Source of the DNA: an uncultured Eubacteriales bacterium
Lineage (GTDB): Bacteria; Bacillota; Clostridia; Oscillospirales; Oscillospiraceae
Direction of reading: 5' to 3'
NCBI GenBank assembly: GCA_900317905.1
Contig: ONIN01000009.1
Coordinates: 97,133 to 161,132, forward strand
Length of the DNA stretch: 64,000 bases
Numbering within the stretch: the first letter of the stretch is position 1; every line of letters starts with the position of its first letter. The notes beneath the pieces were generated by a model. It did no database searches. It was given only the letters and a program-made list of their open reading frames with translations, and had not been told where the DNA came from. A program made the position numbers and the translations under genes. Below, piece after piece: positions 1 through 64,000 of this stretch.

Positions 1-1565
1 AGCCCAACGGCTATCTGCACATCGGCCACTGCAAGGCATTGTGCATCGACTTCGGCACGGCGGAGAAATTCGGCGGCATCTGCAACCTCCGCATGGACGA
101 CACCAACCCCACCAAGGAGGACAACGAGTTCGTCGAGGCCATCCAGGAGGATATCCATTGGCTGGGCTTTGACTGGGACGACCGGTTCTTCTTCGGCTCG
201 GATTACTTCGAGCAGGATTATGAATACGCCGTGGAGCTCATCAACAAGGGTCTTGCCTACGTCTGCGAGCTGACCCCCGAACAGTTCAGGGAATACCGCG
301 GCGACGTGAACACCCCCGCCCGGAGCCCCTGGCGCGACCGCCCCATCGAGGAGAGCCTGGATCTGTTCAAGCGGATGCGCGACGGCGAGTTCCCCGAGGG
401 CAAGTACACCCTTCGCGCCAAGATCGACCTCGCCAGCGGCAACTTCAACATGCGCGACCCGGTGCTGTACCGCATCCGTTATGTGGAGCATCACCGCCAG
501 GGCAACAAGTGGTGCATCTATCCCATGTACGACTTCGCCCACCCGATCCAGGACGCCATCGAGGGCATCACCCACAGTCTCTGCTCTTTGGAGTATGAGG
601 ATCACCGCCCCCTGTACGACTGGGTGGTGAACAACGTTTCCGTGCCCTCCAAGCCGCGGCAGATCGAGTTCAGCCGTCTGGGCATCAACTACACGGTCAT
701 GAGCAAGCGCAAGCTCCGCCGTCTGGTGGAGGAGGGCTACGTTTCCGGCTGGGACGATCCCAGAATGCCCACCCTCTGCGGTCTGCGCAGACGGGGCTAC
801 ACTCCCGCCTCCATTCGGAATTTCACCGACCGCATCGGCGTCAGCAAGGTGCCCAGCACCGTGGATTACAGCTTCCTGGAGCACTGCCTCCGTGAGGATC
901 TGAACGACCACGCCCAGCGGGCCATGGCGGTTTTGAAGCCTGTAAAGCTCACCATCACCAACTACCCCGAGGGCGAATCCGAGCTCGTCGAGGTGGAGAA
1001 CAACCCCAACGATCCCGAGGCCGGCACCCGGCAGGTCAGCTTCTCCCGGAATCTCTATGTGGAGGCCGACGACTTCCTGCCGGAGCCGGTGCCGAAGTAT
1101 AAGCGCCTCTACCCCGACGGCCCCGAGTGCCGCCTGAAGGGCGCCTATCTGATCCGCTGCACCGGATACGAGGCCGACGAGAACGGCAACGTCACCGAGG
1201 TCTTTGCCACCTATGATCCCGAAAGCCGCGGCGGCAATCCCGCGGACGGCCGCAAGGTCAAGGGCGCTACGATCCACTGGGTCAACGCCAACGACTGCGC
1301 CGAAGCGGAGGTGCGTCTCTACGACAATCTCTTCGCCGACGAGGATCCCGAGGGTGACGGCAAGGATTATATCGAGTGCATGAACCCCGACTCCCTGCAG
1401 GTGCTCACCGGCTGCAAGGTGGAGCGGATGCTGGAGAAGGCCGAAGCGCCCGCGAGCTTCCAGTTCTTGCGTCTGGGCTATTTCGCTGTGGACAACAAGG
1501 ACTCCACGCCCGACCATCTGGTGTTCAACAGAGCGGTGGCTCTGAAGGACAGCTTTAAGAAGTAA
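1..1565 (+). CDS. glnS: glutamine--tRNA ligase (GlnRS), 5' end outside window
   Basis: Frame 3 is open from the window edge. nt 3-38 read PNGYLHIGHCKA (class I HIGH motif) and run into ORF 39..1565, which contains VMSKRKL (KMSKS-type) and a GlnRS-like C-terminal domain. Confidence 0.93.
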   Translation, partial: PNGYLHIGHCKALCIDFGTAEKFGGICNLRMDDTNPTKEDNEFVEAIQEDIHWLGFDWDDRFFFGSDYFEQDYEYAVELINKGLAYVCELTPEQFREYRGDVNTPARSPWRDRPIEESLDLFKRMRDGEFPEGKYTLRAKIDLASGNFNMRDPVLYRIRYVEHHRQGNKWCIYPMYDFAHPIQDAIEGITHSLCSLEYEDHRPLYDWVVNNVSVPSKPRQIEFSRLGINYTVMSKRKLRRLVEEGYVSGWDDPRMPTLCGLRRRGYTPASIRNFTDRIGVSKVPSTVDYSFLEHCLREDLNDHAQRAMAVLKPVKLTITNYPEGESELVEVENNPNDPEAGTRQVSFSRNLYVEADDFLPEPVPKYKRLYPDGPECRLKGAYLIRCTGYEADENGNVTEVFATYDPESRGGNPADGRKVKGATIHWVNANDCAEAEVRLYDNLFADEDPEGDGKDYIECMNPDSLQVLTGCKVERMLEKAEAPASFQFLRLGYFAVDNKDSTPDHLVFNRAVALKDSFKK

Positions 1566-1608
1566 AACCCGACGGGAAACTGTCGAAAGATAAGAGGAGG
1601 ATAATCAA

Positions 1609-2961
1609 ATGAGCGAAAAAAAGATTGGCGCCGAGCCCGTTTATGACGCGCGGAAGCTCGGTACCCCCCGTATGCTGGTGCTGGGCCTGCAGCACATGTT
1701 CGCCATGTTTGGCGCCACCGTTCTCGTCCCGATCCTGACCGGTCTGGACATCGCCACCACCCTGCTGTTTGCCGGCCTCGGCACCCTGCTGTTCCATGTG
1801 CTGACCAAGTTCAAGGTTCCCGCCTTCCTGGGCAGTTCCTTCGCCTTCCTCGGCGGTTACGCGGCCATCGCTCCGCTGGTAGACGGCGCACCCAACACCG
1901 AGATGATCCCCTACGCCTGCTTCGGCGTTGCCTGCGCGGGTCTCATGTACGTGATCCTCTCCGCCCTGTTCAAGGTCTTCGGCGTGCGGAAGGTCATGCG
2001 CTTCTTCCCGCCCATCGTCACCGGCCCGATCATCATTGCCATCGGCCTCACGCTTTCCTCCTCTGCCATCAATAACTGCAATGCCAACTGGCTCATCGCC
2101 GTGGTTGCCATTCTGACGGTGATCGGCTTCAACATGTGGGGCAAGGGCATGGCCAAGATCATCCCGATCCTGCTGGGCGTTCTGGTGAGCTACATCCTCG
2201 CCCTCATCGTCGATCCCGCCGTCCGCACCAACGTTGCCACCTCCGTTGCCGAGGCCAAATGGTTCGCGCTCCCCATCGTTTGGGAGAACAGCGTGTTCCA
2301 TCTGTTCAGCTCCGGCGTCAACAGCGGCCTGCTGCTGACCGCTATCTTCACCATCATGCCCCTGAGCCTGGCCACCATGGTCGAGCACATCGGCGACATC
2401 TGCGCCATCAGTTCCACCTGCGAGCAGAACTTCATGCAGGATCCCGGCTTCCACCGCACCCTGCTGGGCGACGGTCTGGCCACCACCCTCGCTTCCCTGT
2501 TCGGCGCTCCCGCCAACACCACTTACGGTGAGAACACCGGCGTTCTGGCCCTGAGCCGCGTCTATGATCCCCGGGTCATCCGCATCGCCGCCTGCTTCGC
2601 CATCATCGTGAGCTTCTGCCCCAAATTCGCCGCTCTGATCTCCGCCATGCCCACCGCCACCATCGGCGGCGTCAGCCTGGTGCTCTATGGTATGATCTCC
2701 GCCGTCGGTGTCCGCAACGTCGTGGAAAACCAGGTGGACTTCACCAACACCCGAAACGTCATCATCGCCGCCCTGATCCTGGTTCTGGCCATCGGCATCA
2801 ACTACTCCGTCGGCAGCATCCAGATCAGCGAGCACGTCTCCCTGTCCGGCCTCGCCGTCGCTTCCCTGGTGGGCATCGTCCTCAACGCGGTGCTCCCCGG
2901 CAAGGACTACGAGTTCGTCCAGGAGGAGAAGGGCTCCACCAGCGTGGACTTCAAGGTGTAA
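1609..2961 (+). CDS. uracil/xanthine permease (NCS2 family)
   Basis: 450-aa polytopic membrane ORF with RBS AGGAGG upstream. NCS2-like blocks LGLQHMFAMFGATVLVPILTG and GENTGVLALSRVYDP. Confidence 0.85.
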   Translation: MSEKKIGAEPVYDARKLGTPRMLVLGLQHMFAMFGATVLVPILTGLDIATTLLFAGLGTLLFHVLTKFKVPAFLGSSFAFLGGYAAIAPLVDGAPNTEMIPYACFGVACAGLMYVILSALFKVFGVRKVMRFFPPIVTGPIIIAIGLTLSSSAINNCNANWLIAVVAILTVIGFNMWGKGMAKIIPILLGVLVSYILALIVDPAVRTNVATSVAEAKWFALPIVWENSVFHLFSSGVNSGLLLTAIFTIMPLSLATMVEHIGDICAISSTCEQNFMQDPGFHRTLLGDGLATTLASLFGAPANTTYGENTGVLALSRVYDPRVIRIAACFAIIVSFCPKFAALISAMPTATIGGVSLVLYGMISAVGVRNVVENQVDFTNTRNVIIAALILVLAIGINYSVGSIQISEHVSLSGLAVASLVGIVLNAVLPGKDYEFVQEEKGSTSVDFKV

Positions 2962-2978
2962 GACACCAAACCAAAAAC

Positions 2979-3015
2979 AGACACCGGACATTCAAAGGAC
3001 TGCCCGGTGTCTTTT
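2979..3015 (+). terminator. intrinsic terminator after permease
   Basis: Stem AGACACCGG / CCGGTGTCT followed by TTTT; the loop is long (~16 nt). Confidence 0.55.
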
Positions 3016-3102
3016 CAATCAGTTTTTAGAATCCGAAATTTCCCCTTTACAATTGAAAAAGAATTTGCTATAATACCTTTCGCTGGTTTGAAACCGGCAT
3101 AT

Positions 3103-3179
3103 GCGGCTGTAGCTCAGCTGGATAGAGTGCCAGACTCCGACTCTGGAGGTCGTGGGTTCGAATCCCGTCAGCCGTACCA
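3103..3179 (+). tRNA. tRNA-Arg (anticodon CCG)
   Basis: Cloverleaf readable by eye. Acceptor GCGGCTG/CAGCCGT, D arm GCTC-AGCTGGATA-GAGT, anticodon stem CCAGA/TCTGG with loop CTCCGAC, T arm GTGGG-TTCGAAT-CCCGT, encoded CCA. Several G:U pairs. Confidence 0.87.
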
Positions 3180-3184
3180 AAAAT

Positions 3185-3215
3185 GCTCACCCACGTCAGT
3201 GGGTGGGCATTTTTG
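3185..3215 (+). terminator. intrinsic terminator after tRNA-Arg
   Basis: Stem GCTCACCCAC / GTGGGTGGGC with loop GTCA, then ATTTTTG. Confidence 0.7.
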
Positions 3216-3256
3216 CATGTAGGCTCGGGATTCGAGGTTTATGCCCTTCATGGGTA

Positions 3257-3280
3257 AATCCCGTCAGCCGTACCAAAAAT
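3257..3280 (+). repeat. 24-nt direct duplicate of the tRNA-Arg 3' end (AATCCCGTCAGCCGTACCAAAAAT)
   Basis: Identical to 3161..3184 (T-loop 3' half, acceptor 3' strand, CCA and 5 nt beyond). Preceded by a degenerate T-arm-like stretch CGGGATTCGAGGTT. Confidence 0.9.
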
Positions 3281-3304
3281 CCCGTCCACAAATGTGGGCG
3301 GGAT
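3275..3304 (-). terminator. intrinsic terminator of the LysR gene
   Basis: 12-bp stem ATCCCGTCCACA / TGTGGGCGGGAT. On the minus strand it is followed by TTTTTGG. Confidence 0.7.
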
Positions 3305-3316
3305 TCATCTTTTCTC

Positions 3317-4252
3317 TTACTGTGCGGCGCGGTATTCCTCCAGAACGCAGTTCCAGAAAACCTTGCCCTCTCTGGAGAGGCTGCGGCCCTTTCTTCTGAG
3401 CATGGCAAACTCCCAATGGGGCCCCTCATCCCCGAGACGGAAGAACCCGAGATTCGGAAGGATGTCCTGGGCGTTTTTCTCCTCGAAGATATAGTCCGGA
3501 ATATAGGCAAAGCCGCTGTCCGGCCCGGCGGCCAGACTGTTCAGGATGCCGTAGAGGTTCGACATGGTAATCCGCCGCACGGGATCCGCCCCGTGGAGCT
3601 GCAGGTGGTTCTGCTCCAGCTTGTGCAGCACGTACTCCGGCGCCATCTGATAGAAAATCTGATCCTTCAGCACCTCCGGCTCCACGCTCACCGGATGCTC
3701 CGCCGAAGTCTCCGCGCCGCCCAGGATAGGGCTGTCCTTATGGCATACCAGGTAAACCTGCTCCATGCCCAAAGGCTGATCCACACACTGCTCGTCCTCT
3801 TCCCCGCAGGAATACCCGAAGCCGATCTCCAGCTCCCCCTTGGCGATGCGGTCCCGAACCGTCTGGGCCGTGCCCTCCCAGATGGAGAGCTCGATACCCG
3901 GGTTGTCCCGGATGAACCGCGGCAGCACCGCTCTGGTGAGGGTCATGCCCTTCTGCAGCGGCACACCCACCTTCAAAACCGACTGGTGGTGGGGCCGATA
4001 GGCGTCCAGTTCCCGCAGAAGCTTCTGCTCCCGCTCGTACTGGTCCTTCAGATAATCGTAATAGACCCGTCCCGCGTCCGTGATGCGCATGGGCGAGAAA
4101 TGCCGGTCCATCAGGATCACACCGAGATCCTGCTCCAGCTTGTTTAGATACTGGGTCAGCGAAGGCTGCGACACCATAAGCTGCTCCGCGGCGCGGGTCA
4201 GATTCTTCTGCTCCACAATGGTGAGGTAGTAATATCTTCTTCCAGTATTCAT
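3317..4252 (-). CDS. LysR family transcriptional regulator
   Basis: 311 aa. N-terminal LysR HTH: YYLTIVEQKNLTRAAEQLMVSQPSLTQYLNKLEQDLGV; substrate-binding-type C-terminal part. Confidence 0.9.
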   Translation of the reverse strand: MNTGRRYYYLTIVEQKNLTRAAEQLMVSQPSLTQYLNKLEQDLGVILMDRHFSPMRITDAGRVYYDYLKDQYEREQKLLRELDAYRPHHQSVLKVGVPLQKGMTLTRAVLPRFIRDNPGIELSIWEGTAQTVRDRIAKGELEIGFGYSCGEEDEQCVDQPLGMEQVYLVCHKDSPILGGAETSAEHPVSVEPEVLKDQIFYQMAPEYVLHKLEQNHLQLHGADPVRRITMSNLYGILNSLAAGPDSGFAYIPDYIFEEKNAQDILPNLGFFRLGDEGPHWEFAMLRRKGRSLSREGKVFWNCVLEEYRAAQ

Positions 4253-4545
4253 ATCATATTCCTTTGCCGTCGTGATGAATGATTTTTATCTTTTTGTTCT
4301 ATTATACCCTCACATGTGAGGATTGTCAATTTGTAATCAAATTTTGTTTTTATATTGACAATACGCAAAAACTGATTCTTTGTGCCACGGCCCCTCACTC
4401 ATCCAACGAAAACCATAATAACAGAATTATAATAAGGATGAAACTGGTATTTTACTTTTGCTGGAATCTATGATATGGTATTTTTATAATACAAGAAATC
4501 AGTATTCAACGTCTTTTGTTTTCCTTTTCTCTCTTTTTTCTCTCA

Positions 4546-4580
4546 GAAAAACGGCAGTCCGTTCCGGGCTGCCGTTTTTC
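4546..4580. terminator. bidirectional hairpin terminator (serves the beta-propeller gene on the minus strand)
   Basis: ACGGCAG / CTGCCGT stem flanked by AAAA on the left and TTTTT on the right. Confidence 0.6.
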
Positions 4581-4595
4581 TGTATATTCTGATGT

Positions 4596-6530
4596 TTATC
4601 CTCTGGAGAGGATCACCTGATCGGTGTTCTCCAGGGTATCGAGGTTGATCACATTGACGCAGTCGCTGCCGACTACATAGAACCAGCTGCCGATGTAAAG
4701 ACCGCGGTTCTGCCAGTCCCACTCGCTGACGGCGATCTCCTTGGTGAGCTGGAAGCCGCTGTCCGGGCTGTAGCTGTAAATCAGATAGCTCCCCTCCGCC
4801 GGGAAGGCGATGAGGTTCCGGTCATGATCCACCAGAATGGCCTTGTGATTGTAAAGGGCCTCGGAGTAGTCGGCGTCGATCTCCAGGGTGCTGAGCTCTT
4901 TGAGGTTCGACGGATCGGAGGTATCGATCATGACCATCTTCATGCCGTCCATTTTGGCGATGGTCTCGCCGCTTTCATTTGCGACCTCCTGGGTCTGCAT
5001 GCCCAGGCCGAAGAGCTTCCCTTCCTCCCAGATGTGGAGGTAGTCGGAATAGCCCGGCAGCTCCACGGCGCCGGTGACTGCGGGATCGGCAGGGTCAGAA
5101 AAGTCCACGGCAAAGATCGGGTCCACGGTGCGGTAGGTGCAGAGATAGCCCCAGTCGCCGCTGAAGCGGACGGAGTAGACAAATTCGTCCTCGGCGATGC
5201 CGGTGACGCTGCCCACAGGCGACAGCGCCGAATCCAGCACATAGACGCTGGTGGAGGTGGAAGTGTCGCCGGGCTTGTAGTTCTGGAAGTCGTTGGCCTC
5301 GTCCACGTAGATCTTATAATTCTCAGTCTGCACATTGGTCACGAGGCGCAGATTTCCGTCCTTTTCGTCCATGGAGAACTGGTTGTTCAGCGCCCCGGGG
5401 ACGGAGCCGGTGGCGGCGTAGGTCAGCTTGCCGTCGGCAACGGAGAAGCGGTGGATGGTGGTGGTGGACTCGCTGACATGGGAGGTGACGGTGTAGGGCT
5501 CCTCCTTGGTCTCACTGGTAACGGTGTCGTTGTACTGGCTGTCGGCCAGATAGAGGTTCTCCAGATTCATGTAGATCATGCTGCCGCCGCCCAGGATGGA
5601 CTGGGTGTTGATGAGATCCGCGGCGGAGACATCGTAGCTGGCCAGCACGGAATAGGTGGTGGAGCTGCCGCCGGGGATGATGCCGATGGTACCGCATTCC
5701 ACGGGCTGCTTAGCCCCATCGGTGTAGAGGCAGGGCACGAAGGTCTCGTTGTCCTTTTCGTCGGGATCCCAAACGTTGTAGGCGGTTGCGACAAACAGCT
5801 TGTCGTCGATCATCCGGGAGTCGATCAGATAGCCGTCCTGACCCAGGCTCTTGACGATCTGCGGCGAGGCGGGGTTGGAGATATCCAGAATGTCCACGGC
5901 AATGTAGTCCTCGCCGCTCTCCTCGCCCTTGGCGGTGGTGTCCCAGCTGTACTGGTCAGAGAGGATCACCGCCCGGTCACCCAGGATGTACATAGCCGAC
6001 GGCTGCTTCTGATTGGTGTGAACGGAGCCGTCCTCGTTTTCCACCCGGTCCCAAGCTTCGCCGATGATGGTGTGGGAGACCTCGGTGACGGCGCCATTGT
6101 CCGCCTTCATGATGATCAGCTCATAGTCGCGGAGGATGTAGAGATAGGTGCCGTCGGTCTTGACGATGTCGCCCTCATCCACGCCCTGTACCTGCACGTT
6201 GGTCATGGAGTAGAAGGTGCCCTCGCCTTCTCCGTCGCCCATGCCTTCTGCGGCGGAAGGAGCTGAGGCGTCCGCAAACTCAGCCTGTGCGGTCAGGCCG
6301 GAATAGAGACTGTTTCTCACCTCGCGGGTCGCTTCGGCGTCCGCGATGGCGTCGGAGACTTCGCCGTAGCTCTCAGCAAAGTGGAGTACCGGGCGAACCG
6401 GCGCGGCTGCCGCAGGCTCCGTGGAGGCGCTGGGCTCCGGTTCCGCCGTATCCTGCTTCCCGCAGGCGGACAGAACGCCCAGCAGCAGGCAGCAGATCAA
6501 AAGGATGGATGTGATCTTTTTCAGTTTCAT
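4596..6530 (-). CDS. secreted lipoprotein with C-terminal beta-propeller domain (Beta_propel/COG4880-like)
   Basis: The track ORF extends to 6902, but the real start is MKLKKITSILLICCLLLGVLSACG (lipobox LSAC) at 6530, since the extension overlaps the upstream aldolase gene. Family-like blocks include VRFSGDWGYLCTYRTVDPIFAVDFSDPADP. Confidence 0.85.
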   Translation of the reverse strand: MKLKKITSILLICCLLLGVLSACGKQDTAEPEPSASTEPAAAAPVRPVLHFAESYGEVSDAIADAEATREVRNSLYSGLTAQAEFADASAPSAAEGMGDGEGEGTFYSMTNVQVQGVDEGDIVKTDGTYLYILRDYELIIMKADNGAVTEVSHTIIGEAWDRVENEDGSVHTNQKQPSAMYILGDRAVILSDQYSWDTTAKGEESGEDYIAVDILDISNPASPQIVKSLGQDGYLIDSRMIDDKLFVATAYNVWDPDEKDNETFVPCLYTDGAKQPVECGTIGIIPGGSSTTYSVLASYDVSAADLINTQSILGGGSMIYMNLENLYLADSQYNDTVTSETKEEPYTVTSHVSESTTTIHRFSVADGKLTYAATGSVPGALNNQFSMDEKDGNLRLVTNVQTENYKIYVDEANDFQNYKPGDTSTSTSVYVLDSALSPVGSVTGIAEDEFVYSVRFSGDWGYLCTYRTVDPIFAVDFSDPADPAVTGAVELPGYSDYLHIWEEGKLFGLGMQTQEVANESGETIAKMDGMKMVMIDTSDPSNLKELSTLEIDADYSEALYNHKAILVDHDRNLIAFPAEGSYLIYSYSPDSGFQLTKEIAVSEWDWQNRGLYIGSWFYVVGSDCVNVINLDTLENTDQVILSRG

Positions 6531-6627
6531 GGTTTCCACCTCATTTAGAAAGGTTAGTGTTTTGACGAGTTGCGACAGGAAAAGGTTCCGATGAAACAGC
6601 GTGCCGGAATTGCGGCACGCTGTCTGT

Positions 6628-7401
6628 TTATCCCAGGAGATTCTTCTTCGCAGCCATGGCGGCGTTGGTGAGGATGGTGGCATCCATGCCCAGGGTGACG
6701 CTGCCGTAGCCCAGCTCGAAGTCCTGCTTTGCTGCCGCCTCATTGGCCGCAAAGATGAAGGAGAACTTGCCCTTGGCCTCGCAGACTTTTTGGATGTGGG
6801 CGATGGCCTCCCTGACCTCCGGATCGTCGAACCGGCCCGGCTTGCCCAAGGCGGTGCTGAGGTCGAAGGGCCCCACGTAGATGCCGTCCACGCCGGGGAC
6901 ATCGAGGATGTTCTCCAGATCGTTCAGGCATTCCACCGTCTCACACTGGGGCAGGAGCATGGTCTCATTGTTGGAGACCTCGAAATAGTGATCCAGCCCC
7001 TGCTGCGCGTATTCCTCATACCAGAAGCCGCTGCCGGCGGTATTGGCCACGCCACGCTTGCCCAGGGGCAGATACTTTCCGTATTCTACGATCTTCTCCA
7101 CTTCCGCCACCGTGCGCACGTCCGGAATGACAAGACCCATGACGCCCACATCCAGCAGCCGCAGGATGGACGGGCGGCTGATCTCCGACACTCTGGCGAA
7201 GGGCGTGAGTCCGTAGAGCTTCGCGGCGCGGACATATTCCAGGGTGGACTGGGGGTTGAAGGGGCCGTGTTCGTTGTCGATGATGATATAGTCCAGCCCC
7301 GCGAGGCCCAGGCACTCTGCCACCGTGGCGCTGCCCAGCTCAAAGAAAGTGCCCAGGGTCTTCTCCCCCGCCAGCATTTTGGATTTTACCTGATTCTTCA
7401 T
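6628..7401 (-). CDS. HpcH/HpaI family aldolase (2-keto-3-deoxy-acid aldolase type)
   Basis: 257 aa; DYIIIDNEHGP and GIYVGPFDLS motifs typical of the HpcH/HpaI aldolase/citrate-lyase fold. Confidence 0.85.
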   Translation of the reverse strand: MKNQVKSKMLAGEKTLGTFFELGSATVAECLGLAGLDYIIIDNEHGPFNPQSTLEYVRAAKLYGLTPFARVSEISRPSILRLLDVGVMGLVIPDVRTVAEVEKIVEYGKYLPLGKRGVANTAGSGFWYEEYAQQGLDHYFEVSNNETMLLPQCETVECLNDLENILDVPGVDGIYVGPFDLSTALGKPGRFDDPEVREAIAHIQKVCEAKGKFSFIFAANEAAAKQDFELGYGSVTLGMDATILTNAAMAAKKNLLG

Positions 7402-7431
7402 AGTTTTTCCTTTCTCAGTCGCCGTTCCGGC

Positions 7432-8448
7432 TCACTTGGTCTGGGCGCTCAGCGGGAAGTATTCCTCCATACTGCCGCGGATCATTTGCAGGTTCGGCAC
7501 CAGCACCATCATGCCGCGGATGGTGGCGTTATAATAGGCATTGTCCGCCGGGACATAATAGGATTCGATCTTGTCGTTCCCGCGGAGGGTCGTGAAGCCG
7601 CTGGCGATCAGGGACAGGATCTGTACCGTGCTCTGGTCGGTGGTCAGCTGCGGGATCAGCGCCTTGGCCAGGCTGATCAAGGTCGTCAGGTTGCTTTTCC
7701 GGGCCTTTTCGAAGACGGACATCAGCACATTTCGCTGTCTTCCCGTGCGGCCGAAGTCGCTGTCCAGCTTTCGGATGCGAGCATAGATCAGCGCGTGTTC
7801 GCCGTCCAGATGGTTCTGCCCCGCGGAGACGCCCACGATCCTGGCTTCCGCGGCGGTGAGCTCCACGTCCACGCCGCCCACCGCGTCAATGACCGACTCG
7901 AAGCCGTTGAAATCCACCTCAAAGCAGGCATCCACATGGACGCCGAAGTTCTCTGTCAGCGTCTCCTTCAGCAGCTCAAATCCGCCGAAGGCGTAGGAGG
8001 CATTCAGTCGGTTGTCGGTGTAGCCGGGGATACGGACATAGAGATCGCGCAGGAAGGACACCATGGAGATCTCCTTGGTCTCCGGGTTCAGGCTCACGAT
8101 GATCATGGAGTCAGAACGCTGACGGCCCTCGCCGGGACGTCGGTCCTGGCCCACCAGAAGGATGTTGATGAGATCCTCATCCGGCAGCGGCTCCACCAGC
8201 GTCCACTCCACATCCTTGGGCGCCACGGTATCCGGCCCATCGCTGTCCACTTCAAAATCCTCCATGGAGGGGTCGATCCGATCGCCGCCTGCGTGTCCGA
8301 TCATACCCAGCGAAATCAGAATAAACAGCACCGCCGCCAGCAGCAACGCCAGAAACAGCAGCAGCGCCGCCGTCAACGGTGATACGCGACGGAGCTTCTT
8401 TGCCTGATCCTTTGCTTTCTGCTTCAGTTCTTTCTTGTTTTCTTCCAT
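7432..8448 (-). CDS. LCP (LytR-CpsA-Psr) family cell-envelope polymer transferase
   Basis: N-terminal TM followed by NILLVGQDRRPGEGRQRSDSMIIVSLNPETKEISMVSFLRDLYV. Start moved to MEENKK (8448), 6 nt after GGAGGG. Confidence 0.85.
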   Translation of the reverse strand: MEENKKELKQKAKDQAKKLRRVSPLTAALLLFLALLLAAVLFILISLGMIGHAGGDRIDPSMEDFEVDSDGPDTVAPKDVEWTLVEPLPDEDLINILLVGQDRRPGEGRQRSDSMIIVSLNPETKEISMVSFLRDLYVRIPGYTDNRLNASYAFGGFELLKETLTENFGVHVDACFEVDFNGFESVIDAVGGVDVELTAAEARIVGVSAGQNHLDGEHALIYARIRKLDSDFGRTGRQRNVLMSVFEKARKSNLTTLISLAKALIPQLTTDQSTVQILSLIASGFTTLRGNDKIESYYVPADNAYYNATIRGMMVLVPNLQMIRGSMEEYFPLSAQTK

Positions 8449-8629
8449 GTTCATCCCTCCCGGGGTTCTGCAATCAAAAAAACACAGATTTCTGCAACAA
8501 TTCGACAAATCTCCACGTTATTGATTATAGCAAAGACCGTCCCGTGAAGCAAGTGCCATGGCTTGTAGTTTCTGCCGAAATATGATAAAATTTCACAAGT
8601 ATGTTTTTCCCGAAGAAAGGAATCCTGAT

Positions 8630-9985
8630 ATGAAGCAGCTGAAGCAACGCACCCCCGCCTTTTGGGTCTCCTGTGTCGGCGTCATCGCCGTGGCGCTGAT
8701 GTTCCTGCTCTGGTGGGGCAAGTTTTCCTATTATTCCGCCGGGGCGCGGATCGCAGCGATCCTCAGCGCAGGACTGTTCGTCTGCGTGGGCATTCGTTTT
8801 GCTCCGGAGCTGGTGCGGTTCTGGTCCGCCGGCGAACCGCTGAAGGAGAATCTGAATACCGACGCAAAGCCCGGATTTCTGCCGAAGCTCTTTCTGGCGC
8901 TTCTGGGCTGGGATCTGCTGGTGCTTCTGGCAGCCTGGCCCCTGCGGATTTTGCTCCACGGGGAGACGAGTCTTGCAAATTCCATGACCGCCTGGGTCTG
9001 CGGCGACGGCGTGCATTATCTCGACATTGCCCGGGACTGGTATCTCTCCGAGGGCAGCATCGACCGACTGGTACAGCTGGTGTTTCTCCCTGCCTATCCC
9101 CTGCTGGTCCGACTTTTGCATCTCGTCATCCCCAACTGGACCTACGCGGCACTTGCCGTCTCCGGGCTCTGCTTTGCCGCGGCGGGTTGTCTGCTGTATA
9201 AGCTTTTGCGGCTGGATCTGGAGCACAAGGCGGCGGTGCGAGGCATCCTGCTTCTCTGCCTGATGCCGGGCTCCTTCTTCTTCGCTGCGCCCATGAGCGA
9301 GAGTCTGTTTCTGTTATGCTGCGTGGGATGCATCTATTTTGCCCGCACCGAGCGGTGGCTTCCTGCCTGCCTCTTCGGCGCGGTGGGCGCTTTCACCCGC
9401 TCTCTCGGTGTGACGCTGCTGGTTCCGCTGCTCACCGAGCTGATCGCAAGACGGGTGCGCGGTGAGATCAGCATCAAAACCACCATCCTTCGCTGTTTGA
9501 TGCTGCTGCTGATCCCCGCGGGCTTCGGGGTCTACGTCTATATCAATTACAAAGTGGCAGGCAATCCGCTGCAGTTTCTCACCTATCAGTCAGAGCACTG
9601 GAATCAGAAGCTGGGATTGTTCTTCAACACCGCCGCTTACCAGTTCGAATATGCCAAGTCCTCGGCCGAGAACAATATGGAAAACCTGCTGGGGCTCTGG
9701 CTGCCGAATCTCACCGCCCAGGCTTTGAGTCTCGGACTCATGATCTACGGGGCGAAGCGGCTCAGAGCCAGCTACACCACCTGGTATTTCGTCTACTTTT
9801 TCATCGCCATCGGCACCACCTGGCTGCTGAGCGCGCCCAGGTATCTCATGGCCTTCTTCCCCAACGTGATCGTCCTCTCCGGCATCACGGAGCGCAACCG
9901 GCTCCGCTCCTCGCTGCTTCCGGTGATGCTGGGGCTCTGGGGCCTGTATTTCCTGGTGTTTATCCTGCGCTGGCAGGTCTATTAA
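8630..9985 (+). CDS. polytopic membrane protein, GT-C type glycosyl/mannosyltransferase-like
   Basis: About 12 predicted TM segments. DGVHYLDIARDWY resembles PMT/PIG-V-like GT-C enzymes. Start moved to MKQLKQ (8630). Divergent from the LCP gene. Confidence 0.6.
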   Translation: MKQLKQRTPAFWVSCVGVIAVALMFLLWWGKFSYYSAGARIAAILSAGLFVCVGIRFAPELVRFWSAGEPLKENLNTDAKPGFLPKLFLALLGWDLLVLLAAWPLRILLHGETSLANSMTAWVCGDGVHYLDIARDWYLSEGSIDRLVQLVFLPAYPLLVRLLHLVIPNWTYAALAVSGLCFAAAGCLLYKLLRLDLEHKAAVRGILLLCLMPGSFFFAAPMSESLFLLCCVGCIYFARTERWLPACLFGAVGAFTRSLGVTLLVPLLTELIARRVRGEISIKTTILRCLMLLLIPAGFGVYVYINYKVAGNPLQFLTYQSEHWNQKLGLFFNTAAYQFEYAKSSAENNMENLLGLWLPNLTAQALSLGLMIYGAKRLRASYTTWYFVYFFIAIGTTWLLSAPRYLMAFFPNVIVLSGITERNRLRSSLLPVMLGLWGLYFLVFILRWQVY

Positions 9986-9997
9986 GGAGGATTCCCA

Positions 9998-11959
9998 TTG
10001 AACGCGCTGCAATTTGAAAAGTCGCCCTATCTGCTCCAGCACGCAGACAATCCCGTGGACTGGCTGCCCTGGGGCGAAAGGGCCTTTGAACGCGCAAAGG
10101 CGGAAAACAAGCTGATCTTTCTCTCCATCGGCTACGCCGCCTGTCACTGGTGCCATGTCATGGCCCACGAAAGCTTTGAAGATAAAGGCGTCGCGGCGAT
10201 TCTGAACCGCCGCTTCATCCCCGTGAAGGTGGATCGGGAGGAACGGCCCGACGTGGACAGCGTCTATATGGCTGCCTGCGCCGCCATGACCGGAAACGGC
10301 GGCTGGCCCCTGACGGTGCTGCTGACCCCGGAGCAGAAACCCTTTTGGGCAGGGACGTATCTGAAAAAACCGCAGCTGATTTCCCTTTTGAACGAGGCCG
10401 GCCGGCTGTGGGAACAGGATCCGGAGCGGATCGAAAAAAGCGGCGAGCAGCTCACGGGCTTTCTCCAAAACGCCAATCAGCCCAAGCCCGGCGAGCCCTC
10501 CAAAGCCCTTCTGCAAACGGCAGCGGAGACCATGCAGCGCCACTATGACAGTCTCTGGGGCGGCTTCGGCGCAGCGCCGAAATTCCCCACGCCCCACAAC
10601 CTGCTGTTCCTGCTTCGATACCATCTGCGCACCGTGAATGATGAGGCTCTTAAGATGGCTGAGGGCACCATGGAACACATGTTCCGCGGCGGCATCTTCG
10701 ACCACATCGGCGGAGGATTCAGTCGCTATTCCACCGACAGAAAGTGGCTGGCGCCCCACTTCGAAAAGATGCTCTACGACAACGCGCTGCTCTCTCTGCT
10801 CTACACCGAGGCCTTTCAGATAACCGGAGAACAATGGTATGCCGATGTGGCCCGGCGGACACTGGATTACGCCATCCGGGAGCTGCGAAACGACCTGGGC
10901 GGCTTCTGCTGCTCTCAGGACGCGGACAGCGACGGCGTGGAGGGAAAATATTATCTCTTCACCCAAGACGAGCTCTATCACCTGCTGGGCGCCGACGCCC
11001 CCGGATTCTGCCGCAGCTTCGGCGTTTCAAGAGAGGGCAATTTCCACGGAAAGAACATCCTGAATCTGATTGGGAACTCCCAATGGAAAAGCGCGGCCTC
11101 CGGGATGGAGACTGCGCCGGTCGAAAAAGTGTACAATTATCGGAAAGGCCGCACGAAGCTGCTGCTGGACGACAAGGTGCTCACCGGCTGGAACGGTCTG
11201 ATGATCGCGGCGCTGGCCCGGGCAGGACTGGTTCTTGAGGAAAAATCATTTCTCAGTACAGCGGCCCGGACGGTGAACTTCATCGAAAAAAACCTCCGGG
11301 ATGAACGCGGCAGTCTGCTGGCGGTCTGGCGCGGCGAAGCCGCTCACCCGGCGAAGCTGGAGGACTGCGCCTTTTACGCCTGGGGGCTGCTGGAGCTCTA
11401 TGAGGTGACCTTTGACCCGCAGCTGCTGGAGAGGACCGTAAAGCTGGCGGATCATCTACTTTCGGAATTCTTTGACGAGGAATCCGGCGGCTTCTATCTC
11501 TATGGCGTCCACGACGAGCAGCTGATCACCCGCACCAAGGAGGTCTACGACGGCGCCATCCCCAGCGGCAACGCAGTTGCTGCCCTGGTGCTCTCCAGAC
11601 TGGAGCGGCTCACCGGGGAACCGAGATTCCGGGAGGCTGCGGAGAAGCAGCTCCGGTTTCTGGCAGGTGCGGCGCAGAAGCACCCGGAAGCCCACTGCTT
11701 CACCCTTCTGACGCTGACGGAAACTCTCTGGGAAACCGAGGAGCTGGTGGTCTGCGCAAAGGAGGAACCGACGGAGCTGCGGGCGTATCTGCGAAAGTCC
11801 CATCCCGGTCTCACGGTGCTGCTGAAAACCCCGGAGACCGCCCAAGCGCTGGATCGGCTCGCGCCCTTCACCAGGGAATATCCCATCCCGGAAGCAGGTG
11901 CCTTGTATTACCGCTGCCACGGCGGAATCTGTGAGCGTCCCACGGAAACCTTAATATGA
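9998..11959 (+). CDS. thioredoxin-domain (DUF255) / six-hairpin glycosidase-like protein (YyaL type)
   Basis: 653 aa, TTG start after AGGAGG. N-terminus [47 protein letters not shown] is the DUF255 signature. Confidence 0.88.
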
Positions 11960-12604
11960 ATGGGTCATAAGCCGGAAGGTCTTTCGATCGTAGTCGATGA
12001 GACCTTCCGCTTTCATTCTGCCCAGCTCCCGGCACATGGCGCTCCGGTCGATGGCCAGATAGTCCGCCAGCTGCTGCCTGTCGAAGGGGATCGTGAAGAG
12101 TTTTGTCCCCGCCCTGCGGCGCTCCGCGTCCAGATAGCTCAGAAGCTTGTCCCGAATGCTCCTTCTGGAGACGTGGCGCAGCTTCTCCGTGAGCAGGTAA
12201 TTCTTCTGCGCCAGGATCCGAAGGAACCGGTGAAGCACCTGGGTGAACTCGGGACGGAATAGCCCGTCGATTTTGAGAAACAGCACCTCGCAGGGAGCGT
12301 CCGCCGCAACCGTCACCTGCACCGGCAGGTCTCCGAGACAGGCAAACACCTCTGCGAATAGCTCCCCCGGCCGGACGCTGCCCAGGATCTCCCGGTTGCC
12401 GTAGGGGTCCGCCCGCTCCAGCCGCGCCGCGCCGGACAGCACGATGCCGAAGGCGGTGACGGTCTCCCCGGCGCGGAGGATCACCTCGTCCCGGTCGTAT
12501 TGCCTCCGACGCACGGTCAGCTCCCGCAGCAGCCGCTCCGCTGTTTCCTCGGAAAGGCCCGAAAACAGCGGCGTTTTCAGCAAAAATTTCAAAGATTCTT
12601 CCAT
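11951..12604 (-). CDS. Crp/Fnr family transcriptional regulator
   Basis: 217 aa with a cNMP-binding-like N-terminus and the C-terminal [31 protein letters not shown]. Confidence 0.88.
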
Positions 12605-12617
12605 AATTGTCTCCTTT

Positions 12618-12631
12618 GTTGCAAATGCAAC
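12618..12631. promoter_or_regulatory. candidate Crp/Fnr-type operator (GTTGC-AAAT-GCAAC)
   Basis: Perfect 5-N4-5 palindrome in the 87-bp divergent region between the Crp/Fnr gene and the 4Fe-4S gene. Confidence 0.35.
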
Positions 12632-12691
12632 TTATTATTTGGCGCCATTGTAGTATATTACGATCAGAAAATCAAGCAGGAGGTCATCATC

Positions 12692-13354
12692 ATGCTTCGG
12701 AAAATCATCAAAATCGACGAGGAGCGCTGCAACGGCTGCGGCCTGTGCGCCAACGCCTGCCACGAGGGCGCCATCGACATCGTAAACGGAAAGGCCAAGC
12801 TCATGCGGGAGCATTTCTGCGACGGTCTGGGCGACTGCCTGCCCGCATGTCCCATGAACGCCATCAGCTTCGAGATGCGGGAAGCCCCCGGCTATGACGA
12901 GCAGGCGGTGCTGGCCGCCAAGCGGGAGAAGCAGGAGCAAAAAGCTGCTGAGGCTGCCGCCTCCGGTGACGCCCCCAACGCGCTGGACAACTGGCCCGTG
13001 CAGCTGAAGCTGGTGAGCCCCTCCAGCCCGGTGTTCTATCAGTGCGATCTGCTGGTGGCTGCCGACTGCACCGCCTACGCCTACGGCAACTTCCACCGGG
13101 ACTTCGTCCAGGGCAAGGTTGTGGTCATTGGCTGCCCCAAGCTGGACGCCGCCGACTACGCCGAGAAGCTCACCGAGATTCTCAGAGAGAACGACGTGAA
13201 GTCCGTGACCCTCACCCGGATGTTCGTCCCCTGCTGCGGCGGTATGGAGTATGCCGTACACCAGGCCATCGCCGGCTGCGGGAAGGACGTGCCCCTTCGC
13301 ACCGTGACCATCGGGGCCGACGGCGCCATCCTTGCCGACGAAAGACAGGCGTAA
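12692..13354 (+). CDS. 4Fe-4S dicluster domain protein
   Basis: Start moved to MLRKIIK (12692), 8 nt after AGGAGG. Two ferredoxin-type motifs: CNGCGLCANAC and CDGLGDCLPAC. Confidence 0.85.
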   Translation: MLRKIIKIDEERCNGCGLCANACHEGAIDIVNGKAKLMREHFCDGLGDCLPACPMNAISFEMREAPGYDEQAVLAAKREKQEQKAAEAAASGDAPNALDNWPVQLKLVSPSSPVFYQCDLLVAADCTAYAYGNFHRDFVQGKVVVIGCPKLDAADYAEKLTEILRENDVKSVTLTRMFVPCCGGMEYAVHQAIAGCGKDVPLRTVTIGADGAILADERQA

Positions 13355-13363
13355 ATACATCAA

Positions 13364-13392
13364 AAACCCGGCTCGTGTGAGTCGGGTTTTGT
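13364..13392. terminator. bidirectional hairpin between convergent genes
   Basis: AACCCGGCT / AGTCGGGTT stem flanked by AAAAA and TTTTGTGTTT. Confidence 0.55.
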
Positions 13393-13397
13393 GTTTG

Positions 13398-14546
13398 TCA
13401 GGATTGAAAATAGGCTTCGATCTCTGCCTTCGTGGCGGTGCAGGAGCCCTGGATCATGGTGGGCTGGCCGCCGCCCTTGCCCTTCAGGGCCGCGTTGATG
13501 ATTTTGGCCTCAGATCGAAGATCCACGGTGCGGCTGCCGATGATATAGCGGTAGCCGTTCTTATCGTCTCCGGAGAAGGCCGCGCAGACGCCGCCGCAGA
13601 GCGCCATCCCCGCGTTCACCAGCTCCCGCATGGCGATGGGGTTTTCAAATTCGTCCACGATGCAGAGGTTGCCCTCGGTCGCATGGAGGGATTTCAGCCG
13701 CATGTCGCAGAGCTTCTGATCCCGCTGGGCTACGGTGCGCTCCAGCTGCTCCTTTTCCGAAAGAAGCTTTTCCACGGCCCGGGTGATGTCATCTCGCGGC
13801 ACGCTCAGCAGGTTGGAGATCACCTTCACCTGGTCGGCGCGTCTGGCGTAATCCCGCTGGGCGTCGGAGCCGCAGATCATGGTGATCCGGACGCCGCCCC
13901 GGTGGCGCATGCTGTCCAGGATCTTAATGGTGCCGATCTCGCCGGTATGGTGCACATGGGGCGCGCAGCAGGCGCAGACGTCGTAGCCCTCCACGGTGAC
14001 GATCCGGACGTTTTCCGTCAGCTCCAGCTTGCTGCGATAGGTCATATCCTGCAGCAGCGCCGGATCGGGGTATTCGGCTTTTACCGGCACGTCCGCCCAA
14101 ATGGCCTCGTTTGCCAGCCGCTCCAGCTCCAAAAGCTGCAGCCAGCTGAGCTCGCCGCTGAAGTCCACGGTAACCGCATCCTCCCCCAGGTGGAAGCCCA
14201 CGTTCTCATACCCGTAGAGCCTGTGGCAGATGCCGCTGACGATATGCTCGCCGGTGTGGTTCTGCATTCTCCGAAACCGCACTCGCCAGTCGATCTCACC
14301 GGTCACGGTCTGGCCCACGGGCAGCGGATGATCCACATAGTGGGCGATGCCGTCGGCCTCCTCCTGGACGTCCAGCACCTTTGCGCCGCCCAAAGTGCCG
14401 GGGTCCGGACTCTGGCCGCCGCCCTCCGGAAAGAAGGCCGTCTGATTCAAAACCACCCGCCAGCGGTCATCGTTGGGCGCGCAGGAGAGCACCTCTGCCT
14501 CGAACCGCTGCAGATAGCTGTCGCTGTCATATAATTTGATCGTCAT
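13398..14546 (-). CDS. alanyl-tRNA editing protein AlaX-L (AlaRS editing plus DHHA1-like domains)
   Basis: 382 aa; zinc/editing motifs HTGEH and CCAPH; no catalytic aminoacylation domain. Confidence 0.85.
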   Translation of the reverse strand: MTIKLYDSDSYLQRFEAEVLSCAPNDDRWRVVLNQTAFFPEGGGQSPDPGTLGGAKVLDVQEEADGIAHYVDHPLPVGQTVTGEIDWRVRFRRMQNHTGEHIVSGICHRLYGYENVGFHLGEDAVTVDFSGELSWLQLLELERLANEAIWADVPVKAEYPDPALLQDMTYRSKLELTENVRIVTVEGYDVCACCAPHVHHTGEIGTIKILDSMRHRGGVRITMICGSDAQRDYARRADQVKVISNLLSVPRDDITRAVEKLLSEKEQLERTVAQRDQKLCDMRLKSLHATEGNLCIVDEFENPIAMRELVNAGMALCGGVCAAFSGDDKNGYRYIIGSRTVDLRSEAKIINAALKGKGGGQPTMIQGSCTATKAEIEAYFQS

Positions 14547-14621
14547 TTCGATTCTCCGTTTCTGGCTGCAAGTTCAACAGAAACATTATAAAATATCCGC
14601 ACAAAACTGGCAAGATGGGAA

Positions 14622-14650
14622 TTGACATTTTATTAACCCAGCGTTATAGT
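14622..14650 (+). promoter_or_regulatory. SigA-type promoter TTGACA-17-TATAGT
   Basis: TTGACA at 14622-14627, 17-nt spacer, TATAGT at 14645-14650, about 28 nt upstream of the ATG at 14679. Confidence 0.7.
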
Positions 14651-14678
14651 AGGGAAAATGTTTTTGGAGGTGAGTTCC

Positions 14679-15194
14679 ATGAAAGATCATACGACCCGGG
14701 TGGTGTTCCTCGCGCTGCTCTCTGCACTTTGCTGCGTGGCGACCATGGTGATCCCGATTCCCACCCCTACCGGCGGCTATCTCAACGCCGGGGACATCGT
14801 CGTGGTGCTCTCCGCCATGCTGGCAGGGCCGGTCTGGGGCGGCATCTCCGCCGGAGTCGGTTCCATGCTGGCGGATCTGCTGGGCGGCTATGCACTCTAT
14901 GCCCCCGGGACGCTGCTGGCAAAGGGACTGGCTGCCGTGGTCATAGGGATGATCTGGCGCAAGGGAAAACAAAACCTGCCCGCCGCCGTGCTCGCCGCTG
15001 TCTTTGGGGAGCTTTGCATGGTGCTGATTTACTTTCTCTATGAGTCTCTGTGCCTCGGTTTTGGCTGGGCTGCAGCGGCCGAGATCATCGGAAACCTGCT
15101 CCAGGGCACGGTGGGCGTTGCGGGCGGCCTGGCCCTCTATCACGCCCTGATCCGCGTGCCGGAGATCAAACGGTTTTCGGAGCAAATCAAATAA
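14679..15194 (+). CDS. ECF transporter S (substrate-capture) component
   Basis: Start moved to MKDHTT (GGAGGTG 6 nt upstream). Small 5-6 TM protein with PTPTGGYLNAGDIVVVLSAMLAGPVWG ... GSMLADLLGG, typical of ECF S components. Confidence 0.75.
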   Translation: MKDHTTRVVFLALLSALCCVATMVIPIPTPTGGYLNAGDIVVVLSAMLAGPVWGGISAGVGSMLADLLGGYALYAPGTLLAKGLAAVVIGMIWRKGKQNLPAAVLAAVFGELCMVLIYFLYESLCLGFGWAAAAEIIGNLLQGTVGVAGGLALYHALIRVPEIKRFSEQIK

Positions 15195-15227
15195 AATGCA
15201 GGGAACGCTTCGGCGCTCCCTGTTTCT

Positions 15228-16154
15228 TTATGCTTTTTGAGTGAGGTAGCAGTGCCACTCCTCTTCACAGAAGTGCTGCAGGATCTCGAAACCGTTTGCT
15301 TGCAGCGCCGCCGCGACCTCCTCCTGTCTGCCCTCAATGATGCCGGAGCAGAGGAACACGCCGCCGGGGGCCATGAACTCCGACACGATGCCGGAGAGCG
15401 GGATGATCACGTCCGCCACGATGTTGGCCGCTACGATCTCATAGCCGCTGCCGAGGCTTTTTCGCATGCCCGCGTCGGAGAGCACGTCTCCCGCGTAGAC
15501 CTTGAAACGATCCGGCCCGATGCCGTTCAGGGCGGCGTTGGACTCCGCCACCTCCGGGGCCTTGGGGTCAATATCGCAGCCGATGGCGCTGTCACAGCCT
15601 AAAAGCAGCGCGCCGATGGCCAGGATGCCGCTGCCGCAGCCTAAGTCCAGGATCCGCTTTCCTGGCGCGGAGACCCGCTCCAATGCAGCCAGGCACATTC
15701 TCGTGGTGGCGTGGCTGCCGGTGCCGAAGATCAGGCCAGGATCCAGACGCAGCGGGATTCTGCCGTCCTCCGGCGCCTCCAGCCACTCTGGCACCACCAC
15801 CAGTTTCTCGCCGATCTCGATGGGCACATAGTACTGCCGCCAGTTGTTCTCCCAGTCCTCGTCCCGGACGATGGCGGTGGTGACCTCCCGATCCAGACCT
15901 ACTTTGATGGAATCCAGCTGGGCCCGGCCGTCCTCGTCGTCTGAGAGGTAGAATTTTACTCTGGAGACGCCCCGGAACCGGGATTCCAGCGACTCGTCCA
16001 CATAGTCCCAATACTGGTGGTTCTGCTCCAGGAACTGCTTGAAGTCCTGCTCGTCCTCCACCACCATGCCGCCGGCGCCCAGCTCGGCCAGCCGGTCACA
16101 GAGCGCGTCGATTTCCTCGCTCTTGGCGGGTACGGATACCTCGATCCACTGCAT
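15228..16154 (-). CDS. prmA: ribosomal protein L11 methyltransferase
   Basis: Start moved to MQWIEVSV (16154). SAM motif ILDLGCGSGILAI and PrmA-type N-terminal domain. Confidence 0.9.
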   Translation of the reverse strand: MQWIEVSVPAKSEEIDALCDRLAELGAGGMVVEDEQDFKQFLEQNHQYWDYVDESLESRFRGVSRVKFYLSDDEDGRAQLDSIKVGLDREVTTAIVRDEDWENNWRQYYVPIEIGEKLVVVPEWLEAPEDGRIPLRLDPGLIFGTGSHATTRMCLAALERVSAPGKRILDLGCGSGILAIGALLLGCDSAIGCDIDPKAPEVAESNAALNGIGPDRFKVYAGDVLSDAGMRKSLGSGYEIVAANIVADVIIPLSGIVSEFMAPGGVFLCSGIIEGRQEEVAAALQANGFEILQHFCEEEWHCYLTQKA

Positions 16155-16334
16155 ATGCTGCACCTTCTCTTTTCTTGATGATGCGAGTTTATCATATTGT
16201 GTGTGGGAATGCAAGACAAAGCCCTGCTGCAAAATCATTTCAAGTCTTAGCAAAAATCGACGCTGCCGCCGAGGGAACGGATTGCCACACCAGTGTGCGC
16301 ACTGGTTCGCAATGACACCCTTTTACAATGCACG

Positions 16335-16781
16335 CTATTGCCTTCGGATGCCGTGCATGAAGCCGTCCAGAGCGGTGGAGTGGATGTCCCCGGCGATGAT
16401 GCGGTTTTTGTAGAAATACAGGGTGGCGTAGACGGTATCTGCGGAATCATAATTCGTGATTTGATAATTGTATACCGTGACGCAGAGGCCGGCGTAAGGC
16501 TCCAGATCAAAGCCCTGCTGCCGCTGGAGGCCGTTGTAATCCGCGAAGATCCCCTCGAAGACTCTCGGCAGCACCACGGTCTGCTCCGTCTCGGTGGCGG
16601 GCTCCGCCTCCCATCCGTTGGCGGCGAGATAGGCGATCCGCCCCTCGGTGGTGCCCACGTTGTAATGCATGGAGAGGACGCCGCCGTTGGACTGGGCGAT
16701 CACCGCGGCGGAGAGCACCACGGCAAAGAGAATCAGATACAGCGCCGCTTTGTTGGCGGTGAGTTTTTTTCTTCGAGTCAT
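16335..16781 (-). CDS. DUF4830 domain protein (membrane-anchored)
   Basis: 148 aa with an N-terminal TM segment. Blocks EGRIAYLAANGWE and YNGLQRQQGFDLEPYAG match my recollection of the DUF4830 family. Confidence 0.7.
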   Translation of the reverse strand: MTRRKKLTANKAALYLILFAVVLSAAVIAQSNGGVLSMHYNVGTTEGRIAYLAANGWEAEPATETEQTVVLPRVFEGIFADYNGLQRQQGFDLEPYAGLCVTVYNYQITNYDSADTVYATLYFYKNRIIAGDIHSTALDGFMHGIRRQ

Positions 16782-16874
16782 GGGATCACCTCATTCCAGC
16801 CTATTTCCTTTTTACCGGAAATATGATAGAATAATTAATTATGCTGAAAACTACGAAGTTCGGGAGGGATCCCT

Positions 16875-17594
16875 TTGATTCGACTGGATAAATATCTATC
16901 TGACGCGGGCATCTGCTCCCGCAGCGACGCAAGAAAAATCATCCGCGCCGGGCGGATCTCGGTGGACGGCATCGCCGTGACCAAGCCGGAGGCAAAGATC
17001 GACGAAGGCGCCCGGGTCACTGCCGACGGGATCCCCGTAACCTGGAGCCGGGAGCGCTACTATATGCTCTACAAGCCCGCGGGGATCATTACCGCCACTG
17101 AAGACGAGACGCAGAAGACGGTGCTGGATCTGTTTCCAAAAGAGCTACGGAAGGGCCTCTCCCCCGCCGGCCGGCTGGACAAGGACACCACCGGGCTGCT
17201 GCTGCTCTCCACCGACGGAGACTGGATCCACCGGATCATCACACCCAAGAAGATGGTGCCGAAGGTCTACCTGGCCCAAACCGAGGGCACGCCCACGGAA
17301 GAAGATGTGCAGCAGCTGGCTCAGGGGATCGAATTGGGCGACGGAACCAAATGCCTCCCCGCACGTCTGGAAGTTCTGACGGAAGGACAGTGCCGGGTCA
17401 CCGTCTATGAGGGCAAATATCATCTGGTACGCCGGATGCTGGCCGCCTGCGGAAAACCGGTTCAGAAGCTCCATCGGGAATCCATCGGCGCGCTTTCCTT
17501 GTGCAAATCGCTGAAACCCGGCGACTTTCGGCCCCTTTCCGAGCAGGAGATCCGCGATGTTTTCTCGACAAATAGTCGAATAAGTGACCTGTAA
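16875..17594 (+). CDS. pseudouridine synthase, RsuA/RluB type
   Basis: TTG start. S4 domain IRLDKYLSDAGICSRSDARKII; catalytic block GRLDKDTTGLLLLSTDG. Confidence 0.9.
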   Translation: MIRLDKYLSDAGICSRSDARKIIRAGRISVDGIAVTKPEAKIDEGARVTADGIPVTWSRERYYMLYKPAGIITATEDETQKTVLDLFPKELRKGLSPAGRLDKDTTGLLLLSTDGDWIHRIITPKKMVPKVYLAQTEGTPTEEDVQQLAQGIELGDGTKCLPARLEVLTEGQCRVTVYEGKYHLVRRMLAACGKPVQKLHRESIGALSLCKSLKPGDFRPLSEQEIRDVFSTNSRISDL

Positions 17595-17660
17595 TCGCAA
17601 TAATTTGTAACGATTCAGACGCTATTCGAAAAAAATTCACAAAAAATGACCACTTTTCTA

Positions 17661-17689
17661 TTGAAAAATGCACAGAAATTCGGTATTAT
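17661..17689 (+). promoter_or_regulatory. SigA-type promoter TTGAAA-17-TATTAT
   Basis: Hexamers at 17661-17666 and 17684-17689, upstream of the PucR/CdaR gene. Confidence 0.55.
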
Positions 17690-17757
17690 AGAAAACAGCG
17701 ATTTCCAGAATGTCAGACAGCGATGAGGAGAAGCGCGTGTCGAATGGAGGAGCTTTT

Positions 17758-18852
17758 ATGTCAAGCAGAATTTTCCAAGGCGTAATCGTACAAATGAAGG
17801 AAGCCACCGATCGCTGCATCGGTGTTGTGGACGAGCAGGGGTTCGTCATCGCCAGCAGCGAGCTGGCCACCATCGGTTCCAAGCTGGACGATTTTTCCGC
17901 CGCCGTGGCCGATACCCAGGAGGCCCTGTTTACCACGGCGGAGCGTACCTATAAAATCCTGGCCGGAAGTGCCGCAAGATTTGAGTATGCCGTTTTCGTG
18001 GAGGGTACCGATTCGATCTCCCGCGGCATCTGCATTCTCGCCGCCATCGGCATGAACGAGGCCAGCACGAATTTTGAAGAGAAGCACAACAAGGCCGCTT
18101 TTGTCAAAAACATCATCAGCGACAACATCCTCCCCGGCGACGTGTACGTCCGGGCCAAGGAGCTGCACTTCACCACCGATGTGCCCAGAGCTGTCCTGCT
18201 GATCCGTCAGCTGAACAACACGGACATCGCCGTGCTGGAGCATGTGCAGAACCGCTTCCCCGATCGGCAGCACGATTTCGTCCTCAGCGTCAGCGAGTCG
18301 GACATCGTCGTGATCAAGGAGCTCGCCAACGAGGACGCCTCCGATGAGATGTGCGCCCTGGGCGAAGAGCTGGTCAAGAGCATCCGCGACGCGCTCCACA
18401 TCGAGACCGTCGTGGGCATCGGCACCACTGCCCGTCATCTCAGAGAGCTGGCTGACCGCTACAAGGAGGCCCAGGTGGCCATCGACGTGGGCAAGATCTT
18501 TGAAAACGACCGCCCCGTGATCCACTATGAGAATCTCGGCATCGGCCGCATCATCTATCAGCTGCCGGTGACCCTGTGCGAGATGTTTCTCTCCGAAGCC
18601 TTCAAGAAGAATCCCATCGAGGCCCTGGATGAGGACACCCTGGACACCATCAACCGCTTCTTTGAAAACAACCTGAACGTCTCCGAGACGGCGCGCAAGC
18701 TCTATGTGCACCGCAACACCCTGGTCTATCGTCTGGAGAAGGTCAAGAAGATCACCGGTCTGGATCTGCGGGAGTTTGAGGACGCGATCCTGTTCAAGGT
18801 GGCCGTCATGGTCAAGCAGTATCTGAACTCTCAGAACGGCAACAAGTTCTGA
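17758..18852 (+). CDS. CdaR/PucR family transcriptional regulator
   Basis: Start moved to MSSRIF (GGAGGAG 6 nt upstream). C-terminal PucR HTH: NVSETARKLYVHRNTLVYRLEKVKKITGLD. Confidence 0.85.
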   Translation: MSSRIFQGVIVQMKEATDRCIGVVDEQGFVIASSELATIGSKLDDFSAAVADTQEALFTTAERTYKILAGSAARFEYAVFVEGTDSISRGICILAAIGMNEASTNFEEKHNKAAFVKNIISDNILPGDVYVRAKELHFTTDVPRAVLLIRQLNNTDIAVLEHVQNRFPDRQHDFVLSVSESDIVVIKELANEDASDEMCALGEELVKSIRDALHIETVVGIGTTARHLRELADRYKEAQVAIDVGKIFENDRPVIHYENLGIGRIIYQLPVTLCEMFLSEAFKKNPIEALDEDTLDTINRFFENNLNVSETARKLYVHRNTLVYRLEKVKKITGLDLREFEDAILFKVAVMVKQYLNSQNGNKF

Positions 18853-18903
18853 TTGTCATGAAAACCCTCCCCTTCCGGGAGGACGCAAAACGAGGTAACT
18901 TTT

Positions 18904-19596
18904 ATGGTTCAAATGCAGGACGTCCGGATGGTCTACGGGAACACCGGCGCGGTTGCGCTGGACGGCGTCAGCTTCGACATCGAAGACGGCGAGTTCGTGT
19001 TCCTGGTTGGCCCCTCCGGCTCCGGAAAAACCACGATCATCAAGCTGCTCACCGGTGAGGAATCCGTCACCGAGGGCAAGCTCGTGGTCAACGGCTTTGA
19101 TCTGAAAAAGATGAAGAACAGAAAGCTGCCGAAGCTGCGGCGCACGCTGGGCGTCATCTTTCAGGATTTCCGTCTGATCGACAAGATGACCGTGTATGAG
19201 AACGTCGCCTTTGCCATGCGCGTGGTTGGCGCCAGCGGAAAAGAGATCCGCAAGCGTGTCCCCCAGGTGCTGGAGCTGGTGGGTCTTTCTGAGTACAGCA
19301 AGCGCCTGCCCGCGGAGCTTTCCGGCGGCGAGCAGCAGCGCGTCTCCATCGCCCGGGCTTTGGTCAACAACCCCCGGATGATCATCGCCGACGAGCCCAC
19401 CGGCAACCTGGACCCGGTGCGCAGTCTGGATCTGATGCTGCTGCTGGAGAAAATCAACGAGCTGGGTACCACCGTCGTGGTGGTCACCCACGAAAAAGAG
19501 CTGGTCAACGCATTTTCCAAGCGCGTCATCGCCATCGATTCCGGCAAGGTGATCAGCGACGGTATGGATGGGTATTTCGGCTATGAAACTGAATAG
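18904..19596 (+). CDS. ftsE: cell division ATP-binding protein FtsE
   Basis: Walker A GPSGSGKTT, signature LSGGEQQR, Walker B IIADEPT; followed by ftsX. Confidence 0.92.
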   Translation: MVQMQDVRMVYGNTGAVALDGVSFDIEDGEFVFLVGPSGSGKTTIIKLLTGEESVTEGKLVVNGFDLKKMKNRKLPKLRRTLGVIFQDFRLIDKMTVYENVAFAMRVVGASGKEIRKRVPQVLELVGLSEYSKRLPAELSGGEQQRVSIARALVNNPRMIIADEPTGNLDPVRSLDLMLLLEKINELGTTVVVVTHEKELVNAFSKRVIAIDSGKVISDGMDGYFGYETE

Positions 19597-20467
19597 ATTT
19601 TTCTACCTGGTGGGCCAGGGCGTGAAGAATATTTTCACCCACGGCTTCATGTCCTTCGCCTCCGTGGCGATCATTACGGCCTGCCTGCTGATCATGGGGT
19701 GCTTTTCGCTGATCACGCTGAACATCGACAACATGATCGCGGAGATGCAGGCACAGAACAAGGTCCTCGCCTATGTGGACGAAACCCTCTCCGAGGACGA
19801 GGCCCGCGCCCTGCAGAAGGACGTGGAAAAAGTGGGCAACATCGAATCCATCGAATTCATCACGCGGGAGGAAGCCATGAAGAGCTTCGAGTCCGACTAT
19901 GACTCTAAGCTGTTCAGCAACATCGACTCCAGCGTGTTCCGCCACCGGTATGTGATCTCCCTGACGGATATCTCCCAGATGGATCAGACCAAGACCAAGC
20001 TGGAGAACGTCAAGGGCATCGCGGACGTGACCGCGCATCTTGACTACGCGGAGAAGTTCGTCACCTTCCGCAACATCGTCAGCATCGTTTCGGTGATTCT
20101 GGTGGTCATCCTCTTTGTGGTGTCGCTGTTTATCATGACCAACACCATCAAGCTTGCCACCTTTGGAAGACGGGAAGAGATCGCCATCATGCGCATCGTC
20201 GGCGCTACCAACGGATTCATCCGGCTCCCCTTCGTGATTGAGGGTCTGCTCCTCGGCGCCCTGGGCGGCGGGATCGCCTATCTGCTGGTGATGGCGCTGT
20301 ATCATGTGGCGACCCAGAAGCTTCTGAGCGCCATGGCCTTCGGTTTCGTGGTGCTGGTTCCCTTCAGCACCGTGGCCATGCCGCTGCTGGGCGTGTTCCT
20401 GGGCGTCGGCATCCTGGTGGGCGTTCTGGGCGGCCTTTCCGCCATCCGGAACTACCTGAAGTTCTGA
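19583..20467 (+). CDS. ftsX: cell division permease FtsX
   Basis: MKLNRFFYLVGQGVKNIF start overlapping the ftsE end (an alternative ATG lies at 19568). Four TM segments with a large first extracytoplasmic loop. Confidence 0.88.
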   Translation: MKLNRFFYLVGQGVKNIFTHGFMSFASVAIITACLLIMGCFSLITLNIDNMIAEMQAQNKVLAYVDETLSEDEARALQKDVEKVGNIESIEFITREEAMKSFESDYDSKLFSNIDSSVFRHRYVISLTDISQMDQTKTKLENVKGIADVTAHLDYAEKFVTFRNIVSIVSVILVVILFVVSLFIMTNTIKLATFGRREEIAIMRIVGATNGFIRLPFVIEGLLLGALGGGIAYLLVMALYHVATQKLLSAMAFGFVVLVPFSTVAMPLLGVFLGVGILVGVLGGLSAIRNYLKF

Positions 20468-20507
20468 GTATCCCTTCCCTTTCGCAATTCTACTAAGGAG
20501 GCGTTTC

Positions 20508-21788
20508 ATGAAACGCAATACCGCAGTTCGTATTCTATGCATCCTGCTGGCAGCCATTTTCGTGCTGTCTCTGGTGGTGGTCATGCTCCCCTCGAGAGCC
20601 GGCGCCGTCACCCAGTCGGAGATCGACGCCCTGCAGTCCAAGCGGGACGAGATCCGCGCCAAGCAGCAGGAGCAGCAGAACCAGATCGACTCTCTCCGCA
20701 ATGAGCAGGCCGGTGTTCTGGAGCAGAAGGCCGCCCTGGACGCGGAGGCCAACCTCACCCAGGAGGAGATCAACGTGGTGCAGGAGCAGATCGACCTCTA
20801 CACCGACCTGATCGCCCAGAAGGAAGAGGATCTGAAGGTCGCCAAGGCTGACGAGGAAGAGCAGTCTCAGCTGCTCCGCACCAGGATGCGCGAGATGGAA
20901 GAGGGCGGCAAGCTCTCCTTCCTGGTGGTGCTGATGGAATCCCGCAGCATCTCCGATCTGCTAACCCGTATCGACATGATCAGCGAGGTCATGAACTATG
21001 ACAAGGCCCTGGAGAAGTCCCTGACCGCCGCAAGACAGCGGGTGCAGGAGGCGGAGGTCGCCATCCAGCAGGCCAAGACGGAGCAGGAAGAGAAGAAATC
21101 CGAGCTGGACGCCAAGAAGGCGGATCTGCTCAAGCAGGTTGCCGAGGCCGAGGCGCTGGTGAAGAGTCTGGAGTCCGACATCGACGCCTGGATCGCCGCA
21201 TACGATGAGACCGAGGCCGCCAAGAAGGAAGTCCAGGCCGAGATCGACAAGAAGGTCGCCCAGATGGAGGCCGAGCGCAAGGCCGCTGAGGAAGCCGCCC
21301 GCAAGGCTGCTGCCGAGGCCGCTGCAAGAGCCGCTGCCCAGCAGCAGAGCTCCGGAGGCGCCACCTACACCCCGCCGACTACTTACACCACCGGCACCGG
21401 CAGCATGATCTGGCCCTGCCCCAGCTGCCATACTCTCACCAGCTACTTCGGTTACCGTGTCCACCCGATCTACGGTACCACCAAATATCACTCCGGCGTT
21501 GACATCGGCGCCAGCTACGGTTCCAGCATTCTGGCGGCTGACGGCGGCACCGTCATCACCGCGGGCTGGGTCTCCGGCTACGGCAACTGCGTGGTCATCA
21601 GCCACGGCGGCGGCGTCAGCACCCTGTACGGACACATGAGCTCCATTGCTGTCAGCGTGGGCCAGAGCGTCTCGCAGGGTCAGACCATCGGCTACGTGGG
21701 CTCCACCGGCAACTCCACCGGCCCCCACCTCCACTGGGAGGTCGCGGTCAACGGCGTGCGGCAGGATCCGCTGAACTACGCCAGCTGA
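20508..21788 (+). CDS. coiled-coil M23 peptidoglycan metalloendopeptidase (EnvC/PcsB-like FtsEX partner)
   Basis: Signal/TM segment, long Q/E/A-rich coiled coil, then the M23 motifs HSGVDIGA and GNSTGPHLHWEV. Confidence 0.88.
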   Translation: MKRNTAVRILCILLAAIFVLSLVVVMLPSRAGAVTQSEIDALQSKRDEIRAKQQEQQNQIDSLRNEQAGVLEQKAALDAEANLTQEEINVVQEQIDLYTDLIAQKEEDLKVAKADEEEQSQLLRTRMREMEEGGKLSFLVVLMESRSISDLLTRIDMISEVMNYDKALEKSLTAARQRVQEAEVAIQQAKTEQEEKKSELDAKKADLLKQVAEAEALVKSLESDIDAWIAAYDETEAAKKEVQAEIDKKVAQMEAERKAAEEAARKAAAEAAARAAAQQQSSGGATYTPPTTYTTGTGSMIWPCPSCHTLTSYFGYRVHPIYGTTKYHSGVDIGASYGSSILAADGGTVITAGWVSGYGNCVVISHGGGVSTLYGHMSSIAVSVGQSVSQGQTIGYVGSTGNSTGPHLHWEVAVNGVRQDPLNYAS

Positions 21789-21869
21789 TTGGATTCTCAT
21801 TTTGAACAAAATCTTCGCCGGGCAGGCTGAAACGTCTGCCCGGCGTGAATGCTGATTGGGAGGCATTTT

Positions 21870-23126
21870 ATGGATGAGCAAAACACCCCCGTCACCCCCC
21901 GGCGGGAGCGAAAAAAACCGGAAAAGCGGCGTCGTTCCGCCAGACTTCCCGGCCTGTTTGCGGCTATCATAGCCTGTGTGCTGTGCGTGGCCATCACCGC
22001 AGGCGCCATGTGTCTGGTCTTTTTCGGGAAGTTCGGCGGCGTGTCCAACTTCAAGCTGGCGAGAAAGCTGGCGGAAGTCAAAGACGTCGTGGATAAAAAC
22101 TATATCGGCGAGCTGAAGGATCAGGACGTCATCGACGCCGCGGCCGCCGCCATGGTCACCGCCTCCGGCGACCAGTGGAGCTACTACATGACCCCCGAGG
22201 AGTACGTGGCCTATCAGATGTACTCCGCCAACGAGTATGCCGGCATCGGCGTCACCATTCAGGCGGAATCCACCTCCGGCGGCTACCGGATCGTGGCGGT
22301 CACCGCCGACTCCCCTGCCTCCAAGGCCGGTCTGGTGGCCGGTGATGTGATCCTCTCGGTGGACGGCTCCGACGTCTCCGGCAAGTCTCTGGTGGAGGTG
22401 CAGCAGCTGATCCGCTCCAAGGTGGACCGAACCATTGCCTTTACCATCCGCGGCACCGACGGCCAGAGCCGCACGGTGAACGTGGACTGCACCGTAATCC
22501 ACACCAACCCTGTGTCCTTTGAGATGCTGGATGGCAACATCGGCTATATCAAGATCACCAACTTCGAGTCCGGCAGCGGCGACGGCGCCGTAAAGGCCAT
22601 CGACCAGCTGCTGGCCGACGGCGCGTCCTCCGTGATCTTTGACGTCCGCGGCAACCCCGGCGGCAAGCTCACAGAGCTCATTACCCTGCTGGATCACATT
22701 CTCCCCGAGGGTGAGATCTTCGTCAGCGTGGACAAATCCGGCAAGGAGACCGTCACCAAGTCCGACAACATCTGCGTCAAGGTGCCCATGTGCGTGCTGG
22801 TCAACGGCAGCACCTACAGCGCGGCCGAGTTCTTTGCCGCAGCCCTGCAGGAATACGACTGGGCCACCGTCGTGGGTGAGCAGACCTCCGGCAAGGGCCG
22901 CAGCCAGACCACCATCGTCCTCTCGGACGGCAGCGCCGTGCACATCTCCAGCGCCAAGTATCTCACCCCCCACCGGGTGGATCTGTCGGAAGTCGGCGGA
23001 CTGACCCCCGATCTGGTTCGCACCCAGGTCACCGAGACCGTCACCGATCCTGACACCGGCGAGGTCATTGAGCAGGAATCGGACACCGACGCCCAGCTGG
23101 AGGCCGCCATCCTGGCCCTGCAATAA
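21870..23126 (+). CDS. S41 family C-terminal processing peptidase
   Basis: Start moved to MDEQNT (GGGAGG 7 nt upstream). PDZ-like region, then RGNPGG and VLVNGSTYSAAEFFAAAL. Confidence 0.88.
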   Translation: MDEQNTPVTPRRERKKPEKRRRSARLPGLFAAIIACVLCVAITAGAMCLVFFGKFGGVSNFKLARKLAEVKDVVDKNYIGELKDQDVIDAAAAAMVTASGDQWSYYMTPEEYVAYQMYSANEYAGIGVTIQAESTSGGYRIVAVTADSPASKAGLVAGDVILSVDGSDVSGKSLVEVQQLIRSKVDRTIAFTIRGTDGQSRTVNVDCTVIHTNPVSFEMLDGNIGYIKITNFESGSGDGAVKAIDQLLADGASSVIFDVRGNPGGKLTELITLLDHILPEGEIFVSVDKSGKETVTKSDNICVKVPMCVLVNGSTYSAAEFFAAALQEYDWATVVGEQTSGKGRSQTTIVLSDGSAVHISSAKYLTPHRVDLSEVGGLTPDLVRTQVTETVTDPDTGEVIEQESDTDAQLEAAILALQ

Positions 23127-23176
23127 TCGAGCAAAAATATTAATTCAAATAAATCATCAGGAAGAAGGAACACACC

Positions 23177-23665
23177 ATGGCAAACGAGAGCAGATATAAA
23201 ATGAGTTCCGAGCGCCTTGAAGCGCTCAAGGCAGAGCTGCAGCATCTGGACACCGTCGGCATGAAGGAAGCCGCCGAGCGGATCAAGGAGGCCCGCGCCT
23301 TCGGCGATCTGAGCGAGAACAGCGAGTACGACGAGGCCAAAAACGAGCAGGGCAAGATCGCTTCCCGCATCGCAGAGCTGAAGGACCTGATCGAGCACGC
23401 GATCATCACCGAGAAGGTGGAGGACGCCGAGCACGCCGACGTGGTCACCATCGGCAGCAAGGTCAAGCTGGTGGATCTGGAGGACGACTACGAGGAGGAG
23501 TACCAGATCGTCGGCTCCCAGGAGATCGACCCCATGCACGGTCTCATCTCCGACGACAGCCCCATCGGCTTTGCCATCAAGGGCCACCGCGCCGGCGACG
23601 TCGTCACCGTGGAAGCGCCCGCCGGAGAGCTGAAGTTCAAGATTGTGGAAGTCATCAACGATTGA
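23177..23665 (+). CDS. greA: transcription elongation factor GreA
   Basis: 162 aa; GDLSENSEYDEAKNEQ coiled-coil tip motif and GreA C-terminal domain. Confidence 0.93.
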   Translation: MANESRYKMSSERLEALKAELQHLDTVGMKEAAERIKEARAFGDLSENSEYDEAKNEQGKIASRIAELKDLIEHAIITEKVEDAEHADVVTIGSKVKLVDLEDDYEEEYQIVGSQEIDPMHGLISDDSPIGFAIKGHRAGDVVTVEAPAGELKFKIVEVIND

Positions 23666-23683
23666 TATTGGAGAGATAGATTC

Positions 23684-25186
23684 ATGAGCGAAGAAAAGAA
23701 CAACCAGACCCCCGCACCGGAGCAGGATCTCTCTGAGCTGCTGCAGATCCGCCGTGACAAGCTCAAGGCCCTGCAGGACGAGGGCCGCGACCCCTTCCAG
23801 CGCACCCGCTTTGTCAGAAGCGCCTGGTCCGAGGAGATCAAGGCTGATTTTGACGGCTTCAACGAAAAGACCGTCCAGGTGGCGGGCCGCATCATGTCCA
23901 AGAGAGGCATGGGCAAGGCCATCTTCTGCCACATCCAGGACGACAAGGGCCAGATCCAGCTCTACATCCGCAAGGACGCAGTCACCGAGCAGGAGTTTAT
24001 GGACTTCCGCAAGTACGACATCGGTGACATCATCGGCGTCAGCGGCTTCGTGTTCCAGACCAAGACCGGCGAGATCAGCGTCCACGTGGAATCCGTGGAG
24101 CTGCTGAGTAAGTCCCTGCGTCCCCTGCCGGAGAAGTTTCACGGCATGACCAGCACGGAGCTGAAGTACCGCCAGCGGTACGTGGATCTGATCATGAGCC
24201 GCGAGAGCCGCCGCAACTTCGAGATCCGCAGCGCCTTCATCCGCCACGTCCGCAAGTATCTGGACGACCACGGCTACATGGAGGTGGAGACCCCGGTGCT
24301 GAACACCATCTCCGGCGGCGCCACCGCGCGACCCTTCATCACCCACCACAACACTCTGGACATGGACATGTACCTGCGCATCGCCACCGAGCTGAACCTG
24401 AAGCGGCTCATCGTCGGCGGCATCGAGCGGGTTTATGAGATCGGCCGCATCTTCCGCAACGAGGGCATGGACACCAAGCACAACCCCGAGTTCACCACCG
24501 TGGAGCTCTACCAGTCCTACGCCGATTTCAACGATATGATGGATCTGTTTGAGGAGCTTCTGAGCTCCGCCGCCAAGGAGATCGTCGGCAGTTATCAGCT
24601 CCAGTGGCAGGATCACGACATCGATCTGACCCCCGGCTGGCCCAGACTCACCATGGCCGAGGCCGTGAAGAAGTACGTGGGCGTGGACTTCATGGAGATC
24701 ACCGACGACGCCGAGGCCGTGGCCGCTGCCAAGACTGCCGGCGTGGACATGGAAAAGGTGGAACCCACCTGGGGCCACGCGCTGTATGAGTGCTTCGACC
24801 AGAAGGTGGAAGAGCAGCTGATCCAGCCCGCCTTCATCACCATGCATCCGGTGGACGTCTCCCCCCTCGCCAAGCGGAGCCCCAAGGATCCCCGTCTCAC
24901 CGAGCGGTTCGAGCTCTTCATCTGCCACAGCGAGATGGGCAACGCCTTCTCGGAGCTCAACGACCCCATCGACCAGCGCCAGCGCTTCCAGAAGCAGGTG
25001 GAGCTGCGTGCCAAGGGCGACGATGAGGCCGGTATGATGGATGAGGACTTCATCAATGCGCTGGAGTACGGCATGCCCCCCACCGGCGGCCTGGGCATCG
25101 GCATCGACCGCTGCGTGATGCTCCTCTGCGGCGTGAACTCCATCCGCGACGTGATTCTGTTCCCGACGATGAAGCCGGAATCCTGA
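23684..25186 (+). CDS. lysS: lysine--tRNA ligase (class II)
   Basis: 500 aa; OB-fold N-terminus, class II motifs YRQRYVDL, FRNEG and GLGIGIDR. Confidence 0.95.
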   Translation: MSEEKNNQTPAPEQDLSELLQIRRDKLKALQDEGRDPFQRTRFVRSAWSEEIKADFDGFNEKTVQVAGRIMSKRGMGKAIFCHIQDDKGQIQLYIRKDAVTEQEFMDFRKYDIGDIIGVSGFVFQTKTGEISVHVESVELLSKSLRPLPEKFHGMTSTELKYRQRYVDLIMSRESRRNFEIRSAFIRHVRKYLDDHGYMEVETPVLNTISGGATARPFITHHNTLDMDMYLRIATELNLKRLIVGGIERVYEIGRIFRNEGMDTKHNPEFTTVELYQSYADFNDMMDLFEELLSSAAKEIVGSYQLQWQDHDIDLTPGWPRLTMAEAVKKYVGVDFMEITDDAEAVAAAKTAGVDMEKVEPTWGHALYECFDQKVEEQLIQPAFITMHPVDVSPLAKRSPKDPRLTERFELFICHSEMGNAFSELNDPIDQRQRFQKQVELRAKGDDEAGMMDEDFINALEYGMPPTGGLGIGIDRCVMLLCGVNSIRDVILFPTMKPES

Positions 25187-25222
25187 TCGGCAGATAAAAA
25201 CATATTGATTCTCAATGCTTTA

Positions 25223-25256
25223 CGGGCTCTCGCAAGTTTGCGAGAGCCCGTTTTTA
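25223..25256 (+). terminator. lysS intrinsic terminator
   Basis: 13-bp stem CGGGCTCTCGCAA / TTGCGAGAGCCCG followed by TTTTT. Confidence 0.85.
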
Positions 25257-25273
25257 CGACAGTTTTACGACAG
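25252..25273 (+). repeat. tandem 11-nt duplication TTTTACGACAG x2 at the lysS/integrase junction
   Basis: Two exact adjacent copies. The first copy starts inside the terminator T-run; the integrase stop codon is only 22 nt further on. Confidence 0.9.
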
Positions 25274-25294
25274 ATTTACTTCTGGTTTCACCGT

Positions 25295-26563
25295 TCAACT
25301 GATTCTGATTTTGCCTTCCAAATTCGCGAAGCTCTCCAATTTCTTTTCCTTGGTCGCTTCGTTATAGACGTCCATGGTGGTGGAGATGCTGGCGTGTCCC
25401 ATGATCTCCTGAATGACCTTCAGGTTGGTCTCATTTTCGCAGAACCTTGTACAGAATGTGTGCCGCAGATGGTGGGCACTGAAGTGCGGCAGCAGGAGCG
25501 GTTCCCTGTTCTCCTTTTCTGCCTTGGCTGTTTCCTCGGCGTTGTAGGCGTTGCTGATGCTGACGATCGCACGGTTCAGGCAATGAGGCGACATCGGGTT
25601 GCCAAACCGATTACTGAAGATGAAGCCCGTGTAGCCGTCGATCACAAAGTCGTTAAAGCCCATCATTCTCTGTCTGGCAAACTCCCGCCGCAGCGTGTCG
25701 CGGACGTCGTTCAGCATCGGGATCTGTCGGACGCCGGAGCGGGTCTTTGGCGTCGTGACGTGAAAGCGCATGGAGCCGTCGTCCTGCTGCCTGTAGATCA
25801 GAGCGTGGTCGATAGTGATGATATTTTCGTTGAAATTGCAGTCCTCCCAGCGGAGTCCCAGCGCCTCACCGATGCGGCAGCCGGTACCCAGCAGCAATGT
25901 GATCAGCGGCAGCCAGCGGGCGTATTTTTTGGAGCCCGCAACATAGCTGACGAAGGCCTCCTGCTCCGGTACGGTCAGAGCCTTGCGCTTGGTCTTTTCC
26001 CAACCAAATGATCGTTTGATCTCCGCGATGGCGCCATTGGTCGGGTTGATGCGGATCAGGCCGTCCCGCACAGCGTTCTCAAAAACCGGGTGCAGGATCG
26101 TCTGGAACGTCTCGATGCTGTTGGGCTTGAAACCGAGGTCGTGCATCAGGTGCACGTAGAAGCTTTTGATATCCGTGAAGTGGATGTTGGCGATCCGCTT
26201 CGTGCCCAGCTCGTAGCGGACAAATCGATCGTACATGTAAATGTAGTTGTTTCGTGTGGAGTCCTTCAGCTCCACCTTGCCAGAGATGTAGATTTCAAAG
26301 AGCTCGTTCAGCGTCGTGCGCTGGGATTCTACGGTGTCGATCCAGTCCTCCTTATCCAGGAGGATCTGTTTCTCCAGCTCCCGGAGAGATGTGCCTTTTT
26401 TCTTCCCCGGCGGCGTCCGATCCGTTTCCACCAGCCGCCAGCTGTAGACAGAGTGCCTGTCCCCTCTCCGGTCGGTGAACTTGTACTCGTAGCGTCCGTC
26501 GCTCCGCTGGAACTCGTTGTCCTTCAGATTCCGCCCCTTGTCGTCCTTGCGTTTCTCTGCCAT
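25295..26563 (-). CDS. int: tyrosine-type site-specific integrase (Tn916 Int-like)
   Basis: 422 aa. N-terminus RKDDKGRNLKDNEFQRSDGRYEYKF resembles the Int-Tn arm-binding domain. Full catalytic set present: GCRIGE (Arg), TPKTRSG (Lys), HHLRHTF (His-x-x-Arg), GHAS, DVYNE (Tyr). Confidence 0.92.
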   Translation of the reverse strand: MAEKRKDDKGRNLKDNEFQRSDGRYEYKFTDRRGDRHSVYSWRLVETDRTPPGKKKGTSLRELEKQILLDKEDWIDTVESQRTTLNELFEIYISGKVELKDSTRNNYIYMYDRFVRYELGTKRIANIHFTDIKSFYVHLMHDLGFKPNSIETFQTILHPVFENAVRDGLIRINPTNGAIAEIKRSFGWEKTKRKALTVPEQEAFVSYVAGSKKYARWLPLITLLLGTGCRIGEALGLRWEDCNFNENIITIDHALIYRQQDDGSMRFHVTTPKTRSGVRQIPMLNDVRDTLRREFARQRMMGFNDFVIDGYTGFIFSNRFGNPMSPHCLNRAIVSISNAYNAEETAKAEKENREPLLLPHFSAHHLRHTFCTRFCENETNLKVIQEIMGHASISTTMDVYNEATKEKKLESFANLEGKIRIS

Positions 26564-26573
26564 GGCAGCCCTC

Positions 26574-26915
26574 TCAGATGTCGTTGTACCGATCCAGGAA
26601 CTCTTCGAAGGCTTCCCGCTTGATCAGGGCCCGGCTGCCGTTGTGAAGCGCGTAGGGCGCGTCGGGGTTGTCTCTGAGGATCTCCCGCAGCTTGGTTTCG
26701 CCGATGGAAAAGTAATCCGAAGCATCCTTGATGCTCAGCGCGTACTTTTTCCACACCGGAACATTTTCGGTCTTCAGTCGCTCCGCGGTCTCCTGCATGA
26801 TCTCCTTGAGCTCCCGGAGGCTCCTCGGCATCACCACGTCCGCTGGATTGATTTGATGATACTCTCTGTAGTCATCACGTCGGTATGCAGTTCTGTTAAT
26901 CGTATTGTTTCTCAT
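26574..26915 (-). CDS. xis: excisionase (Tn916 Xis-like) with N-terminal extension
   Basis: The C-terminal 65 aa (VPVWKKYALSIKDASDYFSIGETKLREIL...NGSRALIKREAFEEFLD) parallel Tn916 Xis. The ATG at 26915 has AGGAGG 6 nt upstream, so the 113-aa form is kept. Confidence 0.85.
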   Translation of the reverse strand: MRNNTINRTAYRRDDYREYHQINPADVVMPRSLRELKEIMQETAERLKTENVPVWKKYALSIKDASDYFSIGETKLREILRDNPDAPYALHNGSRALIKREAFEEFLDRYNDI

Positions 26916-27045
26916 AAAAATCCTCCTAAAAATCTGATTTATTTCCGCTTGCCAGAAAGGAATTGGATGCGGTTATTGTTATGATATACTCTCCTCCGCC
27001 GGATGGGTTTTCGCCGATTTCATCACCTCCCTGATCATCCTGTTT

Positions 27046-27088
27046 AAAGCAGAAACTAGGCAAGCACCAATCAATTAAGCTTGCCTAG
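27046..27088 (-). terminator. hairpin terminator of the recombinase-like gene
   Basis: 10-bp stem CTAGGCAAGC (27056-27065) / GCTTGCCTAG (27079-27088). On the minus strand it is followed by TTTCTGCTTT. Confidence 0.6.
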
Positions 27089-27105
27089 TCTACTATGTAT
27101 GCGAT
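27071..27105. repeat. left copy of a ~36-bp imperfect inverted repeat
   Basis: TCAATTAAGCTTGCC-TAGTCT-ACTATGTATGCGAT. Matches the reverse complement of 29182..29218 in two collinear perfect blocks of 15 and 14 nt. Confidence 0.85.
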
Positions 27106-27138
27106 ACCCGGTGGAGGGTTAGAAGTATTCAGTTGTTG

Positions 27139-28068
27139 TCAAACCCGGAAAGCCTCTTTCCAGAGTTCGTAATCTCGCGCCATGTCCCTGGCCTGCGCCA
27201 CAAGATTATGCTGCATTGGTTCGGCTCCGCCGTTCCTGTGCATGATGATGCGCCTGACAATAGGACGGAAGCTTGGCTGCATTCCGATCTGTTCCCGCTG
27301 AAGCGTTCGGTAATACAAGCCGGAAAGCCGGATGGACGAGATGGTCGGCGGATTATCTTCGTCTGGCAAGGCGTTCAGTCTCACCCCAATGCGAGCTCTG
27401 AAACTCTTGATTGTCGTCTGGCCGTGAACGCCACGGAGCAGCGTGTCCCCCGGGACTCTCTCGCGAACGATCACATTTTTGTATTTTGGATGCTTATAAT
27501 TGAAATGGTCTTTCTCTACGAGCCACTCGAAATCTGGGATCGCTTCCCTGCAGATCTCAAACTCCTCGCCGCCGGTCTTGATAATCAGCCTCGATAAACT
27601 AACATCGGATGTTTTCACGTCGATCGCCTGATCCTCGAACATCCCAAAGTACGCCATCCAAAGATACGCGCGGTATATGATATGGATCGTACCCTCGCTG
27701 GTGTCGTCGAAGCGTTCGTTCAGGAGCTTCAGCATATGCTGCGGGTTCGCCAGCATCCGTTTCCGGTACGGTTCCAGATCCTTCATGTCGAGCTGATCCG
27801 TCAGGTCGTTCGCTCCTTCGACGCCTTGAGAAATACACCATCTGCAGTAGGTTCTTAACGCGGTTTGCGCTGTGACCCTTGATACGGTCTTGTTGCCGGA
27901 AACCAGCTTGAATACCCCTGTGAGTTCCTCCAGAGTCATTTGGCAAATATCCTTCGAAGCCGCCTCCTCTAACGGCTCTGTCCTTTCAAATAGCCACGTT
28001 AACCACCGCCGTCTGGAATCTTTGTCTTCCAGTTCTATGTACTGGAATTTTAAGGATTCGTTGTACAT
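27139..28068 (-). CDS. tyrosine-recombinase-fold protein with degenerate active site (MrpR/YopR-like repressor candidate)
   Basis: Start moved to MYNESLKF (GAGGTG 5 nt upstream), because the track extension to 28128 runs through its own promoter. It has a core-binding-like N-terminus and a catalytic-domain-like C-terminus. However, the Arg-I position reads YFGMFEDQ and the HxxR position reads SSIRLSG. Confidence 0.65.
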   Translation of the reverse strand: MYNESLKFQYIELEDKDSRRRWLTWLFERTEPLEEAASKDICQMTLEELTGVFKLVSGNKTVSRVTAQTALRTYCRWCISQGVEGANDLTDQLDMKDLEPYRKRMLANPQHMLKLLNERFDDTSEGTIHIIYRAYLWMAYFGMFEDQAIDVKTSDVSLSRLIIKTGGEEFEICREAIPDFEWLVEKDHFNYKHPKYKNVIVRERVPGDTLLRGVHGQTTIKSFRARIGVRLNALPDEDNPPTISSIRLSGLYYRTLQREQIGMQPSFRPIVRRIIMHRNGGAEPMQHNLVAQARDMARDYELWKEAFRV

Positions 28069-28099
28069 GGTGGCACCTCGTTTCCTAGCATCTGGACAC

Positions 28100-28132
28100 A
28101 TTATAGCATACGGCATCCAACTTGTCAAGTTG
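28100..28132 (-). promoter_or_regulatory. perfect consensus promoter TTGACA-17-TATAAT with overlapping palindromic operator
   Basis: Minus strand: -35 at 28123-28128, -10 at 28100-28105. The palindrome CAACTTG-T-CAAGTTG (28118-28132) covers the -35 box. Confidence 0.75.
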
Positions 28133-28500
28133 TTTTTTCAGTCCTTTTTAAGAAAAATTTATGGTGCGTTTATAGAAATATGCCCTTTGTTCAGTTAGTA
28201 GTTCTCGTACGTATCACAGCAGATGACACCGCCGAGCTCAGGATATTTCCTCCTTTGGAGTCATTTCGGTATTCCCCCTCTAAACAACCTCAGAAACACC
28301 AGCACAGCGAAATCTGAGAATATCATTGAAATTTAAGGAATTTTTGATCGACAGGTTGCCAAAAGATAGCTTGTTATTTCTATCAGAATTGTCGCTCAAG
28401 TAGCTGGAAATCATCACAAAGCTCTTTGGTTCCACGAAATATCACTAAAATCTATGGCTTCACAAAACATCCTCAGATTAAGAGAACTGCAGTAACGCTC

Positions 28501-28529
28501 TTGACATTCGGAATTAATTCTGCTATTAT
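28501..28529 (+). promoter_or_regulatory. near-consensus promoter TTGACA-17-TATTAT
   Basis: TTGACA at 28501-28506, TATTAT at 28524-28529. The spacer contains the 10-bp palindrome GAATTAATTC (28511-28520). No credible ORF follows. Confidence 0.7.
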
Positions 28530-28639
28530 TTCATAGTGTATTTACAGTCCTCTTTTCGGCGCTGCAATCCATGTCGAATCTTTTCGCTGGCAAGTCTGCT
28601 GACCATGTGATCGGCATCTGAAAATTCTAAAAGCCGTAT

Positions 28640-28708
28640 GACCCCCGCACAGGCCGCGCAAGTGGCATATAGAGGGAGACCCCCGCAACCCGGCAGCCCG
28701 GCATATAG
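28640..28708 (+). repeat. two tandem sub-repeats GACCCCCGCA-(small hairpin)-GGCATATAG
   Basis: Copy A is 28640-28672 (internal CCGC-GCAA-GTGG hairpin). Copy B is 28678-28708 (internal CCGG-CAGC-CCGG). Confidence 0.8.
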
Positions 28709-28780
28709 TACGAAAGGATGAAACAGAGAACATTAGTTATTTCTCCATATTAAAAACCATATCAATTGCTAAGTGAATGC

Positions 28781-29093
28781 TGTAACAGCCGTACTTATGG
28801 AACCTTGTCTGTGAGGTGTCCGTCGCTGTGCGACTCACATCCAAGGTTGGTTGCAGACTATACTAGTAATGAGGGGGAACGGAAATCATCCTTGATGAAA
28901 AGACATTGTAACTGTATAACGATACTTATGGCAGACTTGTCTGCGAGGCATCGCATCCAAGTCTGGTTGCCTGCTGTGCTTCGTTGGCAATAATCTTGAT
29001 ACACACAATTTGTAAAGGTCCTCATCGTACTTATTGCACCTCGTCTGCGAAGTGTCCGTCACTTCGTGACTCGCATCCGAGGAAGATTGTAAA
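28781..29093 (+). repeat. three tandem ~80-125-nt structured units, each opening with TGTAA(C/A)
   Basis: Units start at 28781, 28907 and 29011, with a closing TGTAAA at 29088. Shared blocks are TACTTAT(G/T)G, TCTG(T/C)GA(G/A)G and TC(A/G)CATCC. The outer helices differ in sequence but stay complementary. Confidence 0.85.
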
Positions 29094-29181
29094 CGATTTA
29101 TTAATAATTGAAAATAGCCTTGCATTTTTGAATCTGTACTTTTAAAATGAAATCAAACAACATATCGTATCCCTGTACGTA

Positions 29182-29218
29182 ATCGCATACATAGTTGAAT
29201 TACGGCAAGCTTAATTGA
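29182..29218. repeat. right copy of the ~36-bp imperfect inverted repeat
   Basis: ATCGCATACATAGT-TGAATTAC-GGCAAGCTTAATTGA. Similarity to the left copy stops at 29219, where the sequence becomes GC-rich. Confidence 0.85.
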
Positions 29219-29819
29219 GTGCAGTGATAGATCTTATCTCAGGAGTGAAAAGGGCCTCATGGCCATTGCCCTCTATTTGGCCTGCTCCGCTGTCTGCGGC
29301 GGCATCTCCACGGTGATCGTGCTGCCCTGGTTCAAAGCCACCTACGACAACGGCGAATACATGTACATGCTGGTCTGGGGCATGGCCCTGGTGGGCAGAG
29401 CCCTGGGCGGGCTGGTGCATTATCGGGTCAAAATTCCCCCGGAGCACCGGTATCAGATCGCCCTCGCGGTGTACATTGTGATCTCGATTCTGGAGGGCGT
29501 CTATCTCTTCACGCCGATCCCCGTGATGATGGTCATGTGCTTCCTCGTGGGCGTCGGCGGCATCACAAGCTATACCATCCGCATCTCCGCCACCCAGAGC
29601 TATGTGCCTGATGAACGAAAGGGACGCTTCAACGGTGCCTTCAATATGCTCTCCACCGCCGGTGCCCTGGTTGGTGAAGTGCTGGCGGGCTCGCTGACAC
29701 TCATTATGTCGGAGCGTGTGGTGCTGCTGGTGGCCATGCTGCTCTGTGCGCTGGCCGCGGTGGTGTTCATCGGCGGAGGAAAAGAGCACGTGTCGTATAT
29801 TTACAACAGGACTCAATAA
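29199..29819 (+). pseudogene. MFS transporter, C-terminal half only (5'-truncated)
   Basis: The frame is open from 29199 and the ORF runs 29259..29819 (186 aa, about 6 TM). It carries an MFS second-half loop motif, PDERKGRFNGAFNM. There is no N-terminal six-helix half and no RBS. Confidence 0.6.
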
Positions 29820-29820
29820 C

Positions 29821-29855
29821 AAAAAACCCCGCTTCCGAGTGAAGCGGGGTTTTTC
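29821..29855. terminator. bidirectional terminator between the MFS fragment and rplT
   Basis: AAAAAACCCCGCTTC-CGAGT-GAAGCGGGGTTTTT. Confidence 0.85.
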
Positions 29856-29872
29856 TTATTCAATCTATTCGA

Positions 29873-30157
29873 TCAAAGGGCAGCCTTGGCCTGCTCGCAG
29901 AGAGCGGTGAAGGCGGCGGGATCGTGGATCGCAGTCTCGGACAGCATCTTGCGGTTCATGTCGATACCGGCGAGCTTCAGACCGTGCATGAAGGTGGAAT
30001 AGTTCATGCCGTTGGCCTTGCAGCCGGCGCTGATGCGGGTGATCCAGAGCTGGCGGAAGTCTCTCTTCTTCTGCTTGCGGCCGACGTAAGCGTAACGGCC
30101 GGACTTCATGACCTGCTCGTTGGCCATCTTGAAGTGGCGGGACTTGGTAACGATCAC
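29873..30157 (-). CDS. rplT: 50S ribosomal protein L20, lacking the N-terminal ~25 residues
   Basis: 94-aa ORF (GTG start) aligning by eye to L20 from about residue 26 onward ([38 protein letters not shown]...). The usual MARVK...LAKGYYG segment is absent. The rpmI stop lies in the same frame only 15 nt upstream. Confidence 0.8.
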
Positions 30158-30180
30158 AAATAAGCCTGCAGCTTATTTGT
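30156..30180. repeat. perfect 10-bp inverted repeat ACAAATAAGC-CTGCA-GCTTATTTGT at the rpmI/rplT junction
   Basis: One arm contains the rpmI stop codon and the other contains the rplT GTG. The centre holds a CTGCAG site. Confidence 0.9.
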
Positions 30181-30370
30181 AGGGAATCATTTTCTTGATG
30201 GTGGCGTCGTTCGTCTTGTCAGCGTAGGTGGTGCTGCGCAGACGACGGCAGCGCTTGGTGTCCTTCTTGGTGAGGATATGGCTCTTGTAAGCGTGGGCGC
30301 GTTTGACCTTGCCGGTCTTGGTGAGATTGAATCTCTTCTTCGCACCGGAATGCGATTTCAGCTTGGGCAT
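30173..30370 (-). CDS. rpmI: 50S ribosomal protein L35
   Basis: 65 aa; [14 protein letters not shown] is the L35 signature. Confidence 0.95.
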
Positions 30371-30439
30371 GATGAATTTCTCCTTCCGTTGGGTTGATCT
30401 ATCTGGCTCTCAGAGGCGCTCTGCCTCCAAAGAAATAGA

Positions 30440-30967
30440 TTACTGCTTCTTGTTCTGGGGCTTCGGGCTCAGGAACATGGACATGTTGCGGCCCTCCAGC
30501 TTGGGCTGCTTGTCGAGGTTCGCGATCTCGGCGCAGGCCTCGGCGAATTTGTGCAGCAACTGCTCGCCGATGTTGGTGTGGGCCATCTCGCGGCCGCGGA
30601 AGCGGATCGTCACCTTCAGACGGTCGCCGTCGCGCAGGAACTTCTGGCCGTTCTTGAGCTTGGTATTGAAATCGTTCTCGCCGATGCTGGGCGACATACG
30701 GATCTCCTTCACCTCAATGACGTGCTGATTTTTCTTTGCTTCCTTTTCCCGCTTGGACTGCTCAAAGCGATACTTGCCGTAGTCCATGATCTTACACACG
30801 GGCGGATTGGAGCCCGGCGCGATCTTCACGAGATCCAGATCCCGCTCCTCGGCGATGGCAAGCGCCTCGTCGGAGGACATGATGCCAAGCTGCGCGCCGT
30901 CTTCCCCGATGACACGAAGCTCCTTGTCGCGGATCTCGTCATTGATCTGATAGTTTACCGTTGCGAT
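30440..30967 (-). CDS. infC: translation initiation factor IF-3
   Basis: INDEIRDKELRVIGEDGAQLGI... is classic IF-3. The track ORF has a non-homologous N-terminal extension. I place the start at the in-frame ATC (30965-30967), 9 nt after GGAGG, since IF-3 genes typically use atypical AUU/AUC-type starts. The exact start is uncertain. Confidence 0.85.
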   Translation of the reverse strand: MATVNYQINDEIRDKELRVIGEDGAQLGIMSSDEALAIAEERDLDLVKIAPGSNPPVCKIMDYGKYRFEQSKREKEAKKNQHVIEVKEIRMSPSIGENDFNTKLKNGQKFLRDGDRLKVTIRFRGREMAHTNIGEQLLHKFAEACAEIANLDKQPKLEGRNMSMFLSPKPQNKKQ

Positions 30968-31128
30968 ATCAACACACCTCCAGAAATGTGGCATTGAAAA
31001 CAAAAAGCGCGAACGCACAGCGTCCGCACCAACATTCTCCGGAGCATTACTCCGGCCTGAATATTGACCACGGACTGCTTTTGCAGCCGGGTGGAGCGCA
31101 GTACGCCCACTTCATTTTCAACGATGGT
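30968..31128 (-). promoter_or_regulatory. infC leader with terminator/attenuator hairpin (L20-leader-like)
   Basis: About 160-nt leader. On the minus strand, GCGGACGC-TGT-GCGTTCGC is followed by TTTTTGTTTT (30997-31028), just upstream of the infC RBS. Confidence 0.5.
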
Positions 31129-31157
31129 AGTATAACAGGCCGGAGTGTAATTGTCAA
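31129..31157 (-). promoter_or_regulatory. SigA-type promoter TTGACA-17-TATACT for the infC operon
   Basis: Minus strand: -35 at 31152-31157, -10 at 31129-31134. Confidence 0.7.
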
Positions 31158-31166
31158 GAGGTTTTT

Positions 31167-32375
31167 TCAGGTAATTTGAAAAATATAAAACTTAAGATAA
31201 TCCGTCTCGGGGACGTTCCACAGAATCGGGTGATCGGGGCCCTGCTGCCGGGCTTCGATCTGCCTTAAAGACACCTGGGCGTCCTTGGCGGCGTCATGGA
31301 GCATGGCGCGGAATTTTTCGTCCGTCATGAAGTGGGAGCAGGAGCAGGTGGCGAGATAGCCGCCTCTGGGCAGGATGCGCATGGCCTTCAGATTGATCTC
31401 CTTGTATCCCCGGATGGCGGAGGCCACGGTTGCGCTGCTCTTGGTGAAGGCCGGCGGGTCCAGGATCACCAGATCGTAGCGGCCCCGCTTCTCCTCCGAC
31501 AGTTTCGTGAGCAGGTCGAAGACGTCGCTCTTTACGTACTCCACCTTGTCCGAGACGCCGGTGAGCGCCGCGTTCTTCGCGGCCTGTTCCAGGGCGTCGG
31601 CGGAGACATCCACGCTGACCACCTCAGCCGCTCCGGCGAGGGCGCAGTTGAGGCCGAAGGCACCGGTGTGGGTGAAGCAGTCCAGCACCCGCTTCCCTTT
31701 TGCGATCCTCGCCACGGAGGCGCGGTTGAACTTCTGATCCAGGAAGAAGCCGGTCTTCTGGCCATTGAAGTAGTCCACATCATAGTGGACGCCGTTTTCC
31801 ACGATCTCCACGTGACCGTCCAGGTCGGTTCTGAGGCCGGGCAGCGCGGCAAAGCCTTTCCCCTGCTCCATGCCCTCTCGCTCACGGATCTTCACGTCAT
31901 TGCGCTCATAAACTGCGTCAATGGTCTCCCCCAGCTCCCGGAGGTAAGACACCAGATCGGAGAAGATCTCTGCTTTGCGTTGCTCCATGCCGAGGCTCAG
32001 AACCTGGGCAACCAGCACCGGGCCGAAGCGGTCAACCGTCAGCCCCGTGAAGCCGTCGGCCTCCCCGAAGATCAGGCGGCAGTTGTCAAAATCGTCCCCC
32101 ATGACGGTCTTCCGGTAGTCCACGGCGTAGCGGATCCGCCGCTGCCAGAAGGCGGCGTCAATGCTGTCGTTGTGGTTCCGGGTCAGGAGGCGGACGCGGA
32201 TCTTGGACTTGCTGTTATAAAAGCCGCTCCCCAGCCATTTGCCGCTCTGGGTGCAGACGTCGGCAACGGCGCCGTCCTCGGTGGGCTCGAAGCTGAGCAC
32301 CTCCCCCTCGTAGACCCAAGGGTGTCCGCCGCGGATGGCTCTGGCTGCTTTGTCGGTTACAATGATTTGACTCAT
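31167..32375 (-). CDS. rlmI: class I SAM-dependent rRNA (cytosine-C5) methyltransferase, RlmI-like
   Basis: 402 aa. PUA-like N-terminus (GGHPWVYEGEV) and SAM motif VLDCFTHTGAFGL ... ILDPPAF. Confidence 0.85.
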   Translation of the reverse strand: MSQIIVTDKAARAIRGGHPWVYEGEVLSFEPTEDGAVADVCTQSGKWLGSGFYNSKSKIRVRLLTRNHNDSIDAAFWQRRIRYAVDYRKTVMGDDFDNCRLIFGEADGFTGLTVDRFGPVLVAQVLSLGMEQRKAEIFSDLVSYLRELGETIDAVYERNDVKIREREGMEQGKGFAALPGLRTDLDGHVEIVENGVHYDVDYFNGQKTGFFLDQKFNRASVARIAKGKRVLDCFTHTGAFGLNCALAGAAEVVSVDVSADALEQAAKNAALTGVSDKVEYVKSDVFDLLTKLSEEKRGRYDLVILDPPAFTKSSATVASAIRGYKEINLKAMRILPRGGYLATCSCSHFMTDEKFRAMLHDAAKDAQVSLRQIEARQQGPDHPILWNVPETDYLKFYIFQIT

Positions 32376-32501
32376 GAATCTGCTCCTGAAAATAGATTTT
32401 TCCCTATTCTACCCCAGCCGGGTCCTTCCCGCAAGGGCGAAACTTTACAAAAACCCTGTTTTTTGCTATAATATCGAAAATTCAAACAAAGGAGAACCGG
32501 T

Positions 32502-33620
32502 TTGAAACTCAGACATTTCTACATTTTGGTGGCAGGACTCCTGACCGCGGTGATCCTGGGCGTCGGGATCTGGTACCTCTGGCGGCACCAGATGCTGCCG
32601 GATATCCACTTCCTGCCCGGCTCCGGCAGCGCGGAGGAGGTCGTTGAGAAAGCGGACTCCACGCCGACGCCGGAACCCACGCCGGAGCCGACGCCGGGGA
32701 TCTTCACCATCTCCATGGTGGGTGACTGCACCCTCACCTCCGGCCAGTATGACGACCACTTCGAATCCGTCCTTCAGGAGCACGACCTCAGCTGGCCCTT
32801 CTCCGGCACGGTGAATTACCTCGGCAACGACGAGTTCACCCTCGCCAATCTGGAGTGCACCTTCTCTGACACGGCTTTGAGCTCCGGGGTGCTGTTCCAG
32901 TTCCGGGGCCCCGCTGCCAACGCGCAGATCCTCTCCTCCGGCAGTGTGGAGTGCGTCACCATGGGCAACAACCACACCACCGACTTCGGTCAGCAGGGCA
33001 TTCTCGACACCCAGGCGGCGCTGGAGGCCGCGGGCGTCTGGTATGACGGCCCCGGCGAGGCCAGACTCTATGAGACGAAAAACGGCCTCAAGGTCGGCGT
33101 CTACTGCCCCGGCTGGCTGGGACTCAGTGAGGCCAACATCCAAAGCGGCATCGCCCAGCTCAAGGATCTCAGCGCGGATGTGATCATCTTCGCGCCCCAT
33201 TGGGGCATGGAGGGCAGCTATCAGGTGACCGCCATGCAGGAGCAGTTTGCCCACGTCGCCATCGACGCCGGGGCAGACATCGTCTGCGGCACCCACCCCC
33301 ACGTACTTCAGCGGGTGGAGGAGTACAACGGCAAGTACATCTTCTACAGCCTCGGCAACTACAGCTTCGGCGGCAACACCCAGCCCAGAGACCGGGACAC
33401 CGTCATCGCACAGGTGACCATCCAGGAGCAAAAGGACGGCAGCTACGCTCTCGCCGGCTACAACCTGATTCCCTGCTGTCTCAGCAGCACCGAGAACATC
33501 AACGACTACTGCCCCGTCCCCTACAATGCGGAGTCTGAGGATTACTTGAGAGCCATGAGCAAACTGAACGGCACCTTCGAGGGCGCCGATCTCACGGTGG
33601 ATTACTCCTTCTTAAATTAA
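32502..33620 (+). CDS. CapA family metallophosphatase-like protein
   Basis: TTG start after AAAGGAG, N-terminal TM. Blocks VGDCTLTS, ANLECTF, GNNHTTDFG and HWGMEG are typical of CapA/PGA_cap. Confidence 0.85.
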   Translation: MKLRHFYILVAGLLTAVILGVGIWYLWRHQMLPDIHFLPGSGSAEEVVEKADSTPTPEPTPEPTPGIFTISMVGDCTLTSGQYDDHFESVLQEHDLSWPFSGTVNYLGNDEFTLANLECTFSDTALSSGVLFQFRGPAANAQILSSGSVECVTMGNNHTTDFGQQGILDTQAALEAAGVWYDGPGEARLYETKNGLKVGVYCPGWLGLSEANIQSGIAQLKDLSADVIIFAPHWGMEGSYQVTAMQEQFAHVAIDAGADIVCGTHPHVLQRVEEYNGKYIFYSLGNYSFGGNTQPRDRDTVIAQVTIQEQKDGSYALAGYNLIPCCLSSTENINDYCPVPYNAESEDYLRAMSKLNGTFEGADLTVDYSFLN

Positions 33621-33664
33621 CCAAACAGGATGAAACCGCCGCTCCGGTTGGAGCGGCGGTGTTA

Positions 33665-34663
33665 TTATTTGGTTTGCATCATTTGAATCAATGGCTTGAA
33701 ATAGTCATCCGTTGTGCAGAGCATGCTTCCATTGACCATGATCCAGTCCTCGCTGAACTGATAGCCGGTCAGAAATTCCCCCTCCGCGTCGTTGAAGTAA
33801 AGCAGATAGGCCCAGCCGCCGTGGGGCGGGACAGCAATTTCATTTTCAATCGGCATATTGTCCAGCATGGCGACCAGCTTCGCCACGTCCGCGCTTTCCG
33901 TGATGGGATACTCTGCGGGCATACCATTCACCAGATTGGTCGCGTCCCGCAGCAGGAAGGATTTCGTTCCCGCAGGGAGAAAGCTGGCACGCTCCGAGGC
34001 GTCCCGCAGCCGCAGGATCACGGCCGCCGCATCTGCTCTGGTGGCGGTGGACTGGGGATTCATACGATGGGATTCATCCCCCTGCATCACACCTGCCAGG
34101 CGCATGGCCTCCGCGGCCTCCCGCGCCCAAGGGGAGATCTGATTTGCGTCAGAAAACGCCGACGCTGGGGCTTTCGCCTGCTTCAGCTGCACGTGAGGCC
34201 GAAGGTCAATGAACCGCGCCGCCATGGTGGCCATCTGCTCTCTGGTGATGGGCTGACCGAGGCCGAAGCGACCGTTCCCGACGCCGTTGGTAATTCCCGC
34301 GTCGATGGCAAAGGCGAGATAGGGAGAATACCACTGATCGTTTCGAATGTCCGAACAGCCGTAGTACGCTCGAAAATCCACATGCTTCATGATGCTCTGA
34401 TACAGCTCCATGTCGATCCCGGCGGAGCGGATCAGCATGGCGACGAACATCTCCCGGGTAACCATGCCGTTTGGCTCAAAGGTGAACAGGGTCGTGCCGG
34501 TGGTGATCTTCTGCTCATATGCCTCTTTCACATAGGGATAGTACCACTGGTCCTTCTTCACGTCCACGAAGGGCAGCGGGAATTCGAAGGCGAAGCAGCT
34601 GACGGACAGCGCAGCCGCCAGAAGCAGCGCCAGACAAAAAGACAAAATGCGTTTCATTTTCAT
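33665..34663 (-). CDS. S-layer homology (SLH) domain protein
   Basis: Signal peptide, then three SLH-like repeats (FVDVKKDQWYYPYV..., DIRNDQWYSPYL..., FSDANQISPWAREA...). Overlaps the anti-sigma gene by 4 nt. Confidence 0.85.
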   Translation of the reverse strand: MKMKRILSFCLALLLAAALSVSCFAFEFPLPFVDVKKDQWYYPYVKEAYEQKITTGTTLFTFEPNGMVTREMFVAMLIRSAGIDMELYQSIMKHVDFRAYYGCSDIRNDQWYSPYLAFAIDAGITNGVGNGRFGLGQPITREQMATMAARFIDLRPHVQLKQAKAPASAFSDANQISPWAREAAEAMRLAGVMQGDESHRMNPQSTATRADAAAVILRLRDASERASFLPAGTKSFLLRDATNLVNGMPAEYPITESADVAKLVAMLDNMPIENEIAVPPHGGWAYLLYFNDAEGEFLTGYQFSEDWIMVNGSMLCTTDDYFKPLIQMMQTK

Positions 34664-35403
34664 GGTATGGCCTCCAGTTCCGATAATGCAAAAAGATAAA
34701 CTGTGACATCCTCGGTCGTTTCACCCACAGACAGTGCCACAACCAAATCCCGCCCGAAGATATGGATACCGGCAGCGCCGCTGTCCCCGGGCTCTAAAGG
34801 CTCATCCGTCAGATCGATGGTTACGGTTTCACCGGTATTCAAATCGGTGAAGATCAGATCGCCGTTTTCATATACGACGGTGATGTCGGTCACCGCCTCC
34901 GGCATCTGTGGGGTCGGCAGATCCTCGGCGCCGGGATCAGACGAAGGCGGCTCCGAACTGCCTGCGCCGCCCAGCCACCACCAGTCCGTGGGGGATGGCT
35001 CCGGCTTCGGTTCATTGCTGCCGCCACTGCCATCGTTCTCCGGTGAGATCGCAGGGCCTTCCGTGATCGGCGCGGTGGTCTCCGTGGGAATCTGCGGCGC
35101 GGGGGTCTCGACCGCCTGCGGCGATTGGGTGGGAGTGACCGCCGCCGATGGAGTGGGTTCCGGCGTCAGCGTCTCCCGCGCCGTTGGGGTGGAGGTCGCA
35201 AGCGGCGCGGTGACGCCCTCGGGGGTGGGGCGAAGCTGGGTCACGAGGACAAGGATCAGCAGGCACGCAGCCGCCATGGGCAGCGCAAGGCGCAGGATCA
35301 GTGGCTTCGGTCTGGGTTTCTGCTCCAGATTGCAAAGCCGCACCATGCAGGCTTCCGAGGGGCGCTGGGCCTCGTAATAGGCATTCAGCCGTTCATTCGC
35401 CAT
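34660..35403 (-). CDS. membrane anti-sigma factor candidate
   Basis: Short cytoplasmic N-terminus, one TM (LALPMAAACLLILVLV), a Pro/Thr/Glu-rich linker and a small C-terminal domain. The start overlaps the sigma stop; alternative starts exist up to 35418. Confidence 0.65.
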   Translation of the reverse strand: MANERLNAYYEAQRPSEACMVRLCNLEQKPRPKPLILRLALPMAAACLLILVLVTQLRPTPEGVTAPLATSTPTARETLTPEPTPSAAVTPTQSPQAVETPAPQIPTETTAPITEGPAISPENDGSGGSNEPKPEPSPTDWWWLGGAGSSEPPSSDPGAEDLPTPQMPEAVTDITVVYENGDLIFTDLNTGETVTIDLTDEPLEPGDSGAAGIHIFGRDLVVALSVGETTEDVTVYLFALSELEAIP

Positions 35404-35866
35404 CCTCATCACCTCCAAGCAGGGTTTTCAGCGTCTGTCTCGCCCGGGTCAGGCGGGAGCGGACGGCGGCATCCGTCATGTGCAGGGTCTCGGCGATCTC
35501 CGCGCTGGAGCACTGCTCATAGTAGAACAGATACACCACGGCGCGGTCCTTGGGCTTCAGTTGGTTTAAGGCTGCCTCCAGCTCCGGATCGGGAGTGGGC
35601 TCCGGTTGGGAGGCGGCCTCCTCCAGGGGAAGCGTTCTTCTTCGCCAAGGGCTGCGGAGAATGTCTCTGCACTGGTTCGCCGTGACGGTTCTGAGCCACG
35701 CGCGCAGCTGATATTCCTCCGCAAAAACCGGTCTCTTCCGCAAAAATTTAAAAAAGACCTCCTGCAGCACATCCTCCGCGTCCTGCCGGCTGCCCAAAAA
35801 GCTGTAGGCCAGCCGGTAGAGCGAGGCGGAATACCGCTCTACGATTGTCTGAAATTCCAGATCCAT
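35393..35866 (-). CDS. ECF (sigma-70 group IV) RNA polymerase sigma factor
   Basis: 157 aa. Region 2 (DAEDVLQEVFFKF) and region 4 HTH (SSAEIAETLHMTDAAVRSRLTRAR). Confidence 0.9.
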   Translation of the reverse strand: MDLEFQTIVERYSASLYRLAYSFLGSRQDAEDVLQEVFFKFLRKRPVFAEEYQLRAWLRTVTANQCRDILRSPWRRRTLPLEEAASQPEPTPDPELEAALNQLKPKDRAVVYLFYYEQCSSAEIAETLHMTDAAVRSRLTRARQTLKTLLGGDEDGE

Positions 35867-36096
35867 GGTGGGTGTCTCCCGAAAGCTTTCTGTTTATATA
35901 ACGCTGAAGGAACGTGAAATGTTGCAGAACCGAATCAAAAATTCTGAATCCTCGTTAATGTTTCGTCAAATTGCACGATTTGAAACTTTTTTCCTCCGCA
36001 TTCTTGTAGAAATGGTTTACTTTCCGGCCGGTTTGTGCTTTAATAGGGGCAGAGGACCTGATAACATATCAGGGAAGCAATTAGGAGGTAATTACA

Positions 36097-37293
36097 ATGA
36101 TTCAGTTTGCAAGCAGAATGAATAACCTGAAGGGTTCTGCCATTCGTGCGCTGCTGGCGCTGGCGAACCGTCCGGAGGTTCTGTCCTTCGCCGGCGGCAT
36201 GCCCGCCCCGGAGCTCTTCCCCATCGACAAGATCAAGGCCGCCACCGACGCCGTTCTGGACGAGCAGGGCAAGGTCGCGCTGCAGTACTCCAGCACTGAC
36301 GGCTTCAAGCACTTCCGTGAGCAGATCGCTGCGCGTATGGAAGCCAAAAACGGCATCAAGACCAGCGCCGACAACATCCTCATCACTTCCGGCAGCCAGC
36401 AGGGTCTGGACTACTCCGCCCGCGTGTTCGTGGATCCCGGCGACGTCATCATCATCGAGAGCCCCAGCTATCTGGGCGCCCTGAACGCCTTCAAGGCCTG
36501 CGAGCCCAACTTCATCGCCATCCCCACTGACGACGACGGCATGATCATGGAGGAGCTGGAGAAAGTCCTCGCCACCACCGAGCGCGTGAAGATGATCTAC
36601 GTCATCCCCGACTTCCAGAACCCCTCCGGCCGCACCTGGCCGCTGGAGCGCCGCCAGAAGTTCATGGAGATCGTCAACAAGTACGAGATCCCCGTCATCG
36701 AGGACAACCCCTACGGCGAGCTCCGCTACGAGGGTGAGAACATGCCCGCGCTGAAGAGCATGGACACCAAGGGCCTCGTGGTCTTCCTCGGCACCTTCTC
36801 CAAGATCCTGGCCCCCGGCTATCGTCTGGGCTGGGTCTGCGCTGAGGGTGAGATCCTGAAGAAGTACAACTTCATGGCCCAGGCTGCCGCGCTGCAGGCC
36901 TCCACCGAGGCACAGCTGGTCGTCTCCAAGTTCATCGACATGTACGACCTCGACGAGCACGTCAACACCATCAAGGACTGCTATCGCAAGCGCCGCGACG
37001 TCATGGTGCAGACCATGGAGCGGGAGTTCCCGCCCGAGGCCAAGTTCACCCACCCCAACGGCGGTCTGTTCGCCTGGGTCGAGCTGCCCGACTACATCAA
37101 CACCAACGAGATGGCCAAGATCTGCATGGAGCGCAACGTGGCTTACGTTCCCGGTGACGGTTTCTTCCCCGATGAGGGCCACAACAACTGCATCCGCCTG
37201 AACTACAGCTGCATGTCCGAAGAGAAGATCGAAAAGGGCATGACCATCCTGGGTCAGGTCATGAAGGAAGAGATCGCCAAGCACAAGGGCTGA
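36097..37293 (+). CDS. PLP-dependent aminotransferase (class I/II fold, 2-aminoadipate/aromatic type)
   Basis: 398 aa with RBS AGGAGG. Blocks LSFAGGMPAPELFP and GTFSKILAPGYRLGW (the PLP lysine region). Confidence 0.88.
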   Translation: MIQFASRMNNLKGSAIRALLALANRPEVLSFAGGMPAPELFPIDKIKAATDAVLDEQGKVALQYSSTDGFKHFREQIAARMEAKNGIKTSADNILITSGSQQGLDYSARVFVDPGDVIIIESPSYLGALNAFKACEPNFIAIPTDDDGMIMEELEKVLATTERVKMIYVIPDFQNPSGRTWPLERRQKFMEIVNKYEIPVIEDNPYGELRYEGENMPALKSMDTKGLVVFLGTFSKILAPGYRLGWVCAEGEILKKYNFMAQAAALQASTEAQLVVSKFIDMYDLDEHVNTIKDCYRKRRDVMVQTMEREFPPEAKFTHPNGGLFAWVELPDYINTNEMAKICMERNVAYVPGDGFFPDEGHNNCIRLNYSCMSEEKIEKGMTILGQVMKEEIAKHKG

Positions 37294-37309
37294 TCCCGAA
37301 ATCTACTGC

Positions 37310-37341
37310 AAAAACCAGCTGCTGATGCAGCTGGTTTTTTT
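37310..37341. terminator. bidirectional terminator
   Basis: AAAAA-CCAGCTGC-TGAT-GCAGCTGG-TTTTTTT between convergent genes. Confidence 0.85.
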
Positions 37342-37344
37342 GCT

Positions 37345-38163
37345 TTATAGAATGTGTTCTTCGATGAATTTTGCCACGCCGTCGTTTTCGTTGGTGTCGG
37401 TGACGGCGTCGGCGTTTTCTTTGATCGGATCGGCGGCGTTGCCCATCACGACGCCGGTACCTGCGGCTCTGAGCATGGCGAGATCATTGGTGCTGTCACC
37501 GAAGGCGAAGGTGTCTTTTCGATCGACGCCCAGGTGATCCGCCAGAAACAGCAGCGCAAGACCCTTATCCGCGCCTCTGGCGTTCAGCTCCAGATTGTTG
37601 CGGAAGGAGGAGGTCACCACGATCTCCGGGAAGGCTTCCTCGATCTCCTTCCAGGCCGCTTCCCTTTCGTCCATGTTGCGGAAGCACAGCTGCACCTTCT
37701 GTACCGGTGCCTGTTTTTCTTTTAAGAATGCTTCGATGTCCTCGATGGGCTTGCGGGTCACCTGGATCAGCCGCACCACCTCTTCGTCGGAGTTGTAGTA
37801 GCGCAGATTCTCGAAGTAGGCCCGGTTCGTCCAACCGGTGTGGTTCCAGTAGACGTCCCGCATGCAGTCGTAGCGTTTGGCGAAGTCCAGCACCCCGAGG
37901 GCGGCGTCCAGTGGGATCTCGCAGCGGTACAGGATCTCTTCCGTCTGCTGATCGGAGACGCAGGCCCCGTTGATGCTGATGACATACCGGACGAAGGGCT
38001 GCTCCAGTACTTCCCTCGGCATGGCGTTCAGGGCTCTCCCGGTGGCGGGGACGATGAAGTGTCCCAGGTCCGCGGCCTTCTGCAGCGCCAGACGGTTTCG
38101 TTCGGAGATGTGCTTTTCGCTGTTTAAGAGGGTGCCGTCCAGATCCAGAGCCAGGATGCTCAA
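37345..38163 (-). CDS. Cof-type HAD-IIB phosphatase
   Basis: 272 aa; DLDGTLL and GDSTNDLAM motifs. Confidence 0.9.
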   Translation of the reverse strand: MSILALDLDGTLLNSEKHISERNRLALQKAADLGHFIVPATGRALNAMPREVLEQPFVRYVISINGACVSDQQTEEILYRCEIPLDAALGVLDFAKRYDCMRDVYWNHTGWTNRAYFENLRYYNSDEEVVRLIQVTRKPIEDIEAFLKEKQAPVQKVQLCFRNMDEREAAWKEIEEAFPEIVVTSSFRNNLELNARGADKGLALLFLADHLGVDRKDTFAFGDSTNDLAMLRAAGTGVVMGNAADPIKENADAVTDTNENDGVAKFIEEHIL

Positions 38164-38957
38164 TGCCAGCCCTCCCAGTGGTCATCATCGTCGCCCGCCT
38201 CGGTGTACTCCCCTTCGAAGATCGTCGGATCCGGCTTCGGCGGGATGCTCTCCCCGTTCAGGACGCGGTAGTAGTTGGCGTAGGTCAGCGCCTCGTAAGG
38301 CCAGAGCCAGATGGCGAAGGGCGAGAGCAGAAAGTGAAGGATCTCCCAGCCGAGGAAGCTCAGATCCAGAGTGAAGAGCTCCATTTTGTGATTCCGCATC
38401 ATCTCGGAGCTTTGCTGGATGCACTGCATGGGCGTGTAGTCCGGGTGATCCAGCAGCAGGTAAATGGCCTGCCGGTAGCGGTAGCTGGCCACGATGCCCG
38501 GCACGATCAGCAGCAGCGACCAGAGGAAGATGAAAACTCCCTCCAGCAGACTCAGCAGGATGACTCTCCCCATGACCGCGAAGCCGTCCAGGAGGTTGCC
38601 GTAGTCCGCCTGCTCCTCTCTTGTCACATGGAGGGCGTAGATGGTCTTGCCGGTGTTCACCATCAGCTGCATGATCGCCAGCGCAACAGCGATGACGCAT
38701 CCGAAGAAGGACGGGCTGTAATTCTGCAGCTGGCGGAGATACTGCGCCTGCAGATTCTCGATCACCGCCTGGACTTCCTCCGGGGTGGTCATGTTGGTGT
38801 TGCTGATCGTGAATCGGAAGTTCAGCCCCATGACGTTGGTGGACAGGCGCTGGAGAATGTAAATCAGCGCAAAGACGATCAGACCGATCACAATGGGATT
38901 CGGCTGATAGCGGCGCATGCGCTCTCTGGCGTCGCGCTTGAGCAGGGTACGATCCAT
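38160..38957 (-). CDS. DUF975 family membrane protein
   Basis: Start moved to MDRTLLKRDARE (AAGGAGGTG 9 nt upstream). Multi-TM with a DUF975-like N-terminus. Confidence 0.75.
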   Translation of the reverse strand: MDRTLLKRDARERMRRYQPNPIVIGLIVFALIYILQRLSTNVMGLNFRFTISNTNMTTPEEVQAVIENLQAQYLRQLQNYSPSFFGCVIAVALAIMQLMVNTGKTIYALHVTREEQADYGNLLDGFAVMGRVILLSLLEGVFIFLWSLLLIVPGIVASYRYRQAIYLLLDHPDYTPMQCIQQSSEMMRNHKMELFTLDLSFLGWEILHFLLSPFAIWLWPYEALTYANYYRVLNGESIPPKPDPTIFEGEYTEAGDDDDHWEGWH

Positions 38958-39129
38958 TGAGACCGCCACCTCCTTGTTTGGGTTCATCCTATGATTATAC
39001 CAGATGCGGTTTTGTTTTTCCACCCCCGATCTGAAAAAGAAGGCGAAAGCAGTAATTCTGCTTGAAGGTTCCGGGTTTCCATGATATAGTATTCGCGGAT
39101 TTTACAGGTTTTGAAGGGAGGGAACCCAC

Positions 39130-39699
39130 ATGAAGCAGGATACGGCGCTCAAGGCGCTGTTGATCTGTTCCGAGGATGAAACTGCAACGCGGGTTCTCGG
39201 CCTTCTGCCGGAAGAGATCTCCCCCATCCGCTGCAGAACCGCGCCGGAATCCATGCCGGTGCTGGAGCGCGGCGACGCGGAGCTGGTGATCGCCGTGGAG
39301 CCCTTCCATCAGGACGTGGACGGTCGCCTGCTGCCCACCCTTTTGAAAGAGGAGCGGATCTGTCTTCTGGTTTTGACAGAGACGGAGACGCCCATGCCCA
39401 TGCTGACAGAGCAGGGCGCGCTGGTGCTCCCCTGCTCGGCGCCGGATTTCCTGCTGCAGCAGGCGGTGCAGCTGCTGATCTCCACGCGGCGGAAGCTTCG
39501 GAAGCTGGAAAACCGCGCCGCGCAGCTGGAGGCCCATGTGGAGGAGGTGCGGCTCATCAACCGGGCGAAGCTCCTTCTGGTGCAGCAGCTGAAGATGACC
39601 GAGGCCGAGGCCCACCGCTACATCGAAAAGCAGGCCATGGACACCTGCCGCAAGCGCAGAGCCATCGCTGAGAACATCATCCGCACCTATGAGACCTGA
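39130..39699 (+). CDS. ANTAR-domain RNA-binding antiterminator with receiver-like N-terminus
   Basis: C-terminal ANTAR block: RLINRAKLLLVQQLKMTEAEAHRYIEKQAMDTCRKRRAIAENII. Confidence 0.85.
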   Translation: MKQDTALKALLICSEDETATRVLGLLPEEISPIRCRTAPESMPVLERGDAELVIAVEPFHQDVDGRLLPTLLKEERICLLVLTETETPMPMLTEQGALVLPCSAPDFLLQQAVQLLISTRRKLRKLENRAAQLEAHVEEVRLINRAKLLLVQQLKMTEAEAHRYIEKQAMDTCRKRRAIAENIIRTYET

Positions 39700-39840
39700 T
39701 TTTTCAAAAGTTTTCTGAGGAATTTTTAAATAAGTATTCCAATTTCAGCGGAATTGCGTTATACTGAAATTTGTTGAAATAATCAAATCCGTTTCCTGCC
39801 GCAGCTGCGGCGCGATGATTCAGAAAGGAACCGTACAGAC

Positions 39841-41274
39841 ATGCACGACACCTACACCAATCCCCTGTGCGCCCGTTACGCCGGAAAGCAGATGCAGAAG
39901 CTGTTCTCCGACGACACCAAGTTCACCACCTGGCGCAGACTCTGGATCGCCCTGGCCGAGAGCGAACGGGAGCTGGGACTCCCCATCACCCAGGAGCAGA
40001 TCGACGAGCTGAAGGCCCATGTGGACGACATCGATTACGAGTTCGCCGCCCAAAGAGAGCACGAGGTGCGCCATGACGTCATGGCCCATGTGCTGACCTA
40101 CGGTGAGAAGTGCCCCAACGCCAGAGGCATCATCCATCTGGGCGCCACCAGCTGCTATGTGGGCGACAACACCGACATTCTGCTGATGCGCGAGGGTCTG
40201 AAGCTGGTGCGCGGGATGCTGGTGAACGTGCTGTCCGCACTGGCGGATTTCGCAGAGCAGCACAAAGCCCTGCCGACCCTGGCCTACACCCACTTCCAGG
40301 CGGCCCAGCCCACCACCATGGGCAAGCGCTCCACCCTCTGGATGCAGGATCTGCTGATGGACCTGGAGCAGCTGAACTTCCAGCTGGAGAATCTCAGACT
40401 CCTGGGCTGCAAGGGCACCACCGGCACCGGAGCCAGCTTCCTGGCGCTGTTCGACGGCGACGCCGACAAGGTGGTGGAGCTGGAGAAAAAGATCTGTGAG
40501 AAGATGGACATGCCCGGCGCCTATCCGGTGAGCGGCCAGACCTACAGCCGCAAGGTGGACTATCAGGTGCTGCAGGTGCTCTCCGGCGTGGCCCAGAGCG
40601 CAGCGAAGTTCTCCAACGACATTCGACTTTTGAGCCACCTGAAAGTGGTGGACGAGCCCTTCGAGGCCGGGCAGATCGGCTCCAGCGCCATGGCCTATAA
40701 GCGAAACCCCATGCGCTCTGAGCGAATCGCGTCTCTGGCGAGATATGTGATGTGCGACCTGCAGAACACCGCCATCACCGCCGCCACTCAGTGGTTCGAG
40801 CGGACGCTGGACGACAGCGCCAACCGCCGGATCAGCATTCCCGAGGCCTTCCTCGCGGTGGACGGCATTTTGAATCTCTATCTCAACATCATCCGGGGCA
40901 TGACCGTCTATCCCAAGATGGCGGCGAAGCTCCTGAATGACGAGCTGCCCTTCATGGCCACCGAGAACATCCTCATGTACTGCGTGAAGGAAAAGGGCGG
41001 CGACCGGCAGACCCTCCACGAGGCCATCCGACAGCACAGCGTGGCCGCAGCCAAGGAGGTCAAATTAAACGGCAAGCCCAACGATCTCTTTGATCGGATC
41101 CTCGCTGACCCCGTCTTCTCCCTCACCAAAGAGGAGCTGGAGGCCGTCAGCGATCCCATGAAATTCACCGGCATGGCCCTGCAGCAGACGGAAACCTTCC
41201 TCCGCGAGCAGGTCCGACCGGTTCTGGATCAGTACGCCGACTGCCTGGGGCAGGAAGCCGTCGTGTCCGTATAA
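39841..41274 (+). CDS. purB: adenylosuccinate lyase
   Basis: 477 aa; fumarate-lyase signature SSAMAYKRNP and a PurB-type N-terminus. Confidence 0.95.
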   Translation: MHDTYTNPLCARYAGKQMQKLFSDDTKFTTWRRLWIALAESERELGLPITQEQIDELKAHVDDIDYEFAAQREHEVRHDVMAHVLTYGEKCPNARGIIHLGATSCYVGDNTDILLMREGLKLVRGMLVNVLSALADFAEQHKALPTLAYTHFQAAQPTTMGKRSTLWMQDLLMDLEQLNFQLENLRLLGCKGTTGTGASFLALFDGDADKVVELEKKICEKMDMPGAYPVSGQTYSRKVDYQVLQVLSGVAQSAAKFSNDIRLLSHLKVVDEPFEAGQIGSSAMAYKRNPMRSERIASLARYVMCDLQNTAITAATQWFERTLDDSANRRISIPEAFLAVDGILNLYLNIIRGMTVYPKMAAKLLNDELPFMATENILMYCVKEKGGDRQTLHEAIRQHSVAAAKEVKLNGKPNDLFDRILADPVFSLTKEELEAVSDPMKFTGMALQQTETFLREQVRPVLDQYADCLGQEAVVSV

Positions 41275-41292
41275 TTACAGGAGGAAAGCAAC

Positions 41293-42567
41293 ATGTTAAC
41301 ATCTATCGTAGGCATCAACTGGGGCGATGAGGGCAAGGGCCGCATGGTCGACCTCCTCAGTCAGAAGTACGATGTGGTCGTCCGCTATCAGGGCGGCAAC
41401 AACGCCGGTCACACCGTCATCAACGACAAGGGCAAGTTCGTTCTGAACCTGCTGCCCTCCGGCATTCTCAGAGATGAGACCGTAAACGTCATGGGCCCCG
41501 GCATGGTCATCGACACCGAGCACCTCTTCAACGAGATCGGCCGCATCCGCGACGGCGGCATCGAGGTCACGCCCCGGCATCTGAAGATCAGCGACAAGGC
41601 CTGCATCTGCATGCCCTATCACAAGCTGCTGGACTGTCTGGAGGAGGATCGTCTGGCCGACAAGAAGTTCGGCTCCACCAGACGCGGCATCTCCCCCGCC
41701 TATTCTGACAAATACATGAAGAAGTCCCTGCGCATGGGCGATCTGAAGGATCGGGACGCCCTGAAGTCGCGGCTGGCCGACATCATCGAGTGGAAGAACC
41801 TCTTCGTGGTCAACGGCTACGGTCATGAGCCCATCAGTCTCGACGAGATGATGGACTGGATCGACACCTACGCCATGCCCTTCAAGGACTACGTCTGCGA
41901 CACCACAGACTTCCTGCACGGCGCCATCGAGGACAACAAGTCCGTCCTCTTTGAGGCCCAGCTGGGCGCCCTGCGCGACATCGACTACGGCATCTATCCC
42001 TACACCTCCGGTTCCAGCACCATCGCTGCCTACGCCACCCTGGGCGCCGGCATCCCCGACACCAAGCTGGACAACGTCATCGGCATCATGAAGGCCTATT
42101 CCAGCTGCGTGGGCGAGGGCCCCTTCACCTGCGAGATGTTCGGCGAAGAGGCGGACGCGCTCCGTGAGGCCGGCGGTGAGTACGGCGCTGCCACCGGCAG
42201 ACCCCGCCGGGTGGGCGGCTTCGACGTGGTGGCCTCCAAGTACGGCGTGAAGATGCAGGGCTGCACCAGCCTGGCACTGACCAAGATGGACGTGCTGAGT
42301 TACATGGACAAGATCCCGGTCTGCGTGGCCTATGAGATCGACGGCGTGCGCACCGACCGCTTCCCCATCGGCGTGGAGCTGAACAAGGCCAAGCCCGTTT
42401 ACGAGTATCTCCCCGGCTTCCACTGCGACATCTCCAAGGCCAGAACGCTCAGCGATCTGCCCAAGGAAGCCATCGACTATGTCCGCTATCTGGAGGCGGC
42501 AGTCCACTGCCACATCCAGTACATCTCCGTGGGCGCTGACCGCGACGCCTACATCAAGGTGTATTAA
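41293..42567 (+). CDS. purA: adenylosuccinate synthase
   Basis: 424 aa; QWGDEGKGK-type P-loop (NWGDEGKGRMVD) and GTTRRGI-like STRRGISP. Confidence 0.95.
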   Translation: MLTSIVGINWGDEGKGRMVDLLSQKYDVVVRYQGGNNAGHTVINDKGKFVLNLLPSGILRDETVNVMGPGMVIDTEHLFNEIGRIRDGGIEVTPRHLKISDKACICMPYHKLLDCLEEDRLADKKFGSTRRGISPAYSDKYMKKSLRMGDLKDRDALKSRLADIIEWKNLFVVNGYGHEPISLDEMMDWIDTYAMPFKDYVCDTTDFLHGAIEDNKSVLFEAQLGALRDIDYGIYPYTSGSSTIAAYATLGAGIPDTKLDNVIGIMKAYSSCVGEGPFTCEMFGEEADALREAGGEYGAATGRPRRVGGFDVVASKYGVKMQGCTSLALTKMDVLSYMDKIPVCVAYEIDGVRTDRFPIGVELNKAKPVYEYLPGFHCDISKARTLSDLPKEAIDYVRYLEAAVHCHIQYISVGADRDAYIKVY

Positions 42568-42580
42568 ACATTTCTTTCAA

Positions 42581-42619
42581 TTAGAATCCCCTCGCTGCTT
42601 GCAGCGAGGGGATTCTAAT
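42581..42619. terminator. bidirectional terminator
   Basis: TTAGAATCCCCTCGCTGC / GCAGCGAGGGGATTCTAA long hairpin between convergent genes. Confidence 0.8.
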
Positions 42620-42630
42620 TGATTCTGCTT

Positions 42631-44337
42631 TTATGAGACCTTGATGCCGAAGATGCGCTGGCTCCGGTGGCCCACGACCACCATGTCGTTCACCATGACG
42701 GCGCTGGCCTCGATGTTGCCGTCCAGATCAATGCCGTCCAGCTTCTCGCCGGTCTTGCCGTCCAGCAGATACATATAGCCGCCGGAGGTGCAGTAGATCA
42801 GATAGCCCTTGCCGGATTCGGTGTAGAAATCCACGGGGCTGGACCAGGAGTAGATCACCGTGGGGAATTCCCAGACGGTCTCGCCGGTCTGTTTATCCAA
42901 GGCGGCCAGAATGCCGGCGCTGGCGGTGCTGCCGCCGGTGCGGGCCACCGGGACAAAGAGCAGATTCGAAAGCTCATTTTTTCCCAGCGCCATGGTGCCC
43001 TGGACGCCGCCGGAGACGCCAGACTGGGTCTCGCAGGTGTAGTCGTGCTGCCAGACGATCTCACCGCTGAGACCGTCGATCTTCCAGACCGGGATCACGG
43101 CGGTGGAGTTCTCCGCTGCCCGCCAGCCGGCGTGGAAGGAGGTGGAGATGTAGAGATACGGGTGGCCGTCCTCGGTCTCCAGCACCGGGGTGCAGTTGGT
43201 GTCGTCCAGCACATTCTGGACCCAGACCAGCTGCAGATTGTTCAGGTCCAGGCACATGAAGTTGCCGCCGTTGTCCGCCATGTAGAGGTAATGGCTCCAG
43301 CAGACGGGCGACGCCTCCACCCCCACCCAGAAGGCCGTGCCGGTGCGGACGCCGTTGTAGCGCCAGCGGATGGGCTCATTGGGGTACATGTTCAAAGTGC
43401 CCGCCGCCTCATCGTAGGCGGTGTTCAGCTTCACGATGTAAAGAAGGCCGTTTTCACCGGGATAGATCAGCTGGTCGGTCTCGGCGTCCACCAGCGGAGA
43501 GGCGTCATACATGGACCAGGTTCGGCTGGCGTAGCCGTCCGCCGCGCCGAAGGTGTACATCAGCGAGCCGTCCACCAGACTCACCACCAGAACCCTGCCG
43601 TCACCTTGCATGCTCTGATAGCCCGCGCCCACATAGAGGATCGGGATGCCTCTGGGATCCAGTGCCCCGGCGCCCTTGAAGGTGTAGCCCAAAAACAGCG
43701 GGTCGCGGGTGGCCTCGCCGGTCTCCAGCTCGAAGAAATAGACGAAGCCGTCCATGGTGGCGTAGATGACCTCGGTGAGGGTCTCCTTGTTCCGTGCCCA
43801 GTCGTACATATAGGTCATGATCTGCCGGGTCTCGTAGGGCCACTGGGCCACCAGCGGCTGACCCGTCCAGCCGCTCCCGGTCCAGACGTTGCCGTCCGGC
43901 GCCTGGAGGGCCGAGGTGATCTTCTCATAGACCTTGTTCAGCTTCCCTTCCGAAACATTGGCGGTGCCGATGCTGGCGCCGTTGCGGTAGTTGTTGCCGC
44001 GGAAGGTGGGGATGCCGGTGAGCTTGAAGTAGGAACCGGCGTCGTCAAAGCTGATGGGTTCCGCCATGGTGAAGCCCTCGGCGGCGGCCCCGTCCACGAT
44101 GACGGTCTGCTCGTTGATGAGATTCTGGGGCTCCGTGCCGGCCACCGCAGCGGCGGTGTAGTCCACCACCTCCGCGACCTCGGTATTCTCCGCATTGCTC
44201 ACGTGGGCGGCGGGCTTGGCGCCACGATATTTCACCTCCACCACGATCAGCACGATGCAGAGGGTGAACAGGGCGATGGCCTCGATGAGCTTCGAGACCG
44301 GAATGCCCAGCTTGATGTTGGATTTCGGCAGCTTCAT
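42631..44337 (-). CDS. membrane-anchored PQQ-like beta-propeller repeat protein
   Basis: 568 aa, single N-terminal TM (AIALFTLCIVLIVV). Repeated W/G-containing blades such as GEIVWQH, GETVWEF, LQLVWVQ. Confidence 0.75.
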   Translation of the reverse strand: MKLPKSNIKLGIPVSKLIEAIALFTLCIVLIVVEVKYRGAKPAAHVSNAENTEVAEVVDYTAAAVAGTEPQNLINEQTVIVDGAAAEGFTMAEPISFDDAGSYFKLTGIPTFRGNNYRNGASIGTANVSEGKLNKVYEKITSALQAPDGNVWTGSGWTGQPLVAQWPYETRQIMTYMYDWARNKETLTEVIYATMDGFVYFFELETGEATRDPLFLGYTFKGAGALDPRGIPILYVGAGYQSMQGDGRVLVVSLVDGSLMYTFGAADGYASRTWSMYDASPLVDAETDQLIYPGENGLLYIVKLNTAYDEAAGTLNMYPNEPIRWRYNGVRTGTAFWVGVEASPVCWSHYLYMADNGGNFMCLDLNNLQLVWVQNVLDDTNCTPVLETEDGHPYLYISTSFHAGWRAAENSTAVIPVWKIDGLSGEIVWQHDYTCETQSGVSGGVQGTMALGKNELSNLLFVPVARTGGSTASAGILAALDKQTGETVWEFPTVIYSWSSPVDFYTESGKGYLIYCTSGGYMYLLDGKTGEKLDGIDLDGNIEASAVMVNDMVVVGHRSQRIFGIKVS

Positions 44338-44346
44338 AAATCCTGA

Positions 44347-45222
44347 TTACTCCGTAAAATGAATGTGATTGGAAATGTGCTCCTGGCAGAAGCAGTGATA
44401 GCCCTGGCAGCGGGAGCAGTAGCGAAACTCCAGATCCGGGTAGTCCGTGTCCGTCTTGCCGCAGACCTCGCACTTGTGACGATAGGGCTTTTCCGCCTGC
44501 TCGCGGCGGATCCGGGCGGCTTCCCTTTTGAAGTCCACGGTCTTTTTCCGCTGCTGGATCCTCGCCGGGCGGAAGAAGTCGAACAGCCAGTCACCGCAGA
44601 ACAGCAGATAGTTCAGCACCGCCACCACCGGCAGCAGATTCAGCGGGAAGGGAATGCGGATGATCTCATAGACAAAGAACACCGCGTCCACCACGCCCAG
44701 CCACTTGGCCTTGATGGGGAGCAGGAAAAACAGCAGCAGCTGGGATTCCGCGTACAGTGTCGCGAAGGCGAAGAACAGCGAGAAGTTCAGATACCGGGCG
44801 GTGACGATAAAGCTGGACATCTGGGAGAACACCTCGTTTCCCCCGTAGATCAGACTCAGGATCAGACCGAACACCGCCGTCAGCAGGATGCCGGAGCAGT
44901 AGAAGATGGTGAACTTCCCTGCGCCCCAGGCCTGTTCCAGCGCCTGTCCGACCCAGAAATAGAAATACATCTCCAAAGCGAACCACAGCACGCCGCTGCC
45001 GCTGGTGGGGATCAGCACCCAGGTGAACAGCCGCCAGATCTGCCCGCGGAGGATGGCCGTGGGGTTGAAACAGAAAAACTGGAAGATCTTCCCCGTGGTG
45101 TCCATCTGCATCACCAGCCAGAGGGCCAGGTTGCCGATGATGATATACAGCATCAGCCGCGGGATGCCGAATCTGGGATGACTATAGCAAAACCGGTCGA
45201 TCCGGTTCATGAGTTTTTTCAC
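44347..45222 (-). CDS. rhomboid-like polytopic membrane protein with C-terminal zinc ribbon
   Basis: GTG start at 45222 (GGAGGG 7 nt upstream); the track ORF extends to 45360. Has the rhomboid-type WRLFT block. I cannot find a GxSG serine or a TM6 histidine. The C-terminus has CEVCG...CSRCQ. Confidence 0.65.
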   Translation of the reverse strand: MKKLMNRIDRFCYSHPRFGIPRLMLYIIIGNLALWLVMQMDTTGKIFQFFCFNPTAILRGQIWRLFTWVLIPTSGSGVLWFALEMYFYFWVGQALEQAWGAGKFTIFYCSGILLTAVFGLILSLIYGGNEVFSQMSSFIVTARYLNFSLFFAFATLYAESQLLLFFLLPIKAKWLGVVDAVFFVYEIIRIPFPLNLLPVVAVLNYLLFCGDWLFDFFRPARIQQRKKTVDFKREAARIRREQAEKPYRHKCEVCGKTDTDYPDLEFRYCSRCQGYHCFCQEHISNHIHFTE

Positions 45223-45413
45223 ATTCCTGCCCTCCATTCTGATTGCAGAAGAAAATACTATATTATAATACTCGGTTTTTCTGTCAAAGTCCATAACTTT
45301 CCGTCTGATAATCTTTGAAATTTTTAAAATCCCCTTCATTTTTTGCTTTCCTATTGTCAAAAGCTGTGGTATGATATAGGTTGTGTGATTATCTTTTGCC
45401 TTTAGGAGAAATT

Positions 45414-46169
45414 ATGGAAGACTTCAAGCTGGAAAATGAACATATCGAGGGCAGAAATGCCGTGATCGAGGCCCTCCGCGCCGGAAGAGCCATCGACAAG
45501 ATCTACATCGCCAAGGGCGAGGTGGATCAGACCCTCGGCCACATCGCCTCCAAGGCCAGAGCCCAGGGCGTCGTGGTGGTGGAGACCGACCGCCGGAAGC
45601 TGGACGCCATGAGCCAGACCCACGCCCACCAGGGTGTGGTGGCCCTGTGCGCGGTGAAGGAATACTGCACGGTGCAGGACATTCTGGACATCGCCAAAGA
45701 GCGGAATGAAAACCCCTTCGTCATCGTCTGTGACGAGATCTCCGATCCCCACAATCTGGGTGCCATCATCCGCTCCGCCGAGTGCGTGGGCGCCCACGGC
45801 GTGGTGATCCCCAAGCGCCGCAGCGCCGGACTCACCGCCGTGGTGGACAAGGCCTCCGCCGGCGCCGCCGAGCACATGGCCATCGCGAGAGTGCCGAACC
45901 TCTCCGCCGCTCTGGAGGAACTGAAGAAGGCGGGTCTCTGGGTCTACGGCGCCGCTGCCGAGGGCGACAATCCCCTGTGGAAAACCGATCTCACCGGCCC
46001 CATCTGCCTGGTGATCGGTTCCGAGGGCGACGGCATGAGCCGCCTGGTGAGAGAGCACTGCGATTTTCTTTTGAGCATCCCGCTGATGGGACAGATCTCG
46101 TCTCTGAACGCTTCGGCGGCAGCGGCGGTGCTGATGTATGAAGTTTTGAGACAGAAAACCAACGGATGA
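45414..46169 (+). CDS. rlmB: 23S rRNA (guanosine-2'-O)-methyltransferase RlmB (SpoU/TrmH family)
   Basis: Start moved to MEDFKL (AGGAG upstream). Blocks EGRNAVIEAL, DEISDPHNLGAIIRSA, VIGSEGDGMS and SLNASAAAAV. Confidence 0.9.
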   Translation: MEDFKLENEHIEGRNAVIEALRAGRAIDKIYIAKGEVDQTLGHIASKARAQGVVVVETDRRKLDAMSQTHAHQGVVALCAVKEYCTVQDILDIAKERNENPFVIVCDEISDPHNLGAIIRSAECVGAHGVVIPKRRSAGLTAVVDKASAGAAEHMAIARVPNLSAALEELKKAGLWVYGAAAEGDNPLWKTDLTGPICLVIGSEGDGMSRLVREHCDFLLSIPLMGQISSLNASAAAAVLMYEVLRQKTNG

Positions 46170-46231
46170 CCCCTTCGCGTTTCGACGCGAGCTTGGCAGT
46201 TTGCCAATTTGATTAGAGGGAGGGAAACGAA

Positions 46232-48805
46232 ATGGATCCAAACGAAAGACAGCAGGATGAATTTTCGCTGGACGCCATTTTGGAGGAATACCGGGGCTTT
46301 GACCCCGAGGCGCCGGAGGCCACCCCGCTGACCGAGGCAGCGTTCATGACCCACCGGGCGGAGGCCACTCTGGTGGACCCCGTCACCGAAGAGCCCATTG
46401 AGCCCGAGGAACCGGTGTGGGCGGAGCCCGAGGTCGAGGAACCGGAAGTCCGGGATTGGGAGGCGGATCTCCCCGAAGACGCCGAGGAAGCCGAGGCCAT
46501 CGAGCTGGAGCCGGTGAGCGACATCCCCGAGGAAGAGGATGACTACGTCCGAGAGTACAAGCCTCGTGCGCCGGAGAACCCGGAACCGGACCCGGATCAG
46601 GAGCCATATTCCGAAGAGGAAGAGGGCTACGCCGAGAAGATCCACTTCGCCAGACTCCGCAGTCTCATCAACCACCTGACCGTCCCCGCCAAGGCGCCGG
46701 AGACCCCGGAGCCGGAGCCGGAGGAGGAAGACCTCCCTCTGGAGGACGAGCCCGAGGAGCCCACCCAGGTCTTCCACGCTGTGGCCGAGATGTTCGGCGA
46801 GGATCAGACCCCCAAGGAGATCGAGCTCCCCGACCCGGAAGAGTTCTGGGCCCAGGTGATCGCCGACGACGAGGAAGTGATCTACGCCACCGCCGAGGCC
46901 GTTCCCGAAGAGGAACCGGCGTCCGAGGATGACGAGATCGTCGACGAGGACGACGAATACGAAGACGAAGCGGACGACGAGGACGACGAGGACGACGAGG
47001 ACGAGGATGACGAGGATGACGAGGATGAATATGAGGAGGTCGAGCGCCGGAGCTTCCGGGAGGCTGTGATCCGCCCCATCACCCTGCGCATCGCTGCCGC
47101 CTCCGTCCGTGCAAGAGAGCGGCGCCGCACCGCCAGAGAGGAAGCCAGCATCCCTGAGGAGCTGGGTCCCGAGCCTGCGGCCAAGACCGCGGCAAAGTTC
47201 TATGGACAGAAGATCGCCGCCCTTCGGCGCAGAGGCCGGATGTCTTTGCTTCTAAGTCTTATTCTATTGTACATCGCAGCGGGGCTTCCCACCTTCGGGC
47301 TGCTGAAAAGCGACCCAAGAGTGACCGCCATGGTCTGCATCATTTTGCTGATGACCGTCATGCTGCTGGGCCTGGACATTCTGACCGTGGGCATCCTGTC
47401 ATTGGTACGAAAGCGGCCCGGCGCGGAGTCTCTGGTGGCCCTTGGGTGCCTGTTCTCCCTTCTGGACGCGGTGCTCTCCGCCGTACAGAACGTCCTGGTG
47501 GGCGGTATGCCCTACTGCGTGGTGTCCGCCTTCGCCCTGACCTTTGCCCTTCTGAGCGCGCGGCTCACCAGCGAGGGACTGCATCTGAGCTTCCTGGCCC
47601 TGGCCCGCTCCCGAGACGCCAGAGTCCTGACCTGCGGCACCAACGCCGCCTATGACGGTCTGACCCTTCGCAAAACCCGCCGCTCCGCCGAGGGCTTTGT
47701 CCATCGGTCGGAAGAGCCCGGCCCGGACACGGTGCTCTTCGCCGTGGTAACCCCCTACATCATCGTGGTGGGGCTGGTGCTGGGTCTGCTGGCCACGGTG
47801 CTCAGCGGCAGCATCCGCAACGCGGGCCATGTGCTGGCCGCCGTCTTCTGTGCGGCGCTGCCCTTCGCGTCTCTGATCGTCTATACCCTTCCCTTCCGCG
47901 CCTCCGCCAAGACGCTGCAGCCGAAAGGTCTGGCCCTGGCGGGCTGGTCCGGCGTCAGCGACGTGGGACGCAGCAAGCGGTTCATCATCACGGATCAGGA
48001 TCTCTTCGGCCCCAACACCATCACCATCGGCGAGGGCCGCACCATCCTCCCCGGCATGTCCGAGGCCAAGGTGGTTGCCTACACCGCCAGCGTGGTCAAC
48101 GCCTCCGGCTGCTGCCTGACGCCGGCCTTCATCGAGCTGCTTCGGGGCTTCAACTACCCGCTGTTCCGGGTGGACGACTTCCTCTGCGAGCAGGCAGGCG
48201 GCATGTCCGGCTACATCAACGACGAGGAAGTGCTCTTTGGCACCTCGGAGTTCATGCGGCTGAAGGGTCTGCGCGCCAGCGCCCCGGACACCGAGGGCGA
48301 CACGAGGCTGTTCACCGCCATCAACGGCGAGATCGTCGGCAGCTTCCCGGTGAACTATCAGGCCATGCAGAGCGTCCAGAACGCCCTGAAGTTCCTCTTA
48401 ACCACCAGAATGCACCCGATCTTTGCCGTCCGCGACCCCAACATCGCCCCGGGCATGCTGAGACGCAAGTTCCAGACCCAGGCCGACGGCTTCGACTTCC
48501 CGCCCTTCCAGCAGCGCTATGAGCTCTCGGATCCGGAGGCGGGCAGCGCCGATCCCATCAGCGGCATCGTGGGCCGCTCCGGTCTCGCCGCCATGCTGGC
48601 CATCAACAAGATCGGCCGCCAGCTCTATCAGGCGGTGCGCATCGGGCTCTGGGGCTGCGGCATCGTGGGCATCATCGCCATGCTGGTGATGTTCATTCTC
48701 TGCGCCATGGGCGACTTTGCCACCATGTCTCCCTTCCACCTGGCCGTCTTCCAGCTGGTTTTCGGTCTGTGCGGGCCGCTGGTCGCATATTTTGCCAAAC
48801 GATGA
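46232..48805 (+). CDS. membrane protein: acidic disordered N-terminus plus degenerate P-type ATPase-like core
   Basis: 857 aa. About 290 aa of E/D/P-rich sequence, then a TM bundle, then a cytoplasmic domain where FIITDQDLFGP replaces the DKTGTLT block and AVRDPN replaces the TGD block, then 2 C-terminal TM. Confidence 0.6.
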   Translation: MDPNERQQDEFSLDAILEEYRGFDPEAPEATPLTEAAFMTHRAEATLVDPVTEEPIEPEEPVWAEPEVEEPEVRDWEADLPEDAEEAEAIELEPVSDIPEEEDDYVREYKPRAPENPEPDPDQEPYSEEEEGYAEKIHFARLRSLINHLTVPAKAPETPEPEPEEEDLPLEDEPEEPTQVFHAVAEMFGEDQTPKEIELPDPEEFWAQVIADDEEVIYATAEAVPEEEPASEDDEIVDEDDEYEDEADDEDDEDDEDEDDEDDEDEYEEVERRSFREAVIRPITLRIAAASVRARERRRTAREEASIPEELGPEPAAKTAAKFYGQKIAALRRRGRMSLLLSLILLYIAAGLPTFGLLKSDPRVTAMVCIILLMTVMLLGLDILTVGILSLVRKRPGAESLVALGCLFSLLDAVLSAVQNVLVGGMPYCVVSAFALTFALLSARLTSEGLHLSFLALARSRDARVLTCGTNAAYDGLTLRKTRRSAEGFVHRSEEPGPDTVLFAVVTPYIIVVGLVLGLLATVLSGSIRNAGHVLAAVFCAALPFASLIVYTLPFRASAKTLQPKGLALAGWSGVSDVGRSKRFIITDQDLFGPNTITIGEGRTILPGMSEAKVVAYTASVVNASGCCLTPAFIELLRGFNYPLFRVDDFLCEQAGGMSGYINDEEVLFGTSEFMRLKGLRASAPDTEGDTRLFTAINGEIVGSFPVNYQAMQSVQNALKFLLTTRMHPIFAVRDPNIAPGMLRRKFQTQADGFDFPPFQQRYELSDPEAGSADPISGIVGRSGLAAMLAINKIGRQLYQAVRIGLWGCGIVGIIAMLVMFILCAMGDFATMSPFHLAVFQLVFGLCGPLVAYFAKR
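46925..47037 (+). repeat. GA(C/G/T)-triplet low-complexity tract encoding poly-Asp/Glu
   Basis: Encodes DEDDEYEDEADDEDDEDDEDEDDEDDEDEYEE, with repeated GACGAG/GATGAC units. Confidence 0.85.
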
Positions 48806-48834
48806 TTGACACCGGGCTGTTTGTTCGGTATAAT
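48806..48834 (+). promoter_or_regulatory. perfect consensus promoter TTGACA-17-TATAAT
   Basis: Hexamers at 48806-48811 and 48829-48834. A second TGTATAAT lies at about 48862. Upstream of the EF-G paralogue. Confidence 0.75.
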
Positions 48835-48907
48835 AATCAATTGGGTAACCACGCGTCTTATTTTGTATAATATCACGTCTTAAATCTATACAAGGAGAGG
48901 TACATTC

Positions 48908-50917
48908 ATGAGCTACGAAACCAAGAACATCCGCAATGTGGCCCTGCTGGGTCACGGCGGCACCGGCAAAACCACGCTGACGGAGAACATGCTCTTCCTG
49001 ACCGGCGCCATCGATCGCCAGGGCAAGACCGCTGACGGCAACACCGTTTGCGACTATGATCCGGAAGAGATCAAGCGCCAGATCACCATTTCCACCGGCA
49101 TCGCTCCGGTGAACTTCGGCGGCTGCAAGATCAACGTTCTCGACTGCCCCGGCTTTTTCGATTTCGCCGGTGAGGTCGCCTGCGCCCTGCGCGCGGCTGA
49201 GGCTGCTGTGATTTTCTGCAGCGCCAAGGACGGCATCTCCGTCGGCGCTGAGAGAAGCTGGAAGCTTCTGAAGAATGCCGGCAAGCCCACCATGTTCTAT
49301 ATCTCCAAGATCGACGAGGAGCACAGCGATTTCGACGCCGTCCTCGCCGCCCTGAAAGAGAAATACGGCAACACCGTCTGCCCCGTGACCATCCCCACCA
49401 GCGACGGCACCGGCGTTATCGATCTGGTGCATCAGGTCGCTTACGTCACCAACGGCAAGAAGACCGAGAAGGTCGCCGTTCCCGCCGCCGACGCCGGCAA
49501 GGTCGAGGATCTGCGCATGGAGCTGCTGGAGGCTGCCTCCGTTTCCGATGAGGAGCTCATGGAGAAGTTCCTGGAAGAGATGGATCTGTCCGAGGCTGAG
49601 GCCGTCAAGGGCATCAAGCTCGGCGTTCAGAGCCGTGACTTCATCCCCGTGTTCGCCGGCGCTGGCATGAGCGGCGTAGGCACCGAGGCGCTCCTGCAGG
49701 CCATCGTGGACTACGTTCCCACCCCTGCTGACGTGGACTGCAAGCCCGACGCCCCCGTGGCCGGCTTCGTGTTCAAGACCATTTCCGACCAGTTCGGCAA
49801 GTACTCCTTCGTGAAGGTCATGGCCGGCAAGATCACCTCCGATCTCAGCCTGCGCAACGTCCGCGCCGGCAGCACCGACAAGCTGGGCCGTATGTACACC
49901 ATGTGCGGCAAGAAGAACACCGAGGTCAAGGAAGCCTGCTGCGGCGACATCGTGGCCATCGGCAAGATGGACTGGAAGACCGGCGACACCGTCTGCGATC
50001 CCAAGAACGAGGTGGAGTTCCCCGCCATCGAGATCGCCGAGCCCGTCTACTCCATGGCCATCTCCCCCACCACCAAGGGTCAGGACGACAAGGTCGCTTC
50101 CGGCCTTGCCCGCCTGAACGAGGAGGACATCTCCTTCAATCTGGTCAACAACGCCGAGACCCACCAGATGGTCATCTCCGGCGCCGGCGATATCCAGGTC
50201 GACGTGCTCTGCTCCAAGCTGAAGAGCCGCTTCGGCGTGGAGACCGAGCTCAAGCCCGCCCGTGTCGCTTACCGCGAGAAGATCAAGGGCAAGGTCGAGG
50301 CCCACGGCCGCCACAAGAAGCAGTCCGGCGGCAGCGGCCAGTTCGGTGACGTTTGGATCCGCTTCGAGCCCCAGAGCGAGACCGATGATCTGGTCTTCGC
50401 CGAGGAGGTCTTCGGCGGCAGCGTCCCGAAGAACTTCTTCCCCTCCGTCGAGAAGGGTCTGCGCAACGCGGTGCAGAAGGGCGTCCTGGCGGGTTACCCG
50501 CTGGTCGGCCTGAAGGCCACCCTGTATGATGGCTCCTACCACCCGGTCGACTCCAACGATATGGCCTTCCAGACGGCCGCCCGTCTGGCCTATCAGGAGG
50601 GCATCCCCCAGGCGAAGCCCACCATCATGGAGCCCATCGGCCTGCTGAAGGTCACCATCCCCGACGCCAACCTTGGCGACATCATGTCCGACATCTCCTC
50701 CAAGCGCCGCGGCACCGTGCTGGGCATGAACGCGGAGGACGGCATGCAGACCGTTGAGGCTGAGGTTCCCATGGCGGAGATGAGCAGCTACACCATCGAT
50801 CTGCGCTCCATGACTCAGGGCCGCGGTTCCTTCAGCTGCAAGTTCATCCGTTATGAAGAGGCTCCCGGCAATGTCCAGCAGAAGGTCATTGAGGAAGCCA
50901 AGGCTATGGAAGAGTAA
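48908..50917 (+). CDS. elongation factor G paralogue (EF-G2-like translational GTPase)
   Basis: 669 aa. G1 motif GHGGTGKTT rather than the AHIDAGKTT of canonical EF-G. EF-G domains II-V are recognisable. Not in an rpsL-rpsG-fusA-tuf context. Confidence 0.85.
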   Translation: MSYETKNIRNVALLGHGGTGKTTLTENMLFLTGAIDRQGKTADGNTVCDYDPEEIKRQITISTGIAPVNFGGCKINVLDCPGFFDFAGEVACALRAAEAAVIFCSAKDGISVGAERSWKLLKNAGKPTMFYISKIDEEHSDFDAVLAALKEKYGNTVCPVTIPTSDGTGVIDLVHQVAYVTNGKKTEKVAVPAADAGKVEDLRMELLEAASVSDEELMEKFLEEMDLSEAEAVKGIKLGVQSRDFIPVFAGAGMSGVGTEALLQAIVDYVPTPADVDCKPDAPVAGFVFKTISDQFGKYSFVKVMAGKITSDLSLRNVRAGSTDKLGRMYTMCGKKNTEVKEACCGDIVAIGKMDWKTGDTVCDPKNEVEFPAIEIAEPVYSMAISPTTKGQDDKVASGLARLNEEDISFNLVNNAETHQMVISGAGDIQVDVLCSKLKSRFGVETELKPARVAYREKIKGKVEAHGRHKKQSGGSGQFGDVWIRFEPQSETDDLVFAEEVFGGSVPKNFFPSVEKGLRNAVQKGVLAGYPLVGLKATLYDGSYHPVDSNDMAFQTAARLAYQEGIPQAKPTIMEPIGLLKVTIPDANLGDIMSDISSKRRGTVLGMNAEDGMQTVEAEVPMAEMSSYTIDLRSMTQGRGSFSCKFIRYEEAPGNVQQKVIEEAKAMEE

Positions 50918-50936
50918 TCCAGAATCATGATCCCAT

Positions 50937-50969
50937 CGCGGGAGGGAAACCTTGCCCTCCCGCGTTTTT
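50937..50969 (+). terminator. intrinsic terminator
   Basis: CGCGGGAGGG / CCCTCCCGCG stem followed by TTTTT. Confidence 0.85.
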
Positions 50970-50988
50970 CTTAAAGAGGTGATGCTCT

Positions 50989-51849
50989 GTGAGAAAAAAC
51001 AATCCCAAAAGTCAGAAGGCAGTGCTGAATCACTTCTGGTCTCTGGCCATCGTGATCTGCCTGCTGCTGTGCGTGTTCGCGCTGATCTTCTCCTCGGTCG
51101 TCGGTCATGTGCCCCAGCCGAAGAAGGAGAAGGTGGCCGCCACCCCGGAGGTCACGGACGCTCTGGAGAGCAGCGAACCCACCGCCACCCCGGCTCCGAC
51201 GCCCACGCCCGGCGCCATTCAGAAGAGCACCTCCAGCGCTTCCCTCTCTGAGACTTCGGACGGCGGCGCGGAGTATCTGAACCAGATCTATTTCTTCGGT
51301 GACGGGAGCCTTTCGACTTTGAACGACGAGAATCTGCTCTCCGGTGAAGAGAGCGCACAGCAGGTCTGGATCCCCGGCGGGGAAATCCTGGATCTGAACA
51401 TTCTCGCTACCACCACGTACGTCTCCCCGGTCACCGGCAACAACGTGCCCGCGGCGGAGGTGGTGGAGGTCAACCACCCGAAGTATGTGGTCATTCTCCC
51501 CAGCGTGGACAACGTTCAGGACGTCACCGAGAGCGATCTCAAGAACGCTTACACCACGCTGATCGGCTCCATTCTGCTGGAGGATCCGGAGACCGTGATC
51601 ATCCTCTCCTCCCTCACCCCGGTGACGGAGACCTATGTGGGTGACGAGACCAACGAGCAGATCAACACCGTCAACGGCTGGATCGCCGCCGCGGCGGAGG
51701 AGAACAACGTCAAGTATCTCGATGCGGCCTACGCCATGGCGGGCGCTGACGGTTATCTCCCCGAGACCTACTCCAACGATGGCGCTCATCTCGGCATCGC
51801 CGGTCTCAAGGCCTGGCTGGAGGTCGTTCGGACCCACGTACCCGGATAA
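50989..51849 (+). CDS. secreted SGNH/GDSL-like hydrolase
   Basis: GTG start, N-terminal TM/signal. FFGDGS block near the catalytic-Ser position and a C-terminal DGAH (D-x-x-H) block. Confidence 0.6.
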   Translation: MRKNNPKSQKAVLNHFWSLAIVICLLLCVFALIFSSVVGHVPQPKKEKVAATPEVTDALESSEPTATPAPTPTPGAIQKSTSSASLSETSDGGAEYLNQIYFFGDGSLSTLNDENLLSGEESAQQVWIPGGEILDLNILATTTYVSPVTGNNVPAAEVVEVNHPKYVVILPSVDNVQDVTESDLKNAYTTLIGSILLEDPETVIILSSLTPVTETYVGDETNEQINTVNGWIAAAAEENNVKYLDAAYAMAGADGYLPETYSNDGAHLGIAGLKAWLEVVRTHVPG

Positions 51850-51865
51850 AACCAACCACATAGAA

Positions 51866-51901
51866 AACAGGTGCAGCCTTTTGACTGCACCTGTTCTTTT
51901 G
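51866..51901. terminator. bidirectional terminator
   Basis: ACAGGTGCAG / CTGCACCTGT stem flanked by AAAA and TCTTTTGTTT. Confidence 0.8.
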
Positions 51902-51902
51902 T

Positions 51903-52247
51903 TTAATCCGGTACGTGGATCTCGCGGATCCCGAAGTCCTTTCCGGTGAGGACGGTTTTGTTAAAGCTCCCGCAGGCGGGACAGTAGCCCTGATGCTCCA
52001 CCACGTTGAAGATCTCATCGCAGTCGTCGCACTCGGCCATGCCGGGGATCTCGTTGACGATCAGCTTGGAGTGCTCCAGGATCGTGCCCTCGGTCACCGG
52101 GCCGTAGAGCTGGTGGAGGTATTTGGGGATCACCAGCGACAGCTCGCCGCAGTCCACCACCACCTCCGCGATTTCCTTAACATCATTGGCCGCGGCAAAC
52201 TCCGTCACCGTCTGGACGATCTGGCGGACGATTCCGATCTCATGCAT
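51903..52247 (-). CDS. hypA: hydrogenase nickel-insertion metallochaperone HypA-like protein
   Basis: 114 aa; MHE N-terminus and the CxxC...CxxC zinc ribbon (CDDCDEIF ... CPACGS) typical of HypA. Confidence 0.85.
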   Translation of the reverse strand: MHEIGIVRQIVQTVTEFAAANDVKEIAEVVVDCGELSLVIPKYLHQLYGPVTEGTILEHSKLIVNEIPGMAECDDCDEIFNVVEHQGYCPACGSFNKTVLTGKDFGIREIHVPD

Positions 52248-54852
52248 CGTCTCTGGTGATCCGGCCGATGTGCTTCACGGCCACGCTGCCGATCTTCTTG
52301 GGCATGTTCATCACGATGCGGCCCAGGGTGTGGAAGTACTCCAGATTGTCCGCGTCGTGGATCTTCTCCATGCGGATGGCTCCGAACTTGCAGTGGGTGG
52401 TGCAGATGGCGCAGCCCACACAGGTGAGCTCGTTGACCACGGCTACGCCGCAGCCCAGGCAGCGACCGGCCTCGCACTTGGCCTGCTCGGCGGTGAAAAC
52501 GCCTCTTTCATCATGCATGGCACCTCTGACCTTCTTGGGCTCTGCGACCTGACGGAGCTCGCGGCTCAGGAGGTTCGGGTTGATCTGGGCGGCGCGCTTG
52601 TCCATGGCCTTGTAGTCTCTGTGGTCGCGGCCCAAGTTCAGGGTCTGACCGGCGTGGACGTAGCGGTGGATGGAAATGGCCGCCTGCTTGCCCGCCGCGA
52701 TGGCCTGGATGGCAGTTCTGGGGCCGGTGACCGCGTCGCCGCCGGCGAAAACGTCGGAGCCCGCCACGTGCTGGGTCTCCTTCTCCACGGGGACATGGCC
52801 CTTCTCGTTCACGGGGACATCGATGCCGCCGAGGCTAACCTTCTGGCCCAGGGCGCAGATCACCTGATCCGCCGGGACGGAGGTCTCTCCGCAGAGGACG
52901 GCCTCGGGGGTGATCTCGGTGACCACGGCGTCAAAGACGAACTGCACGCCGGCAGCCAGAGCCAGATCGTACTCTTCCTTCACGGCCTTGAAGAAGCTCT
53001 CCTTGCCGGGAGAAAGCACCGTGACGGCGCCGCCCAGCTTGGCAGCAGCGGTGGCTGTGTCCAGCATGACGTGGTTCGTGCTGGCGTTTCCGCCGAGGAC
53101 GACCACCTTGCCCAGCTTCGGCTTCTTGCCCAGGTTCACGTTTCTGAGGAAGCTCAGAGCGCTCTGGACGTTCTTCCCATCCGCGCCGGGAACCTCGGGC
53201 ATCACGGCCTCGCCGGCGCCGATGCCCAGGAAGAAGGCCTTGTAGCCTTCGGCGCGCAGGGACTCCAGGGTGACGTCCTTGCCCACCTCGACGCCGGTCT
53301 TAAACTCCACGCCCATCTGGCGCAGCACGTCGATCTCGGCCTCCAGCACATCCTTCTCCAGACGGAAGGACGGGATGCCCAGGGCCAGCAGGCCGCCCAG
53401 CTTCTCTTCCTTCTCGAAGACCGTGACGGGGTAGCCCTTCTCCTTCAGATAATAGGCGCAGCTGAGGCCGGCGGGGCCTGCGCCGATGACGGCGATCTTC
53501 TCCTCGAAGGGGATGCCGCGGGGATTCTCCATGGGCGGGATCCAGCGCTTCTCGGCGTTCAGATCCTGCTCGGCGATGAATTTCTTCAGCTCATCGATGG
53601 CCACGGGGCTGTCCAGCATCGCGCGGGTGCAGGCGCCCTCGCAGGCCTTGGTGCAGATCCGTCCGCAGACCGCCGGGAAGGGGTTGTCCTTCTTGATGAG
53701 CTTCAGAGCGTCCAGATAACGGCCCTGCTTCGCCAGCGCAATGTAGCCCTGGACGGAGACCTTGGCGGGACATGCGGCCTTGCAGGGCGCGGTGCCGGTC
53801 TCGGTGACGTCGGTGCGGGTCTCGCGGAAATCCGGGGTGTATTTGTCACCCAGCCAGAGCAGGGTGTTGCGGCTGGTCTCCGCCGGACGCGGGATGGCGG
53901 TCTTGTCGCCGCAGAGCTTGGAGCCCAGGCGGACGGCGTTCATCTGGCAGTTTTCCACGCACTGGCCGCAGGCGACGCACTTGTCGGCGTCGATCTTGGC
54001 GATGTAGTTGGTGCGGACAGCGTCGGGGGCCTGGAAGTAGGAGGCGATGCGCAGCGCAAAGCAGCCGCAGCCGCAGCAGTTGCAGATGGCGGTGGCGTCC
54101 TCGTAGCCCGGGGCAACGTTCAGCTCGTGGACCAGGCCGTTGCGCTCGGCGCGGGCCAGGATCTCATAGGCCTCTTCCTTGTCGATGAGACGGTGCTCGC
54201 CCACCTTGGAGAAGTTGATGGCATTGTCGTTGAGGTAGATGCACATATCCTCTTCCAGATGGCCGCAGCCCTCGCCCATCAGACGGCGGGAACGGCGGCA
54301 GGAGCAGGGGCCGACGGAGATGGCCCAGGCCTCCTCCACCAGGTTCTTCACCTCGTCGTAGCTGGCCTTCTTGGTGTTGTTCTCGATGGCCTTCTGCACG
54401 GGGATGACACGCATCATGTTCATGCCCACGTCCATGAAGGGCGCCAGCATGCTGACGCGGCGGCGGGTGTACTCCTCAAAGCACTCGCCCAAAACCGGGT
54501 ACTTGTCACACTGCTCCCGGTTGGAGAGGATGCCCTCCATGATGCCGGGGACATAGATCGGATAGAAGTAGTAGGTCTTGCCGTCGCGGATGCGGGTGCG
54601 GACGGCGCCGGTGGTACATAGCTTGTCCAGCTGTTCCTGGGTGAACTCGATGGATTTCTTTGCCCGCTTGGCCACGTCCTCCACGGTGCGGTTGGCCTCC
54701 AGACGCAGGTGCATCATGATGGTGCACATGTCGTCATCGATGATGGGCTCCAGAATGCGGTACTCGGGATCGTTGTAGGTGATGCCGGTGTAGGTCATGC
54801 TCTCCATGGCGATCTTCGTCGCCAGGGCGAGAATGTTTGGTCTGTGTGCCAT
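52240..54852 (-). CDS. large Fe-S flavoprotein (GltD-like NAD(P)H/FAD oxidoreductase with Cys-rich N-terminal and ferredoxin C-terminal domains)
   Basis: 870 aa. CNCCGCGCF and CVACGQCVENC clusters, dinucleotide folds IAVIGAGPAGLSCA and VVVLGGNAS, and a C-terminal CLGCG...CVGCAICTTHC. Overlaps hypA by 8 nt. Confidence 0.8.
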   Translation of the reverse strand: MAHRPNILALATKIAMESMTYTGITYNDPEYRILEPIIDDDMCTIMMHLRLEANRTVEDVAKRAKKSIEFTQEQLDKLCTTGAVRTRIRDGKTYYFYPIYVPGIMEGILSNREQCDKYPVLGECFEEYTRRRVSMLAPFMDVGMNMMRVIPVQKAIENNTKKASYDEVKNLVEEAWAISVGPCSCRRSRRLMGEGCGHLEEDMCIYLNDNAINFSKVGEHRLIDKEEAYEILARAERNGLVHELNVAPGYEDATAICNCCGCGCFALRIASYFQAPDAVRTNYIAKIDADKCVACGQCVENCQMNAVRLGSKLCGDKTAIPRPAETSRNTLLWLGDKYTPDFRETRTDVTETGTAPCKAACPAKVSVQGYIALAKQGRYLDALKLIKKDNPFPAVCGRICTKACEGACTRAMLDSPVAIDELKKFIAEQDLNAEKRWIPPMENPRGIPFEEKIAVIGAGPAGLSCAYYLKEKGYPVTVFEKEEKLGGLLALGIPSFRLEKDVLEAEIDVLRQMGVEFKTGVEVGKDVTLESLRAEGYKAFFLGIGAGEAVMPEVPGADGKNVQSALSFLRNVNLGKKPKLGKVVVLGGNASTNHVMLDTATAAAKLGGAVTVLSPGKESFFKAVKEEYDLALAAGVQFVFDAVVTEITPEAVLCGETSVPADQVICALGQKVSLGGIDVPVNEKGHVPVEKETQHVAGSDVFAGGDAVTGPRTAIQAIAAGKQAAISIHRYVHAGQTLNLGRDHRDYKAMDKRAAQINPNLLSRELRQVAEPKKVRGAMHDERGVFTAEQAKCEAGRCLGCGVAVVNELTCVGCAICTTHCKFGAIRMEKIHDADNLEYFHTLGRIVMNMPKKIGSVAVKHIGRITRDDA

Positions 54853-55088
54853 TGGGATTCCTCCTTTTTTTCTGATTGGAGTCTGCTTGAAATTAGAATA
54901 GCATAATGGACACGGAAATGCAACGAAAACCGCGCCTTTTGCTCATTTTACCACATCTGTGAGGCCGTGAAAAATACTTTTTGGAGCGAAGTTCATCATC
55001 CTGCGGTTATGGACTTTCAAACCGCTTTGACATCCTGCTTCGAAGGCCGTATAATGGGTGCATTCAGACGAACGAAGGAGAGATGGAC

Positions 55089-56300
55089 ATGCCTGAGATC
55101 GCGATCATCGGCGGCGGCGCCGGCGGCATGATGGCGGCACTGACCGCGGCGGAAAACCCCGACAACCGGGTGCGGCTCTTTGAGCGGCAGGCCAGGGTGG
55201 GCAGAAAGCTCCTGAGCACCGGAAACGGCCGCTGCAATCTGACGAACCTGCATTGCAGCCCGGCGCACTATCACAGCGAGACGCCGGAGTTTATGGGGAG
55301 CGCGCTGGAGGCGTTCCCGGTATCTGAGACGCTGCAATGGTTCCGGGATCGGGGCCTCGTCACCGTGGCTGAGGAAAGCGGCCGGGTCTATCCCCTCTCC
55401 AATTCGGCCAACAGCGTGCTGGATGTACTCAGACTCAGCATCCAGCAGAGTGAAAATATCACCCTGTATGCCGCCGCTCCGGTGCTGGAGATCAAAAGAA
55501 CGGGAACCGGCTTCACCGTGAAAACCGAGCAGGAATCCTTCCACGCGGATAAAGTCATCGTAGCCTGCGGCGGCATGGCGGGCTCCAAGCTGGGCGGCGT
55601 GAAGGACGGCTATGCCCTGCTGCAGAGCCTCGGCCACAGCCGCACCGGCCTCCACCCCGCGCTGGTGCAGCTCACCACCGAGACCGAGTATCCCAAACGG
55701 CTCAAGGGCGTCCGCGCCGACGCAAAGCTGACCCTGGCTTCCCAGAGAAAGACGCTGATCCGCACCGAGGGCGAGGTGCAGTTCACGGAAAAGGGCGTCT
55801 CCGGTCCGGCGGTGTTCGACCTCTCCAGAGCAGCCTCCGTCAGTGACGAGAAGCTGCAGCTGACCCTGGATTTCCTCCGGGGCTACGGTATCAAGGACGT
55901 CTTTTCCATGCTGGTGAATCGAAGAGATCGGCTGCCGGGTCTCCCGGCGGAAGAGCTGCTCACCGGGGTGCTGCACAATCGGCTGGGAAGAACAATTCTG
56001 CATTATGTAAACTTGGATACAAAGAAAACACTGGATCAGATCACGGATTCGGAGCTGAAGGAGGTCGCCAGAGCCTGCAAGGGCTTCACTCTGCCGGTGA
56101 AAGGCACGGAGGGCTTCGACTCTGCCCAGGTCACCGCAGGGGGCGTCCGCTGCTCGGAGTTTGACTCCGATACCATGGAGAGCAAGCTGGTGCCCGGGCT
56201 CTATGCCTGCGGCGAAGTGCTGGACGTGGACGGCGACTGCGGCGGCTTCAACCTTCAGTGGGCCTGGGCCAGCGGACATCTGGCGGGGAGACTGTTATGA
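55089..56300 (+). CDS. HI0933/BaiN-family FAD-dependent oxidoreductase
   Basis: Start moved to MPEIAIIGGGAGGMMAAL (AAGGAG 8 nt upstream). GNGRCNLTN family block. Confidence 0.85.
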   Translation: MPEIAIIGGGAGGMMAALTAAENPDNRVRLFERQARVGRKLLSTGNGRCNLTNLHCSPAHYHSETPEFMGSALEAFPVSETLQWFRDRGLVTVAEESGRVYPLSNSANSVLDVLRLSIQQSENITLYAAAPVLEIKRTGTGFTVKTEQESFHADKVIVACGGMAGSKLGGVKDGYALLQSLGHSRTGLHPALVQLTTETEYPKRLKGVRADAKLTLASQRKTLIRTEGEVQFTEKGVSGPAVFDLSRAASVSDEKLQLTLDFLRGYGIKDVFSMLVNRRDRLPGLPAEELLTGVLHNRLGRTILHYVNLDTKKTLDQITDSELKEVARACKGFTLPVKGTEGFDSAQVTAGGVRCSEFDSDTMESKLVPGLYACGEVLDVDGDCGGFNLQWAWASGHLAGRLL

Positions 56301-57886
56301 TCGCGGTATCGAACTTAAAACTGAAACCCGGCCAGCCGGAGGAAAACCTGAAACCCCTTGCCGCGAAGGCCCTGCGGATCCCGGAAACCAAGATCCGAAC
56401 TCTGGAGCTGCGGAAGAAGTCCCTCGATGCTCGGAAGAAGGACGACCTCCACTGGGTCTATACCGTGGCGGTGACCGTGGACGGAAACGAGGACGCCCTC
56501 ATCAAACGCTGCAAGCAGGCATCGAAAACCGCGCCCTATCATTATGAGATCCCGAAGATCGAAGCGCCGCAGCTGCGGCCGGTGATCGTGGGCTTCGGCC
56601 CCGCGGGGATGTTCGCCGCATTAGTTCTGGCTAAAGCCGGCGCGAAGCCCATCGTTCTGGAGCGTGGGCAGGACGCGGTGACGCGCACGAGACAGGTGGA
56701 GGCCTTCCGCAGCGGCGGCAGCTTTGACCCGGAAAACAACGTGCAGTTTGGTGAGGGCGGCGCCGGAACCTTCTCCGACGGCAAGCTCTCCACCGGCACC
56801 CACGACAGCCGGATCCGCTGGGTACTGGAGCAGTTTTCGGAGCATGGTGCCCCGGAGCATATCCTCTGGGACGCAAAGCCCCACATCGGCACCGACGTGC
56901 TGGTTCAGGTGGTGCAGAACATCCGGAAAACCGTCATCGACCTCGGCGGCGAGGTGCGCTTCGGCCACAAGCTCATCGGACTGGAGACGAAGGATCGGAT
57001 CCTCTCCTCCCTGCAGGTGCAGGGGCCGGAGGGCGTCTATACGCTGCAGACCAACCGGGCCATCCTCTGCATCGGCCACAGCGCCAGAGACACCTTCGAG
57101 ATGCTGCATCAACAGCAGCTGCCCATGGAGCCCAAGGCCTTTTCCATGGGGGTACGGATCGAGCAGCGGCAGGATGCGCTGGATCTTGCCCAGTATGGCC
57201 GAGAAAGAGGCGACGACCTCCCCCCTGCGGATTACAGTCTCCATGTGAAGCTCCCCGACGGCACCAGTGCCTACACCTTCTGCATGTGCCCCGGCGGTGA
57301 GGTCTTTGCCGCGGCGTCGGAGCCCGGCGGCGTGGTCACCAACGGCATGAGCCGCTCCAAGCGGGACGGTGAGAACGCCAACGCCGCCCTTTTGGTGACG
57401 CTGCAGCCGGAGGATTTTCCCGATCAAACCTCTCCCCTCTCCGGCATGTACTGGCAACGGGAGATCGAGCAAAAGGCGTTCCAAATGGGTGGCGGGAACT
57501 ACCACGCCCCGGCCCAGCTGGTGGGCGACTTTCTGAAGCGCACAGCCAGCACCGGCCCGAAATCCGTGCAGCCCACCTACAGGCCCGGGGTCACCTGGTG
57601 CGAGCTCCACGAGCTGTTTCCAAAACGGATCACGGATGTGCTGGAGCAGGCGCTCCCGGCACTGGGACGAAAGCTCAAGGGCTTCGACGCAGCGGACAAC
57701 GTGCTCACGGCGCCGGAGACCCGCTCCTCCTCCCCGGTGCGGCTGAAGCGAGACGACCTTCTCTGTTCTCCGACGGTCTTCGGGCTCTATCCCTGCGGCG
57801 AGGGCGCGGGCTACGCCGGCGGTATCACCAGCGCGGCGGTGGACGGCATGCGCTGCGCGGAAATGCTATTAAAATCCATCCTGTAA
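56297..57886 (+). CDS. FAD-dependent protein (COG2509-type dehydrogenase)
   Basis: ATGA overlap with the upstream gene. VIVGFGPAGMFAALVLAKAG dinucleotide fold; 529 aa. Confidence 0.8.
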   Translation: MIAVSNLKLKPGQPEENLKPLAAKALRIPETKIRTLELRKKSLDARKKDDLHWVYTVAVTVDGNEDALIKRCKQASKTAPYHYEIPKIEAPQLRPVIVGFGPAGMFAALVLAKAGAKPIVLERGQDAVTRTRQVEAFRSGGSFDPENNVQFGEGGAGTFSDGKLSTGTHDSRIRWVLEQFSEHGAPEHILWDAKPHIGTDVLVQVVQNIRKTVIDLGGEVRFGHKLIGLETKDRILSSLQVQGPEGVYTLQTNRAILCIGHSARDTFEMLHQQQLPMEPKAFSMGVRIEQRQDALDLAQYGRERGDDLPPADYSLHVKLPDGTSAYTFCMCPGGEVFAAASEPGGVVTNGMSRSKRDGENANAALLVTLQPEDFPDQTSPLSGMYWQREIEQKAFQMGGGNYHAPAQLVGDFLKRTASTGPKSVQPTYRPGVTWCELHELFPKRITDVLEQALPALGRKLKGFDAADNVLTAPETRSSSPVRLKRDDLLCSPTVFGLYPCGEGAGYAGGITSAAVDGMRCAEMLLKSIL

Positions 57887-57912
57887 ACGGTGCAGAAATC
57901 TGCACCGTTTTC
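57887..57912 (+). terminator. intrinsic terminator
   Basis: ACGGTGCAG-AAAT-CTGCACCGT followed by TTTC. Confidence 0.75.
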
Positions 57913-57915
57913 TTA

Positions 57916-57960
57916 TTGACATTCTTCTGAAAATGCTTATAATATGAAAATGGTTTTCAT
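57916..57960 (+). promoter_or_regulatory. promoter TTGACA-16-TATAAT with adjacent 7-3-7 palindrome (Fur-family box candidate)
   Basis: -35 at 57916-57921, -10 at 57938-57943, immediately followed by ATGAAAA-TGG-TTTTCAT (57944-57960). Confidence 0.65.
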
Positions 57961-57982
57961 TTTCGAATTGGAGGGATGCGCA

Positions 57983-58420
57983 ATGGCAGCCTATCGGACG
58001 AAGCAGCGCTCAGAGATCGCGGACTATCTGGCCTCGATCCCCGGAGAGCATGTGACCGCCGGGGACATCTGCGCCCATTTCCGCGCCCAGGGCCGCGCCG
58101 TGGGGACGGCGACGGTCTACCGGCAGCTGGAGCGCATGGTGTCGGAGGGCACCGTGAGCAAATACATCATCGACGAGAGCGCCGGTGCGTGCTTTGCCTA
58201 TATCGGTTCCGACTCCCATCTGGCGGACAGCTGCTACCACTGCAAGTGTGAGCGCTGCGGCAGGCTGATCCACATGGAGTGCGCGGAGCTGAACCACATC
58301 GCCGCCCATCTCAAGGCGGATCACGGCTTTCGCCTGAATCCCATGCGGACGGTGTTTTACGGCGTCTGCGCCGACTGCGCCGGAAAGGAGGACGCCGAAG
58401 ATGGCACTGCTGAAGTGTGA
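57983..58420 (+). CDS. zur: Fur family metalloregulator (Zur-like by context)
   Basis: Start moved to MAAYRTKQR. Winged-helix N-terminus, then CYHCKCERCG ... CADC structural-zinc cysteines. Followed by metal ABC genes. Confidence 0.8.
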   Translation: MAAYRTKQRSEIADYLASIPGEHVTAGDICAHFRAQGRAVGTATVYRQLERMVSEGTVSKYIIDESAGACFAYIGSDSHLADSCYHCKCERCGRLIHMECAELNHIAAHLKADHGFRLNPMRTVFYGVCADCAGKEDAEDGTAEV

Positions 58421-59111
58421 AAATGTGACGCTGGGTTACGACGGCGAGCCTTTGATCAAGGATCTGAGCTTTGAGGTCAATCCCGGGGACTATCTCTGCA
58501 TCGTAGGCGAAAACGGCGCCGGAAAGAGCACCCTCATGCGCACCCTGCTGGGGCTCCAGCCGCCCATGGCCGGAAAGGTGGAGCTGGGCGAGGGATTGAA
58601 GCACAGTGAGCTTGGATGGCTGCCCCAGCAGACCCCGGTGCAGCGGGACTTCCCCGCCAGCGTCAAGGAGATCGTCCGCTCCGGCTGCCAGAATCGCGGC
58701 GGCTTCCGGGCGTTCTACTCGAAAGAAGATAAACAGCGGGCCGACGCCGCCATGGAACGGATGGACATCACCCACCTGGCCAATCGCTGCTATCGGGAAC
58801 TCTCCGGCGGGCAGCAGCAGCGGGTGCTGCTGGCAAGAGCTCTCTGCGCCGCGGAGCGGATTTTGCTGCTGGACGAGCCGGTGGCGGGCCTCGACCCCAT
58901 GGCCACCGGTGAGCTCTACTCTGTGATCGGTGAGCTGAACCGGGAGGGCATGGCCATCGTTATGATCAGCCACGACGTGAACACCGCCCTGCGCTACGCC
59001 ACCCACATTCTGCATCTGGGCGGCGCCACCTTCTTCGGATCCAAAGAAGACTATATGCGCTCCGGCGGCGCGAGACGGTACCTCCGCAGAAAGGAGGGCG
59101 GCCACCGATGA
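58401..59111 (+). CDS. znuC: metal (zinc/manganese) ABC transporter ATP-binding protein
   Basis: Walker A GENGAGKST, signature LSGGQQQR, Walker B LLLDEP. Confidence 0.85.
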   Translation: MALLKCENVTLGYDGEPLIKDLSFEVNPGDYLCIVGENGAGKSTLMRTLLGLQPPMAGKVELGEGLKHSELGWLPQQTPVQRDFPASVKEIVRSGCQNRGGFRAFYSKEDKQRADAAMERMDITHLANRCYRELSGGQQQRVLLARALCAAERILLLDEPVAGLDPMATGELYSVIGELNREGMAIVMISHDVNTALRYATHILHLGGATFFGSKEDYMRSGGARRYLRRKEGGHR

Positions 59112-59944
59112 TCCAAAAGCTTGCCATGTATCTGGCCCTGCCCTTCGTCCGCTACGCGCTGATCGTGGGCGTTTTGATCTCTCTCTGCGCCGCGCTGCTG
59201 GGTGTGACGCTGGTACTCAAACGCTTCAGCTTCATCGGCGACGGTCTCAGCCACGTGGCCTTCGGCGCCATGGCCATCGCAACGGTGCTGAACGTGACCA
59301 ACTCCATGCTGTTCGTGCTGCCGGTGACGGCCTTCTGCGCCATTCTGCTGCTGCGGCTGGGACAGAACGCCAAGATCAACGGCGACGCCGCCATCGCCAT
59401 GCTCAGCGTGGGCGCGCTGGCGGTGGGCTATCTGCTGATCAACCTGTTCTCCTCCTCCGCGAACCTCACCGGGGACGTGTGCAGCACCCTGTTCGGCTCC
59501 ACGGCGATTTTGACCATCACCCGATCCGAGGTCTGGCTCTGCGTGGGTCTCAGCGCCGCGGTGATCGTGGTGTTTGTACTGTTTTATAATAAGCTCTTCG
59601 CCATCACCTTTGACGAGCGGTTCGCCAAGGCCGTGGGGACGAAGACGGAGCTTCTGAGTCTCTTGCTCGCGGTAATCATCGCGGTGATCATCGTGCTGGC
59701 CATGAAGCTGGTGGGCGCGCTGCTGATCTCCGCCCTGGTGGTCTTCCCCGCTCTCAGCGCTATGCGGGTGTTCAAGAGCTTTTTAAGCGTTACCATCTGC
59801 TCCGCCGTGATCTCTGTCTCCGGGGCGCTGGCGGGAATGCTGATCTCCGTCCTCGCAGGGACCCCTGTGGGCGCCACCATCGTGGTGGTGGATCTCATCG
59901 TCTTCGGCGCCTTCAGCCTGATCGGCTCTGCGAAGGGGGCCTAA
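59108..59944 (+). CDS. znuB: metal ABC transporter permease (ABC-3 family)
   Basis: 278 aa, about 8 TM, ATGA overlap with the ATPase gene. Confidence 0.85.
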   Translation: MIQKLAMYLALPFVRYALIVGVLISLCAALLGVTLVLKRFSFIGDGLSHVAFGAMAIATVLNVTNSMLFVLPVTAFCAILLLRLGQNAKINGDAAIAMLSVGALAVGYLLINLFSSSANLTGDVCSTLFGSTAILTITRSEVWLCVGLSAAVIVVFVLFYNKLFAITFDERFAKAVGTKTELLSLLLAVIIAVIIVLAMKLVGALLISALVVFPALSAMRVFKSFLSVTICSAVISVSGALAGMLISVLAGTPVGATIVVVDLIVFGAFSLIGSAKGA

Positions 59945-59946
59945 GG

Positions 59947-60576
59947 ATGGAGATCTTCGTTCTGATTCTGGAGCTGATCGGCACCGTGGCCTTCGCCCTC
60001 TCCGGCGCCATCATCGCCCTGCAAAAGAAGATGGACATCTTCGGCGTGTGCATGATGGGCCTCACCACCGCCTGCGGCGGTGGAGTATTAAGAGATGTGT
60101 TTCTCGGCGCGCTGCCGCCGGTGATGTTCCGGGAGCCGGTCTTCGCCCTGACGGCGGTGGTGGTCTCCGCCATCATGTTCCTGCCGGTGGTGCGCAGGGC
60201 CCTCTCCAGACAGGAGCAGGTCTATGAAAAGCTGCTTTTGTTTGCAGACGCGGCGGGGCTCGGCATTTTTACCGCCATGGGCGTCGCCGCCACGATCCGC
60301 GCGGGATACGGCGGGAACGTCTTTTTCGCCGTCTTTCTCGGCACCGTCACCGGTGTGGGCGGCGGCGTGTTAAGAGACGTCATGGCCGGTGCGACCCCTT
60401 ACATTTTCGTCAAGCACATCTACGCCCTGGCTGCCATTTTCGGCGCGCTGCTCTGCGCCTTTCTGTGGAAACCCATGGGGCAAAAAGGCGCCATGCTGGT
60501 CTGCGTGGCGGCGGTGCTGGTGATCCGGCTTCTGGCGGCCCACTATCGCTGGAGCCTCCCCAAAGCGACCGAATAA
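59947..60576 (+). CDS. trimeric intracellular cation channel (TRIC/UPF0126) family protein
   Basis: 209 aa with two internal repeats, each carrying GGG(V/I)LRDV (CGGGVLRDVFLG and VGGGVLRDVMAG). Confidence 0.85.
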   Translation: MEIFVLILELIGTVAFALSGAIIALQKKMDIFGVCMMGLTTACGGGVLRDVFLGALPPVMFREPVFALTAVVVSAIMFLPVVRRALSRQEQVYEKLLLFADAAGLGIFTAMGVAATIRAGYGGNVFFAVFLGTVTGVGGGVLRDVMAGATPYIFVKHIYALAAIFGALLCAFLWKPMGQKGAMLVCVAAVLVIRLLAAHYRWSLPKATE

Positions 60577-60579
60577 AAA

Positions 60580-60613
60580 AACTCTGCTGCCGGAATCGAC
60601 AGCAGAGTTTTTT
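60580..60613 (+). terminator. intrinsic terminator
   Basis: AACTCTGCTG / CAGCAGAGTT stem followed by TTTTT. Confidence 0.8.
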
Positions 60614-60778
60614 ATGGATAAAGCCTCGCAGAGTTTCGCGGCTCGGATGCCGCAAAAAAGAATCAAATCATTTTGCCCTCGGAACTTGTTTCGAGGCGCA
60701 AAATTCTTTACACGGAAAAAGGATTTTTTCTTTCGCAAGTCGCACTTGCGCCAAAAAATATTTTGAAGTGCAGCCCCT

Positions 60779-60807
60779 TCCATTGGAAAACGAAGTTTTT
60801 CAATGGA
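60779..60807 (-). terminator. A/U-rich hairpin just after the cysteine-desulfidase-family gene
   Basis: 13-bp stem TCCATTGGAAAAC / GTTTTTCAATGGA, 3 nt beyond the stop. No clean U-run follows. Confidence 0.4.
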
Positions 60808-60809
60808 GA

Positions 60810-62087
60810 CTATTCGTCTTCACATTCCAGCATAATTTTCAGGATGACCTTGTCGGTCTCGCGCATGCCCTCTCGTGCCAGGATGCCAATGTTGCGGATG
60901 GTGCCCTCGACGCCCTTGGTGACAATGCCGTCGCCGCCGTGGAAGCGTCTGCCCCGTTTGGCCATGGCGTAGCTCAGCAGGCCCGCCTCCACCGCCGCGG
61001 CGATCTTTGCTGCGCAGGAGGACTTGGCGCCGTCGCAGACCGTGCCGGAGATCATGCCCATGGCGGTGGTGACCGTCTCGGCGATGATCTGGTAGGGCTC
61101 GTCATGGAGATAGGCGATGCCGGCCGCGGCGCCGATGCCCGCGCTGACTGCGCCGCAGAAGGCGCTGAGTCGGCCGATGCCGGTCTTTTGATGGATGGTG
61201 ACCAGATCGGAAACCGCCACGGCTCTCAGCAGTTTCTCTCTGCTGACGCCCAGATGGAGGGCGTAGCGGTACACCGGCATGGAGGCGGTGATGCCCTGGT
61301 TGCCGGAGCCGGAGACGATGACCACCGGCAGCTCGCAGCCGCTCATTCTGGCGTCAGAGCCGGCGGCGGCCCAGGCTCTCGCCTCGGTGCGGATGTCCTG
61401 GGAGGCCTCCAGCAGGGTGCAGCCTACCGCCGCGCCCCAGTTGCCCGTGAGGCCTTCCTCGGCGATGGCGGCGTTCAAGTCCACCTGTCGGCCCACCATG
61501 CCCTCGATGTGGGTGATGGGCACCTCGTCGGCGTAGGTCAGGATCTCCTGCAGGTTCAGGACGCTCTTGTCCTGGAGGTTGTCCTCCGCCGAATCGGAGA
61601 TGGGCAGGTTCTTCAGAACCTCGCCGTTTTTCTCCAGATAGACGATGTTGGTATGGTTGTTGGCCAGCCGCACTACCGCCTGATCCTCCCCGCAGGAGCC
61701 CGTGAGCTTGATGTCCAGCAGGCAGGGCGAATCCTCCAGGCAGAGCACTTCCATGGGGATCTGGGCGTACTGCTTGATCCGCTCCAGCGCCTCGGGGGTC
61801 ACGTCAGAGATCACCTGCAGGGCCGCGTCGGCGTTGCCGGCGATGACGCCCGCAGCCACGGCGGCGCGGATGCCCTTCATGCCGCCGGTGTTGGGCACGA
61901 CTACTGATTTCACATTTTTCAGGATGTTGCCGCTGACCTCCGCTTTGATGGTCTCAGGCTCCGCGCCCAGAGTCTGGCGCAGCACCGCCGCCGCGTAGGC
62001 GATGGCGATGGGCTCGGTACAGCCGGTGGCGAGGATCAGCTCTTCCGCCAGAATCGCGGAATAGGAGCGCATGGTTTGTTTATCCAT
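60810..62087 (-). CDS. UPF0597 / L-cysteine desulfidase family protein (serine dehydratase alpha-like)
   Basis: 425 aa; N-terminal ILATGCTEPIAIAYAAA block characteristic of the family. Confidence 0.8.
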   Translation of the reverse strand: MDKQTMRSYSAILAEELILATGCTEPIAIAYAAAVLRQTLGAEPETIKAEVSGNILKNVKSVVVPNTGGMKGIRAAVAAGVIAGNADAALQVISDVTPEALERIKQYAQIPMEVLCLEDSPCLLDIKLTGSCGEDQAVVRLANNHTNIVYLEKNGEVLKNLPISDSAEDNLQDKSVLNLQEILTYADEVPITHIEGMVGRQVDLNAAIAEEGLTGNWGAAVGCTLLEASQDIRTEARAWAAAGSDARMSGCELPVVIVSGSGNQGITASMPVYRYALHLGVSREKLLRAVAVSDLVTIHQKTGIGRLSAFCGAVSAGIGAAAGIAYLHDEPYQIIAETVTTAMGMISGTVCDGAKSSCAAKIAAAVEAGLLSYAMAKRGRRFHGGDGIVTKGVEGTIRNIGILAREGMRETDKVILKIMLECEDE

Positions 62088-62255
62088 TTTCTATCTCTCC
62101 CCTGTTATTTCTTTTTCGTTCGCGTGGGACGTACATTTGTCCTTATTATAGCGCCATCTCTGTGAAAATTCAATGAAGTTTTCAAACAAATGGTTGAAAC
62201 TTGCCGGATTGGACAGTATAATCAAGGCATCGAGCAACCCAAGGAGGTTTCCATC

Positions 62256-62702
62256 ATGGCGGAAATGAAATTTTTTGACCGGCTGTATATCAAGGGCCGC
62301 GCGGCCGCGGCGGACAAGCTGGAGAATTATATCGGCAAGCGGATGACGGATCTGGTGGCAGTGCCCACGGACACCATGTTCATGGTGGCGAAGGTACTGG
62401 CCGACCGGGAGGTCCCCTCCGGCAGCAAGCTGGACTTCCTGTTCTCCATCGGGTATCTGTTTCTGCCCTTCGATCTGATCCCGGACAAGTGGAGGCTGAT
62501 CGGTTTTCTGGACGATTCCATCGCCGTGGTCAGCTCCATCGGCAAGGTGCTGCGCACCACCGAGCGGGAACGGCTGCTGGAATACTGGCAGGGCGACCCC
62601 GACATGCTGGACTCCGCCAGAGAGCTCTCCATCAAGATCGACGAAAAGATCGGCTCCGGCATGATCAAGAAGATGACCAAGCTGGCAAAGCTTGCTGAAT
62701 GA
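62256..62702 (+). CDS. DUF1232 (YkvA-like) membrane protein
   Basis: Start moved to MAEMKFF (AAGGAGG 7 nt upstream). LFLPFDLIPDKWRLIGFLDD is the DUF1232 core. Confidence 0.8.
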   Translation: MAEMKFFDRLYIKGRAAAADKLENYIGKRMTDLVAVPTDTMFMVAKVLADREVPSGSKLDFLFSIGYLFLPFDLIPDKWRLIGFLDDSIAVVSSIGKVLRTTERERLLEYWQGDPDMLDSARELSIKIDEKIGSGMIKKMTKLAKLAE

Positions 62703-62707
62703 AACAT

Positions 62708-62738
62708 GAGAGCGTACCGTTTCGGTACGCTCTTTTTT
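62708..62738. terminator. bidirectional terminator
   Basis: GAGAGCGTACC / GGTACGCTCTC stem plus TTTTTT between convergent genes. Confidence 0.85.
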
Positions 62739-63444
62739 ATGTGAGAAAGGTTCTAAGGCGGTCGATGGCCTTGCGCTCCAGTCTGGAGACCTGCACCTGG
62801 GAGATTTTCAGGATCCCGGCGGCTTTCTGCTGGGTCAGGCCGCGATAGTAGCGCAGGGCCACCACCTTCCGCTCGGTCTCCGGCAGCTTTTCAATAGCGG
62901 CCCGGAGGTCGATATGCTCCAGCATCCGCTCATTGGCGTCTCTATCGGAGAGCATCTGCTCCAGGGAGAATCCGTGCTCCCCGCTCTCCTGCTGCAGAGA
63001 TTCCGTGGGGCTCATGGCGCAGTCCGCCATGGCGACGGTCTCCGGGTCGAGGCCGGTCTCCAGACTGAGCTCCGAGACCGTTGGCTCTCTTCCCAGCTGC
63101 TGCTCCAGAATGCTTCTCGCCTGGGCGATTCTGGCGGCCTGTTCCTTCAGGGTGCGGCTCACCTTCACGGCGCCGTCGTCCCGAAGAAAGCGGCGGATCT
63201 CCCCGGCGATCTTCGGCACCGCGTAGGTGGAAAACTCCGTGCCGAACTGCTCATCGAAGCCGTAGACTGCTTTGAGAAATCCCACGCTGCCCAGCTGGAA
63301 CAGGTCGTCCGGCTCCGCGCCCCGGCCAAAGAATCTCCGGGCGATGCTCCAGATGAGGCCGGCGTTTTCCTCGGTGATCCGTTCCAGCGCTTCCCGGTCT
63401 CCGGATTTGGCAGAGCGCAGGAGACTGCGCATCTGGTCGGTCAT
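62737..63444 (-). CDS. sigF: sporulation sigma factor SigF
   Basis: 235 aa group-3 sigma (FSTYAVPKIAGEIRRFLRDDG; region 4 QQKAAGILKISQVQVSRLERKA), directly downstream of spoIIAB. Confidence 0.9.
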   Translation of the reverse strand: MTDQMRSLLRSAKSGDREALERITEENAGLIWSIARRFFGRGAEPDDLFQLGSVGFLKAVYGFDEQFGTEFSTYAVPKIAGEIRRFLRDDGAVKVSRTLKEQAARIAQARSILEQQLGREPTVSELSLETGLDPETVAMADCAMSPTESLQQESGEHGFSLEQMLSDRDANERMLEHIDLRAAIEKLPETERKVVALRYYRGLTQQKAAGILKISQVQVSRLERKAIDRLRTFLT

Positions 63445-63872
63445 CCCCGGCGCGTGAGCTTCCGGCGCATGGTGACCGTGGTGCCCTTACCGGGAATGGA
63501 ACGGACACGGAGCCTGTCCATGAAGCCCTCCATGATGGTGAAGCCCATGCCGCTGCGCTCCTCGCCGCCGGTGGTATAGAGCGGCGTGCGCGCCCGCTCC
63601 ACGTCCGGAATGCCCACGCCGCGATCCTTCACCACGATCTCCAGCTCCCGGTTCGGAAGGATCCGCATCCGCAGCTGCACCATGCCGATGGCTTCCGGAT
63701 AGGCGTGGACCACCGCGTTGGTCACCGCCTCGGAAACGGCGGTCTTGATGTCCCCCAGCTCGGTCATGTTGGGATCCAGCTGCGCCGCGAAGGCCGCTGC
63801 CGCCGCTCTGGCGAAGCCCTCGTTGACGCTGCGTGCCGGGAATTCCAGCTTGATGTAATTTTCCGCTTTCAT
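63441..63872 (-). CDS. spoIIAB: anti-sigma F factor (serine kinase) SpoIIAB
   Basis: 143 aa; HATPase_c motifs AVSEAVTNAVVHAY and DRGVGI ... SGMGFTIM. 4-nt overlaps with both neighbours. Confidence 0.92.
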   Translation of the reverse strand: MKAENYIKLEFPARSVNEGFARAAAAAFAAQLDPNMTELGDIKTAVSEAVTNAVVHAYPEAIGMVQLRMRILPNRELEIVVKDRGVGIPDVERARTPLYTTGGEERSGMGFTIMEGFMDRLRVRSIPGKGTTVTMRRKLTRRG

Positions 63873-64000
63873 ATGCTGCCCACCTCCCTTCGTTCCGGTT
63901 CCTGCTGCACCAGCATCGCTCCGAGCCCCGCCAGCTCCAGAACTCTGCGGGCCTGCTCCGGCGGGGATTGTACCGTGAGGCTGGCGCCGCTGCGGCTGAG
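63869..64000 (-). CDS. spoIIAA: anti-sigma F factor antagonist SpoIIAA, C-terminal part (5' end outside window)
   Basis: The open frame to the window edge reads ...LSRSGASLTVQSPPEQARRVLELAGLGAMLVQQEPERREVGSI*. This is a STAS-type C-terminus, and its stop overlaps the spoIIAB ATG. Confidence 0.75.
   Translation of the reverse strand, partial: LSRSGASLTVQSPPEQARRVLELAGLGAMLVQQEPERREVGSI

Follow-up and report, generated by a model that had tools for sequence, protein, structure and literature searches.

Gene content of the island

The window, by which is meant the whole 64,000-nt stretch of DNA analyzed, derives from an uncultured Eubacteriales bacterium and carries a deletion-decayed, phage-derived island at the 3' end of lysS (Table 1). 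The left end of this island, at ~25252, is marked by two copies of TTTTACGACAG; for the far end, inspection of the related locus L245 for att-like repeats yielded nothing convincing. A promoter scan found no consensus promoter for the excisionase-integrase (xis-int) pair. Among relatives of the Tn916-type integrase in IMG/VR, an MrpR-like gene was located within 10 kb at 1 of 67 loci, and so such a gene is not a regular partner of the int-xis pair.

Table 1. Positions of predicted features in the window
Feature	Position	Strand	Details
Tn916-type integrase	25295..26563	-	Outside the arm-bounded segment
Excisionase	26574..26915	-	Next to the Tn916-type integrase
Intrinsic terminator hairpin of the 309-aa gene	27055..27089	-	Stem ACTAGGCAAGC / GCTTGCCTAGT, 13-nt loop
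Left arm of the inverted repeat	27068..27105	-	Box B 27071-27085, spacer 27086-27091, box A 27092-27105
Gene for the 309-aa MrpR/YopR/SroF-like protein	27139..28068	-	Predicted tyrosine-recombinase fold, catalytic residues lost
Promoter of the 309-aa gene	28100..28128	-	Sigma-70-type consensus TTGACA, 17 nt, TG-TATAAT; 12/12
Divergent promoter-like site of the RNA array	28501..28529	+	TTGACA, 17 nt, TATTAT, with TG; 11/12
Three structured RNA units	28790..29092	+	U1 28790-28856, U2 28920-28973, U3 29026-29092
Right arm of the inverted repeat	29182..29221	+	Box A 29182-29195, spacer 29196-29203, box B 29204-29218
Remnant 5' half of the array terminator	29217..29237	+	GAGTGCAGTGATAGATCTTA; then deletion junction
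MFS transporter, C-terminal half, 186 aa	29259..29819	+	Pfam MFS_1 profile positions 208-346

The 309-aa protein encoded between the two arms matched the Pfam family MrpR_N_CB (PF22822, E = 2e-14), and its family profile matched PDB entries 9rd5, 8bj6, and 8a0a. An AlphaFold model of the protein (pLDDT 93) gave MrpR, YopR, and SroF-DNA as the best Foldseek matches (TM 0.61 for SroF-DNA); both an MrpR-type N-terminal core-binding domain and a recombinase-like C-terminal domain are present, and sequence identity to MrpR and SroF is 13-15%. Profile matches and predicted structure place the protein among the tyrosine-recombinase-fold repressors of the MrpR/YopR/SroF family, whose members are known to bind long, asymmetric boxes dispersed in either orientation. 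When its catalytic positions were compared with Table 3 of PMC10516654, F144 was found at the Arg I position and S244/S245 at the box II His position, with Y300 kept; the Arg I and box II His columns are not conserved across the protein's own family. The protein is predicted to be a catalytically dead recombinase that binds DNA. Its nearest structures are those of non-catalytic repressors. INPHARED phages and PLSDB plasmids contained no TBLASTN match to the protein. The promoter of the gene falls within a segment (27055-28158) that is shared with phage contigs.

Transcription in the opposite direction would start from the site at 28501, previously proposed as a strong promoter and recovered as such by motif scan; this region is 92-93% conserved in three related islands (L245-L247). 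Each RNA unit of the downstream array folds into a long hairpin, which may contain an inner one. When the units were aligned, 95% of the cells were paired, compared with 24-37% in slid controls, and five pairs showed compensatory change. A covariance model of the unit, applied to 42 sources, found units confined to this island type. Searches with RNA-unit patterns gave none in IMG/VR and eight matches in GTDB genomes, all of them chance, and no INPHARED phage or PLSDB plasmid matched the array region in BLASTN. At a permissive threshold, Rfam contained no family for the arms or the array in 26000-30500. What the same scan did return was noise resembling terminators (29790-29900) and, inside unit 1, a weak match attributable to chance.

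The right-hand end of the island is explained by comparison with its relatives. In L160 and L161, a 245/235-aa MFS N-half lies directly upstream of the 186-aa C-half, and the N-half gene is absent from the window. Homology to the MFS locus begins at ~29232, and the island stretch common to L245-L247 runs to ~29237, which places a deletion junction at 29232-29237 with the microhomology TCTTAT. These comparisons show that the island in the window is a deletion derivative produced by one event at TCTTA(T). In this deletion, the array terminator lost its 3' half and the MFS locus its 5' half; a fourth RNA unit and a YonV_C-like gene were also removed. The one event accounts for both the truncated MFS gene and the lost terminator. 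The YonV_C/phrog_2467 protein of the relatives is 436-500 aa in length, with a weak P-loop/helicase-like signal and no PADLOC match; no function for YonV was found in the literature consulted, PDB, or PADLOC.

The inverted repeat and its surroundings

Read on the given strand, the left arm consists of TCAATTAAGCTTGCC, the spacer TAGTCT, and ACTATGTATGCGAT, and the right arm consists of ATCGCATACATAGT, the spacer TGAATTAC, and GGCAAGCTTAATTGA. The arms thus share two exact blocks, box A of 14 nt and box B of 15 nt, and the two collinear perfect inverted blocks of the original prediction were recovered letter for letter. A repeat search stretched the pair slightly further, to the limits given in Table 1. 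Local alignment of one arm with the other scored 51, compared with 16.1 ± 2.4 (maximum 28) for ~1,900 random 200-nt pieces of the window; the inverted repeat is real and far above chance. Given that the flanks beyond the arms raised this score by almost nothing, the repeat is a unit of ~37-40 nt with sharp borders. Similarity of the right copy does end where it had been placed, at ~29218-29221, but the proposed coincidence with the start of the truncated MFS frame does not hold: because island DNA continues to ~29237 and MFS homology starts only at ~29232, the end of the repeat is distinct from the island/MFS junction.

The central spacers are unlike in length and sequence, with TAGTCT (6 nt) on the left and GTAATTCA (8 nt) on the right. 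This arrangement, with 14 and 15 nt matched exactly on either side of a dissimilar spacer, could also come from sequence-specific constraint through protein binding. The two arms do not differ in polarity when each is read against its own transcript. With two mismatches allowed, neither box has a third site in the 64-kb window (~0.1 chance matches expected), and no other 9-mers of either arm and no weaker box copies were found within the island. Exact searches of IMG/VR gave 119 matches to box A and 32 to box B, all of which were chance as judged by BLAST against the region. The combined box pattern had 0 matches in 185,579 GTDB species genomes and one in the JGI metagenomes, this being L159, a phage relative with a single arm.

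The left arm had been said to belong to a complete hairpin terminator, and folding of the region bears out the hairpin. It lies 50 nt past the stop codon of the 309-aa gene and has an 11-bp, 100% complementary stem (RNA fold ΔG = -28.1 kcal/mol, z = -3.3); a simple terminator scan missed it given that its loop exceeds 8 nt. In the RNA sense, box B of this arm forms the 5' stem half and the loop, and the left arm is read as box A followed by the 5' stem and loop of a predicted intrinsic terminator. Six phage contigs (L003-L007 and L159) each have a single copy of the left-arm sequence behind the orthologous gene, which is 84-85% identical to that of the window; these contigs are 1.7-3.4 kb long, and the single-arm count covers those stretches alone. 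All copies have an identical 13-nt loop. Homology to the phage contigs ends on the left at 27055, that is, at the stem, and for this reason the stem in the window is followed by UUUCUGCUUU rather than by the U7-U8 tract found at this place in the phage orthologues. In one of them, L003, a U7 tail follows a terminator stem longer than that in the window (ΔG = -31.8 kcal/mol, z = -5.5). Special conservation of the left arm was considered on the strength of a 54-nt perfect run shared with the phages, and was rejected: three runs in this 1.1-kb alignment exceed 50 nt, the run in question being the second longest, so that its identity is no evidence of special constraint. In more distant members of the family (L230 and L236), an intrinsic terminator lies between the MrpR-like gene and ERF with no second copy nearby, and neither a second copy of the 3' flank nor repeated boxes were found in the distant phages L230, L235, and L236.

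The right arm follows RNA unit 3, the last unit before the terminator, and has this fixed place in four island variants. Its spacer pairs with 29178-29183 to give a small local hairpin at 29178-29204. In L245-L247, the arm is directly followed by a strong and different terminator, then by the fourth RNA unit and the YonV_C-like gene. The full array terminator of these relatives comprises a hairpin and T5CT4 (ΔG = -29 to -32 kcal/mol, z = -2.6 to -4.8), and its stem shows T:A replaced by C:G, a compensatory change; the version in the window does not fold (z = +0.3). The terminator hairpins of the left arm and of the array are not homologous to each other. The earlier description of a module that encloses the RNA array is accurate for the three units of the window, but in the relatives the fourth unit lies outside the right arm.

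Six assemblies, namely the window, L001, L002, and L245-L247, from at least five samples, were compared. All six are colinear and have the segment in the same orientation, an assembly being a report of the majority orientation; the search for both orientations suggested by the original prediction thus returned a single one. Box A of the right arm is exact in L245-L247, and box B of the right arm is degenerate in L245 and L247. In L246, it is the left arm that has changed: box A is disrupted, and an A-to-G change in box B still allows G.U pairing in the stem of the terminator. In all, box A is exact in 4/4 right arms and 3/4 left arms of the islands and in 6/6 phage copies, and one box has decayed in 3/4 island variants. 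By this comparison, the boxes are not kept as a pair in the relatives.

Interpretation of the two arms

The reading best supported by these data, to which we assign a probability of roughly 0.6, is that the inverted repeat is a duplicated 3'-end sequence of two divergent transcripts, a pair with no role as a switch or transposon. The arms would be paralogous copies of ~37-40 nt, each with box A (ATCGCATACATAGT) followed by box B (GGCAAGCTTAATTGA) in sense orientation at a transcript end. The first unit would be the mRNA of the MrpR/SroF-like protein, with box B as the 5' stem and loop of its terminator, and the second the structured-RNA array transcribed from the 28501 promoter, with box B just before a different intrinsic terminator. 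The arms would be inverted solely because the two transcription units are divergent, and the spacers would differ because each is built into an RNA stem peculiar to its own arm, the lower terminator stem on the left and a small CGUAAU/AUUACG hairpin on the right. The promoters and terminators are presumed to be in use, and the duplication would be functionally neutral as a pair, producing neither inversion nor transposition. Of the three explanations originally offered, duplication of a terminator or 3'-end cassette comes closest, since both arms are in sense orientation at or just before their own intrinsic terminator. Its further element, clipping of the right copy by the deletion, is contradicted by L245-L247, which kept the downstream DNA and have the same arm extent; the deletion cut the neighboring non-homologous terminator and not the repeat.

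Ordinary rho-independent terminators, and short sequences that recur at the borders of modules in phage and island DNA, resemble this arrangement in that the left arm overlaps a GC-rich hairpin directly after a gene, with a U tract in the phage orthologues and a position conserved in the family, and in that the right arm abuts a second hairpin and T tract in the relatives. The locus differs in that the shared part consists of box A before the hairpin and the 15-nt box rather than of the hairpins themselves, and in that the duplicated box B is folded into stem and loop at one site but left as unpaired leader at the second.

The main live alternative, which we regard as possible though not probable, is that the boxes are operators of the enclosed MrpR/SroF-like protein, a monomer of which would sit on the asymmetric box as a roadblock or termination aid at both unit ends. 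The bound protein would stop transcription into xis-int on the left and into the YonV_C-like gene on the right. In favor of this explanation, structure and sequence both relate the 309-aa protein with confidence to MrpR, YopR, and SroF; MrpR occupies ten SPbeta sites that contain a repeated 15-bp element (PMC10516654), and the SroF monomer binds a 24-26-bp non-palindromic box at many distant sites (bioRxiv 10.1101/2025.11.27.690993). The SPBRE/SroF boxes (MrpR, YopR, and SroF being one protein; structures 8a0a, 8bj6, and 9rd5) are long, asymmetric, repeated, and found in either orientation, and the same dead-recombinase fold is encoded here between the arms (PMC10516654; bioRxiv 10.1101/2025.11.27.690993). 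The shared polarity of the arms relative to transcription, the location of each between a strong unit and genes expected to be silent in a resident island, and the exact preservation of box A in the proportions given above fit as well, and with no consensus xis-int promoter found, control of read-through is conceivable.

Other observations accord poorly with operators. The known boxes, about ten in each phage, are located at promoters; the island has two, at transcript ends, with 6/8-nt spacing, and neither strong promoter (28100-28128 or 28501-28529) has a box. With two copies in the island, most of an original element may have been lost. The phage relatives likewise have no box in their main regulatory region (CI-like repressor/106-aa gene), and given that these phages have a LexA-like CI repressor, a protein of the 309-aa type need not be their repressor. 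The 2-bp difference in box spacing between the arms is a poor fit to a monomer on a continuous site, one box is degenerate in most of the island variants, identity to MrpR and SroF is low, and distant family members show no repeated element near the gene.

The stoperators of mycobacteriophage L5 and other cluster A phages offer an analogy for such sites. They are asymmetric 13-bp repressor sites, oriented with transcription, that block elongation; L5 has ~24-30 of them, bound by a helix-turn-helix repressor. Like the boxes described here, they are asymmetric, have one polarity relative to transcription, and lie at unit ends rather than at promoters, but the island has two candidate sites. It is a speculative extension of this analogy, possible though not probable, that the boxes are stoperator-like sites of a dead-recombinase regulator, of one polarity and at the ends of the two strong divergent units, that would block read-through into xis-int and, behind the RNA array, into the YonV_C-like gene.

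We consider it unlikely that the shared sequence is a functional RNA element at both 3' ends, such as a protein or RNase site, a stability or processing signal, or the source of a 3'-UTR-derived small RNA. Both transcripts would bear the same sense sequence just before their terminators, each spacer takes part in a local RNA stem, which speaks for the arms being read at the RNA level, and the 13-nt loop of the left terminator is unusually large as well as invariant. Set against this are the lack of an Rfam match, the absence of a common structure (box B lies in a single-stranded context in one arm and in stem and loop in the other), and the behavior of the boxes in the variants, which are either invariant or simply decayed and so give no covariation, the decay arguing against strong constraint.

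Inversion of the 2.1-kb segment between the arms, acting as recombination sites for the enclosed protein or the Tn916-type integrase and redirecting the 28501 promoter, is very improbable, even though an inverted repeat surrounds a recombinase-fold gene and a strong outward promoter and a probably competent Tn916-type integrase adjoins them. The Tn916/Tn1549 integrase family also tolerates unlike crossover sequences. Against inversion are the differences in length and sequence between the spacers, which offer no identical crossover region, the single orientation in six assemblies, the box decay, the presence in the relatives of a natural target for the 28501 promoter (terminator, fourth unit, and YonV_C-like gene), and the identity of the left arm with a conserved terminator in phages that have one arm. 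As in MrpR, for which no recombination activity was seen (PMC10516654), Arg I and the box II His are missing from the protein encoded within the segment. The fimS (FimB/FimE) and Clostridioides difficile RecV switches likewise have short inverted repeats around a promoter with a recombinase-fold gene at hand; in the present locus, however, the recombinase-fold protein is degenerate, one orientation is seen, the spacers are unlike, the arms are not kept in the relatives, and one arm is the conserved terminator of single-arm phages.

Reading the arms as the terminal inverted repeats that bound a small, non-autonomous mobile unit inside the island is scarcely credible despite their typical size and imperfect form and the integrase and excisionase genes close by, given that phage homology (27055-28158) crosses the left outer end and stops mid-unit, homology to the island relatives passes the right outer end to ~29237, the flanks (GCACCAA and GTGCAGT) show no target-site duplication, the segment is present in every variant, and no other copy was found in the window or GTDB genomes, with chance matches alone in IMG/VR and one contig, the single-arm phage relative, in the JGI metagenomes.

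Implications for the island and its protein family

With a "recombinase-like" gene and a promoter between its arms, the inverted repeat has the look of a phase-variation switch or a nested transposon; by comparison with ten related loci, it is neither. As duplicated 3'-end sequence, the arms explain the anatomy of the locus: one contains the conserved terminator of its own gene, and the other lies beside the terminator of a divergent RNA unit. The array of the relatives resembles type III toxin-antitoxin (ToxIN-like) loci in its order of promoter, tandem RNA units, intrinsic terminator, and protein gene, but its units are ~55-70 nt long and ~105-130 nt apart, compared with ~36 nt in ToxI, and the downstream gene encodes a YonV_C/phrog_2467 protein rather than a ToxN-type RNase.

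Of interest near the repeat are a large family of MrpR-like proteins in uncultured phages, a new structured-RNA array, and the boxes as candidate binding sites of the MrpR-like protein. If the boxes are indeed stoperator-like sites, the arms would be the points at which a small island of phage origin, perhaps satellite-like or defence-like, is controlled, and an SPbeta-type repressor mechanism would be extended to gut Clostridia and to the control of elongation.

The inverted repeat and its surroundings

The inverted repeat is real, and its explanation is ordinary. Both arm sequences quoted in the original prediction proved exact when the window was re-read, and a repeat search lengthened the pair to 27068-27105 and 29182-29221. 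The two blocks shared by the arms, box A (14 nt) and box B (15 nt), were each confined to the two arm sites in the window when up to two mismatches were allowed. Aligned locally, the two arms scored 51, compared with 16.1 ± 2.4 (maximum 28) for ~1,900 random window pieces. Given that the flanks contributed next to nothing to this alignment under relaxed scoring, the repeat spans ~37-40 nt and its borders are sharp. It is neither a switch nor a transposon, and the arms probably (∼0.6) represent plain duplicated 3'-end sequence.

The layout of the locus is summarized in the table. The G+C content drops from ~0.6 to 0.38-0.55 across ~25150 to ~29200. The interval separating the lysS terminator from the 3' end of the integrase gene contains a tandem pair of TTTTACGACAG (25252-25273), which might serve the integrase as arm-type binding sites and mark the left end of the island; no further copy was found in the window, nor was a matching right end of the island. 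At ~30146, the window lacks ~101 nt that are present in L001 (7823-7923), a further assembly that is otherwise 100% identical. The missing nucleotides comprise the ribosome-binding site, start codon and first ~27 codons of rplT (L20), giving an ORF of 94 aa in the window versus 117 aa in L001. Either the assembly is faulty at this point, or an essential gene has suffered a deletion.

Coordinates of features in the window and in the related islands L245, L246 and L247
Feature	Source	Position	Strand	Remarks
lysS	window	23684-25186	+	terminator 25222-25251
Tn916-type integrase	window	25295-26563	-	
Excisionase	window	26574-26915	-	
Left arm	window	27071-27105		TCAATTAAGCTTGCC, TAGTCT, ACTATGTATGCGAT
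309-aa gene	window	27139-28068	-	
Consensus promoter of 309-aa gene	window	28128-28100	-	
Consensus promoter	window	28501-28529	+	faces away from the 28128-28100 promoter
Non-coding stretch	window	between 309-aa gene and MFS fragment		~1.1 kb
Array units	window	28790-28856, 28920-28973, 29026-29092		
Right arm	window	29182-29218		ATCGCATACATAGT, TGAATTAC, GGCAAGCTTAATTGA
MFS fragment	window	29259-29819	+	186 aa
rplT, rpmI, infC	window	right of MFS fragment	-	
Array	L245	8324-8903		
Array	L246	2300-2578		
Array	L247	2313-2609		
YonV_C-like gene	L245	6599-8101		436-500 aa in the three islands; absent from window
YonV_C-like gene	L246	538-1848		
YonV_C-like gene	L247	343-1845		

Predicted transcript ends at the two arms

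Six metagenomic phage contigs (L003-L007 and L159) carry a gene that is 84-85% identical at the DNA level to the 309-aa gene, with a LexA-like CI repressor, a 106-aa gene and ERF as its neighbours. Homology between window and phage DNA is limited to 27055-28158, which comprises promoter, gene and terminator, and each phage contig has one copy of box A and box B, directly 3' of the gene. In these phages, the hairpin after the gene is long and runs into U7-U8, with box B supplying its loop and the 5' side of its stem. For the left-arm hairpin, ΔG values of -31.8 kcal/mol (z = -5.5) and -28.1 kcal/mol (z = -3.3) were obtained in L003 and the window, respectively. Judged from these sequences, the left arm is the predicted terminator region of the 309-aa gene. 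Around the arm, 54 consecutive nt are identical, which is unexceptional within the window-phage alignment. In two distant phage contigs (L230 and L236), the gene is followed by an intrinsic terminator unrelated to the left arm, and no second copy of its 3' flank was found within 8 kb.

The island copy (27055-28158) has the form of a self-contained cassette with sharp homology breakpoints relative to the phages L003-L007; its match to them is patchy and includes perfectly matching stretches of 51-59 nt. The protein from L245, a related island, is 90.6% identical to the phage version and 89.0% to the window version. Such patterns suggest that the island may exchange its MrpR-like cassette with infecting phages.

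Three related islands (L245, L246 and L247), reached via other members of the 90% clusters of the protein, occupy the same lysS site and are 92-93% identical to the window up to 28708. The right arm is kept at the identical place in all three. Directly 3' of box B, they possess a strong intrinsic terminator (GAGYGCAGTGATAGATC, loop, GATCTA, TGCRCTC, T5CT4; ΔG of -29 to -32 kcal/mol, z = -2.6 to -4.8), the stem of which differs between variants by a compensatory T:A to C:G exchange. This array terminator is followed by a fourth RNA unit and then by the YonV_C-like gene, which is co-oriented with the 28501 promoter. In the window, just the 5' half of the terminator is left (29217-29236, z = +0.3) before MFS sequence begins, and the hexamer TCTTAT (29232-29237) fits either partner of the junction. 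In MFS relatives, a 235-245-aa N-terminal half lies immediately 5' of the 186-aa C-terminal half. Given that this N-terminal half is absent from the window and that the terminator is cut, a single deletion in the window lineage took the 3' half of the terminator, unit 4, the YonV_C-like gene and the MFS N-terminal half. In two distant relatives (L160, 7264-8561; L161, 7276-8561), MFS is present as two adjacent ORFs with the same split point, so the window's 186-aa ORF is possibly a natural half-gene instead of a deletion-made fragment.

The proposal that a 3'-end cassette had been duplicated, and its right copy clipped by the MFS-truncating deletion, is thus upheld in essence but not as to the clipping, since the right copy ends at the same position in relatives that lack the deletion. 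Both arms lie in sense orientation at the predicted end of their own transcript, and they are inverted because the two transcription units are divergent. The spacers are unlike because of arm-specific RNA pairing: the left-arm spacer AGACUA would form the lower terminator stem, and the right-arm spacer UGAAUUAC would pair with GUAAU just 5' to give a small hairpin, which is invariant across four variants. The arm pair is not maintained among variants. Right box B reads GTTTAAGCTTAGTTGA in L245 and L247; L246 has AGTGCGTACATAATAGT as left box A, and G for A in left box B, with a G.U pair retained in the stem. At the variant divergence of 7-8%, we estimate that only about two differences would be expected per 29 nt, so the zero box differences in the window are not strong evidence of selection.

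The RNA array and its downstream gene

Each array unit is a long hairpin, in some cases enclosing a second, inner hairpin. The number of units varies between variants, relatives having an extra upstream unit as well as the fourth unit past the terminator. When nine units from the four variants were aligned, a three-tier hairpin was supported, with 95% of cells paired compared with 24-37% for slid partners, and five pairs changed on both sides. None of 500 shuffles matched four of the five measures (percent paired, both compensatory-change counts and covariation score); the count of further pair types was no higher than in shuffles, 486/500 of which reached the observed value. Given that the whole 700-nt stretch folded no better than its shuffles, the folding signal resides in the units. 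A covariance model found the units in this island type only (42 sources), and Rfam gave no match for the array. Upstream of unit 1, at 28640-28720, two similar motifs (GACCCCCGCACAGGCCGCGCAAGTGGCATATAG and GACCCCCGCAACCCGGCAGCCCGGCATATAG) constitute a GC-rich repeated element within the presumed array transcript.

The YonV_C-like gene carries the source annotation PF27199 (YonV_C) and matches phrog_2467 (function unknown). Its product gave a weak DEAD/AAA_22 signal, and nothing on its function was obtained from PADLOC, PDB or the literature. The island order of promoter, RNA repeats, terminator and gene resembles that of type III toxin-antitoxin loci.

The MrpR-like protein and competing explanations

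The 309-aa protein matched the MrpR N-terminal core-binding domain (PF22822, E = 2e-14) and gave no match to the Phage_integrase domain. Relatives of ~315 aa formed 1,022 clusters at 50% identity in a full HMMER scan, and a family profile (A2) built on 39 of them matched phi3T SroF (9rd5, 9rgl), SPbeta YopR (8bj6, 8bjv, 8bpz) and SPbeta MrpR (8a0a) in PDB. The AlphaFold model (pLDDT 93.2) had SroF/YopR/MrpR chains as its top structural matches, the best being DNA-bound SroF (TM 0.61); real recombinases (Tn1549 Int, XerA, XerD, lambda Int and Cre) ranked below. At the Arg I position the protein has F144, and in place of the box II His it has S244/S245; both columns lack conservation across the family, and Y300 is invariant. 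MrpR shows the same residue pattern (Table 3 of PMC10516654). Because the Arg I and His residues are lost, as in MrpR, it is very unlikely that the 309-aa protein would catalyse inversion or excision. SPbeta-type phages have MrpR/SroF as their master repressor, which has a recombinase fold but no recombinase activity and targets a repeated element in ~ten promoter regions (PMC10516654). It acts as a monomer on an asymmetric 24-26-bp box (bioRxiv 10.1101/2025.11.27.690993).

In distant phage contigs of ~30-160 kb (L230-L236), the family occupies a conserved early or replication module in the order PemK-like toxin, MrpR-like, terminator, ERF, PDDEXK nuclease, DnaB, DnaG and PolIII-alpha, where its gene is transcribed along with the replication genes. 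No TBLASTN match to the family was found among INPHARED phage records or PLSDB plasmids.

Because members of this family recognise long, asymmetric sites that are dispersed in both orientations, the protein encoded between the arms might bind box A and box B. Both arms share the same polarity relative to transcription, as do the stoperators of mycobacteriophage L5. However, no box is present at either strong promoter, elsewhere in the island or in the regulatory region of the phage relatives, which possess their own CI-type repressor; moreover, the spacing between box A and box B is variable, and the boxes have decayed in island variants. We consider such a role the main alternative, though clearly less likely than a plain duplicated 3'-end sequence.

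Inversion of the enclosed segment, as originally suggested, is disfavoured by the non-catalytic protein, the unlike spacers and the natural target of the 28501 promoter in relatives. All six assemblies compared, the window included, were colinear. Assemblies show the majority orientation only, so that an occasional flip by the adjacent Tn916-type integrase would go unseen, but nothing points to one. A nested mobile unit is very unlikely, given that homology with relatives crosses the outer ends of both arms, the arm flanks show no target duplication, and no further copies were found in the window or the databases searched.

With the arms read as duplicated 3'-end sequence, the interest of the locus lies in its surroundings: a large MrpR-like family in uncultured phages, a new structured-RNA array and a small int-xis island that carries both.

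Follow-up and report, generated by a model that had tools for sequence, protein, structure and literature searches.

The window analysed here (the whole 64-kb stretch of DNA) carries, beside lysS, an integrase-linked group of genes and then three hairpin units that stand before a truncated transporter gene. The features of this locus are given below, with related loci referred to by L numbers.

25295-26563, minus strand: Tn916-type tyrosine integrase of 422 aa (Pfam Phage_integrase and Integrase_DNA), at the prophage end adjoining lysS
26574-26915, minus strand: Tn916-Xis-type excisionase of 113 aa (Pfam PF09035, E 2.6e-19)
27055-28158, minus strand: self-contained MrpR/YopR-like repressor module, with promoter (28128-28100, 12/12 consensus), ORF (28068-27139, 309 aa) and intrinsic terminator (27055-27088)
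28319-28338 and 28438-28457, no strand assigned: 20-nt direct repeats AATATCAYTRAAATYTAWGG (repeat family D4), between the divergent promoters
28501-28529, plus strand: promoter TTGACA-17-TATTAT, homologous to the small-recombinase gene promoter of phage contigs (alignment A6)
28571 to about 28625, plus strand: 5' remnant of the recombinase ORF, with the ATG kept, the SD destroyed and the frame shifted by a 2-nt deletion
28640-28710, plus strand: duplicated GACCCCCGCA...GGCATATAG segment (repeat D10), which fills the deleted ORF and occurs in L349 too
28762-28776, plus strand: 3' remnant of the recombinase ORF (..SIAK, stop TGA at 28774-28776; alignment A7)
28787-28862, plus strand: hairpin unit 1, long type (covariance-model match of 82.7 bits)
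28918-28978, plus strand: hairpin unit 2, short type with a GGCA loop (covariance-model match of 53.7 bits; blastn)
29023-29098, plus strand: hairpin unit 3, long type (covariance-model match of 82.5 bits; alignment A7)
29120-29148, plus strand: AT-rich stretch with promoter-like TTGCAT-17-TAAAAT, invariant in the window, L255, L256 and L249
29155-29234, plus strand: conserved segment of about 80 nt, with a repeated element of 40 nt (29182-29221) and, of a strong intrinsic terminator, only the 5' half; phage homology ends at 29234
29259-29819, plus strand: truncated C-terminal half of a host MFS transporter (Pfam MFS_1 profile positions 208-346 of 347)

The prophage arm and the leader

A preliminary description of this DNA had spoken of an integrase-linked island. 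The integrase is indeed present, and its counterpart in L349 is 97% identical and occupies the same lysS-flanked site; a truncated SPbeta-like prophage is nevertheless the better description, and the comparison of related loci shows the island to be the left arm of such a prophage, integrated beside lysS. L349, a 92%-identical relative, holds a fuller prophage at this site, with three units, an intact terminator and then a yonV-like gene. The window is collinear with the phage locus from 28495 to 29234, the recombinase ORF being deleted, and position 29234 is a deletion endpoint at which the locus is cut inside the terminator. The complete terminator (-34.7 kcal/mol, z = -3.46) is found in L255, L249 and L349; in the phage locus about 115 nt lie between the AT-rich promoter-like box, whose L255 counterpart scores 9/12, and this strong terminator. 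Two other descriptions of the island were considered and set aside. A PICI-like satellite of 4 kb was dropped, as L349 runs on from the same integration site into phage genes, and an invertible or transposable segment bounded by the 40-nt inverted repeat (27068-27105/29182-29221) was rejected because the element precedes a terminator in every phage contig; the homology of the mrpR module, which stops precisely at 28158 and 27055, also counts against it.

The repressor ORF matches PF22822 (MrpR_N_CB, E 2e-14), and its family profile matches the PDB YopR/MrpR entries 8A0A and 8BJV, and 9RD5 (E 9e-10 to 5e-7); the protein thus has both the domain and the full-length similarity to YopR structures that mark the MrpR/YopR-like family. 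Its relatives number about 1000 representatives of roughly 310-320 aa; tblastn against cultured phages gave no match. The module is 84-85% identical to phage contigs L001-L005 over exactly 27055-28158 and is transcribed divergently from the promoter at 28501-28529, and the repeats at 28319-28457 are, by their position, putative operators. A repressor type so far known from Bacillus phages is now linked to prophages of high-G+C gut Clostridia.

The promoter at 28501-28529 had been read as the dedicated promoter of a non-coding RNA gene of about 0.6 kb. What was seen in the letters stands: the promoter is near-consensus (11/12 matches, with an extended-10 TG), and no credible ORF follows it; 28530-29150 holds only ORFs of 53-79 codons in mixed frames and strands, with no Pfam match among them. 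The interpretation does not stand—promoter, 5' UTR, start codon, last codons and stop are the remains of a gene for a tyrosine recombinase, which in intact relatives has 265 aa and most of whose ORF is missing from the window. The 5' remnant aligns with L255, L256 and L249 (blastn E 4e-5). By these alignments, the "leader" is the recombinase promoter and 5' UTR joined to the first codons and to the last codons and stop, and not a designed RNA leader. A decayed gene had been named in advance as an outcome that would overturn the RNA proposal; this holds for the leader but not for the hairpin units, which are genuinely non-coding because they are located 3' of the recombinase stop codon in intact relatives. 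A signature of "strong promoter plus non-coding RNA" may, as this case illustrates, be the shell of a deleted gene.

Searches of the region with blastx and tblastx against the collected proteins were negative save for the recombinase ends, and gave no sign of a decayed MrpR-like paralogue; small peptides starting from an ATG within TACTTATGG were likewise rejected, for lack of both an SD and conservation. It had also been suggested that leader segment 28591-28599 competes for the 5' arm of unit 2. The two are complementary over 9 nt (28931-28939 in the unit), yet a complementarity of at least 9 nt arises in 61 of 300 leader shuffles, so it is at chance level, and the leader segment is in part inherited recombinase coding sequence.

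Hairpin units, covariation and homologous loci

The units form a discrete module of about 60-77 nt. After a 5' block (G/C)(T/A)ACTTATGG come an outer helix (7-8 bp) and an inner helix (5-6 bp), separated by a conserved 2x2 mismatch of pyrimidines; the apex is either a 4-nt loop or an insert of about 20 nt that contains a 5-bp hairpin of its own, and GRTTGYARAC forms the 3' block. The arms contain the invariant sequences T(T/C)GTCT and A(T/G)CC(A/G)A. Unit 1 has the 5' block GTACTTATGG and the basal (outer) helix AACCTTG/CAAGGTT, followed by a TC/TC internal loop, the inner helix TGTGAG/CTCACA and an apex made of the bulge GTGTCC and the hairpin GTCGC-TGT-GCGAC. The basal helix is CAGACTTG/CAAGTCTG in unit 2 and CCTCG/CGAGG in unit 3, where it is cut to 5 bp relative to the orthologues in L256 and L349. 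The core of unit 2 is 96% identical to unit B of L255/L249, with unlike flanks.

Three tandem stem-loop units had been proposed from the letters alone, and both a pattern search compared with shuffles and a covariance model agree. The pattern GTCTGYGA-N(4-30)-TCRCATCC has exactly three matches in the 64-kb window (28807, 28939 and 29043), where shuffles lead one to expect 0.00, and the covariance model run over the same window returned the three units and no other match. The details first reported are also borne out: TGTAA(C/A) marks lie at 28781, 28907, 29011 and 29088, units 1 and 3 have the apical insert GTGTCCGTC in common, and a T-to-C change in the inner helix is matched by A-to-G. The block TACTTATKG recurs at 28792, 28923 and 29028, and a repeat search found two pairs of inverted arms independently (28801-28815/28834-28848 and 28932-28946/28951-28965). 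The units are spaced 131 and 105 nt apart with 60-76% identity between them, and Tandem Repeats Finder reported no array for them in the window. The region has a G+C content of 40-47% (about 60% in the flanks), and its plus-strand fold, taken as a whole, is unremarkable (z = -1.45).

Covariation was measured over 13 distinct units with 194 stem cells, with 500 shuffles and slid partners as controls. Cells are paired in 94.8% of cases; the figure for shuffles is 81%, and sliding the partners lowers it to 24-38%. Two-sided changes are present in 33 cells, at 10 pairs, where shuffles give 10.9 +/- 2.3 and never reach 33, and neither a one-sided change nor a G-U pair occurs among the 194. RNAalifold independently yields the same two helices around the 2x2 internal loop. 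Unit 1 of the window and its orthologue L256_1 differ by three fully compensated transitions against a background identity of about 83%. Every one of the 13 units has the T-C mismatch unchanged; pairing at the second loop position is confined to the two copies of unit C. The helices are maintained in homologous units of other contigs, with covariation far above the controls, in keeping with the earlier proposal that pairing rather than sequence is selected. Since the stems change in sequence yet remain complementary, these comparisons indicate a folded single-stranded nucleic acid under selection.

As to which strand folds, the minus strand does so slightly better, via tandem G-A pairs, and one L349 unit has on its plus strand an A-C mismatch that, read on the minus strand, would be a G-U pair. 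In L323/L324, in the same place after the recombinase, a distant unit has a U-G pair that is possible only on the plus strand. An absence of G-U pairs and one-sided changes is unusual for RNA helices and a better fit to pairing at the DNA level, and neither GGCA nor GGCG, the loop sequences, is among the canonical stable tetraloops of RNA.

Five other metagenomic contigs contain homologous units, making a narrow family of six loci with no member in the IMG/VR, phage and plasmid collections. A blastn search with 28130-29260 against plasmid and phage collections gave no match; the loose pattern GTCTGYGA-N-TCRCATCC returned 240 loci in collection scans, all chance matches by nhmmer, and tighter patterns found one true metagenomic homologue (L249) and none in IMG/VR. 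Among 90 SPbeta-like phage loci, the covariance model found only the one marginal unit in L323/L324. The units lie directly 3' of the recombinase stop in L249, L255, L256 and L257, beginning 18-30 nt past it with no terminator between, and always have the orientation of the upstream promoter. In intact SPbeta-like gut-phage contigs they occupy the interval between the recombinase stop and the strong terminator that precedes a yonV-like gene; the order in L255, L249 and L349 is promoter, recombinase (deleted in the window/L349 lineage), units, strong terminator and next gene, and in L255 no sigma-70-like site of at least 10/12 is present between the terminator and the next gene. The related phage L258 has its yonV-like gene 19 nt after the recombinase and no units, so the module is dispensable.

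The arrays read A-B in L255/L249, 1-2 in L256, 1-B-2-like in the window and A'-chimera-2 in L349. They are tandem and of variable copy number (2-3, plus one unit beyond the terminator), and they differ among phages with 98-100% identical recombinases, the breakpoints falling at unit edges; the chimeric unit of L349 joins the 5' arm of one type to the 3' arm of another, which leaves a T-C mismatch. Unit C of L349 shows decay, as does the window's unit 3 in its outer helix. The adjacent recombinase of 265 aa, co-directional with the array, has the Phage_integrase catalytic domain as its sole domain match and belongs to a widespread family of phage tyrosine recombinases of about 270 aa with more than 2,500 clusters in gut metagenomes; relatives found by tblastn in cultured phages are only 31-35% identical.

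Possible roles of the units

We lean towards RNA hairpins that act in cis, as a module of the early transcript, a reading to which we give a little less than even odds. The folded molecule would be the plus-strand early transcript, and the units would act on it in cis, either as protein- or RNAP-binding hairpins governing read-through of the terminator (a logic like that of nut and put) or as elements of the recombinase 3' UTR that serve its processing or stability. Action in cis is proposed because the units are co-oriented with the promoter and closely follow the stop codon with no intervening terminator, and because a strong intrinsic terminator stands downstream with no good sigma-70 promoter before the next gene. 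In the window itself the units would be a relic, with no downstream operon remaining to control. We counted against RNA the lack of G-U pairs and one-sided changes, the non-canonical loops, the better minus-strand fold and the A-C mismatch in L349; the narrowness of the family (six loci) and the absence of units from L258 were counted in the same way. If the molecule is RNA, the units would be a new class of cis-acting element in the early operon of very abundant uncultured SPbeta-like gut phages—one within reach of experiment, since it is about 60-77 nt long and its compensatory mutations are clear enough to be copied.

The main alternative, though an unlikely one, is that the units are folded-DNA sites (single-stranded hairpins or cruciforms) for the adjacent small tyrosine recombinase, recognised by shape as attC sites are. 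This would account for the strictly Watson-Crick pairing, with no G-T pair, for the two short helices flanking a conserved unpaired spacer with a variable terminus of 4 or about 20 nt, for the position of the units, immediately 3' of the recombinase gene wherever a contig has both, and for the reshuffling of arrays between close relatives, chimeric unit included. Ordinary homologous recombination among diverged tandem repeats, however, explains the mosaics equally well; a recombinase dimer would need a longer stem than the roughly 15 bp available, the "cassettes" measure just 105-131 bp and contain no ORF, RYYYAAC/GTTRRRY core sites are absent, and the recombinase is co-directional with the array and not IntI-like. 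Moreover, the window/L349 lineage lost the recombinase before its 8% divergence, yet the stems are still largely intact. That recombinases of about 270 aa might use the hairpins to insert, delete or shuffle short non-coding cassettes, as an integron-like system of SPbeta-like gut phages, we hold to be improbable; with a DNA role, structure-specific tyrosine recombination would reach further than integrons and CTX-type phages.

Duplex recognition, with the units as palindromic binding sites for the MrpR/YopR-like repressor (an SPBRE analogue) or another phage DNA-binding protein, seems very unlikely. The repressor gene lies some 0.7 kb away in the window and L349, the arms contain invariant sequences, and in SPbeta MrpR recognises several intergenic copies of a 15-bp repeat (PMC10516654); but outer arms that differ within one genome and stay complementary are not what a single duplex-reading protein would select, and the distance from arm to arm varies from 4 to about 20 bp. 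Furthermore, the units of L255, L256 and L249 adjoin a recombinase on short contigs with no mrpR-like gene, L001-L005 have the gene and no units, and the repeats at 28319-28457 between the divergent promoters make better operator candidates. A still less credible reading makes the units functionless tandem quasi-palindromes, whose arms would stay complementary through intrastrand template switching during replication and which would survive as junk in a hypervariable intergenic spot. Changes that run only from one Watson-Crick pair to another are as expected of template switching, and the module is missing from most related phages, unstable in copy number and decaying in L349 unit C and window unit 3; the same process should, however, erase the T-C mismatch, which is invariant, and the single-stranded 5' and 3' blocks are conserved and the orientation fixed relative to promoter and terminator. 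An independent ornate or tandem-repeat RNA gene of about 0.6 kb, with its own strong promoter, is the reading we find hardest to credit: a strong promoter with no ORF after it and structured repeats speak for it, but promoter and leader are what is left of a protein-coding gene, the repeats are non-identical and irregularly spaced, the plus-strand fold of the whole region is not unusual, and neither an Rfam match nor a toxin-like ORF is present. Homologues with an intact recombinase ORF have already largely refuted it.

Comparison with known systems

Membership of a known RNA family was judged at the gathering threshold of Rfam 15, covering ROOL, GOLLD, raiA, STAXI, the RAGATH motifs and ribozymes. 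The whole window gave only a tRNA, and 28300-29300 searched at E <= 10 gave only COG2908, on the minus strand, at 19.5 bits against a threshold of 58.7; the homologous loci L249, L255 and L256 had no match over the units. The units therefore match no known family, and the ROOL/GOLLD class once suggested for them is rejected. Type III antitoxin RNAs (ToxI), suggested at the same time and likewise rejected, are also tandem non-coding repeats behind a promoter on mobile elements, but they are near-identical repeats of about 34-36 nt directly before a ToxN-type toxin gene, and the units show none of these traits: near-identical head-to-tail repeats of about 34-45 nt are lacking, the units being dissimilar and 105-131 nt apart, and no ToxN/AbiQ-type endoribonuclease gene lies downstream, where the next gene is the truncated MFS transporter.

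REP/BIME elements resemble the units in being imperfect palindromes whose mismatch and 5' flank are conserved, and in forming clusters, of varying copy number, at transcribed 3' UTR or intergenic positions. REPs, however, are dispersed genome-wide with RAYT (HUH) transposases, whereas within the 64 kb the units are confined to a single locus and have no HUH-type gene among their neighbours. Like the SPBRE of SPbeta, the units are a non-coding repeated element of an SPbeta-like phage, located where lysogeny is controlled, and the neighbouring gene here is of the same family as MrpR (YopR), a master repressor with a tyrosine-recombinase fold. SPBRE copies, in contrast, are 15-bp duplex motifs dispersed across the phage and not hairpins of 60-77 nt with covarying stems, and the units track the small recombinase, not the repressor.

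Integron attC sites are closer in form: structure is conserved rather than sequence, two short helices enclose an unpaired central spacer below a variable terminal structure, and the array lies next to a tyrosine recombinase and varies in content among close relatives. The units have this fold, but they have shorter stems, no R''/R' core motifs or extrahelical-base pattern and no ORF cassettes; RYYYAAC...GTTRRRY core sites are absent, with no GTTRRRY at the 3' foot of the basal helices. Nor is their recombinase, co-directional with the array, of the IntI type, and the integrase of the window scores 49.8 bits against an integrase_gron cut-off of 265.

The nut sites of lambda (boxA plus boxB) and the put sites of HK022 share no sequence or structural similarity with the units, which differ from them as tandem, variable copies without G-U pairs; no N-like or Q-like factor was identified for the units. 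The likeness lies in placement and design. Both sets of elements belong to an early transcript divergent from the repressor gene, in which the first early gene precedes them and a strong intrinsic terminator follows (a location that the units have in L255, L249 and L349); in each, a hairpin that covaries between copies is coupled with a single-stranded block that is conserved.

Anatomy and covariation of the hairpin units

Three hairpins (28787-28862, 28918-28978 and 29023-29098) have in common the block TACTTAT(G/T)G (28792, 28923 and 29028), and the core GTCTGYGA...TCRCATCC finds three matches in the 64-kb window, all at this locus, with 0.00 expected from shuffles. The inverted arms were found independently by a repeat finder; Tandem Repeats Finder reported no regular array at the units, because they lie 131 and 105 nt apart and are 60-76% alike. 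The unit features listed in the preliminary description all lie where it had placed them. The parts of a unit are:

5' block, (G/C)(T/A)ACTTATGG
outer helix of 7-8 bp
internal loop, TC opposite TC, with an invariant T-C mismatch
inner helix, TGYGA/TCRCA or a variant
apex, either a 4-nt loop (GGCA/GGCG) or a ~20-nt insert
the ~20-nt insert, a 6-7-nt bulge, mostly (A/G/C)G(T/C)GTCC, plus a 5-bp hairpin with a 3-nt loop
3' block, GRTTGYARAC

Covariation was measured over 13 distinct units, with 194 stem cells in 18 pairs. Pairing holds in 94.8% of these cells versus 81% in column shuffles, and drops to 24-38% once the partners are offset by 1-3 columns. Both sides have changed in 10 of the 18 pairs; 33 cells are changed on both sides versus 10.9 ± 2.3 in shuffles, a count reached by 0 of 500. 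One-sided variation is absent from every pair, so the 13 units are entirely free of G-U pairs. With the alignment as its sole input, RNAalifold returned the same two helices and 2x2 loop, and two orthologues—unit 1 of the window and the first unit of L256, a contig carrying both recombinase and units—differ by three fully compensated transitions at ~83% background identity. Unit pairing is clearly under selection, or actively restored; the earlier claim that pairing rather than sequence is kept is borne out by covariation far beyond the shuffle controls.

At gathering thresholds, Rfam 15 matched only a tRNA gene in the window (3103-3176, + strand); at E <= 10 the 1-kb region gave one match, COG2908, at 19.5 bits versus a threshold of 58.7, and no match fell over the units at homologous loci. 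Rfam family membership was rejected since no match at the units reached threshold; the preliminary description had matched them to neither type III antitoxins nor ROOL/GOLLD-type RNAs.

A prophage arm with a decayed recombinase gene

The unit module is phage-borne, and in the window it is a relic. Its surroundings are as follows:

23684-25186, + strand, lysS
25295-26563, - strand, Tn916-type integrase
26574-26915, - strand, Tn916-Xis excisionase
27139-28068, - strand, 309-aa protein with an MrpR_N_CB domain
between the 309-aa gene and the MFS gene, ~1.1 kb of non-coding DNA holding the units
28501-28529, + strand, near-consensus sigma-70 promoter, TTGACA-17-TATTAT with upstream TG
28640-28710, duplicated GC-rich segment GACCCCCGCA..GGCATATAG in place of the deleted recombinase ORF
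29259-29819, + strand, MFS transporter gene, C-terminal half only

The preliminary description proposed a promoter dedicated to a non-coding RNA gene. The promoter is there, and the sole ORFs from it to 29150 are of 53-79 codons, on both strands and in differing frames, none with a Pfam match. By alignment to three phage contigs (L255, L256 and L249), however, window 28495-28625 corresponds to the start of the recombinase gene (its promoter, 5' UTR and opening ~17 codons), and 28762-28776 to its last codons and stop codon; ~600 nt of the ORF are gone. The ATG at 28571 is retained, the Shine-Dalgarno sequence is lost and a 2-nt deletion breaks the frame. Since both ends of the gene align, the promoter is a protein-gene relic, and promoter and leader together are the remains of the recombinase gene; on these alignments, a decayed gene accounts for this part of the original claim. 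The proposed 9-nt complementarity of the leader (28591-28599) to unit 2 is present, but at chance level, being equalled by 61 of 300 shuffled leaders. The GC-rich duplicated segment recurs, with a third partial copy, in L349, a 92%-identical relative (L349:2860-2960, - strand).

The unit region has a G+C content of 40-47% versus ~60% in its flanks. Rightward, homology to the phage loci runs through an AT-rich invariant box (29120-29148) and ~80 nt more; its end at 29234 splits a terminator hairpin that L255, L249 and L349 have in full. The island is therefore a prophage's left arm, and the deletion of the rest also removed the host MFS gene's 5' half. The same stretch (window 29120-29234, L255:2780-2925) holds a promoter-like TTGCA(A/T)-17-TAAAAT, then ~115 nt and a very strong terminator; it folds at -34.7 kcal/mol in L255 (z = -3.46) and could be a small phage RNA gene, cut in the window at 29234. 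A ~40-nt element, ATCGCATACATAGT..GGCAAGCTTAATTGA, occurs at 27068-27105 and 29182-29221 in opposite orientations, and at L001:2982-3019, L249:478-517 and L255:2844-2880; in every phage contig it lies immediately 5' of an intrinsic terminator, and is thus a 3'-end sequence common to two transcription units. At the left edge (25222-25285), two direct repeats GACAG(T/A)TTTAC (25259-25280) and then TTTACTTCTGG come after the lysS terminator hairpin (25222-25251), adjoining the integrase stop—these repeats and TTTACTTCTGG are possible arm-type or attachment-site sequences for the prophage.

About 1,000 representative clusters (~310-320 aa) make up the family of the 309-aa protein, and the family profile matches the solved structures 8A0A and 8BJV (SPbeta YopR/MrpR) and 9RD5. 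MrpR is the SPbeta master repressor; it binds the repeated element SPBRE and has a tyrosine-recombinase fold without recombinase activity (PMC10516654). With its own promoter (28128-28100, - strand, 12/12 consensus) and terminator, the repressor gene is a self-contained 1.1-kb module (28158..27055, - strand), 84-85% identical to phage contigs L001-L005, where its neighbours are wholly different, a cI-like/S24 and 106-aa gene pair on one side and an ERF recombinase gene on the other. Cultured-phage records contained no family member at E <= 1e-5. Two 20-nt direct repeats, AATATCATTGAAATTTAAGG (28319-28338) and AATATCACTAAAATCTATGG (28438-28457), spaced 119 bp apart in the interval from the repressor promoter to the divergent early promoter, are candidate operators.

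Homologous loci and array turnover

A tighter unit pattern found one true metagenomic homologue, L249, and looser patterns gave chance matches only. The L249 units lie directly 3' of the stop codon of a 265-aa tyrosine recombinase, a layout shared by L255-L257, which were reached via the recombinase protein. This recombinase family is very large (>2,500 clusters at about 65-70% identity) and sits beside a yonV-like gene in 60-130-kb SPbeta-like gut-phage contigs. L349, reached via the integrase, is 92% identical to window 25091-28708 and uses the same lysS integration site; it continues with a different three-unit array, the complete terminator and a yonV-like gene. Plasmid and cultured-phage collections contained no DNA similar to the region. 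Arrays differ even among contigs with recombinases 98-100% identical or flanks 92% identical:

A-B, in L255 and L249
1-2, in L256
1-B-2-like, in the window
A'-chimera-2, in L349

L255 and L249 have an additional unit, C, past the terminator, and L349 has a decayed version of it. Window unit 2 and L255 unit B are 96% identical over exactly the 5' block and hairpin, with unrelated flanks; the second L349 unit joins a type A 5' arm to a type 1 3' arm and flank, with a T-C mismatch as the result.

Most related phages lack the module: some have 19 nt between the recombinase and the start of the yonV-like gene, many others carry a different conserved non-coding arrangement there, and a unit at this position, marginal and distant, occurs only in L323/L324. 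The units are a new, narrowly distributed hairpin module, present at six loci in the searchable data.

The alternative arrangement occurs at ~60 of 80 SPbeta-like loci (L265-L344, IMG/VR), within the first 150-200 nt past the stop of a ~270-aa recombinase (e.g., L271:2600-2750; L268:4778-4930), and has no Rfam match. It is made up of a box TGCACCTTGA(C/A)AA, a covarying hairpin GGACAC-N5-GTGTCC (one G-U variant), a short CCTTGTG..CACAAGG hairpin with a T-run behind it, and lastly CTTATAAAG. These phages also encode RAGATH-4 and RAGATH-16 RNAs ~2 kb ahead of the recombinase gene (L268:1647-1777 and 1953-2024, L311:1798-1868, all - strand; 150, 95.6 and 86 bits, above gathering thresholds), a phage region that is rich in structured RNAs. 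In many viral contigs (IMG/VR L269-L299 and others) the recombinase starts 1.6-1.9 kb from a contig end, as if the genome opened, or a repeat broke the assembly, at a fixed distance upstream; SPbeta packaging starts between yonR and yonP (preprint 10.1101/2021.11.22.469490).

Transcript hairpins or DNA hairpins

Selection acts on a folded single strand. We tentatively favour, at somewhat under an even chance, cis-acting hairpins in an early + strand transcript. They would either control read-through of the terminator between the recombinase and the yonV-like operon, or serve the recombinase 3' UTR in transcript processing or stability. Unit orientation is fixed relative to the upstream promoter and the strong downstream terminator. 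The RNA reading is also favoured because no terminator separates the recombinase stop from the units, the stretch from the L255 terminator to the next gene has no sigma-70-like site of at least 10/12, the layout resembles lambda-type early regions (a repressor gene divergent from the early promoter), and the distant L323 unit has a U-G pair on the + strand only. Against it, G-U pairs are wholly absent, the loops differ from the canonical stable RNA tetraloops, the minus strand folds slightly better, and one L349 unit has an A-C mismatch where the minus strand would have a G-U pair.

Strictly Watson-Crick covariation and cassette-like shuffling of arrays are what the main rival would account for, namely DNA-level hairpins tied to the adjacent recombinase with an attC-like logic; we consider it unlikely, as the stems are short, core motifs and ORFs are absent, and the stems survive in a lineage now devoid of the recombinase. 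Less weight still goes to duplex operators, to neutral quasi-palindromes and to an autonomous non-coding RNA gene.

The unit covariation is solid, yet the window copy is a relic; the context worth following is SPbeta-like gut phages with an MrpR-type repressor and a very abundant small recombinase. Type III antitoxins, raised in the preliminary description, are rejected along with integron attC arrays and REP/BIME elements, because in each case defining features were tested for and not found here. The units are nonetheless like nut/put elements in position and like attC sites in architecture.
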